Of a stretch of DNA of 36,005 bases, positions 1 to 36,005 are shown one piece after another. Under the pieces are notes generated by a model, which did no database searches, was not told where the DNA came from, and saw only the letters and a list, made by a program, of their open reading frames with translations. The DNA lies in the IMG/VR virus record IMGVR_UViG_3300044674_000827, positions 1-36,005 of that record; one strand, 5' to 3'. Position 1 is the stretch's first letter. Every line of letters begins with the position of its first letter. Made by a program: the position numbers and the translations under genes. This DNA is from a virus. Taxonomy: Duplodnaviria > Caudoviricetes.

Positions 1-2
1 AA

Positions 3-350
3 TTAGATATTCATGGTTCTAACAATAAGTTTTTAGGAAGTCAACGAGCAAATAACTCAGGACACGAACATTCAAACATCACCTATATCTATGGTGATTA
101 CAACGATGTGTACACAAGACAAGAAAGCAACCAAAACAAAACACTCACATTAACAATTAATAACAGCAACAATGATATTGATATGATACAAAAGGGAAGT
201 GCAACTCATAGTGCTACAGTATCAATCAATGGTTTGTATGCTACAGACTTATATATGCTTCAACAAGGAACTACAGCACAAACTTATTCTCTTACGCAAG
301 ATTGTCAAACAGTTGGGGGTTGCTCTGTTTCTGTGACGCAAGGCAACTAA
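3..350 (+). CDS. Curlin-repeat-like protein (CsgA/CsgB-like), 5'-truncated by window edge
   Basis: Frame is open from nt 3 (LDIHGSNNKFLGSQRANNSGHEHSNITYIYGDYNDVYTRQ...). ~23-25 aa beta-solenoid-type repeats with I-x-G-x-x-N...Q pattern, Asn/Gln/Ser/Thr-rich, ending ...SVSVTQGN. Confidence 0.7.
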   Translation, partial: LDIHGSNNKFLGSQRANNSGHEHSNITYIYGDYNDVYTRQESNQNKTLTLTINNSNNDIDMIQKGSATHSATVSINGLYATDLYMLQQGTTAQTYSLTQDCQTVGGCSVSVTQGN

Positions 351-356
351 AATAAG

Positions 357-364
357 TATAAATA
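357..364 (+). promoter_or_regulatory. T4-type late promoter TATAAATA
   Basis: Exact gp55 consensus in the intergenic gap before the lipoprotein gene. Confidence 0.8.
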
Positions 365-401
365 CTTTATGTTAATGGGCATATGCCCGAATTATAGGAA
401 A

Positions 402-686
402 ATGAAAATGTTAAAAACTACATTAAGCATAATAATGTTTGCTCTTTTCGTTCAATCTTGTGCATCAGTTGGTGCTGTGATTGACGGAGGAAAAATGTTA
501 ACGACTGGCGTAGTTGACGCATCAGTCAAAACAGTGGGTGGTGTATCACAAGCAGTATTAAAAGATGCTTCTGATATAACCAAAACAGCATCTGACGCAG
601 TTGGCGGAGTTGTTGATACAGTAGTAGAAGAAGTTGATAGACAAACTGACGAACTACAAAACCCTAAAAAAGAAGAGGGAAAGTAA
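402..686 (+). CDS. Lipoprotein; probably also made as a -1 frameshifted long form ending at 814
   Basis: SD AGGA before ATG 402; signal peptide with lipobox VQSC; amphipathic Ala/Val/Gly/Asp repeats. ATG 369 lies at or upstream of the expected late TSS, so 402 or 408 is preferred. Confidence 0.75.
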   Translation: MKMLKTTLSIIMFALFVQSCASVGAVIDGGKMLTTGVVDASVKTVGGVSQAVLKDASDITKTASDAVGGVVDTVVEEVDRQTDELQNPKKEEGK

Positions 687-735
687 AGTCCTCCTCACCA
701 CAAAAGTCTAATTCAGGCAAAGGTGATGGAGATTT
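677..735 (+). other. Putative -1 programmed ribosomal frameshift signal
   Basis: In-frame heptamer G GGA AAG (677-683) directly before TAA; stem 691-699/722-731 starts 7 nt downstream; -1 frame open to TAG 812-814. Confidence 0.7.
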
Positions 736-806
736 AACTCAAGGTGAAATGTTCTTTATGATTAGAGCAGTTAAACTTTATTGTTCCCAAAATCCAGAGG
801 ATTGTG

Positions 807-1313
807 ATGACTAGGGCACTGGCAATGCTTTGCCTTGCCTTAGTCCCATCAATCCTATATTCCCAAGAGATACTTATCTCAGAACAATATCATCTATCTG
901 ATATTGAACAAGTCATTCTTTCTTACAAAATGCCCATAGAAGATGGTTATCTAGATAACTACTATGTGGAGAATAAAGAATGGACTAAAAAACAAAAAAA
1001 ATTAGCAACTTCATACTTACTTGCGAATGCTGTAGATGTATACCAAACTGTACAAATGACTAATTGTCAGGAGTATGATGAATGTGAGGTATTTGAAATG
1101 AATCCCTTAATAGGGAAAAGACCAAGCGAAGAAAAGATCTATTTACTCAAAGGAACTATGCTTCCTGTACTATTCTTGATGGTGAATAATTTAGATACTG
1201 TTGATAGAACTAGCACATTAAGATGGATAAATAGATTTCAATGGTCAGTGGTAATCTGGAACGATCACCACCTTCGTGACCAATATGGTGTAGAACTCAA
1301 ATACAAGTTCTAA
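807..1313 (+). CDS. Exported/membrane protein, DUF5658-like
   Basis: SD GAGG 797-800; N-terminal signal peptide; D-x-x-x-T...E-x-N-P motif (DVYQT...EMNPLIG); C-terminal ...LKYKF. Confidence 0.55.
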   Translation: MTRALAMLCLALVPSILYSQEILISEQYHLSDIEQVILSYKMPIEDGYLDNYYVENKEWTKKQKKLATSYLLANAVDVYQTVQMTNCQEYDECEVFEMNPLIGKRPSEEKIYLLKGTMLPVLFLMVNNLDTVDRTSTLRWINRFQWSVVIWNDHHLRDQYGVELKYKF

Positions 1314-1423
1314 GATTCTTTCAATATTCGATTCCATACTTTATGGAGTCGTTGTTGCTTTAAAACCTTATCGATTTTCTTATATGCTTTGAGGGCACCA
1401 TACAATATAAAATTTCTTTTCAT
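1310..1423 (-). CDS. Small basic protein, 37 aa (MKRNFILYGALKAYKKIDKVLKQQRLHKVWNRILKES)
   Basis: Not in ORF track. GGGGGG SD-like run 4 nt before ATG on the - strand; stop overlaps the stop of the convergent gene; fills an otherwise empty gap. Confidence 0.55.
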   Translation of the reverse strand: MKRNFILYGALKAYKKIDKVLKQQRLHKVWNRILKES

Positions 1424-1437
1424 GCTTCCCCCCTTTC

Positions 1438-1481
1438 GTAACGAAATCGTAACTTAATAGTAACGAAGTCGTAATAATATA
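1438..1481. repeat. Four 11-bp-period direct repeats with GTAAC core; candidate response-regulator box
   Basis: GTAACGAAATC GTAACTTAATA GTAACGAAGTC GTAATAATATA starting at 1438, 1449, 1460, 1471. Confidence 0.7.
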
Positions 1482-1499
1482 TATAAGAGTTCTAATTCT

Positions 1500-1507
1500 A
1501 ATAAATA
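1500..1507 (+). promoter_or_regulatory. Late promoter variant AATAAATA
   Basis: TAAATA core 5 nt before the cyclase ATG; no SD visible, so possibly leaderless. Confidence 0.55.
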
Positions 1508-1512
1508 CTGAT

Positions 1513-3558
1513 ATGAGTAAATTTGCCAAGTTCTTAACATCTTGGTGGATGTGCTTAGTAGTTATAGCAGGATTAACATCTCTAAGAATATCTGATCCTG
1601 TTCCAGTAGAAACTCTCAGACTTAATTGGTTTGATTGGATTATGAAAACTGAACCTGTACATAGTGATCAGGTGGTTCTCATAGAACTTGGTGAAACAAC
1701 TCTTCAGAATACAGGTTATCCTATCAATAGATCTATTTTGGGTAATTACATTATAGATGTATTCAATCAGGGTGGGTTCGTACTAGGAATTAATACTACA
1801 TTTGCTAATCCATCAAATGCTTCCGATGATGAGTTTCTATCTCAAGTACTCCCATATGGTGGAGTCGTACTTTCACAACTACCATCTATCAAAGGTTTAG
1901 ACAGTAAAGCACCTCATGTCGGTACAGGTACTATCGGTGGTGATGCTTTACCTTATCTATACAACTATCCAGGAATTGTAACCAACATTGACATACTAGA
2001 AGATGTTGCTTTTGGTGTGGGAGTAGCAGTAGCACCAAATGATGTGGATGGTAAAGTAAGGCAAGTTCCAGTTTCTATCAATGTAAATGATAAGATCTAT
2101 CCATCGTTTGCTTTAGAGATGGTGCGTAATTTAACAGGAGAACAATCCTATCAGGTCTTTGTAAATGAGTTAGGCATAGAAGCATTTAGAATACCACCAT
2201 ACGATAAAATAGTTACTGATCAAAATGGTAGATTGTATGTAGATTACAAGTATCACTTTGACAGTTATGAATTGGGTAAAGATACCCTGCCCGATTTATC
2301 AGGCAAAGCAGTGATCATGGGTGTATCCGCAGAAGGCATCGTGCCTCAAGTGAATACTCCATATGGAGCAAAACTCCCTCACGAGATTCAAGCAAACATA
2401 TTACAAACAATGCTAGATGGGACTGTAATTAGTCGTCCATCGCTAGTACTGCTCGCAGAAATAATTTCCAGTCTGGTGCTTGGTCTATTGTTGGTATTGA
2501 TAGTATATCGAAGTCCTCTGGTTGTTCAAATACCTTTGGTTGCTTCTTTAACTCTCGGGAGTTATGCTTTATCTGTTTATAGTTATGATTCTTATAAAGT
2601 TTTGATCGACGCAAGTTTTCCTCTCTTGTCGTTATGGGTTATATTTACTCAAGCATCATTTAATAACTTCTATCGTCAGTTTAGATTAAGACAACAGATT
2701 TCAAAGCAGTTCAGTACATATTTATCACCCAAGTTAGTTAAACAACTACAAAAGAATCCTGAGATGCTACAGTTGGGTGGTGAGACCAAACAAATGACTT
2801 ATCTGTTCTGTGACATTAGAGGATTTACTCCCATAAGTGAACAATATAAAACCGACCCACAAGGATTAACGAAACTTATAAATAGATTCCTTACACCCAT
2901 GACGGATATCATTATAAAGAAAGATGGTATGATCGACAAATACATGGGTGACTGTATAATGGCAGTTTGGAATGCACCCTTAGATATAGAGAACCAAGAA
3001 CATAAAGCAGTGTACTCTGCACTTTATATGCTAAACGATTTGAAAGATTTGAATAAAGAACTTACTGAAGAAGGATTACTGCCCATCAACATAGGTATAG
3101 GGATTAACACAGGAGAGGCAGTTGTAGGAAACATGGGTTCTGATCAAAGATTTGATTACTCAGTACTTGGAGATCCTGTAAACTTGGGAGCAAGATTAGA
3201 AGGACAATCAAAAAGTTATGGTGTAGAATTGGTTGTATCAGAAAACACCAAGCAAGGCATAGATGATGATCATCTAACTTGGATTCTGCTTGACAAATTG
3301 ATTGTTAAGGGTAAGAAAGAACCTGTTAACATCTACACTGTATTTGATATTCCTGTGTACAACCATACTGTTAGGGATATAGAAGATGCTTGGGATGCTT
3401 ATGTAAAAGGAGAGTGGGATAAATCTATCAACATATATTCTAAAATCACCTTTTCACCACTTGAAGATTATAGTAAAATAATGGTATCAAGATGTAAAAA
3501 GATGAAACAATCTAACCCAAGCGATTGGGAAGGCATCTGGGAAGCAACTACAAAATAG
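1513..3558 (+). CDS. CHASE2-domain membrane class III adenylate cyclase
   Basis: N-terminal TM, CHASE2-like extracytoplasmic domain (D-x-DG-x-VR; YPSFALE; TPYG...EIQAN), three TMs, then catalytic motifs LFCDIRGFT, DKYMGDCIMA, GIGINTG, FDYSVLGDPVNLGARLE. Lys/Asp specificity pair indicates ATP. Confidence 0.93.
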   Translation: MSKFAKFLTSWWMCLVVIAGLTSLRISDPVPVETLRLNWFDWIMKTEPVHSDQVVLIELGETTLQNTGYPINRSILGNYIIDVFNQGGFVLGINTTFANPSNASDDEFLSQVLPYGGVVLSQLPSIKGLDSKAPHVGTGTIGGDALPYLYNYPGIVTNIDILEDVAFGVGVAVAPNDVDGKVRQVPVSINVNDKIYPSFALEMVRNLTGEQSYQVFVNELGIEAFRIPPYDKIVTDQNGRLYVDYKYHFDSYELGKDTLPDLSGKAVIMGVSAEGIVPQVNTPYGAKLPHEIQANILQTMLDGTVISRPSLVLLAEIISSLVLGLLLVLIVYRSPLVVQIPLVASLTLGSYALSVYSYDSYKVLIDASFPLLSLWVIFTQASFNNFYRQFRLRQQISKQFSTYLSPKLVKQLQKNPEMLQLGGETKQMTYLFCDIRGFTPISEQYKTDPQGLTKLINRFLTPMTDIIIKKDGMIDKYMGDCIMAVWNAPLDIENQEHKAVYSALYMLNDLKDLNKELTEEGLLPINIGIGINTGEAVVGNMGSDQRFDYSVLGDPVNLGARLEGQSKSYGVELVVSENTKQGIDDDHLTWILLDKLIVKGKKEPVNIYTVFDIPVYNHTVRDIEDAWDAYVKGEWDKSINIYSKITFSPLEDYSKIMVSRCKKMKQSNPSDWEGIWEATTK

Positions 3559-3566
3559 GAATTATT

Positions 3567-3725
3567 ATGGCAGCAAAATTTAGATTGACTAAACATACTC
3601 CTGTGACTCGTAAGAAAACAAGTCAAGGAACTCCAGGCAGAGGTAGACAAGTGCGACAAGCAACATCTACTTTGAATAAGCATAAGAAAAGAGCACAGGG
3701 CAGATATAGAGGTCAAGGACGATGA
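3567..3725 (+). CDS. Small basic protein typical of marine T4-like phages (...YRGQGR)
   Basis: SD AGGA before ATG 3567; KKTSQG...KRAQGRYRGQGR signature. Confidence 0.75.
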   Translation: MAAKFRLTKHTPVTRKKTSQGTPGRGRQVRQATSTLNKHKKRAQGRYRGQGR

Positions 3726-3889
3726 TCAATAATTCTATTATGAATGCTGTTGTAAGAGAGTACAATTTTATGCAAAGAAAAGAAGCATTGACCAGAGCAA
3801 TCGAAAAAGCAACAGATATAGAATTTAAAAATCTTTGGGAAATAAAGTTAAGACAATTAGAACTTTCAAGAGAGAAAGCGACTAAATAG
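3722..3889 (+). CDS. Hypothetical protein, 55 aa (MINNSIMNAVVREY...)
   Basis: Not in ORF track; ATGA overlap with the upstream stop; SD AGGA. Confidence 0.65.
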   Translation: MINNSIMNAVVREYNFMQRKEALTRAIEKATDIEFKNLWEIKLRQLELSREKATK

Positions 3890-3970
3890 TTTTGAGGATC
3901 AGTAGATTCTCAACTTGGTGGCATGCCATTATGGGTGCCAAATTAAAACTTGCTAAAAAGGAGAAAAACG
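3881..3970 (+). promoter_or_regulatory. Late promoter (ACTAAATA) and two-hairpin leader of hsp20
   Basis: ACTAAATA 3881-3888; hairpin 3892-3913 (9 bp); hairpin 3920-3939; SD AAGGAG at ~3958-3963. Confidence 0.55.
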
Positions 3971-4423
3971 ATGGTAACATTTAATACATCAAACCTTATG
4001 TACGGAATCGGTCTAGATTCCTTATTCAACAGATTAGAGATTGCATCTCAAGCAAATTCCTCTACATCATACCCACCCTACAACATCCGCAAAACAGATG
4101 ATGAACATTTCACAATTGAAATAGCAGTCGCTGGTTTTGGTAAGGATGATCTCAAAGTAGAACTCAAAGAACAGACTCTGTTCATTGAAGGAAGCAGAGA
4201 TAAAGAAGACGATGAGTCATTCCTACATAAAGGAATAGCAACTCGTTTCTTTAAAAGATCATTTGCCCTTGCTGAAGATGTGGAAGTAGTTAATGTTGAC
4301 TTGGTCAATGGTATCTTACTCATTGATCTAGAACGCATTATACCAGAAGAAAAGAAACCAAAAATCTTTGATATTGGTGGGAAAATCGCAAAGAAAGCGA
4401 AAAAAACTTTACTTTCTGAGTAA
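3971..4423 (+). CDS. hsp20: Small heat-shock protein (Hsp20/IbpA family)
   Basis: YPPYNI, IEIAVAGF, FLHKGIATRFF-x-RSF-x-L, NGIL-x-IDLERIIPEEKKP motifs; start at ATG 3971 after AAGGAG. Confidence 0.95.
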   Translation: MVTFNTSNLMYGIGLDSLFNRLEIASQANSSTSYPPYNIRKTDDEHFTIEIAVAGFGKDDLKVELKEQTLFIEGSRDKEDDESFLHKGIATRFFKRSFALAEDVEVVNVDLVNGILLIDLERIIPEEKKPKIFDIGGKIAKKAKKTLLSE

Positions 4424-4430
4424 AATCACC

Positions 4431-4459
4431 TTTACAGCACCGACTAAATACAGTACAAT
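4431..4459 (+). promoter_or_regulatory. Sigma70-like promoter TTTACA-N17-TACAAT with an embedded late ACTAAATA
   Basis: -35 at 4431-4436, -10 at 4454-4459; same architecture recurs at 8857 and 28225. Confidence 0.75.
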
Positions 4460-4563
4460 ATATACTGTATGATGATTCGGAAGTTAATTCAAAAGATGCG
4501 AGCACTCTACTACATGTGGAGGGCACGCATCATTTTGTTTAAGTATCGGAAATTCAAATGAAT

Positions 4564-4639
<76 letters not shown>

Positions 4640-4643
4640 ATGT

Positions 4644-4719
4644 GGGGTGGTAGTTCAGTTGGGAGAATGCTTCCCTTGCACGGAAGAGGTCGAGGGTTCG
4701 AGTCCCTCTCACTCCACCA
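4644..4719 (+). tRNA. tRNA-Ala(UGC)
   Basis: Acceptor GGGGTGG/TCACTCC with G3.U70, anticodon TGC, encoded CCA. Confidence 0.95.
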
Positions 4720-4723
4720 CTTT

Positions 4724-4800
4724 GGTCCAGTAGTTCAATTGGTTAGAGCACTGCCCTGTCACGGCAGAAGTTGAGGGTTCGAGTCCCTTCTGGATCGCCA
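4724..4800 (+). tRNA. tRNA-Asp(GUC)
   Basis: Stem CTGCC/GGCAG around CT GTC AC; G73 discriminator; encoded CCA. Confidence 0.95.
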
Positions 4801-4801
4801 T

Positions 4802-4876
4802 GCCCTGTTCGTCTAGTGGTTAGGACACATGGTTTTCATCCATGCAACAGGAGTTCGATTCTCCTACAGGGTGCCA
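4802..4876 (+). tRNA. tRNA-Glu(UUC)
   Basis: Stem CATGG/CCATG around TT TTC AT; short variable loop; encoded CCA. Confidence 0.95.
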
Positions 4877-4901
4877 ATCATAATTGGAGGAAATATATAT
4901 T

Positions 4902-5063
4902 ATGAAAATTGAAGTAGAACAAGTCCAAAATGGATTTATAGTACAGGTTGAATACATGGATGAGTTTAGAAACTTTGTATTCGATAGACAAACTAAAGTG
5001 ATGAGATTTTTAAAAGAGGTATTCTCTGCTAAAGATCCAAGTGTTATTATGAGGACAGACTAA
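4902..5063 (+). CDS. Hypothetical protein, 53 aa (MKIEVEQVQNGFIVQV...)
   Basis: Not in ORF track; SD GGAGG upstream; TAATG overlap with the next gene. Confidence 0.75.
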   Translation: MKIEVEQVQNGFIVQVEYMDEFRNFVFDRQTKVMRFLKEVFSAKDPSVIMRTD

Positions 5064-5581
5064 TGTCAGAATTTGAATTAAAGAATTTTGTACCCAATGT
5101 TAAATTTACATTTAGAGAATTGGGTGAGTTTGTAAAACGAGAAACAGTTGAAATGTTTGGTGGTAAGAGAGTACTTCTATTCTCACTTCCAGGAGCATTT
5201 ACTCCTACATGTTCATCAAAGCAACTTCCAGGATATGAAGAAAACTATTCCAAGTTCATTGAGAATGGTATTGACGAAATCTATTGCTTAAGTGTTAACG
5301 ATGCATTTGTTATGAATGCTTGGTTTGATGCACAAGGTGTGGAAAAAGTCAAAGCATTACCAGATGGCACAGGTCAATTTACTAGATTGATGGGTGCTTT
5401 AGTTGATAAGTCAAACATTGGTTTTGGTATGAGATCTTGGAGATATGCTATGGTCATTAATGATATGGTCGTTGAAAAATCTTTCATAGAACCTAATCAA
5501 AGAGACAATGCTGATGATGATTCTTATGTTGTATCAGATCCTATCACTGTACTCAATTATGTAGAAGGAACTAATTCCTAA
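5063..5581 (+). CDS. Peroxiredoxin (Prx5/redoxin family)
   Basis: LPGAFTPTCS peroxidatic motif, CLSVNDAFVMNAW, GFGMRSWRYAM. Confidence 0.95.
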   Translation: MSEFELKNFVPNVKFTFRELGEFVKRETVEMFGGKRVLLFSLPGAFTPTCSSKQLPGYEENYSKFIENGIDEIYCLSVNDAFVMNAWFDAQGVEKVKALPDGTGQFTRLMGALVDKSNIGFGMRSWRYAMVINDMVVEKSFIEPNQRDNADDDSYVVSDPITVLNYVEGTNS

Positions 5582-6141
5582 TGGCAAATCATGTCTATCA
5601 ATATATAAGCATTGAGGGTAATGATTCTGCTATAAATGAGTGGGTAAGAATCGTCGATTCAATAAAAGAATCTTATCCTATAACTGATAGATGGTTAGAA
5701 CATTATCCAGAGCATTTTGCTAAAGAATTAAACATGCCAGAATACGATGAAGATAAGTCTTATGATTGGTACATCGACAACATAGGTGCTAAATGGGCAC
5801 ACATTACTGATCTAGAAGAATCTTATATTTGTGTGACTTCAGCATGGTCAGTATGTGATGTGTTTTGCAATTTTATTGCTAAACATTTGCAGAAGTTTGA
5901 CGAAGACATAAAGATCGTCAATTATTATGATGATGAGTTTTATAATTTCACAGGTGTTATGGTTACAGAAAGAGACGACATCGTGGATTACGATGAAATG
6001 TCTTGGGATGAGGTTTGTGAAATAAGAAACAATGGCGATACAGAATACAATACCTCTGACGATGAAGAATTTGATGATTGGCTCCAAGAATGGAAGGACA
6101 ATGCATATAGATCCTTAACAGGCAAACAAGAAGATGTTTAA
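5581..6141 (+). CDS. Acidic protein, DUF1281/YubB ferredoxin-like
   Basis: YDW-x-x-x-N-x-G-x-KW and TSAWS motifs. Confidence 0.6.
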   Translation: MANHVYQYISIEGNDSAINEWVRIVDSIKESYPITDRWLEHYPEHFAKELNMPEYDEDKSYDWYIDNIGAKWAHITDLEESYICVTSAWSVCDVFCNFIAKHLQKFDEDIKIVNYYDDEFYNFTGVMVTERDDIVDYDEMSWDEVCEIRNNGDTEYNTSDDEEFDDWLQEWKDNAYRSLTGKQEDV

Positions 6142-6271
6142 ATTTTTAGGTGAAATACTAGACAACATAGTGATGGGTGTCTTTACAATAGTATTACACC
6201 TTTTCCTTCTGGGAGTATTAGTGTTCTTAGGATACTTTGTGTATCTTGCATACTATGACTTGTTTGGATGA
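6134..6271 (+). CDS. Small membrane protein, 45 aa
   Basis: Not in ORF track; MFKFLGEILDNIVMGVFTIVLHLFLLGVLVFLGYFVYLAYYDLFG; overlaps both neighbours. Confidence 0.65.
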   Translation: MFKFLGEILDNIVMGVFTIVLHLFLLGVLVFLGYFVYLAYYDLFG

Positions 6272-7077
6272 TACCTTTACATTTTCCCAACCATTACTTT
6301 GAAACTAATTCTTTAGATTTAAAAGACATATGGTTTGGTTTAACAAAAGCACCCATTGTGATCATTAGAGGTCATAAAGAAACTGTAACAAGAGAATGGA
6401 CATTTGAATTTGTACAGAAACTGGGAAGATTTCGTAATGATGATTTGCAAATTGGATTAGGACAGAGCAAGAAGAAAGATAACTTCTCCAAGTTCAATGT
6501 ATTCCCTTTAGATAATGAAGATAAAGATTACCTCCACAATGGACCTTACATTTCAGCATGGCATAACGATAATCTTTGTTATGCAGATCCACCCAGATTC
6601 AGTATCATAACTTGTGAAAGAGTGGATGGTAACCCACATCCTAATACTGAATTCAAAAATCTTGCTGCTCTTTATAAATACAGTTCTTATAAAGAAGAGG
6701 CAGAGGGTAAAATGTTTACTTATTTCAAGATGGTCGTTAATGCTACCGATGGACAAGATCATGTTGTACGAGCAACAGACAAACATGATCATCCTTTAGT
6801 ACAAGAGTTCTGTGGAATGAAGTATTATTCATTCAATCCAGGATACATTGATAGACAAGAGGATCCAACAGTGTTAGAGGTATGTCAAAAATTACGCAAC
6901 GAAGCATCGAATCCTATGATAGATTATAAGCATGTTTATCAAACAGGTGATGTTGTTATATGGAATCAATTAATGACAAATCATAGGGTGATAAATAGAA
7001 AGGGTGATAAAAGAAGAATTTGCTGGAGAGCAAGTTTTGATGATAACTTAGTAAGGGAATATTATGAGCGAAACTAA
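6268..7077 (+). CDS. TauD/TfdA-family Fe(II)/2-oxoglutarate dioxygenase
   Basis: WHND (HxD), GDVVIWNQ-x-x-x-x-HR distal His, RRICWR 2OG-binding Arg. Confidence 0.85.
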   Translation: MIPLHFPNHYFETNSLDLKDIWFGLTKAPIVIIRGHKETVTREWTFEFVQKLGRFRNDDLQIGLGQSKKKDNFSKFNVFPLDNEDKDYLHNGPYISAWHNDNLCYADPPRFSIITCERVDGNPHPNTEFKNLAALYKYSSYKEEAEGKMFTYFKMVVNATDGQDHVVRATDKHDHPLVQEFCGMKYYSFNPGYIDRQEDPTVLEVCQKLRNEASNPMIDYKHVYQTGDVVIWNQLMTNHRVINRKGDKRRICWRASFDDNLVREYYERN

Positions 7078-7426
7078 AGATGTGATGCTAAATCACAATA
7101 AACTATTTTATAAGAAAGGTGAGAATCCTTTATTTGATGATGGTGTCTATACTATTGTAGAAAATCCAAATGAAGATGATGCTGCCATAAGAATCAATAT
7201 TGATAAATACAAAGGAATCGTATATCAATATGGCAGAGTTTCATTTGTAGAAGGAGAACGAGAACTACAATTTGAAAGAACTATAAGACATCCTGCTGAT
7301 CATGATATTGAAGAGTTGTATAAAAACATGGAACTCCAAGCATTAATGGGTGACATACTCGTAGAAATCATACTTAATCAAGTTAAAAATGAACAACAAA
7401 ATCAAACCAACGAAGGTGACAAGTGA
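7064..7426 (+). CDS. Conserved T4-like phage hypothetical protein
   Basis: AIRI...YKGIVYQYGRVSF...MGDILVEII pattern; coupled overlaps. Confidence 0.7.
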   Translation: MSETKDVMLNHNKLFYKKGENPLFDDGVYTIVENPNEDDAAIRINIDKYKGIVYQYGRVSFVEGERELQFERTIRHPADHDIEELYKNMELQALMGDILVEIILNQVKNEQQNQTNEGDK

Positions 7427-8048
7427 AGATGTATATCAAAATGTCATCATCGATGTACAACAGCAACTGATAAAAGAATATGGTATAGAGGATCAGCAAT
7501 TACCTCTAACCATAGGTGGGATGGCAACTCCCATAGAAGAACCAGAGTTTAGAACTCTGCCTGAACATGTGGTACAAGATCTTAGGAATAAAGTGCCAGA
7601 TGGTGACTCTGCTGATATTCTACATACTAGAATAGTAGATCATCCATGGGTCTTAGATAACTTTAATCTACATAGACCCATACTCTCATATCTAAAGATG
7701 AAAGCAAATACACCTTATCTGTTACATCTTGATATGCCTATGAGAGCATCAGCAATCACATATGCTACTGATCCAGACTATCCTTTGGATTTGTGTTATG
7801 AAGTTTCAATACCACAATGGGATATATATGGTGAGCATTTAGGGATCATACCTCTTAAAAATTTAAGAAGTTATGAAAATACAATTACAATAAATAGTAG
7901 TACAGCACATATATGCAACTTTATGCTACCACATGGAGTTAAGACTATGAGGGAAGATAAGGGATGCGAAGTTGTACTGTTATACGAACCATGGCTGTCT
8001 TTTACAGACATGCTAAAAAAATACTTTTCTGGAGAACTATTAAAATGA
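7389..8048 (+). CDS. Putative cupin/2OG-Fe(II) oxygenase-fold protein
   Basis: LKMKAN...LHLD (HxD) and distal N-x-x-x-PHGV; no clear 2OG Arg. Confidence 0.5.
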   Translation: MNNKIKPTKVTSEDVYQNVIIDVQQQLIKEYGIEDQQLPLTIGGMATPIEEPEFRTLPEHVVQDLRNKVPDGDSADILHTRIVDHPWVLDNFNLHRPILSYLKMKANTPYLLHLDMPMRASAITYATDPDYPLDLCYEVSIPQWDIYGEHLGIIPLKNLRSYENTITINSSTAHICNFMLPHGVKTMREDKGCEVVLLYEPWLSFTDMLKKYFSGELLK

Positions 8049-8638
8049 GAAGAGACGAACAATTTGTTGAACAAATTAAATTTGACGAAGGTGTCAAGAA
8101 CGATGTATATCTAGATTCTTTAGGACTTAAAACTGTTGGTGTTGGTCACTTGATCAAGGAAGTTGATGGTGGATTAGAAAAACTTGAAGTTGGTGATACA
8201 ATCACTGATGAACAAGTTGAAGAGTTACTACTTGTCGACTTACATGAGCATCATGAAGAATGTAAGCACATGTGGGGCGAAGAAGTCTTCCATGCATTCC
8301 CAGGAGAAATCCAACATATACTACTCAACATGATGTTTAACATGGGACAAACTAGATTATCTGGTTTCAAAAAAATGTTAGCAGCATTAGAGAAAGGTGA
8401 CTATGCAGAAATGGCAGTTCAAATGATGGATTCTAAATGGGCAACTCAAGTTGGACCAAGAGCAACTAGACTCAGAGATAGAGTTGTTGCAGTTGGTAAA
8501 GCAATCGAAGAAGGAGACGAGTACTTTGCTAGTACAGGTTTCTTAGACTTTCTCGAAAGCGACCCAAGAAATCCTGTATTTGTTGAGAAATCGCCAGACG
8601 AAATCCCTGAAGAAAAAAGAAAAGAACTAGGATTATAA
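8045..8638 (+). CDS. e: T4-type lysozyme (GH24) with acidic C-terminal extension
   Basis: DEG...YLDSLG-x-x-TVGVGHL (Glu-Asp-Thr triad), NM-x-FNMG, DSKWATQVGPRATRL; start ATG 8045 after GGAG. Confidence 0.92.
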   Translation: MRRDEQFVEQIKFDEGVKNDVYLDSLGLKTVGVGHLIKEVDGGLEKLEVGDTITDEQVEELLLVDLHEHHEECKHMWGEEVFHAFPGEIQHILLNMMFNMGQTRLSGFKKMLAALEKGDYAEMAVQMMDSKWATQVGPRATRLRDRVVAVGKAIEEGDEYFASTGFLDFLESDPRNPVFVEKSPDEIPEEKRKELGL

Positions 8639-8642
8639 TATT

Positions 8643-8849
8643 ATGCCGATAAGTATGAAAGATGCGATAATAGAAGCAGGTAAACTGCATTTTGAAGGAC
8701 ACATTAAAAAACATCAAGTAAATGTAGAGAATCTTTTACATAACTCAGTTGGGGTGGCAGAACATCCTGATCTGATGGAAACTATCGAAAAAGAACTTGC
8801 GCAGATTGCCCATTACAGGGATTTGCTCGAAGAGATAGAAAGGTTCTAA
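8643..8849 (+). CDS. Conserved marine T4-like hypothetical protein
   Basis: GHI-x-KH-x-x-NVE...VGVAEHPD-x-METIEKEL signature. Confidence 0.75.
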   Translation: MPISMKDAIIEAGKLHFEGHIKKHQVNVENLLHNSVGVAEHPDLMETIEKELAQIAHYRDLLEEIERF

Positions 8850-8856
8850 AACCCCC

Positions 8857-8885
8857 TTTACAACAGGAGGTTATTGTAGTACAAT
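8857..8885 (+). promoter_or_regulatory. Sigma70-like promoter TTTACA-N17-TACAAT for DNA polymerase
   Basis: -35 at 8857-8862, -10 at 8880-8885, ATG 7 nt after the -10. Confidence 0.75.
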
Positions 8886-8892
8886 ATACTTG

Positions 8893-11388
8893 ATGGATTT
8901 TTATACGCATGTACATACCACTCGTGACTTAATTCTTGTTAGAGGTTATAAGGGAGGAAAGCAAGTAAAGGCAAAACTCCCTTACAAACCCACTCTATAT
9001 GTCTTATCTAAAAAAGACGACTCACCTTACAAAACACTAGACGGAAGAAATCTCGAACCAATACACCTCGATAGTATGGGAGGTGCTCGAAGATTCCGTG
9101 AAAAATACTCTGGTGTAGATTCATTTGAAGTACACGGATTTGATCGTTGGGCATATACCTATATCGCTGACACATTCAAAGGTGACATAGAGTACGACCC
9201 CAATCACATTCGAGTTTGTACTCTTGACATTGAGTGTGAGTGTGAAGAGGGATTCCCTGAACCAACACTAGCAAACGAAAGAGTCAATGCTATCACATTG
9301 AAACCATTTGGTAAACCTGCTCATGTATTTGGATTTGGCGAATGGGATCATCAAAGAAACATACACTACTATCCCTGCCAATCTGAAAAAGAACTTCTAA
9401 CTAAGTTCATCAAAGTTTGGCGAGAACTATCACCTGATTGTATTACAGGTTGGAATGTTGAAACCTTTGACATTGCCTATCTATGTAATCGTATTGACAA
9501 ACTGTTTGGTGAGGGTGAACATAGGAAACTATCACCATGGGGATTATCTAATACCAGAGAGTGGAACTTCATGGGTGGTACTAATGTTCAGCAATCTTGG
9601 AAACTACATGGTATCACAATTCTAGATTATCTACAAATCTATAAGAAGTTCACCTACACTAATCAAGAATCTTATCGTTTAGATAACATTGCTCAGGTAG
9701 AACTTGGTGAGGGTAAATTAGATTATGAACAATCATCCCTACACTTACTATACAAGCAAGACTACATCAAGTTCCTAGAGTATAACATTAAAGATGTTGA
9801 CTTGGTAGAAAGACTTGATAAGAAACTTGGTCTTATTAATCTAATCTTTGCTATGACTTATACTGCCAAGTGTAATTATGGCGATACCTTTGGTCAAGTT
9901 AGATACTGGGAAACAATCATTTATAACTTCCTAAGAGATAGGAATATACAAACACCACCACCTGCTTTAAAGACTGGCAACGATAAGAAAGGACCAATCA
10001 TTGGTGCGTATGTTAAAGACCCACAAGTAGGTGGGCACAATTGGGTACTTTCCTTTGACTTAAACTCACTGTATCCTCATTTGATTATGCAGTACAATAT
10101 GTCACCAGAGACTCTTACCGATAATCATGAAGATGTAACTGTTAAGAAACTACTTAATGAGCAATATGATTCCACATATATTAAACGCAAAGATGTGACA
10201 GTTGTACCTAATGGTGCAGTGTTTAGTAAGAAGAAACAAGGATTCTTACCAGAGTTAATGGAACAGTTCTACGATGAAAGGAAGTTATGGAAAGGTAGGA
10301 TGATTGAAGCATCAAAGAAACTACAAGTAGAAACTGATCCTAAGAAGAAAGAAGAACTGCAATCCATTATAACAATATGTCATAACAATCAGATGGTGAG
10401 AAAGATTTCTCTTAACTCAGCATATGGTGCTCTCGCAAATCAATACTTTGCTTTCTTTAACCTTAGAATCGCAGAGGGTATTACTACAGCAGGGCAGTTA
10501 TCTATACAATGGATTGAGAAGAAGATTAACGAATGGTTGAACAATCTACTTAAAACTGATGACGATTATGTTATCGCAATGGATACGGATTCAGTGTATG
10601 TAAGGTTTGATGAATTGATACAGAAAGTGAATCCTAAGAACCCATTACAATTTTTAGATCAGATTGCTAAAGAAAAGATAGAACCTTTTATTGATCAGTC
10701 TTATCAAGAACTTGCTGACTATGTAAATGCTTATGATCAAAAGATGCAGATGGCAAGAGAAGTGATAGCAGACAAAGGTATCTGGACTGCAAAGAAAAGA
10801 TACATTCTGAATGTACTTGATGACGAAGGAGTTCGACTTGCTCAACCTAAGTTGAAGATGATGGGTATAGAAACAGCAAAGTCGTCAACACCATTATGGG
10901 TAAGAAGAAGATTGGAACAAGGATTGAAGGTGGTCATGCAAGGTGACGAAATGGCAATACATAACTTTGTAGAAGAAAGTAGAACATTGTTTAGAGAGTT
11001 ACCACCTGAAGAAGTAGCATTCCCAAGAGGTGTTAAGGGATTGATGCAGTATAAAGACAATGCTAACATTTACACAAAGAGTACACCGATTCATGTAAGA
11101 GGTTCTTTGTTGTACAATCATTATCTAAACAAAAAAGGATTAGATATGAGATACAGTTTGATAAAAAATGGTGAGAAGATCAAGTTCTGTTATCTAAAAC
11201 TTCCTAACACTATTAATGAAAATGTAATTGCTTTCATTGATTTCTTGCCCAAAGAATTTGATTTACACAAGTATGTTGATTATGAAATACAGTTTCAAAA
11301 GTCTTTTGTAGAACCTCTACAGGCAATACTAGACACTATAGATTGGAATGTAGAACCAACTGCTAGTTTAGATAGTTTCTTTGCCTAA
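8893..11388 (+). CDS. 43: Family B DNA polymerase (gp43)
   Basis: Exo motifs DIECE, GWNVETFD, YNIKD; pol motifs SFDLNSLYPHL, KISLNSAYG, DTDS, KKRYIL; unsplit, no intein. Confidence 0.98.
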   Translation: MDFYTHVHTTRDLILVRGYKGGKQVKAKLPYKPTLYVLSKKDDSPYKTLDGRNLEPIHLDSMGGARRFREKYSGVDSFEVHGFDRWAYTYIADTFKGDIEYDPNHIRVCTLDIECECEEGFPEPTLANERVNAITLKPFGKPAHVFGFGEWDHQRNIHYYPCQSEKELLTKFIKVWRELSPDCITGWNVETFDIAYLCNRIDKLFGEGEHRKLSPWGLSNTREWNFMGGTNVQQSWKLHGITILDYLQIYKKFTYTNQESYRLDNIAQVELGEGKLDYEQSSLHLLYKQDYIKFLEYNIKDVDLVERLDKKLGLINLIFAMTYTAKCNYGDTFGQVRYWETIIYNFLRDRNIQTPPPALKTGNDKKGPIIGAYVKDPQVGGHNWVLSFDLNSLYPHLIMQYNMSPETLTDNHEDVTVKKLLNEQYDSTYIKRKDVTVVPNGAVFSKKKQGFLPELMEQFYDERKLWKGRMIEASKKLQVETDPKKKEELQSIITICHNNQMVRKISLNSAYGALANQYFAFFNLRIAEGITTAGQLSIQWIEKKINEWLNNLLKTDDDYVIAMDTDSVYVRFDELIQKVNPKNPLQFLDQIAKEKIEPFIDQSYQELADYVNAYDQKMQMAREVIADKGIWTAKKRYILNVLDDEGVRLAQPKLKMMGIETAKSSTPLWVRRRLEQGLKVVMQGDEMAIHNFVEESRTLFRELPPEEVAFPRGVKGLMQYKDNANIYTKSTPIHVRGSLLYNHYLNKKGLDMRYSLIKNGEKIKFCYLKLPNTINENVIAFIDFLPKEFDLHKYVDYEIQFQKSFVEPLQAILDTIDWNVEPTASLDSFFA

Positions 11389-11410
11389 ATAATTGTATTG
11401 AGGAATAATT

Positions 11411-11845
11411 ATGTACGAATATAATGCTAAAATTTTAAAAGTGGTTGATGGTGATACAGTAGATATTGACATCGATTTAGGATTCGACATCCTTTTAAAA
11501 GACGAAAGGGTTAGACTTGCAGGTATAGATACACCTGAGAGTAGAACACGCGATCTTGAAGAAAAGAAGTTCGGATTACTATCAAAACAATTTCTTAAAG
11601 AGAGACTTGCAAAAGGAAAAACATACAAGTTGGTCACTGAGAAATACGATTCCAAAGGTAAGTTTGGTCGTATCATAGGTGACATTCATATCTTTAATGA
11701 AACTAACAAAACATGGAAATCAGTATGTCAATTATTGATTGAAAATCGTATGGCAGTACCATATCATGGACAGTCAAAAGACGACATAAAAGATTTACAT
11801 GAAACTAATCGAAAGTACCTTTACGAAAAGGGTATTATAGATTAG
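11411..11845 (+). CDS. Staphylococcal-nuclease-like (SNase) protein
   Basis: VVDGDTVD, VRLAGIDTPES, GKFGRIIG; late-type CCTAAATA at 11384-11391. Confidence 0.9.
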   Translation: MYEYNAKILKVVDGDTVDIDIDLGFDILLKDERVRLAGIDTPESRTRDLEEKKFGLLSKQFLKERLAKGKTYKLVTEKYDSKGKFGRIIGDIHIFNETNKTWKSVCQLLIENRMAVPYHGQSKDDIKDLHETNRKYLYEKGIID

Positions 11846-11854
11846 AATATAACT

Positions 11855-12046
11855 ATGGATCATAACTTAATAGATATAATCTTTTTTGGGTTCTGTTCAG
11901 CGATAACTGCATTACTTCTATATATGGAGCATCAGATATCTCAGATCAAAACTATGATGGAAGAGCATATTAAGTATGATCAAAATTTATGTAATGGAGA
12001 AGTGAATGAGTTTTCTAAAAGATCTAGTAAAGGCGACAGGGAATGA
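11855..12046 (+). CDS. Small single-TM hypothetical protein
   Basis: Hydrophobic N-terminus; overlaps the uvsX start. Confidence 0.6.
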
Positions 12047-13079
12047 GTATGCCAATGTTGTATCAGATGGCATAGAAGCAGGTGATGTTGACGGATTTGT
12101 CGACACTGGTTCTTACATTTTTAATGCCCTTTTATCAGGTTCACTGTATGGTGGACTTCCCGAAAATAAAATAACTGCGATTGCTGGTGAGTCTGCTACA
12201 GGTAAGACTTTCTTTGCTTTAGGTATTTGTAAAAGATTCCTAGAGGATAATCCAGATGCAGCAGTTATGTACTTTGAGTCAGAGTCAGCGATTACTACTC
12301 AAATGATTGAAGAACGAGGTATTGATCCCAATCGTATCGTTATCGTTCCAGTTGTAACAGCACAAGAGTTCCGAACTCAAACGATCAAAGTCATTGATCG
12401 TTATCTAGAAACAGATGAAAGTAAAAGACCCAAGATGATGTTTGTCTTGGATTCACTTGGTATGTTATCTACAACTAAAGAGATTGAAGATACTGCTGAG
12501 GGTAAAGAAACAAGAGATATGACCAGAGCACAAATACTCAAAGGTACTTTCAGAGTTCTTACTTTGAAACTAGGTCGAGCAAAAGTTCCTATGATAGTGA
12601 CAAACCATACATATGACAGTATTGGTTCATTGTTCCCAACTAAAGAGATGGGTGGTGGATCAGGTCTTAAGTATGCTGCGAGTTCTATAATATTCTTATC
12701 AAAGAGAAAAGAAAAAGATGGTAAAGATGTTATTGGTAATATCATCCATTGTAAGAATGCTAAGTCGAGGTTGACTATTGAAAACAAAATCGTAGATACT
12801 AAACTAATGTATGATAGTGGTCTAGATAGATACTATGGTTTACTTGAATTAGGATTGAAGTATGGTGTGTTTAAACAGAAATCCACCAGAATAGAATTGC
12901 CAGATGGTACTACACAATTTGGTAAAACAATTAACAACAACCCTGAGAAATACTTTACTCCAGAGATCATGCAGCAACTAGAAGATGCTGCTGGCAAAGA
13001 GTTTAAGTATGGTGGAGCAGTTGAATTTGATAAAGAAACAGGAGAAATAACTGATGAAGAATATACTGACAAGTCTTAA
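12006..13079 (+). CDS. uvsX: UvsX RecA-like recombinase
   Basis: [17 protein letters not shown] Walker [28 protein letters not shown]. Confidence 0.97.
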
Positions 13080-13209
13080 AAACTTCTTCATGTCTGGTTA
13101 TGAGAGAATCCGTGCTAGAGATAGCAAGGGCAGATACATCGCTGATGATCCTCGTACCAAGTACACGAATGAAGCATATACAATCAGAAAGAAAAACGCA
13201 AAGAAATAG
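13054..13209 (+). CDS. Small basic protein, 51 aa ([14 protein letters not shown]-x-T...NEAY motif)
   Basis: Not in ORF track; SD AGGAG upstream; stop abuts the gp41 ATG. Confidence 0.7.
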
Positions 13210-14601
13210 ATGTCAGATAAAAGATTAGAGTTTGTAATACTAAAAAACTTAGTCAAAGAGGATGTCTTTGCTCGTAAAGTTTTACCATTCATTCAAGATG
13301 AATACTTCGCAGAAAGAGACGAAAGGTATGTCTACGAGCAAATCAAAGAGTACTTCACCAAGTACAATACCATTCCTACAGTAGAAGCATTGGGCATAGA
13401 ACTTGATAGTGCATCCATGAATGATGCAGATTTCAAATTAACCAAAGTCATTCTTGACAAACTTTACAAAGACAACGATGATACACCTCTCGAATGGTTA
13501 GTTGAACAAACTGAGAAATGGTGTAAAGATCGTGCTATCTACAATGCTGTTATGGACAGTATTGAAATCTTAGATGAGAAAGGTAAAAGATCGCAAGGAG
13601 AAATACCAGACTTACTCAAAGAAGCATTGTCTGTATCTTTTGACACCAACATTGGTCATGACTTTTTGATGGACAGTGATAGGAGATATGAATTCTATCA
13701 TACTGAAGAAACCAAACTTCCATTTGATTTAGATTACTTCAACAAGATTACCAAAGGTGGTCTGCCAAACAAGACTTTAAATATAGCATTGGCAGGTACA
13801 GGTGTTGGTAAAACTTTGTTTATGGGACATGTCGCAGCAAACTGCTTGATGATGGGTAAGAATGTTTTGTACATTACTATGGAGATGGCAGAAGAAAGGA
13901 TTGCTGAAAGAATAGATGCTAATCTATTGAACATTCCTATTAGAGAACTTACAGAGTTGCCTAAAACAATGTATGATAAGAAGATTGAAAGGTTGAGAGA
14001 AAAAACCAAAGGAAAACTTATCATCAAAGAATATCCTACAGCAGGTGCTCATGTTGGTCACTTCAGACATTTGCTTCAGGAACTTAATCTTAAGAAGGAT
14101 TACAAACCAGATCTTATAGTAATTGACTATTTGAACATATGTACTTCTTTTAGAGTAAGACCAGGATCTAATGTTAACTCTTACACTCTGGTGAAGAGTA
14201 TTGCTGAAGAACTTAGAGGATTGGCAGTAGAGTTTGATGTGCCTGTGTTAAGTGCTACTCAAACTACAAGAGGTGGTTATGCTAATACAGATATTGATCT
14301 TACAGATACTTCTGAGTCCTTTGGGTTACCAGCAACTGCTGACTTCATGTTTGCTTTAATTAGTAGTGAAGAATTAGAGCAGTTAGATCAAATGTTAATA
14401 AAACAATTGAAGAACAGATACAATGATCCAACCATGAACAAAAGATTTGTAGTAGGTGTGGATAGAAGTAGAATGAAACTTTATGATTGTGAACAACAAG
14501 CACAAGAAGAACTAATTGACAATGGACCAGTCTTTGATCAAACCAGAGCAGGTGGCAAGAACTTTAGTAAATTCCAGGAGTTTGATTACAGTAATGGGTA
14601 A
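13210..14601 (+). CDS. 41: DnaB-like replicative helicase (gp41)
   Basis: LAGTGVGKT, ITMEMAEERIAERIDAN, IDYLNI, SATQTTR, TSESFGLPATAD, KQLKNRY. Confidence 0.97.
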   Translation: MSDKRLEFVILKNLVKEDVFARKVLPFIQDEYFAERDERYVYEQIKEYFTKYNTIPTVEALGIELDSASMNDADFKLTKVILDKLYKDNDDTPLEWLVEQTEKWCKDRAIYNAVMDSIEILDEKGKRSQGEIPDLLKEALSVSFDTNIGHDFLMDSDRRYEFYHTEETKLPFDLDYFNKITKGGLPNKTLNIALAGTGVGKTLFMGHVAANCLMMGKNVLYITMEMAEERIAERIDANLLNIPIRELTELPKTMYDKKIERLREKTKGKLIIKEYPTAGAHVGHFRHLLQELNLKKDYKPDLIVIDYLNICTSFRVRPGSNVNSYTLVKSIAEELRGLAVEFDVPVLSATQTTRGGYANTDIDLTDTSESFGLPATADFMFALISSEELEQLDQMLIKQLKNRYNDPTMNKRFVVGVDRSRMKLYDCEQQAQEELIDNGPVFDQTRAGGKNFSKFQEFDYSNG

Positions 14602-15316
14602 TATTACCATTCCAGGATCAGATATCATGATTGATTATTATATCAATCATTTCAGAAAAGAAATACTCATAATTCATTTCAAGCATGGTACATCTTATGT
14701 TACTAATGTTTTAAAAGATCAAGGGACCTGGATTTATGGTAGAAGAGAAATAAATGCTAAAGGTGTAGACGAGACATTAGCATTTAAGAAACTGCAGGTG
14801 TTTCATTCTAGATATAAAGACTACACTAAATTCATAACAACGAGAGATGTGGAAAAAAGTTTTGTATCTGGTTTCTGTTATGAAATGAGAACAGGACTTT
14901 CTAGTTTCATAGTAGATGAGACTCAAACCAAATCTGAATACAGCGAAATGTTAAAAGGGTTTGTGGAATTAGCAGGTGGACCAAAGCAAATGATAGATAG
15001 ATGGATGAACAAAATGATTCGAAGTAATGGCACCTTTATGTCAGTCTTTTATGCTCATGTATTTCCTGATGTTGCTAACAGTATCATTGAGGAAGTTGAT
15101 TACACTATACCCATAAATCAATTAGCAAAATTCTTTACAGATAGGGATATAGAGGTTCCTGATAAAGTTGCTAATGAAACTGATAAGATGATACAAGAAA
15201 CTACAATGGAAGTCTTTAAAGAAATAGGAGTGATTGATTATCTAAAGTTCAGTTGCCCACAGCAATATGAATACAAAGCAAAACTTTTAGAAAAACCACT
15301 TTACGACACTATCTAA
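14594..15316 (+). CDS. Degenerate sulfotransferase-like protein
   Basis: IIHFKHGTS resembles the 5'-PSB (K-x-GT-S) and TTRDVEKSFVSGF the 3'-PB (R-x-P-x-x-R-x-x-S) motif. Confidence 0.5.
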   Translation: MGNITIPGSDIMIDYYINHFRKEILIIHFKHGTSYVTNVLKDQGTWIYGRREINAKGVDETLAFKKLQVFHSRYKDYTKFITTRDVEKSFVSGFCYEMRTGLSSFIVDETQTKSEYSEMLKGFVELAGGPKQMIDRWMNKMIRSNGTFMSVFYAHVFPDVANSIIEEVDYTIPINQLAKFFTDRDIEVPDKVANETDKMIQETTMEVFKEIGVIDYLKFSCPQQYEYKAKLLEKPLYDTI

Positions 15317-15329
15317 TTTTTAGTATTAT
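15300..15329 (+). promoter_or_regulatory. Sigma70-like promoter TTTACG-N18-TATTAT
   Basis: Shares TTTAC-x-ACAC...TTTTTAG-TAT-x-AT with 35308 and 35598; ATG 6 nt after the -10. Confidence 0.6.
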
Positions 15330-15335
15330 ATGATA

Positions 15336-15506
15336 ATGGGTACAATACGACCGAAAAAACTTTTAGAATTGTTACAAGAGAAAGTTGCCCTCAAGAAGCA
15401 ACTCATTCTGCTTAAGAAAACAGGTGATACAAAGGAGACTAAGAAACTAGTTGCTCAGATAACTAAGATTGAGAAACAACTAAGTTCAAACACCATAAGG
15501 AAATAA
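15336..15506 (+). CDS. Small basic coiled-coil protein, 56 aa
   Basis: Not in ORF track; MGTIRPKKLLELLQEKVALKKQLILLKK...; fills the gap; late-type AATAAATA at 15502-15509 overlaps its stop. Confidence 0.7.
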   Translation: MGTIRPKKLLELLQEKVALKKQLILLKKTGDTKETKKLVAQITKIEKQLSSNTIRK

Positions 15507-15514
15507 ATAGTCTT

Positions 15515-16720
15515 ATGGCAAAGAATCTCCACCTTGAACATCTAGAAGATGAAATACTGAACACTGGTTTTGTAGGTGCCAGAGGTTCTATATTGTTCCT
15601 GATCGAACTACATAAAATGTTGAATGGTCATACTAAAGGATCATACAACATGACTGTTAAATGGGATGGAGCACCTGCTATCTTTGCAGGAACACATCCT
15701 GAAACAGGTGAGTTCATCATAGCAAAGAAAAGTTTATTTAATGCTAATCCTAAATTCTACAGAAGTGTTCCCGAGATAAACTCAGCAACTGACTTATCAG
15801 ACGGATTAAAGAAAAAGTTTGTAGCATCTTTTATGTATCTCAAAGATACTATGCCTAAAGGTGCTATCTATCAAGGTGACTTATTGTTCACCGACGACAT
15901 AAGTGTGCAGAATATGGATGGTGTTAAATCTTTCACATTCACTCCTAATACGATCACATATTCTGTACCAGTCGATTCTGATGTAGGTAGAGAAATCAAA
16001 GCAGCAAAAGTAGGTATCGTATGGCATACCAAATACACAGGCAGTGAGTTAGAGAATATGTCTGCTAGTTTTGGAGTGAACATAACTCAATTCAAAAAAT
16101 CAAAATATGTATGGGCACAAGATGCTACTTACAAAGATGTGAGTGGTAGTTCAACTATGCCTGCCAAACTATCATTACAAGTTCGTAATGCTCTATCTAA
16201 TGCTGGTAAAGCATTTAAGAAAATCAAAGCAAAAGACATTAACAACTTCTTAAAAATACAAAACACTGTTACAGCAAAAGGTGCGAGTGGTGGATCATAT
16301 AAAACCTATGTCAATAGCATCGTTAGAGAAAGACGATTCAATCCAACTGCTCAAGAATACATAAACTATGTGGAGAAATATTGGGCAGAAAAGGTAGTGG
16401 CTCCACTTAAAACTGAAAAGACCAGAGCAATCAAAGAACAGATAGGTAAAGATTTGATTAGAGATCTTAAATACCTAAGAGGAACTATAGATGCCATAGC
16501 AGTATTTCAAAAGCATATGGTAGACGGAAAGGATGCTATAATAAAGCACCTAAATAAATTGAAATCTATTGGAACATTCCTTAGAACACCAAATGGTTAT
16601 AAGGTCACAGAACCTGAAGGATATGTTGCTATAGATAGAAAAGGATCTGCGGTCAAACTTGTTGATCGTTTAGAATTTTCATTTAACAATTTTACAGCAA
16701 GGAAGGACTGGGACAAATAA
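15515..16720 (+). CDS. Conserved marine T4-like protein (DUF6267-like) with ligase-type nucleotidyltransferase motifs
   Basis: MAKN-x-HLEHLED start; TVKWDG (motif I), YQGDLL (III), EGYVAI (IV), VKLVDR (V). Confidence 0.75.
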   Translation: MAKNLHLEHLEDEILNTGFVGARGSILFLIELHKMLNGHTKGSYNMTVKWDGAPAIFAGTHPETGEFIIAKKSLFNANPKFYRSVPEINSATDLSDGLKKKFVASFMYLKDTMPKGAIYQGDLLFTDDISVQNMDGVKSFTFTPNTITYSVPVDSDVGREIKAAKVGIVWHTKYTGSELENMSASFGVNITQFKKSKYVWAQDATYKDVSGSSTMPAKLSLQVRNALSNAGKAFKKIKAKDINNFLKIQNTVTAKGASGGSYKTYVNSIVRERRFNPTAQEYINYVEKYWAEKVVAPLKTEKTRAIKEQIGKDLIRDLKYLRGTIDAIAVFQKHMVDGKDAIIKHLNKLKSIGTFLRTPNGYKVTEPEGYVAIDRKGSAVKLVDRLEFSFNNFTARKDWDK

Positions 16721-17718
16721 TGAAGAATAAAGTGATATGGGAAGATATCCCAACATGGGTTAACCATGAAAAGGAAATTGTATGTTACACTCCAGTTAAG
16801 AGTGGACATTCAACAATTTACAATATATTGTTAGATAATGGATTTGAACGAATAAGTAAGGATGATATAGAGGGAGATCACCCAGCAGGTGAAGATTACT
16901 CTGTATGCCCTTACTATGACAGAATATGGGGTGACAAACCTGTATCTTGGCATGATAATATACAGAAACCACTAGTTGAAATACTAGGATACGAAGATTA
17001 TACATCGTATCTTTTTGTTAGACATCCTGTGAGTCGCTTTTTCTCAGGTCTTTTTACTGAATTAGATAATTCTGCTGTTACAATGATGCACAACATATGT
17101 GCTGATGAAAAAGTTGATCTTGTAGAAAGAACACATAGAATTACAAACATGTTCTCTGCATTGATACAGCATTTCTGGAATGGATTTTTAGATAGATTGA
17201 TATTACCTGTACAACATGGTCAGCAATCTTCACATTGTTGGTTATTAAGTAGAGACCTCTATGAAGGTAAATCTATATATGACTATGTACATAACTTAGT
17301 AAGTTTTGACACTACCAATGATGCAGAATTAAAATCATCAGTAATGATAGAAAACACTAAACAATTAAGAGAATTAGGTATCGTTGATGACATAGATGCT
17401 AAGAGAGATTTTTCTGAGAACCCTACAGAGAATATGATCTACAATGGATTCTTTGAAGCAATAAACAATTTACCTGATTTCTTAGAAGATGTTGAGGGCA
17501 TATTATGGGAAGAGTGTGTGCACATTAAATGTAATGAGTGGAAGTTCTTAGGACAACCAGCACCAACACCTCTTTTACACCTAATGAATAATATGAACGA
17601 TCTTGATGAAACTGAATCTGACGAAGAAGTAGAAGAAGAAAAGCATACCAATTTAACTCGTAGAGAAAAAGTCCTTTTAGACCCATTATCCGCAAGTCAA
17701 AATAAATCCTCAGAATAG
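16720..17718 (+). CDS. Sulfotransferase-family protein
   Basis: PVKSGHST and FVRHPVSRFFSG PAPS-binding-like motifs; acidic tail. Confidence 0.65.
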   Translation: MKNKVIWEDIPTWVNHEKEIVCYTPVKSGHSTIYNILLDNGFERISKDDIEGDHPAGEDYSVCPYYDRIWGDKPVSWHDNIQKPLVEILGYEDYTSYLFVRHPVSRFFSGLFTELDNSAVTMMHNICADEKVDLVERTHRITNMFSALIQHFWNGFLDRLILPVQHGQQSSHCWLLSRDLYEGKSIYDYVHNLVSFDTTNDAELKSSVMIENTKQLRELGIVDDIDAKRDFSENPTENMIYNGFFEAINNLPDFLEDVEGILWEECVHIKCNEWKFLGQPAPTPLLHLMNNMNDLDETESDEEVEEEKHTNLTRREKVLLDPLSASQNKSSE

Positions 17719-17730
17719 ACCTCAAAAAGA

Positions 17731-17738
17731 TATAAATA
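17731..17738 (+). promoter_or_regulatory. T4-type late promoter TATAAATA
   Basis: Exact consensus 8 nt before ATG 17747. Confidence 0.85.
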
Positions 17739-17746
17739 GTCTTACC

Positions 17747-19030
17747 ATGAAGACTATTGGCGATATTACGGAAGCAAAATCCAAGAGTGCAGTATTCACT
17801 TTTGGTAGGTTTAACCCTCCTACGAGTGGGCACGAGAAACTCATACAAAAAATATCAGCCAAAGCAAGAACACTTGGAGCAGACCCTCTAGTCTATTCAT
17901 CCAAGTCACAAGACTCCAAAAAGAACCCTTTAGATTACAAGATTAAGATGATGTATCTTAAGAAGTTCTTTGGACGCCAAGTTAAATTTCCAACCAATCC
18001 AGTTAGAAATGTGTTTGACATTCTTGTACAGTTAAATGATCAAGGATACACTGACATCTCAATGATTGTAGGAAGCGATAGAGTCGCTGAATTCAAAAAA
18101 CTTCTAAACATGTACAATGGTAAAACAGCAAGACATGGCAGATATGATTTTGAAAGTATTAATGTGATCAGTGCAGGTGAAAGAGATCCAGACGCAGAAG
18201 GTGCATCTGGTATGTCAGCAAGTAAAGCAAGACAAATTGCCAGCGATGGGGACTATGAGGAATTCAAAAAAGCAGTACCAAGTACTGCAAAAGAAGCAGA
18301 CATCAAAAAATTATACTACAGTGTCCGATCTAAAATGGGCATAAGAGAGGAAGGAATGGATTTACCAGACTACATCTACAAAGATCTTTACGAAGGTGGA
18401 AAAAAGATCAAAGTTATGAATAAGAAAGGGACAGTGAGATATATCAACTCCTATGAATTAAGAACCTATACTCAAATGGGATATAAGAAAGTATCCGAAG
18501 AAGTACAAGAAGTTAAGACTATCAAAGTGGGTGAAGATGCAGTAGGATCTAAGAACCCTCATTATGCTATTATCCAAGATAGAAAAGTTGTTGCCATAGA
18601 CAGCAAAGAAAACTTACTCAAAGCAGTCACCAAATTAGAAGGTGCCAGAGTTTGGTTAACAACTAAAGCACTTGGAGAAATAGTTGAAGACGCAGTACCC
18701 TCTGTCAAAGGTGACCAACCAGCAAAATACTATTCAGGTATTAAAGATAAGAAAGAAAAAGAATCAAGAGCAAAGCATTTTGCGAAAGGTGCAGATAAAC
18801 CCGATGATGATCCAAAATCATATACACCAGCACCTGGAGATAAAGACGCAAAAACTAAACCATCAAAATACACTAAAAAGTTCAAGCAAATGTTTGGTGA
18901 AGTGTTAGATGATGCTGAGAGAGCAAGAATTAAAGCACAAAGAGATCGTAATAAAGATCAATTACAAAGAATGCGATCTAGATATAGAGATCAGATTGAT
19001 CGTTTAAAAGATAAAGAGCAGAGGGATTAA
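17747..19030 (+). CDS. HIGH-superfamily (cytidylyltransferase-like) nucleotidyltransferase with modular C-terminal extension
   Basis: FTFGRFNPPTSGHEKL, KNPL, VGSDRV, SAGERDPDAEG-x-x-GMSASK; ~225 aa of appended modules. Confidence 0.88.
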   Translation: MKTIGDITEAKSKSAVFTFGRFNPPTSGHEKLIQKISAKARTLGADPLVYSSKSQDSKKNPLDYKIKMMYLKKFFGRQVKFPTNPVRNVFDILVQLNDQGYTDISMIVGSDRVAEFKKLLNMYNGKTARHGRYDFESINVISAGERDPDAEGASGMSASKARQIASDGDYEEFKKAVPSTAKEADIKKLYYSVRSKMGIREEGMDLPDYIYKDLYEGGKKIKVMNKKGTVRYINSYELRTYTQMGYKKVSEEVQEVKTIKVGEDAVGSKNPHYAIIQDRKVVAIDSKENLLKAVTKLEGARVWLTTKALGEIVEDAVPSVKGDQPAKYYSGIKDKKEKESRAKHFAKGADKPDDDPKSYTPAPGDKDAKTKPSKYTKKFKQMFGEVLDDAERARIKAQRDRNKDQLQRMRSRYRDQIDRLKDKEQRD

Positions 19031-19032
19031 TT

Positions 19033-20544
19033 ATGGCAAAGATAGCAGGATTAGTTAAGAAAGCACAAGAGTCTGGAATATCTTATGGTACATTGAAGAA
19101 AGTGTATGATAGAGGTATGGCAGCATGGAAAACAGGGCATAGACCTGGAACTACACCACAACAATGGGCATTTGCTAGAGTAAATTCTTACATCACTAAA
19201 GGTAAAACATACAACACAGCAGATAAAGATTTAAGAGATCATGTCGAACCCAAAAAGACTTTCTCTCAGTTCAATGAAGATTGCTGGAATGGATACAAAA
19301 AAGAAGGTATGAAAAAGAAAGGGGACAAGATGGTTCCCAACTGTGTACCAGAAGAAGCAGAAGAAGATCCAAAAGAAAAAGCACATAAAGAACGAGTCAA
19401 AAGAGAAAGAGAACGCAACCTTGCTAATATGAGAAAATCTGCAGAAATGCAAAAAGATAAGATAGCAAAGGCAAGAGCAGATTCTAAGAAAAGACTGGAT
19501 ATGCTTAAAGACAAAGAAACTGCTAGACAAAGAGCAGAAAGGGAAAATCGACCACAGACTGAGGAAAAGAACTGTGGTTGTGGTAAAACACCCTGTGAAA
19601 CTTATGGCATAGTAGATGATAATCTACCAGAACAAAAAAAAGTAGACATCAAAAAGATGTTTGCTAGGGTCAAAGGTCTTTCAAAAAAGCAACTTGAGGT
19701 TTTGGCATCAATCCCAACACCTCAATTACATGTAATTGTTCAGCAATTATCTGGTCTTACTATGGGCGAAGATTTTGAACCCTTTAACACCATAGACGAA
19801 GCACTCTCTATTCAGCAACGAATAAAGAGAGGTATGATTGCTAGAAGAACTGCTAAGAAAAGATCTCGTATGAGAAAACTTAAAGCAAGAAGAATGAAGA
19901 ATGCTGGTGAGTTGCAGCAAAAAGCAATGAGAGCAGCAAGAACTAGACTAGCAAAAAGAATGCTGGGTAGTTTAAATATGGCTGATCTTTCAATATCACA
20001 AAAAGTTAATCTTGCCAAGAAACTAGAAAAGAAGAAAGGTGCAATCAAAAAACTTTCTAAGAGATTACTTCCTGCTGTAAGAAAGCAAGAAATGCAAAGA
20101 CTTAAAAAGTTTAGACAAGCACAACAAAATGAGTCTATATCACTATTCAAAGATTGGTGGTCAGAAGCAGCAAATGCTGCACAACAGGCAGCAATTGCTA
20201 TTGCTAAAAAGAAAAAACAAAAGAACGAAGAACCCAAATACAATCTTGGTAATGGTAATTGTAATGACTCTTATCTAGAACTTGGTACTGATAAAATCAG
20301 AAAGGTATATTCTAAAGATACTCCAGGACAAGCAAACGAAAGCATGGATCCTAAACAATTTTCAAAAAATAACTTTGTTGTATCTTATCAAAACAAAAAG
20401 AGAAAGGAAAAAGAGAAGTTAGTGTTTGGTGCCAATATGCAAAAAGATGCTATCAACTATGCTAATAAAGCAAACAAAGTGGATAAAGATGGTGGCCAAT
20501 ATACAGTTTATAATAACAACAGAGGAGTACTAAAAAGTATTTAA
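19033..20544 (+). CDS. Modular basic protein, probable internal head polyprotein; DUF5824-like N-terminus
   Basis: VYDRGMAAWKTGHRPG...WAFARVNS; CWNGY...VPNCVP; CGCG-x-x-PC; long Arg/Lys-rich helix; ELGTD...TPGQ. Confidence 0.65.
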   Translation: MAKIAGLVKKAQESGISYGTLKKVYDRGMAAWKTGHRPGTTPQQWAFARVNSYITKGKTYNTADKDLRDHVEPKKTFSQFNEDCWNGYKKEGMKKKGDKMVPNCVPEEAEEDPKEKAHKERVKRERERNLANMRKSAEMQKDKIAKARADSKKRLDMLKDKETARQRAERENRPQTEEKNCGCGKTPCETYGIVDDNLPEQKKVDIKKMFARVKGLSKKQLEVLASIPTPQLHVIVQQLSGLTMGEDFEPFNTIDEALSIQQRIKRGMIARRTAKKRSRMRKLKARRMKNAGELQQKAMRAARTRLAKRMLGSLNMADLSISQKVNLAKKLEKKKGAIKKLSKRLLPAVRKQEMQRLKKFRQAQQNESISLFKDWWSEAANAAQQAAIAIAKKKKQKNEEPKYNLGNGNCNDSYLELGTDKIRKVYSKDTPGQANESMDPKQFSKNNFVVSYQNKKRKEKEKLVFGANMQKDAINYANKANKVDKDGGQYTVYNNNRGVLKSI

Positions 20545-20547
20545 AAC

Positions 20548-20760
20548 ATGGCAGGAACAAAAAAATTCGGAGAAGAAAACTATATCGCCAATCCGATGGG
20601 GATACCAGCATATGACTATATCTCAAACACCTATGATGTAAGTGATAACCTAACACAGGTTGTTTACAGATTGGGTGGTTCAAGTGGTACTATCGTTGCC
20701 ACAATAGTGATGACTTATGATGGGTCTAACAATCTATTGACAGTTGAGAGAACAGTATAA
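20548..20760 (+). CDS. Small beta-rich putative virion protein
   Basis: YDYISNTYD...VY-x-x-GGSSGT-x-VAT...YDGSNNL pattern. Confidence 0.6.
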   Translation: MAGTKKFGEENYIANPMGIPAYDYISNTYDVSDNLTQVVYRLGGSSGTIVATIVMTYDGSNNLLTVERTV

Positions 20761-20984
20761 TGTCTTGGACTTTTAACATTTTTACAGGTAGATTGGATCA
20801 AACAGATAAGAAAACGATTGAACAAACAATAGATAACTCCACTACAATTACTCAAATTATAGAGGGACAAAACTTTAACATTCCTGGTCCTTTTTCTAAT
20901 GACTCTGCTGCTGCATCAGGTGGTGTAGGAGTCGGAGATTTTTATTTTAACTCATCTGGAAACGTGTTTGTAAGGCAATCATAA
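20760..20984 (+). CDS. Small putative virion/fibre-associated protein
   Basis: F-x-NDSAAASGGVGVGDFY motif seen in fibre-like proteins; TAATG coupling. Confidence 0.55.
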   Translation: MSWTFNIFTGRLDQTDKKTIEQTIDNSTTITQIIEGQNFNIPGPFSNDSAAASGGVGVGDFYFNSSGNVFVRQS

Positions 20985-20988
20985 TATA

Positions 20989-22167
20989 ATGAAAAGTTTT
21001 TTAGAACATACTACTCAAATAGAAGAACTCAATATACGAGGTCTTATACAACGAGGACTAAAGAAAGTCAAATCTATTTTTAAAAAAGTATTCTCTAAAA
21101 TTCAGTTTGGTCAAAGAGTTCGTATTCCTGTCACATTACCTAAGATAATGTCAGAAGGTGTAGATGCTAAGTCTAGACTGGGGTATTTCTCTGAGATCGT
21201 TACAGCAGTCGAGTTAGCAAAGAACATTGAGAACTCGCCAGCATCTTTAGGCATGAGAACTAAACTAGGTGCATTAGAAAAGCAACAGAAAGACAATGAA
21301 GCAGAACTCAAACGAGAACTAAATGCTAAAGATGCCAAAGATATCAAAAGACAAAAGGCAGCAGGTAAAGCAATGGCTGATGCTATCTTTGCTGATGTAC
21401 AAACAGCATTAGATTACAAATTCTTAGAGTTTGAAATAGAATTAACAGGTGACAGTGGTAAAGGAACAACTAAAGCAGATTTGGTGATCACAGTCACTAA
21501 GAAGAATGAGAAACAAGTTGTAGACGAGATACACGCATCTCTAAAGTCATATAAAACCAGCAACATCAATTTGGCAAATTCAACTTACATATCGTTCTTA
21601 AAAACTTTGTTCTATGATACAGGTAAAGCAGCACGCAGTACACCAGATTTTATAGAACAATTTGCGAAAGACTTTGGTTCTCGTTCACAGATACAGCAAC
21701 TAACTGACTTGCAAAACATCATACCTAATTACATGAAACAAGGTAAGAGTAAAGAAGAAGCAAGAGCAGTAGCAAAAGCATCACATCGATCAGTTATTAA
21801 ACTCATAGTTGAAATCTTTGATACATACTATATGAGTCATAAGAAAGAGATCAACAATAGAATGCTTTTCTTACTTGGGTTAGATGGAAGTGATGACTTC
21901 TATGCTGCGATAGGTAAAGACGACAAGAAACAAACAGTCATTAGTTCAAGGACTAGTGCAAAGATGAAAGAATTGATTAATAATGTAAAGGGAGACTTCT
22001 TGCTTACAGTTAAGCACAACGAAGGAACTAATAATGCGAATATTATATTTTTATCACCAGACGGAAGTCCCTTCTTTTCTGGTAACTTAACATTCACCGA
22101 CACAGGTGGAGAGAGTGCGCAGGGTAAGTCCAATGCATTTTTTAATTTCAAAGGATTTGAAGATTGA
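20989..22167 (+). CDS. PD-(D/E)xK restriction-endonuclease-like protein with capsid-targeting-like N-terminus
   Basis: MKSFLEH...IEE leader; GYFSE helix, TKADLVI, ASLK. Confidence 0.55.
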   Translation: MKSFLEHTTQIEELNIRGLIQRGLKKVKSIFKKVFSKIQFGQRVRIPVTLPKIMSEGVDAKSRLGYFSEIVTAVELAKNIENSPASLGMRTKLGALEKQQKDNEAELKRELNAKDAKDIKRQKAAGKAMADAIFADVQTALDYKFLEFEIELTGDSGKGTTKADLVITVTKKNEKQVVDEIHASLKSYKTSNINLANSTYISFLKTLFYDTGKAARSTPDFIEQFAKDFGSRSQIQQLTDLQNIIPNYMKQGKSKEEARAVAKASHRSVIKLIVEIFDTYYMSHKKEINNRMLFLLGLDGSDDFYAAIGKDDKKQTVISSRTSAKMKELINNVKGDFLLTVKHNEGTNNANIIFLSPDGSPFFSGNLTFTDTGGESAQGKSNAFFNFKGFED

Positions 22168-22412
22168 AAACATTTTTAGAACATAAACAAGAACTAGAAG
22201 AAGCATTTATCGTTATGACTAGAGTCAATGGTGACATGTGGAAAATAGTTAAAGGTGTGCCAGATAAAAAAGAAGCACAACAAGCAAAGAAATCAATATG
22301 GGTTAAATCTGGCAACATGAAAGATAAAGCAATTGTGCCTAATTCAGTTGCTAAGAAAAACAAATGGAAGATGAATGGCATCGTCCAATGGAATGGTAAA
22401 GGAGCAGTTTAG
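22164..22412 (+). CDS. Small putative internal head protein
   Basis: TTG start after AAGGA; MKTFLEHKQELEE leader. Confidence 0.65.
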   Translation: MKTFLEHKQELEEAFIVMTRVNGDMWKIVKGVPDKKEAQQAKKSIWVKSGNMKDKAIVPNSVAKKNKWKMNGIVQWNGKGAV

Positions 22413-22813
22413 TGAAAACTTTTAAGGAACATCGGTGCGAATGTGATCATGACTTTTCTGGTAAACCAGAGTTTGCTCTATACGAAGGCAGAGCAGTTCC
22501 TTTAGAAAGACCCATGATCGAAGCAAAGGTTGATGGGAAAGATGTGGAACTAAACAAACCCAAAGCAGGTGGACCAAAGAAATACTATGTGTATGTAAAA
22601 GACCCATCTACAGGCAACATTAAAAAAGTCACATGGGGCGATACAACAGGTCTTAAAGTTAAGTTGAATGACCCAGCAGCAAGAAAATCATTCGCAGCAA
22701 GACATAAATGTGCACAGCAAAAAGACAAAACAAGTGCTGCATATTGGGCATGTAACTTACCAAGATATGCTGGGCAGTTAGGATTGAGTGGTGGCGGAAA
22801 CTTCTATTGGTAA
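22412..22813 (+). CDS. Putative internal head protein with KK-x-x-VYV...V-x-WG...SF-x-ARH-x-C...YW-x-C domain
   Basis: GTG start after AAGGAG; MKTFKEH leader; motif widespread in phage virion proteins. Confidence 0.7.
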   Translation: MKTFKEHRCECDHDFSGKPEFALYEGRAVPLERPMIEAKVDGKDVELNKPKAGGPKKYYVYVKDPSTGNIKKVTWGDTTGLKVKLNDPAARKSFAARHKCAQQKDKTSAAYWACNLPRYAGQLGLSGGGNFYW

Positions 22814-23063
22814 ACCTTACACTGATGATGGAGATATCCGAAAGATTATTGAAGATATTGAAGTTAATGAGTATGAATGGCATAGAGATGCTGAAGATAG
22901 AAGAATTGAAGTCATTGAAGGAGAGGGTTGGCAACTACAATACAATGGAGAGTTGCCAGTTGAATTGATAATAGGTGATGAGTATGATATACCAAAAAAT
23001 ATGTATCACCGAGTTATTCCTGGAAAGGGCGATTTATTAGTAAAAATCCAGAAACAGGAATAA
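22788..23063 (+). CDS. Cupin-fold protein
   Basis: WHRD-x-EDR, GW-x-LQ, IPK-x-x-YHRVI-x-G. Confidence 0.75.
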   Translation: MVAETSIGKPYTDDGDIRKIIEDIEVNEYEWHRDAEDRRIEVIEGEGWQLQYNGELPVELIIGDEYDIPKNMYHRVIPGKGDLLVKIQKQE

Positions 23064-23069
23064 AAAATA

Positions 23070-23077
23070 TATAAATA
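23070..23077 (+). promoter_or_regulatory. T4-type late promoter TATAAATA
   Basis: Exact consensus, intergenic. Confidence 0.85.
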
Positions 23078-23098
23078 ATATGAAAGCGAGAGACTACT

Positions 23099-23608
23099 AT
23101 GGCAAATTATAGACAATCTTGGAAAGACCAACTTGATAGTGTCAGAGGGCAAATGGCTCCTGTGCTCGAAGAAAATGCACAGAAGCAAGAAGCATTTGCT
23201 GAAATTGATGCACTATTAGAAGAAGTCACAACGGAAGTAGATCTTCAGGAAAGAGTACAGCAACTGATAGAAAATCCTGAGCAACTCGCATTAGATTATC
23301 TCAAACTTAAAAAACGAATTAGTCAATTTGAAGTCACAGAAGGAACCATGGCATTTGGTATCTTTGATCACAATCCACGAATTAGAGGGAATGCAATCAA
23401 AGGGTTTCAAAAGTTAATGAAGAGTGTTCCAGGCAACACCAAAGTAGGTTCGCCAAAAGGAGTTAAATTGATCAGGGATTTAGAAATGAAATACTTATCT
23501 GATGATGAATTAGCAGATGATTTCATGAGACCCGAAAACAAAAACAAAACTGTTAGAGATATCTTCAACAAACATGCGAAGAGACTTAACTTAAATCTAG
23601 TAAAATAG
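23099..23608 (+). CDS. Late hypothetical protein (acidic pro-region plus basic module)
   Basis: Glu-rich N-half ending ...FEVTE, then a basic domain. Confidence 0.65.
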   Translation: MANYRQSWKDQLDSVRGQMAPVLEENAQKQEAFAEIDALLEEVTTEVDLQERVQQLIENPEQLALDYLKLKKRISQFEVTEGTMAFGIFDHNPRIRGNAIKGFQKLMKSVPGNTKVGSPKGVKLIRDLEMKYLSDDELADDFMRPENKNKTVRDIFNKHAKRLNLNLVK

Positions 23609-23616
23609 GAAGAACA

Positions 23617-24150
23617 ATGGAATACCGAGACTTAAAAACAGACCCAATGCAAGAAGCAGTAAGGGCATTATTAGAAAAATCTAAAAAAGCACCTGTCACT
23701 GATAAAGATGACGATGGCGAAGGAATGGATCCTGTAGGTCATGGTGACAAAGATATCGATAACGATGGTGACCATGATTCAACTGACAAGTATCTTACCA
23801 AAAGACGCAAAGCAATAACAAAAAATGTCAAAGGTAAAGACGAAGTTGAAGAAGCAAATGAACCATCAAAAGCAAATGGTGGTATCGCTCATGATTGCGC
23901 AACCCATGTTGCTCATGAAGAGTTTGGTTTAGGTGAATGTGTATCTACAGAACATACTTTAGCAGAAGATGGTACAGTATCTCATTATGATGTTGTATTC
24001 GAAAGAGTAGGACTCAAAAGAGCAATGCCTATCGAAGAACTAAAGGTAACAAAATCTGAAGCACATATGCATGCATCTAAGCAATTATTTACTCCTGCTA
24101 AGAAGAAAGGAGTTGTAAAAGGTAAAATCGGTAAAGCAAACCCAGCATAA
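23617..24150 (+). CDS. Late protein with DxDxDG motif and His/Cys-rich module
   Basis: DPVG-x-x-DKDIDNDGDHDSTDKYL-x-KRRKAI; HDCATHV-x-H...G-x-GEC...HYDV. Confidence 0.7.
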   Translation: MEYRDLKTDPMQEAVRALLEKSKKAPVTDKDDDGEGMDPVGHGDKDIDNDGDHDSTDKYLTKRRKAITKNVKGKDEVEEANEPSKANGGIAHDCATHVAHEEFGLGECVSTEHTLAEDGTVSHYDVVFERVGLKRAMPIEELKVTKSEAHMHASKQLFTPAKKKGVVKGKIGKANPA

Positions 24151-24154
24151 AGTT

Positions 24155-24934
24155 ATGAAGCAATATTATCTTATTCCTCTTGCCAAGGATGAGACTCACC
24201 CTGATTGGGTAAAGGCAATGAAAGCAATTAAAATGCATGGGTTGGATAAACCTTTAAATGCAGATGAGTTTGCCGAAAGAAAGAAAGAGGCAGTGAAAAT
24301 GCATGGACATGTGTTTCACAAAATTACTAATAAAGTAATACAAGCAACAGATGAAGAATTTTCTAAACTGGATGGAAGATTGAAAAACTTTAAAGAGAAA
24401 TTACGAAGACTTGGATACATGAAGAATGTACAAGAAAACATCGTAATTACTAAACAAATTATGGAAGCAGCACTCGGCGACTTTGGTATGCAGAGTGATG
24501 CAGGAAATAAAAAAATTGCTAGAGCAATTGCTCAAGCAAAGAATCCAGTAGATCTTAAGAATAGACTATCCAAGATTTCGAGGATGGCAGGTGGTAAGTA
24601 TGCCGAAGCAGGAGATGACGATGTCATAGATACTGCGATGGATGCCTTTAAGAATAAGAAGAATTCTAAAGGTGGTCAGCAGGATCAGGCAGATAGAAAC
24701 ATCTTTAATCAAATCAAAAAAGCAGCAGATGGTACGAGACCATACACTGTGACTACTGATGATTTGAAGAAGTTTCAATTTAAGGCAGATGATGCTAGAA
24801 AAGTTTATTCCATGCTAAATAAGGTTAAACCACAATTAAGATCAACATACATACAATTGCTGCAGAAAGATAAAAGATCTTTTCAAAATACTGTAAAGAA
24901 AATTCTTGCTGTAGCACAAAGATTAGGACGATAG
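24155..24934 (+). CDS. Late modular hypothetical protein
   Basis: LDGR-x-KNFKEKL-x-RLGY and FGM-x-SDAGNKKIA modules separated by x-x-E linkers. Confidence 0.65.
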   Translation: MKQYYLIPLAKDETHPDWVKAMKAIKMHGLDKPLNADEFAERKKEAVKMHGHVFHKITNKVIQATDEEFSKLDGRLKNFKEKLRRLGYMKNVQENIVITKQIMEAALGDFGMQSDAGNKKIARAIAQAKNPVDLKNRLSKISRMAGGKYAEAGDDDVIDTAMDAFKNKKNSKGGQQDQADRNIFNQIKKAADGTRPYTVTTDDLKKFQFKADDARKVYSMLNKVKPQLRSTYIQLLQKDKRSFQNTVKKILAVAQRLGR

Positions 24935-25186
24935 ATGAAAATTTTAAAATTATTAGGAAGTGCAACTGCTTTAGGATCTGCAGATAATGTAGATTCAGCA
25001 TCACTTTGTTTCGTCGTAAATACTACTACTAGTGCTGTAGAGGTGACTCTTGCTACTAGTGGTGCTTCAACAATAGGGACTGCGTATATACCAGCATCTG
25101 GATCAATCTTTATAGAGAAAAATCCTACAGATACTCTGGTAGCATCCGCAAGTGTACATGCTACAAGTGTAGCATTTAGAGACTAG
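24935..25186 (+). CDS. Small beta-sandwich putative virion protein
   Basis: Ala/Ser/Thr-rich; IEK-x-PTDTL motif. Confidence 0.65.
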   Translation: MKILKLLGSATALGSADNVDSASLCFVVNTTTSAVEVTLATSGASTIGTAYIPASGSIFIEKNPTDTLVASASVHATSVAFRD

Positions 25187-25195
25187 GAGAAAATC

Positions 25196-25735
25196 ATGCC
25201 ATTATGGGGTATAACAGACGGTGCTGAAGATAAACCAAAATATCTTACAACCGAAGAAAAAACAAGAACATATGCTGATGCGACTGGTTGGAAAATCGAC
25301 AAGACTGTAGGTTCTAGAGTACAAACAGAATTACTAGTTGCTGTATCTGGTGGCAATAATCTTGCTACAGCGATAGCAGAGGCAACAATCACTTCTGTCT
25401 ACTTTAAAGATGCATCTTATGACCAAGGTGATACAGGTACAGTCGTTGTTGTATGGAACGAAAGAGTTGATGTAACAAATGGTGCTACACTAAGTGTTAC
25501 AGGTTCTGTTGATGGAGCAATTACTGCTACATCTACTGCTGTTACAGATAGCAACAAAGCAGAATTTACATTCACTGTTCCTGGAACAACACAAGATCTA
25601 TCAATCGGTGCACAAACAATCAGTGGTACTATCGTAGATGATGGTACATCTACAGTATCTGACAAAGCATTCGTCACTGGAGACAGAATCGGTGCTACAG
25701 GTACAGGAACATATGCTGACATCAGTGTAGCATAA
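25196..25735 (+). CDS. Virion structural protein (MPLWG family) with Ig-like C-terminal domain
   Basis: SD AGGAG; MPLWG-x-x-D...KPK, WNE-x-VDVT; Thr-rich. Confidence 0.7.
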   Translation: MPLWGITDGAEDKPKYLTTEEKTRTYADATGWKIDKTVGSRVQTELLVAVSGGNNLATAIAEATITSVYFKDASYDQGDTGTVVVVWNERVDVTNGATLSVTGSVDGAITATSTAVTDSNKAEFTFTVPGTTQDLSIGAQTISGTIVDDGTSTVSDKAFVTGDRIGATGTGTYADISVA

Positions 25736-25753
25736 TTAATTAGGTAGAACAGT

Positions 25754-26197
25754 ATGAAAAAATTTAGACAGTTTATAAATGAGAGTGAAACACTCGGAGC
25801 ATTTAATCAAGCATCTGCAGATATGTCACATGTATCTCCAGGAGCACATTACATTGAAGATGACCAAGTAGTCAACAGAGTTAACTCATGGTTGGGTTCA
25901 ATGGCTGAAAGAGAATTTCTAAATGTAGAATCTGCTGTTCATCAACTATACCAAAAGTTGCAAACTATTGGTGTAGATTTCGATCTATTGGCAATCAATG
26001 AACAAGACCTTACCACTAGTGGTGAGGTCTCAATGCCAATCACTCAATTTGGTGGTACTTTTGGAAAGACTGGCGAAGAGGGTCCTGAAGAAATCACAGT
26101 TGATGATGGGCAAAGAGGTGCTGGAAGATCTCTCAAGATTGCTTGGGAAAGGCACGAACAAACTGGATCATATAAAGTATTTGGTTCATTAGTCTAA
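25754..26197 (+). CDS. Putative head protein with capsid-targeting-like leader
   Basis: MKKFRQFINE closely resembles the T4 internal-protein CTS (MKTYQEFIAE-type). Confidence 0.65.
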   Translation: MKKFRQFINESETLGAFNQASADMSHVSPGAHYIEDDQVVNRVNSWLGSMAEREFLNVESAVHQLYQKLQTIGVDFDLLAINEQDLTTSGEVSMPITQFGGTFGKTGEEGPEEITVDDGQRGAGRSLKIAWERHEQTGSYKVFGSLV

Positions 26198-26221
26198 AAC
26201 AGACTAAATATATTTTACATT

Positions 26222-26599
26222 ATGGAATTGTTTGAGAAATTAAACAGCGATAACTTTACATTATTCGCTATCAAGTATTACGATAACCCACAGTGCGAAA
26301 GCATTGATGAGTTTTATGATGACTTGCGTAGATTTAGATATCTGAAAAGATTATTGTATCGTTATCACGAGCAAGGTGAATTAAAAGAACGATTGGTTCT
26401 TAATCACCTCATCGTACTGTTCAATGTATTCGGATTTGATGCTGGGCATCGAATGTTAGAATACAAAATACCTCTTAAGAAAACGAAGTATTGGGGAACA
26501 ATTAAGACGATGTTGTTATTTTTAGGATATGTCAAAGAAGATTACAAAACAGACATTCCTGTTGACAACAACATGGCTGAAAAGTTAAGAAAGTTATAA
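26222..26599 (+). CDS. Conserved T4-like core hypothetical protein
   Basis: LN-x-DNF-x-LFAIKYYDNPQC...EFYDDL-x-RF-x-YLKRL...ERL-x-LNH-x-I; late-type ACTAAATA at 26203-26210. Confidence 0.8.
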   Translation: MELFEKLNSDNFTLFAIKYYDNPQCESIDEFYDDLRRFRYLKRLLYRYHEQGELKERLVLNHLIVLFNVFGFDAGHRMLEYKIPLKKTKYWGTIKTMLLFLGYVKEDYKTDIPVDNNMAEKLRKL

Positions 26600-27162
26600 T
26601 GGCAAAAGTTATAGATACATTAATTGTTTTTAGAGTACTTCGACTTCTAACCATACCATTCAAAAAACAAAAAGCATTCGAACTCGGAATCATAGACGAG
26701 AAAGGCAATCGTATTAAAGAGCGAGAGATATTGTCAACCGAAGATCGTAATGCTTATACATTACTACACAGACTAGTATTCAATCTCAAAAAGATCATAG
26801 AGAAAGTTCCATTTGGTAAAACCAGATTGGCATCTTATGCTGTCGCACTCGCTTTGCTTAAAGAAGAAGCAAACCTCACAAGAGAGTCGATGGAAGATTT
26901 GTGCGAGAAAGTATATCATCACATCAAGGAAGAGGGATCCCTCACAGCAGAAGAGATAAATGAGGGCATCTATCTGGACGAACTTGTACTTGGTGGCAAA
27001 TACTTTATTCGCAGAAGAATCGAACAAAACGATAAGTTCTATGATCACCGCACACAAGTAAGCATATTAGAACAGAAAGGAAAAGTATTTGGTGTATCTG
27101 TATATACAGCATTACACGAATATGGTGACATTCTCTATATTACAGGGGATGATGTTAAATGA
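26599..27162 (+). CDS. Conserved T4-like late protein
   Basis: LLT-x-PF...AFELGIIDEKG...AYT-x-LHRLVFNLKK...ASYA-x-AL-x-LLKE. Confidence 0.75.
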   Translation: MAKVIDTLIVFRVLRLLTIPFKKQKAFELGIIDEKGNRIKEREILSTEDRNAYTLLHRLVFNLKKIIEKVPFGKTRLASYAVALALLKEEANLTRESMEDLCEKVYHHIKEEGSLTAEEINEGIYLDELVLGGKYFIRRRIEQNDKFYDHRTQVSILEQKGKVFGVSVYTALHEYGDILYITGDDVK

Positions 27163-27467
27163 ATTGGTTAGAACTACAGACCATATTTCAAAAGATGAAA
27201 GAAGAAGCACCTGTGAACACAACAGGTGCATCTGTAGCAGGTACAGGTGACGATATAGCAACTTGGCGAAAAAAGAAGAAAAAGAAGCATTCTATAGATG
27301 ATAAAGATTTTAAACTTTTTACCAGAACTCAGTTTACAGGTGAGGAGTTTGACAGTATAATTAAAGGTGAGTACAAACTTTTAGAGTTTGATCTTAAAAG
27401 GGGATACACAGTATTCCTTGAAAATAAACAAACAGGTGAGATTAAAGAGTTATGTCTAAAATCTTAA
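27159..27467 (+). CDS. Conserved late hypothetical protein
   Basis: EEAP-x-N-x-x-G-x-x-VAGTGDD followed by a Lys run. Confidence 0.7.
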   Translation: MNWLELQTIFQKMKEEAPVNTTGASVAGTGDDIATWRKKKKKKHSIDDKDFKLFTRTQFTGEEFDSIIKGEYKLLEFDLKRGYTVFLENKQTGEIKELCLKS

Positions 27468-27880
27468 TGGGTGCATTGGCAATGGTTTGCCTTTCATTCT
27501 TTTTATACTACAATTACACTTCTAGCAAGATTGATGCACTTATGGGTGATATAAGTAGGGCAGTTGCAAATGAAGCGAAATTTAGAGACGAAATCGCAGG
27601 TTTAAATGCGAATTTGGAACAAATTAAGGGCAATTTTGAGCAAATGCAGAAGGCAAATTCAGAGTTGACTCAAAAGGCAAGGGATGCTGATAAAGCAATC
27701 AAAGACCTCTCTAATAAGTATGCTGGGCACGATATGGATAGACTTACTTTAGGCAAACCTGGACTCATTGAAAAGATTATTAATAAAGGCACGAAAGACG
27801 TGTTCAAAGAAATAAGTGATTTGACTGATCCCGATAATTATGAAAAAGATAATACCAATAATACTCCTGACAACGATTAG
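27452..27880 (+). CDS. Inner-membrane spanin (Rz/PseT.3-like)
   Basis: N-terminal TM, coiled coil, KPGLIEK-x-IN; overlaps a lipoprotein gene. Confidence 0.8.
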   Translation: MSKILMGALAMVCLSFFLYYNYTSSKIDALMGDISRAVANEAKFRDEIAGLNANLEQIKGNFEQMQKANSELTQKARDADKAIKDLSNKYAGHDMDRLTLGKPGLIEKIINKGTKDVFKEISDLTDPDNYEKDNTNNTPDND

Positions 27881-28217
27881 TGGCTGCTCCATTCTGGGTG
27901 GTTATACTCCACAGATATCCCCTGTAGAAGTCAATCGAGTATCGATGCAGATACCTATGTATCACCCTCCTATGCCAGATGGTGTTACCATGCAGGATAT
28001 CAAGTGGAAAGTTCTAACTCCTACGATTATGAAAGAGTATCTAGAACTAGTTGAGGAAGGCAAAGCACCTGAATTAGCATATTATGCTTTAAGTCCTGAT
28101 GATTATAAGACTCTGAGTTATAACACTGCAGAGATGAGAGCATACATCATCAAAGTGATTTCAATTGTTGAATACTATAGAGATCTAGAAAAAGAAATCG
28201 AACAACTCAACGACTAA
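27840..28217 (+). CDS. Outer-membrane spanin lipoprotein (Rz1/PseT.2-like)
   Basis: Lipobox ISGC, Pro-rich linker, Y-x-x-LS-x-N-x-AE-x-R-x-YI...YY. Confidence 0.8.
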   Translation: MKKIIPIILLTTISGCSILGGYTPQISPVEVNRVSMQIPMYHPPMPDGVTMQDIKWKVLTPTIMKEYLELVEEGKAPELAYYALSPDDYKTLSYNTAEMRAYIIKVISIVEYYRDLEKEIEQLND

Positions 28218-28224
28218 AACCACC

Positions 28225-28253
28225 TTTACAAGACCCCCAAAATACAGTACAAT
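28225..28253 (+). promoter_or_regulatory. Sigma70-like promoter TTTACA-N17-TACAAT for primase
   Basis: -35 at 28225-28230, -10 at 28248-28253, ATG 6 nt later with no SD. Confidence 0.78.
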
Positions 28254-28259
28254 ATATCT

Positions 28260-29255
28260 ATGACATTATGGTTAGAGAAAAAGTATTTGCGTCTGGTAAG
28301 CACTAGATTTCAAAATGCTAAATGGAAGACAGAAGATTTATTTAACCATAGTTGCCCATATTGTGGCGATAGTGATAAGAATGATTACAAAGCAAGAGGT
28401 TATCACTTCTTGTACAAAAATAGTTATGTTTATAAATGTCATAACTGTGGATACTCTACAGGATTTAAAAACTTCTTAAAAGAACAAGACAAGATACTCT
28501 ATAAAGAGTTTGTTAAAGAAGCATATGGTGGAAAGAGAGAACAGAAACTACCACCATCTCATGCCTTTAAACCAAAGTTCAAACCCAAACACCCTTTGTC
28601 AAAGATATGCCAAAAAGCGAAGGATGTGGATGAAGCAAGAATCTATTTAGAAAGTCGAAACATTCCTAAAGACAAGTGGGATGACATTTGGTTCATTAGA
28701 AATGCTCAAGAACTAAGTAGTATATGCGATAAGTATCGTGAGAGAATCTTAGGCAATGATGCGAGAATCATCTTGCCTTTCTACTCTCTTAATGGTACTC
28801 TTATAGGCATCACAGGTCGTGCTATAGGTGACAGTCGTCTCAGGTATCTAACTATGAAGTTTGATGATGACGAAGCACTTATCTATAATCAAAATAAGAT
28901 TGATCGATCTAACACTATCTATGTGACAGAAGGACCAATAGATAGTTTATTCCTGCCTAACAGCATCGCTGTAGCAGGATCTGACTTTGGAAAACTAGAT
29001 GAAGAACTTAAAGAACAAGCAATCATCATTTATGATAATGAGTCCAGATCCAAAGAAATTCTAAATAAACTTTCGCATGTCATCGATAATGGATGGCAGG
29101 TAGTCATATGGGATGACAAAAGAATCAGCGATTACAAAGACATTAATGAAATGGTTAATGCGATTGGTATAGATACAGTCATGGAGATTATAAATAACAA
29201 TGTCTTTTCAGGACTATCAGCAAAATTAAAACTAAAGCAATATAAGAGGACATAA
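28260..29255 (+). CDS. 61: DNA primase (gp61)
   Basis: CPYCGDS...CHNC zinc ribbon; TOPRIM YVTEGPIDS, YDNE, KDINEM. Confidence 0.96.
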   Translation: MTLWLEKKYLRLVSTRFQNAKWKTEDLFNHSCPYCGDSDKNDYKARGYHFLYKNSYVYKCHNCGYSTGFKNFLKEQDKILYKEFVKEAYGGKREQKLPPSHAFKPKFKPKHPLSKICQKAKDVDEARIYLESRNIPKDKWDDIWFIRNAQELSSICDKYRERILGNDARIILPFYSLNGTLIGITGRAIGDSRLRYLTMKFDDDEALIYNQNKIDRSNTIYVTEGPIDSLFLPNSIAVAGSDFGKLDEELKEQAIIIYDNESRSKEILNKLSHVIDNGWQVVIWDDKRISDYKDINEMVNAIGIDTVMEIINNNVFSGLSAKLKLKQYKRT

Positions 29256-31561
29256 TGGAAGGGATTTCAATTGTTAAAAGAGACGGAGCGAAAGAGGAAC
29301 TTAATCTAGATAAGATACATAAAATGGTAACTGCTGCCTGTAAAGATATAACAGGTGTATCAGAATCTCAAGTAGAGATGAACAGTGGTCTTCAGTTTTA
29401 TGACGGAATTACATCTACCGATATTCAAAACATTCTTATCAAATCAGCATCAGACTTGATCTCATTAGAGAATCCAAACTATCAGTATGTTGCTGCCAGA
29501 CTACTCTTATTCCTTATAAGAAAACAAGTCTTTAATACAAAGTGGAAAGATCAAGATATCTATCCACCCATGAAAGAATTAGTGGAAAGAAACATCGAGA
29601 AAGGTGTTTACGATTCAACATTAGTAACTTACTTTGATGATGAAGAATGGAAAAAAATAGATTCATTCATTCGTCATGATAGAGACCTAGAATTTACATA
29701 TGCTGGTTTGAGACAAGTGGTAGATAAGTATCTAGTACAAGACAGATCAGATAACACAGTTTTTGAGACACCTCAATTTATGTACATGGGTATTGCCTGT
29801 GTATTGTTTAAGAACTATCCTAAAGAAAAGAGGTTGTCATACATAAAGAGGTATTACGATGCAATTAGCACATTTAAAATCAATATTCCGACACCGATTA
29901 TGGCAGGGGTACGAACTCCTCTTAGACAGTTTGCGTCATGTGTTCTTGTTGATTCTGACGATACTTTGGGTTCTATCTTTAGTAGTGATATGGCTGTTGG
30001 TCGTTATGTGGCTCAAAGGGCAGGAATTGGTATCAATGCTGGTCGGATCCGTGGGATCGGTTCGAAAATTCGAGGAGGAGAGGTTCAACATACAGGGGTT
30101 ATCCCATTCCTTAAAAAGTTTGAAGCAACAGTTCGGTGCTGCACTCAGAATGGAGTTCGAGGTGGTTCAGCAACAGTGCATTTCCCTATATGGCATTCTG
30201 AAATCGAAGATATCCTCGTTCTTAAAAACAACAAAGGATCAGAAGACAACCGAGTCAGAAAACTCGACTACAGTATCCAACTCAGTAAACTCTTCTACGA
30301 AAGATTCTTAAGTGATGGTGAGATAACTCTATTCTCACCTCATGATGTTCCAGGATTGTACGATGCCTTTGGTACACCTGAGTTTGACGAGATGTATGAG
30401 AAGTATGAGAGAGCAACTTCAGTACCCAAAAAGAAAGTAAGTGCTAGAGAACTGATTACTGATTTGCTCAAAGAAAGAGCAGAAACAGGTCGTATCTATA
30501 TTATGAATATCGATCACTCTAACAGTCATAGTTCTTTCTTAGATAAAGTCAATATGAGTAATCTATGTCAAGAGATCACTTTACCCACAGTTCCATTAGA
30601 ACATATTGATGGAGAGGGTGAAATTGCTTTATGTATTCTCTCAGCAATTAATGTGGGTACACTTAAAGATGATCTTTCCGAATTACCTAATCTATGTGAA
30701 TTGGCAGTACGAGGATTAGAAGAAGTTATAGATTACCAAAGATATCCTGTCGTTGCTGCTGAACGATCTACTAAGTCTAGAAGATCATTAGGAATAGGAT
30801 ACATTGGTCTTGCTCATTACTTAGCAAGACATAAAGTTAAGTATGATGATCCACAAGCATGGAAAATTGTTCACGATCTTACCGAATCATTCCAGTATCA
30901 TTTACTTAAAGCATCTAATGAATTAGCAAAAGAAAAGGGTACATGCGAAGGATACGAAAGAACAAAATACAGTCAGGGATTACTTCCTATAGATCATTAT
31001 AAGAAAGAAGTTGATGATCTTGTAGCACCCAAGTACAATTGTGATTGGAATGCTTTAAGAAAAGATATTAAAGAACACGGACTAAGACATTCTACACTTA
31101 CAGCACAAATGCCTAGTGAGTCATCATCTGTAGTATCTAATGAGACAAATGGTATTGAACCACCAAGAGATTTCTTATCTGTTAAGAAGTCAAAGAAAGG
31201 ACCATTGAAACAAATCGTTCCTGGATATAAAAAGTTAATGTCTTATTACACTTTGCTATGGGATATGCCTAACAATGATGGGTACATTAAAGTGGTGGCA
31301 GTAATGCAGAAGTTCTTTGATCAAGCAATTTCAGGTAATTGGTCATACAATCCTGAGAACTATGATAACAACGAAGTACCTATTTCTAGTATGGCAACTG
31401 ACTTACTCAATACATATAAGTATGGATGGAAAACTTCATATTATCAAAACACTTATGATATGAAGACAGATGATAGTGTGGTTGAAGAAGTAGAGGTTAT
31501 AAATACACCTGCTTCTGAAGACCCATTTGAACAGGAAGAATGTGATGCGTGCAATATCTAG
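29255..31561 (+). CDS. nrdA: Class Ia ribonucleotide reductase alpha subunit
   Basis: ATP cone VKRDG; RQFASC; SNLCQEI; LCIL; MPSESSS; C-terminal YY and CDAC. Confidence 0.98.
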   Translation: MEGISIVKRDGAKEELNLDKIHKMVTAACKDITGVSESQVEMNSGLQFYDGITSTDIQNILIKSASDLISLENPNYQYVAARLLLFLIRKQVFNTKWKDQDIYPPMKELVERNIEKGVYDSTLVTYFDDEEWKKIDSFIRHDRDLEFTYAGLRQVVDKYLVQDRSDNTVFETPQFMYMGIACVLFKNYPKEKRLSYIKRYYDAISTFKINIPTPIMAGVRTPLRQFASCVLVDSDDTLGSIFSSDMAVGRYVAQRAGIGINAGRIRGIGSKIRGGEVQHTGVIPFLKKFEATVRCCTQNGVRGGSATVHFPIWHSEIEDILVLKNNKGSEDNRVRKLDYSIQLSKLFYERFLSDGEITLFSPHDVPGLYDAFGTPEFDEMYEKYERATSVPKKKVSARELITDLLKERAETGRIYIMNIDHSNSHSSFLDKVNMSNLCQEITLPTVPLEHIDGEGEIALCILSAINVGTLKDDLSELPNLCELAVRGLEEVIDYQRYPVVAAERSTKSRRSLGIGYIGLAHYLARHKVKYDDPQAWKIVHDLTESFQYHLLKASNELAKEKGTCEGYERTKYSQGLLPIDHYKKEVDDLVAPKYNCDWNALRKDIKEHGLRHSTLTAQMPSESSSVVSNETNGIEPPRDFLSVKKSKKGPLKQIVPGYKKLMSYYTLLWDMPNNDGYIKVVAVMQKFFDQAISGNWSYNPENYDNNEVPISSMATDLLNTYKYGWKTSYYQNTYDMKTDDSVVEEVEVINTPASEDPFEQEECDACNI
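29859..30311 (+). CDS. Candidate overprinted single-TM protein in the +1 frame of nrdA
   Basis: 150 open codons; SD GAGG 29848-29851; TM VFLLILTILWVLSLVVIWLLVVMWL; nrdA codon usage shifts over the overlap. Confidence 0.45.
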   Translation: MQLAHLKSIFRHRLWQGYELLLDSLRHVFLLILTILWVLSLVVIWLLVVMWLKGQELVSMLVGSVGSVRKFEEERFNIQGLSHSLKSLKQQFGAALRMEFEVVQQQCISLYGILKSKISSFLKTTKDQKTTESENSTTVSNSVNSSTKDS

Positions 31562-32423
31562 AGTATTGAACAAAGAAGGAATAACACCTACTGCCGAAAC
31601 CTTTAGACGCAATAGATTTGTAGTTCTTAGAAACTTTATTCCTCAGGGAATGATAGAATTCGCAAGGCACTGTTGGTTGAGAACTGAAAATTCCCAAGAA
31701 TGGGGTAGTTCTAAGCAACAAGAACGATCAGTTGTAGATACACCTGATGGTGCTGGTAAACAAATAGAATATGTATCAGAGCATATGGCAAATGTTCCTT
31801 TTGGCGAAGCAATGTTGCTAATGTTGAAAGAACCTTTACAAGATGCATTAGAATTAGAACTAGTACCAACTTACAGTTTTGCTAGAACATACTTTAGAGA
31901 TGCTAAATTATTTGGGCATACAGATAGACCAAGTTGTGAAGTGTCTATGACATTCCCCATAGAATATGAAACAGATGACAAGAAACCATGGTCAATATGG
32001 GTATTAGCAGATCAAAATTATGTGGGTGTTGATTACCAAGAAGCATGGGATACAGTACAAGGTAAAAACTTTGAAGAAAGATTTAAGATGGGTGCTGCGA
32101 GAGTCTATCTTGAACCTGGAGATGTATTAGCATATCAAGGATGTAATGCTATACACTGGAGAGATAAACTTGTCGGCAAATATTCTAGACATATTTTTAC
32201 TCACTATGTTGATAAGAATGGTCCTCTATTTAATGGTTGCAATGAATTAGCATTTGATGGTAGACGAAGTATCTATGATGATCATGACCATTCTACGATA
32301 GCAGAACAAAGAAAAAACAAATATGGAGCAGAACTGAATAAAAGAGGTGAGGTTGCTATGCGTGCATGTGCAAACATAACAGATCCTCATACTAACGAAG
32401 CAATATTACATGACGATATTTAA
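31545..32423 (+). CDS. 2OG-Fe(II) oxygenase inserted between nrdA and nrdB
   Basis: PTYSFAR-x-Y, HTDRPSCE-x-S-x-T, LEPGD-x-L-x-YQGC...HWR, F-x-HYV. Confidence 0.88.
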   Translation: MRAISRVLNKEGITPTAETFRRNRFVVLRNFIPQGMIEFARHCWLRTENSQEWGSSKQQERSVVDTPDGAGKQIEYVSEHMANVPFGEAMLLMLKEPLQDALELELVPTYSFARTYFRDAKLFGHTDRPSCEVSMTFPIEYETDDKKPWSIWVLADQNYVGVDYQEAWDTVQGKNFEERFKMGAARVYLEPGDVLAYQGCNAIHWRDKLVGKYSRHIFTHYVDKNGPLFNGCNELAFDGRRSIYDDHDHSTIAEQRKNKYGAELNKRGEVAMRACANITDPHTNEAILHDDI

Positions 32424-33507
32424 CAGAAAAAAAGTCAACTTCCTAAAAGAACCGATGTTCTTTGGCGAAGCACTTAATACTCAGAGGTTCGATGAATTCA
32501 AATATCCAATCTTTGATAAACTCACGCAAACACAATTAGGATACTTTTGGAGACCAGAAGAAGTATCATTACAAAAAGATAGAAATGATTATCAGCAACT
32601 GAATGATGCTCAAAAGCACATCTTCACTTCTAATCTTAAATACCAAACATTGTTAGACAGTGTACAAGGTAGAGGTCCAGCAATAGCATTGTTGCCTTAC
32701 ACTACACTGCCTGAATTAGAAGCATGTATTATTGCTTGGGACTTTATGGAAACTATACATTCTAGATCGTATACATATATGATAAAGAATCTATATCCTA
32801 ATCCTAGTGATGTATTTGATACCATACTAGAAGAGGAAGCAATACTCAAACGAGCAAAAAGTGTAACAAAAGCATACGATGATTTTATAGACACAGCAAA
32901 AAGATTTGATATTGGACATAAGATAGATAAAGAAGAGTTGTACACCAAGTTATATCTAACACTCATAAGTATAAACATTTTAGAAGGAATTAGATTTTTT
33001 GTTTCTTTTGCCTGTACTTTTGGATTTGGGGAACTGCGACTCATGGAAGGATCAGCGAAGATTATATCATTGATCGCCAGAGATGAATCTCAACATCTGG
33101 CAGTATCACAGCATATCATTAAGAACTACATGAAGTCTGAGAATGACAAACTTATGTTAAAAGTTATTAAAGATCAACAAGATACTGTATACAAAATGTA
33201 TGAGGAAGCAGTAGATCAGGAAAAAGAATGGGCAGAATTTTTGTTCCAAAAGGGAAGTATGATAGGACTGAGTGCTTCCCTTCTTGGATCATATGTAGAG
33301 TTTATTGCTAACAAGCGATTAAGAGCATTGGGTATGGATGCTATATACAACATACCACAAAACAACAATCCATTACCATGGACACAACATTGGTTATCTA
33401 GTAGAGGATTACAAAATGCTCCACAGGAAACTGAGATAGAGTCTTATGTAATGGGTGGTATTAAACAAGATGTAACAAATGAAACTTTTAAAGGATTTAA
33501 ATTATGA
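32410..33507 (+). CDS. nrdB: Class Ia ribonucleotide reductase beta subunit
   Basis: FWRPEEV, LLDSVQGR, ETIHSRSY, LEGIRF, RDESQH, APQETEIESY. Confidence 0.98.
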   Translation: MTIFNRKKVNFLKEPMFFGEALNTQRFDEFKYPIFDKLTQTQLGYFWRPEEVSLQKDRNDYQQLNDAQKHIFTSNLKYQTLLDSVQGRGPAIALLPYTTLPELEACIIAWDFMETIHSRSYTYMIKNLYPNPSDVFDTILEEEAILKRAKSVTKAYDDFIDTAKRFDIGHKIDKEELYTKLYLTLISINILEGIRFFVSFACTFGFGELRLMEGSAKIISLIARDESQHLAVSQHIIKNYMKSENDKLMLKVIKDQQDTVYKMYEEAVDQEKEWAEFLFQKGSMIGLSASLLGSYVEFIANKRLRALGMDAIYNIPQNNNPLPWTQHWLSSRGLQNAPQETEIESYVMGGIKQDVTNETFKGFKL

Positions 33508-33734
33508 GCAGAGAATATGACAAGGTAGTAAACATTCAAGAAGGACCAATGACTAGTGTGGCATTCCCTAATGGTATTGAAGATACAAAAGATGTTTTAC
33601 GCAGAGAGATTATTACCACAAGAGTGGTTGATGGTTATCTAACTGAAGAAAAAGTTGTAAGAGACTATACTGCATTTGGTGACTACAATGATGTGACAAC
33701 GATTAGAAGAATAGTAGAGGTCAAAAATGCCTAA
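33504..33734 (+). CDS. Hypothetical protein
   Basis: ATGA coupling to nrdB; normal codon usage. Confidence 0.7.
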   Translation: MSREYDKVVNIQEGPMTSVAFPNGIEDTKDVLRREIITTRVVDGYLTEEKVVRDYTAFGDYNDVTTIRRIVEVKNA

Positions 33735-33981
33735 GAAAAAACAAGCAGAAGTTGTGATCTATAGTAAAGACAACTGCCCTTATTGTGTAAGAGCAGAAGA
33801 TGCTGCAAGATCACAAGGATTTACCATAGAAGTTAAGAAACTGGACGAGGACTTTACCAGAGAGCAACTCTTTGAAGAGTTTCCAGAAGCAAGAACATTC
33901 CCACAAATTATTTTCAAAGGTGAAAAGATAGGTGGTTATGATGCTTTAATCGGTCAAATCAATAAAACGCAAAGAACTTAA
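33727..33981 (+). CDS. nrdC: Glutaredoxin
   Basis: CPYC, RTFPQI, IGGY. Confidence 0.93.
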   Translation: MPKKKQAEVVIYSKDNCPYCVRAEDAARSQGFTIEVKKLDEDFTREQLFEEFPEARTFPQIIFKGEKIGGYDALIGQINKTQRT

Positions 33982-34160
33982 TGGTATCATTAACAGACAC
34001 ATATTCGCGATATCTTATACATTGTGATGAATGTGATGCTGATTGTTCTATTGAACACAATCTTAGATTACCTTATCAATTACATTTTTGCCCATTCTGT
34101 GGCAGCCAACTAGATCTGGAGGACGGAGTCGACGAGAACGAAAGTTATTACGACGAGTAG
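33981..34160 (+). CDS. Small zinc-ribbon protein, 59 aa
   Basis: Not in ORF track; CDEC...FCPFCG, acidic tail; abuts both neighbours. Confidence 0.8.
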   Translation: MVSLTDTYSRYLIHCDECDADCSIEHNLRLPYQLHFCPFCGSQLDLEDGVDENESYYDE

Positions 34161-34742
34161 ATGAATATTGTTGGCATAGACTATGCCATGGGTTGTCCAG
34201 CAATCTGTGGTTATACAGGTGGTGAGTTTAATTTTGAAAACTGCACCTTCCATTATCTTATAGATAAAAAAAACCCACCATTCGCGAATAACATTATTGG
34301 GGATACAAAACCTGATTATGTCTCACAAGAGGAGCGATTCGATTGGATATCAACATGGGCACTATCTCAAGTGCTTTGTTATAATCCTGATCTAGTTGTG
34401 CTAGAGGACTACAGTTTCGGAAGTAAAGGACGAGTGTTTCACATTGCTGAAAACACTGGACTGCTAAAACACAAACTGTTTAAGACGAATATTCCCTTTA
34501 TAGTAGTAGCACCTACAAAGATAAAGAAATTTGCTACTAACAAAGGGAATGCAAACAAAGATCTAATGTATGAAAAGTTTACAGAACTAGAAGGCATAGA
34601 TCTCAAAAAACTATTAGATACAGAAGTAGAACATCCTATTTCTGATATCGTTGACTCATTTTACTTAGCAAAATATGGATATAGCGAACTTATTAGACAA
34701 AGCGAACTGTCTATGCGTGATGAAAACAATCTCGCCAAGTGA
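34161..34742 (+). CDS. RuvC-like Holliday junction resolvase
   Basis: IVGIDY, VLEDYSFGS, PT-x-IKKFAT-x-KGNA-x-K, DIVDS. Confidence 0.88.
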   Translation: MNIVGIDYAMGCPAICGYTGGEFNFENCTFHYLIDKKNPPFANNIIGDTKPDYVSQEERFDWISTWALSQVLCYNPDLVVLEDYSFGSKGRVFHIAENTGLLKHKLFKTNIPFIVVAPTKIKKFATNKGNANKDLMYEKFTELEGIDLKKLLDTEVEHPISDIVDSFYLAKYGYSELIRQSELSMRDENNLAK

Positions 34743-35301
34743 CGAAGAAGTAGATACTCTCATATCAGAAGGAACTTCATCATTGACAGATTTCTATGAT
34801 GCTTATGCAGGTAGAAGTGTGCCTGAGTTAAAATTCCAACCTGATGCTTATTATTCTACAAATTACTTTCTTACAGCATCAGATAACTTTCCCATTGAAC
34901 CTCCTTTCATGGTGAAGGCAAACATCGATGCTTTTCCTATGCTTCATTCAAATGATGTATCTTCCTTTCTTAAGAAATACTTTAATCTAGATACCGATTT
35001 TGCTTGGTCTGAATATGGTTGGAGAAATCAAGTTCAATGGCATTCCGATTATCATCCTAATGGTATAGATGAATTCACTGATCCATTAATCTTACCATTA
35101 AGTTCAGATTGGACTTTTCAAGTTAAAAGCAAATCTGGCAAAATACATTCACTCAAAGTTGAGAAATACAAACCCTTTATATTCGATGGTTCCCTGCAGC
35201 ATACAGTACCATTAGACAAACAAAATCCAGCAAAGTTCATATCCCTCAGATTCTTTGGTAATTTTAGATCAATCGTAGAACACTACAAAAATAATTTGTA
35301 A
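34720..35301 (+). CDS. Putative 2OG-Fe(II)/cupin oxygenase
   Basis: WHSD (HxD), FDGSLQHTV distal His, FISLRF; start could be 34675. Confidence 0.6.
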   Translation: MKTISPSDEEVDTLISEGTSSLTDFYDAYAGRSVPELKFQPDAYYSTNYFLTASDNFPIEPPFMVKANIDAFPMLHSNDVSSFLKKYFNLDTDFAWSEYGWRNQVQWHSDYHPNGIDEFTDPLILPLSSDWTFQVKSKSGKIHSLKVEKYKPFIFDGSLQHTVPLDKQNPAKFISLRFFGNFRSIVEHYKNNL

Positions 35302-35307
35302 AAAGAC

Positions 35308-35337
35308 TTTACGACACCCCTCGTTTTTTAGTATGAT
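35308..35337 (+). promoter_or_regulatory. Early sigma70-like promoter TTTACG-N18-TATGAT
   Basis: A-tract upstream; same class as 15300 and 35598. Confidence 0.7.
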
Positions 35338-35371
35338 TATAATACTAGGAAAAAACATTAAAGGAGTGAAT

Positions 35372-35587
35372 ATGTCAAACTTAGCAAATGAAACAACCCT
35401 CGAAAGAATCTTCGACGAGGTCTCAGAAATGAACACTGGAAACATTCTAAGAGAATTAGATGGTGGTGTTAGCAGACCTGGATTGTGTGAATCTTTCGAT
35501 ATGAGAGTAGCAATGACTGATAGAAATAAAGTTATTGATCTACTCGTTAACAAAAGATTTGAAGAATTACCTGATGGTCCCTTTTAA
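35372..35587 (+). CDS. Early hypothetical protein (MSNLANETTLERIFDEV...)
   Basis: SD AAGGAG before ATG 35372. Confidence 0.75.
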   Translation: MSNLANETTLERIFDEVSEMNTGNILRELDGGVSRPGLCESFDMRVAMTDRNKVIDLLVNKRFEELPDGPF

Positions 35588-35597
35588 TAAAAAAGGG

Positions 35598-35627
35598 TTT
35601 ACCACACTGGTACTTTTTTAGTATGAT
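35598..35627 (+). promoter_or_regulatory. Early sigma70-like promoter TTTACC-N18-TATGAT
   Basis: Shares ACAC and TTTTTTAGTATGATTA with the 35308 promoter. Confidence 0.7.
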
Positions 35628-35630
35628 TAA

Positions 35631-35763
35631 CTTGATGATTGATAAACTGATAACGGAAATTGCTAGTCTGCTATGGGATCGGGATCAATCAAGAATCAAA
35701 AGTGAGGTTTCTGGCGTCTTCGGACTAGGGCAAAATGCCACTGTTAACCTCACACCCTTTTTT
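35631..35763 (+). ncRNA. Candidate structured leader/ncRNA
   Basis: Stems 35637-35643/35684-35690 and 35702-35709/35746-35753, C-UUCG-G hairpin 35716-35725, cross-pairing 35663-35670/35721-35728, trailing U-run. Confidence 0.45.
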
Positions 35764-35785
35764 AATTTATTATGTAGGAGTGAAA

Positions 35786-35974
35786 ATGAAAGAAATTGAA
35801 ATAACAAAATTAAACCAAGACTACTTTGATAAGACTATCAAAAAGTTGAGAGCGATTGATAGTGAGATCAATAAAACTAATAAGATGCTACAAATTGCCT
35901 TTGGCATTTACTTGTTTGCATCAGGTTTCTTACTAGCAGTCATTATGTTTGACTTAGGTATCATGGTCTTATGA
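35786..35974 (+). CDS. Small protein with C-terminal TM
   Basis: SD AGGAG before ATG 35786; hydrophobic C-terminus. Confidence 0.7.
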   Translation: MKEIEITKLNQDYFDKTIKKLRAIDSEINKTNKMLQIAFGIYLFASGFLLAVIMFDLGIMVL

Positions 35975-36005
35975 TTAAAGTTATCTATTTAGATATGGAT
36001 GGAGT
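35971..36005 (+). CDS. HAD-family phosphatase, 5'(3')-deoxyribonucleotidase-like (partial)
   Basis: MIKVIYLDMDG(V) HAD motif I; ATGA coupling; truncated by the window edge. Confidence 0.7.
   Translation, partial: MIKVIYLDMDG

Follow-up and report, generated by a model that had tools for sequence, protein, structure and literature searches.

A predicted membrane-protein gene nested in the +1 frame of nrdA of marine T4-like phages, with a possible role in lysis timing

Results

A long stop-free +1 frame in the nrdA gene of the window

The stretch of DNA analysed here (the window, 36,005 nucleotides) is a 36-kb fragment of an aquatic T4-like phage which carries polymerase, helicase and primase genes together with nrdA and nrdB, and its NrdA is about 72% identical to cyanomyovirus NrdA. 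Within nrdA, the +1 frame contains an ORF that lies over the final part of the all-alpha domain and the first part of the barrel of NrdA, and the Shine-Dalgarno-like GAGG that the first-pass annotation had placed 7 nt before the ATG at 29859 is indeed there. The features of the locus are collected in Table 1.

Table 1. Features of the nested ORF, of nrdA and of the lysis-related context genes (positions in the window)
Feature	Position	Strand	Basis or remark
Endolysin or tail-lysozyme-like gene	7964-8638		phrog_7; ~19 kb from the spanins
i-spanin (Rz-like), context gene	27452..27880	+	phrog_739, E 2e-12
o-spanin (Rz1-like lipoprotein), context gene	27840..28217	+	phrog_812, E 6e-12; lipobox
TATAAATA, T4-type late-promoter motif	29189..29196	+	66 nt before nrdA; lineage-specific
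nrdA, class Ia ribonucleotide reductase alpha subunit, overprinted ancestral frame	29255..31561	+	Pfam ATP-cone, lgN, lgC
Likely dead ancestral start region of the nested ORF	29830..29846	+	sequence; 'vestigial' is our interpretation
Shine-Dalgarno-like GAGG	29848..29851	+	sequence; 7 nt 5' of the ATG; from nrdA codons AAG AGG (K198-R199)
Nested ORF, 150 aa, +1 frame of nrdA codons 202-351	29859..30311	+	ORF list, nrdA homologue comparison
Predicted transmembrane segment V28-L52	29940..30014	+	Kyte-Doolittle versus null; AF2 helix
Helical/amphipathic tail of conserved length, to nrdA codon 317	30015..30206	+	codon 317 is the stop in many relatives
Ser/Thr/Lys-rich C-terminal extension, lineage-specific	30207..30311	+	ends of relatives vary, codon 317 to 357

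The stop-free +1 run of the window nrdA measures 154 codons, while the next longest same-strand shadow runs in the 37 genes of the window measure 74, 74, 71 and 65 codons, in agreement with the earlier observation that this frame is far longer than other shadow ORFs. When codons 198-351 were resampled synonymously, 9.4 stops were expected and none was seen (P(0)=2.7e-6); a context-aware null gave a similar figure for the region (9.1 stops expected, P=3e-6) and closely matched the rest of nrdA (41 stops observed versus 42.8 expected). Of 20000 draws, 2 or 23, according to the codon table used, contained a run of equal length anywhere in nrdA; for the 37 genes and both shifted frames together, the figure was 20 of 1500 draws. 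The codon-shuffle check proposed with the first-pass annotation thus returns about 3e-6 at the site and about 0.013 window-wide; therefore, the window by itself is only suggestive of a nested gene, and it is the comparison with relatives that decides.

Codon use is shifted in the nested region with respect to the rest of nrdA. Specifically, CGN accounts for 8/13 Arg codons versus 4/23, CCG for 2/5 versus 0/26, CGG occurs twice versus never and TCG once versus never. The earlier claim that otherwise scarce codons accumulate here therefore stands for CGN Arg and CCG and falls for GCG, which is not enriched (1/9 in the region versus 2/30 elsewhere in nrdA). Inspection by eye revealed no conserved slippery site for a frameshift fusion to NrdA.

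The +1 frame is kept open in most of the marine T4-like phages examined

NrdA homologues were mapped codon by codon onto the window nrdA. The first set comprised 98 loci, which gave 78 distinct viral nrdA copies spanning codons 202-316 with enough flank, and the expected number of open copies was computed from the codon use of each copy. No +1 stop occurred in codons 202-316 in 54 of the 78 copies, against 0.56 expected. Seven of the 78 had been found with the nested protein as query; the loci retrieved with NrdA alone gave 48/71 open. Outside the nested region, the +1 stops observed in the 78 copies match those expected. Stop counts are bimodal, with 18 of the 78 copies carrying 3-10 stops, and the NrdA sequence therefore does not force the frame to be open. 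For replication, metagenomes were scanned with NrdA as query; this replication set had 80 loci and included 74 new copies, of which 41 were open versus 0.47 expected.

Among cultured marine T4-like phages (Kyanoviridae/Eurybiavirus; cyano- and pelagiphages) the frame is open in 14/15, including the model phages P-SSM2, P-SSM4, S-PM2, P-HM1 and HTVC008M; the exception, ACG-2014f, has one stop at codon 282. The nested ORF is annotated in none of the 15 marine GenBank records examined. Phage-like contigs in genome bins gave 9/16 open, while the controls T4, KVP40, RB43 and Pseudomonas phage 30-3 gave 0/4 and bacterial nrdA 1/62 (0.74 expected). At least two +1 stops break the frame in 27/106 copies.

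The depletion of +1 stops extends over every possible stop site, from codon 204 to codon 301. The commonest end of the frame is codon 317 (24 of the 54 open copies) and ends reach codon 357, with a minimum length of about 115 codons kept among open copies. NTA codons are scarcer in the region before pyrimidines as well (0.18 vs 0.39), so that stop avoidance is not the sole codon shift. An antisense or +2 gene was rejected as the cause, as the other frames are not depleted apart from a single antisense bin (0.18), which probably reflects the avoidance of TTA/CTA.

A profile of the nested protein searched against 1.84 billion proteins returned 151 hits; 150 were the +1 frame of nrdA and the remaining one an unrelated repeat protein, so that this search yielded no stand-alone homologue or ancestor. 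Assembled RNA contigs from four studies cover the region, and contigs of this kind cannot show frame, strand or level.

Two further +1 signals were noted in nrdA. In cyanophages, a second and weaker stop depletion lies at codons ~601-654 (window ~31055-31216; L179-L195), with an observed/expected ratio of 0.33 in one bin; this frame reads as a Cys-rich peptide, shows no common ATG and is closed in the window. In addition, three protein records from a more distant nrdA group (P0085, P0087 and P0122) have +1 ORFs of 151-182 aa over the same nrdA region as the nested ORF, which start about 55 codons earlier and have no TM.

Start codon and Shine-Dalgarno sequence often turn over together

The usual start in relatives is an ATG at nrdA codon 196, usable in 57 of 75 open copies, and codon 202 was accordingly discarded as the family start, the start having shifted in the lineage of the window. 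The 75 open copies divide into 25 with ATG at both 196 and 201/202, 32 with 196 only, 18 with the later ATG only and none with neither (Fisher p 1e-5); a usable ATG is thus present in 75/75. Of 27 closed copies, 3 have neither. The replication set likewise showed a usable ATG in 41/41 open copies, with p 0.16 for its start table alone.

A Shine-Dalgarno-like word in codons 196-200 was found in 10/18 late-start versus 4/57 early-start open copies, and in 6/8 versus 0/33 of the replication set. The ten late-start cases amount to about four independent ones, since five of them belong to the clade of the window. The window itself appears to record such a switch: GAGG at 29830-33 is followed after 7 nt by ACA at 29841-43 (nrdA codon 196, where most relatives have ATG), by TAA at 29844-46, and then by the new GAGG and ATG. 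We infer that the upstream GAGG/ACA site is vestigial.

In conclusion, the conservation check suggested for start, Shine-Dalgarno sequence and open frame came out in favour of a real embedded gene, as had first been proposed: the frame is open in 54/78 and 41/74 copies, all open copies have an ATG, start and Shine-Dalgarno compensation recurs across the clade, and the hydrophobicity of the TM segment exceeds its null expectation (see below). We consider it very probable that the nested gene is real, and likely that its translation begins at its own start, on the nrdA message.

The product is a predicted single-pass membrane protein with a helical tail

To compare hydropathy, a null was built by holding the +1 frame open and the NrdA sequence fixed (300 draws). 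Owing to the T-rich third positions of nrdA, the TM segment has a null hydropathy of about 1.0-1.2 from the outset, and the caveat that such a frame may look hydrophobic by chance is to that extent justified; it does not account for the window, where codons 229-250 have a mean Kyte-Doolittle value of 3.12 versus a null of 1.05 (z 3.5) and the peak hydropathy of the segment is reached in 0/300 draws. The proposed single long TM is therefore supported, as the predicted segment V28-L52. The segment lies above the null in the 65 TM-type rows, a partly circular result as the class is defined by hydropathy, and the two TM flanks lie below it in 50 and 55 of these 65 rows. Hydropathy is thus shaped beyond what NrdA forces.

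A C-terminal tail is also present; of the ~100 soluble residues first described, only ~65 aa form the conserved part, and these are predicted to be helical. The heptad moment of the tail exceeds the null in 58/66 TM copies and 18/24 soluble copies (related rows), with z 1.2 in the window. Charge on the C-terminal flank of the TM exceeds that on the N-terminal flank in 50/65 TM copies, partly because NrdA forces it; from these charges, an N-out/C-in topology is likely in most members, the window protein itself being ambiguous. AlphaFold models the window protein as two long helices (mean pLDDT 65, pTM 0.27), with the helix over the TM reaching block pLDDT values of 86-93 (residues 21-50). The soluble form found in a sister clade is modelled as a two-helix hairpin (pLDDT 75, pTM 0.53; 82-91 over residues 21-100). 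In the product of the window gene we therefore see a predicted single-pass membrane protein with a helical tail. Some members of the pelagiphage clade (L008, L011, L013, L015, L022, L046 and L048) have a second N-terminal hydrophobic segment (z 2.3-3.5), that is, a two-TM layout.

Compared with close relatives, the ORF shows a synonymous divergence of about 13% and the flanking bins one of about 21-43%, and the synonymous ratio in the clade of the window is about 0.45, both figures coming from mosaic genomes. Family-wide, the median ratio is 0.83 for open (30 pairs, partly non-independent) versus 0.96 for closed copies (23 pairs; p 0.035), and the soluble form shows no constraint (0.97). The synonymous constraint looked for is hence apparent in the clade of the window, subject to that mosaicism, modest family-wide and absent from the soluble form; selection therefore keeps frame, start and hydropathy more than sequence. 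The mosaic structure of nrdA itself is visible in comparison with L086 and L088: L088 equals the window after codon 353 and shows about 40% synonymous divergence before codon 197.

Scans of 61-73 members against Pfam, PHROG and NCBIfam assigned the nested protein to no family. In particular, no holin family matched the window protein or 61 members (Pfam, PHROG and also the NCBIfam holin models), so that the likeness to T4 holin T suggested by the first-pass annotation is reduced to layout only, no holin model of the three collections matching at a meaningful level. Foldseek gave 0 hits in viral and PDB sets for the window model and only generic helical hairpins for the soluble model (best E 0.013). 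The best E of a PDB sequence search was 0.37, the ESM Atlas search returned no usable match, and a word search produced three unnamed matches, none usable.

Origin, losses and a soluble sister form

The history of the frame was followed on an NrdA tree of 114 rows, calculated with FastTree after leaving out the overlap columns. The frame is closed in the outgroups and in the six basal phage rows. It is open in 41/42 tree rows of the cyanomyovirus clade, mostly open, with several losses, in the pelagiphage clade, and open with a strong TM in the clade of the window. The sister clade either encodes a soluble, acidic version or no longer has the frame. In all, the frame changes state 14 times on this tree, the simplest reading being one origin followed by losses, which rests on a fast tree and on the chosen outgroup. 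From the closed frame in the nrdA copies of bacteria, enteric phages and basal rows we infer that the gene arose de novo by overprinting, close to the root of the marine T4-like clade.

In the sister clade, 24/58 loci keep the frame intact or nearly so, 0 of them with a TM, and the soluble form keeps its start; a pore is therefore not the only thing selected. The loci with the soluble acidic helical hairpin are L023, L027, L028, L031, L033, L035, L036, L040, L041, L110 and L204-L264.

Neighbouring genes and promoters

The overlapping spanin pair lies directly 5' of the primase gene (27452-28217) and suggests a Gram-negative host; the spanins are two genes upstream of nrdA, on the same strand. 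The 36-kb fragment carries spanins and a lysozyme, and no other holin was recognised in it; one may be encoded elsewhere in the genome, of which the window covers a part. The nested protein was also considered as an i-spanin and rejected, given that it matches no spanin PHROG and that separate i- and o-spanins coexist with the TM form in 5/5 loci.

More generally, the slot 5' of primase is occupied by envelope genes: spanins in the window, DUF7201 in cyano- and pelagiphages (for example L055:1439-1843, L111:512-934 and L039:1597-2004) and a multi-TM protein in the sister clade. DUF7201 (phrog_451) comprises a coiled coil and a C-terminal TM and gave a weak holin PHROG hit (E 0.007) in 1/5 tested, which makes it a separate holin-like candidate in these phages. 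The sister-clade protein shows three TM, a coiled coil and a further TM (L003:848-1660, L026:475-1659), exists in short (~272 aa) and long (~390 aa) forms and has no family match. The intact TM form of the nested ORF occurs in 36/39 loci with DUF7201 and 5/5 with i-spanin, a single clade contrast and not a proof, and a nested ORF with a TM in 0/58 loci with the multi-TM protein upstream. A link between the long or short multi-TM form and an intact soluble ORF was rejected (raw 17/24 vs 5/29; independent pairs on the FastTree tree, median p 1).

The strict late motif upstream of nrdA was found in 3/51 TM-type, 0/48 closed and 0/24 soluble-type loci. No sigma-70 promoter was detected on the + strand, and an internal late promoter, GATAAATA at codon 157, was discarded, not being enriched (17/64 vs 23.8 expected).

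Two other genes of the window deserve mention. A 298-aa gene between nrdA and nrdB (31527-32423), preceded by TATAAATA at 31498, carries the PHROG label 'ferrochelatase' and resembles a 2OG-Fe oxygenase. At 1513-3558 this phage encodes a CHASE2 plus adenylate/guanylate cyclase protein.

Discussion

The explanation that we tentatively favour is that the nested +1 gene encodes a predicted inner-membrane protein that likely acts at the host membrane and may take part in lysis timing. Ribosomes would initiate internally on the primase-nrdA message, giving rise to a small inner-membrane protein with a helical tail, and this protein would help to time or trigger lysis in a holin-like or antiholin-like manner. 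The lysis-timing role is our leading proposal and, at the same time, its least certain part, to be taken with still greater reserve. Low sequence constraint with conserved hydropathy fits holins; we rank lysis timing first because of this holin-like weak constraint, the existence of embedded +1 lysis genes with Shine-Dalgarno sequence and TM, and the missing r genes. With regard to the latter, T4 r genes are reported to be missing in cyanomyoviruses (PMC2984593). Further pointers are the lack of another recognised holin in the window beside spanins and lysozyme, the same-strand spanins upstream and the late motif before nrdA. The proximity of the spanins is weak evidence, since those of T4 are also located away from its holin (PMC6139136). 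The soluble form, the losses, DUF7201 and an expression that likely falls in the replication phase weigh against lysis; the soluble sister version and the repeated losses also speak against a holin essential to every member. A more far-reaching version seems doubtful to us: marine T4-like phages would have an unrecognised holin or lysis timer that was born de novo in the nrdA core and kept since early clade history, moved its start and Shine-Dalgarno sequence several times and became soluble, or was lost, where another membrane protein took over.

Known systems provide partial parallels. Lysis gene E of phiX174 lies in the +1 frame of the essential gene D, has its own Shine-Dalgarno sequence and encodes a single-TM protein with an N-terminal TM; this protein is an inhibitor of MraY, and the phage is a tiny one with ssDNA. 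The nested ORF shares the single TM, the +1 overprint of an essential gene and the Shine-Dalgarno sequence of its own; unlike E, it sits in a core metabolic enzyme gene of a large dsDNA phage, and its TM follows about 30 residues. T4 holin T and antiholin RI have one TM, a short N-terminal and a longer C-terminal soluble part; the nested protein, also of a T4-like phage, has the same layout, but differs in having no profile match, a predicted all-helical tail of ~65-100 aa and a nested gene, the +1 frame of T4's own nrdA being closed.

The sgl genes of ssRNA phages resemble it as de novo ORFs with Shine-Dalgarno sequence and TM in the +1 frame of an enzyme gene (rep), whose sequences hardly resemble anything else; 21/33 active sgls lie in the +1 frame of rep, sgls mostly occupy its poorly conserved parts, and they arise repeatedly (PMC7693330). 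The nested ORF, unlike these, lies in a highly conserved part of nrdA, had seemingly one origin and persisted, in a phage with spanins and lysozyme. Like lambda Rz1 in Rz (PMC6139136), it is fully nested and missed by annotation; unlike Rz1, a lipoprotein inside its partner's gene, the nested protein has no lipobox and the window has separate spanins.

Among the other explanations, the one that survives best is also, in our judgement, somewhat unlikely: a real nested gene for a replication-phase effector of the host envelope, acting through the helical hairpin in superinfection exclusion or to inhibit a membrane complex or a defence sensor of the host, with the TM as an anchor that one clade dropped. 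The soluble form, kept with its start in the sister clade and confidently modelled as a hairpin, the heptad amphipathicity of the tail in both forms, the repeated frame loss, which fits a host-dependent accessory role, and the co-transcription with a replication gene all speak for it; on the other hand, the searches gave no target, family or fold match, and the soluble form is free of synonymous constraint.

That the nested protein works for ribonucleotide reductase or the replisome, which it would tether to the membrane or regulate, being produced at a fixed ratio to NrdA from the same message, we regard as improbable. Obligate co-transcription with nrdA, the position of the overlap where the all-alpha domain gives way to the barrel, and a predicted C-in tail facing the cytoplasm would suit it, but NrdA is equally conserved in open and closed sister lineages, the frame is repeatedly lost while nrdA stays, and an overlap can arise anywhere and does not imply partnership.

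Quite improbable, too, is that the act of translating the +1 frame is what is selected (to protect the mRNA, to bring the transcript to the membrane or to tune how much NrdA is made), with a product of little importance: the strongly kept frame and start, the weak sequence constraint and the variable ORF ends agree with this, while the clade-specific shaping of hydropathy, the kept minimum of ~115 codons and a helical periodicity above the null oppose it. Finally, a shadow ORF that arose by chance or merely follows from local codon bias, with which the modest window-wide probability, the NTA scarcity before pyrimidines and the T-rich third positions would be compatible, is highly improbable and already contradicted by the comparative counts, as 95/152 distinct copies are open versus ~1 expected, 4-10 stops are found in close relatives whose NrdA is the same, so that openness is not forced by the protein, and start and Shine-Dalgarno sequence compensate across relatives.

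A literature search, with subscription papers and proteomics/TSS supplements outside its scope, retrieved no publication on a gene nested in phage nrdA; likewise, the sections of PMC12801897, PMC1079782 and PMC2984593 covered by our search terms contain neither the word 'holin' nor any mention of the nested gene. Overprinted membrane proteins are already known; a clade-wide one in the conserved nrdA core of a large dsDNA phage did not appear in the literature searched and seems to be unreported. To this picture the window contributes a non-cyanophage lineage with spanins and the start/Shine-Dalgarno shift, along with the controls, the replication set and the soluble sister form.

If our reading is true, a near-core gene has been missed in one of the most abundant virus groups, and the synonymous sites of nrdA in this region would then not be neutral. 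Marine T4-like phages, in which the machinery of lysis or exclusion is poorly defined, would gain a concrete and testable candidate in the nested gene. A single tree would moreover show cleanly how a gene arises de novo, shifts its start site, changes localisation and is repeatedly lost.
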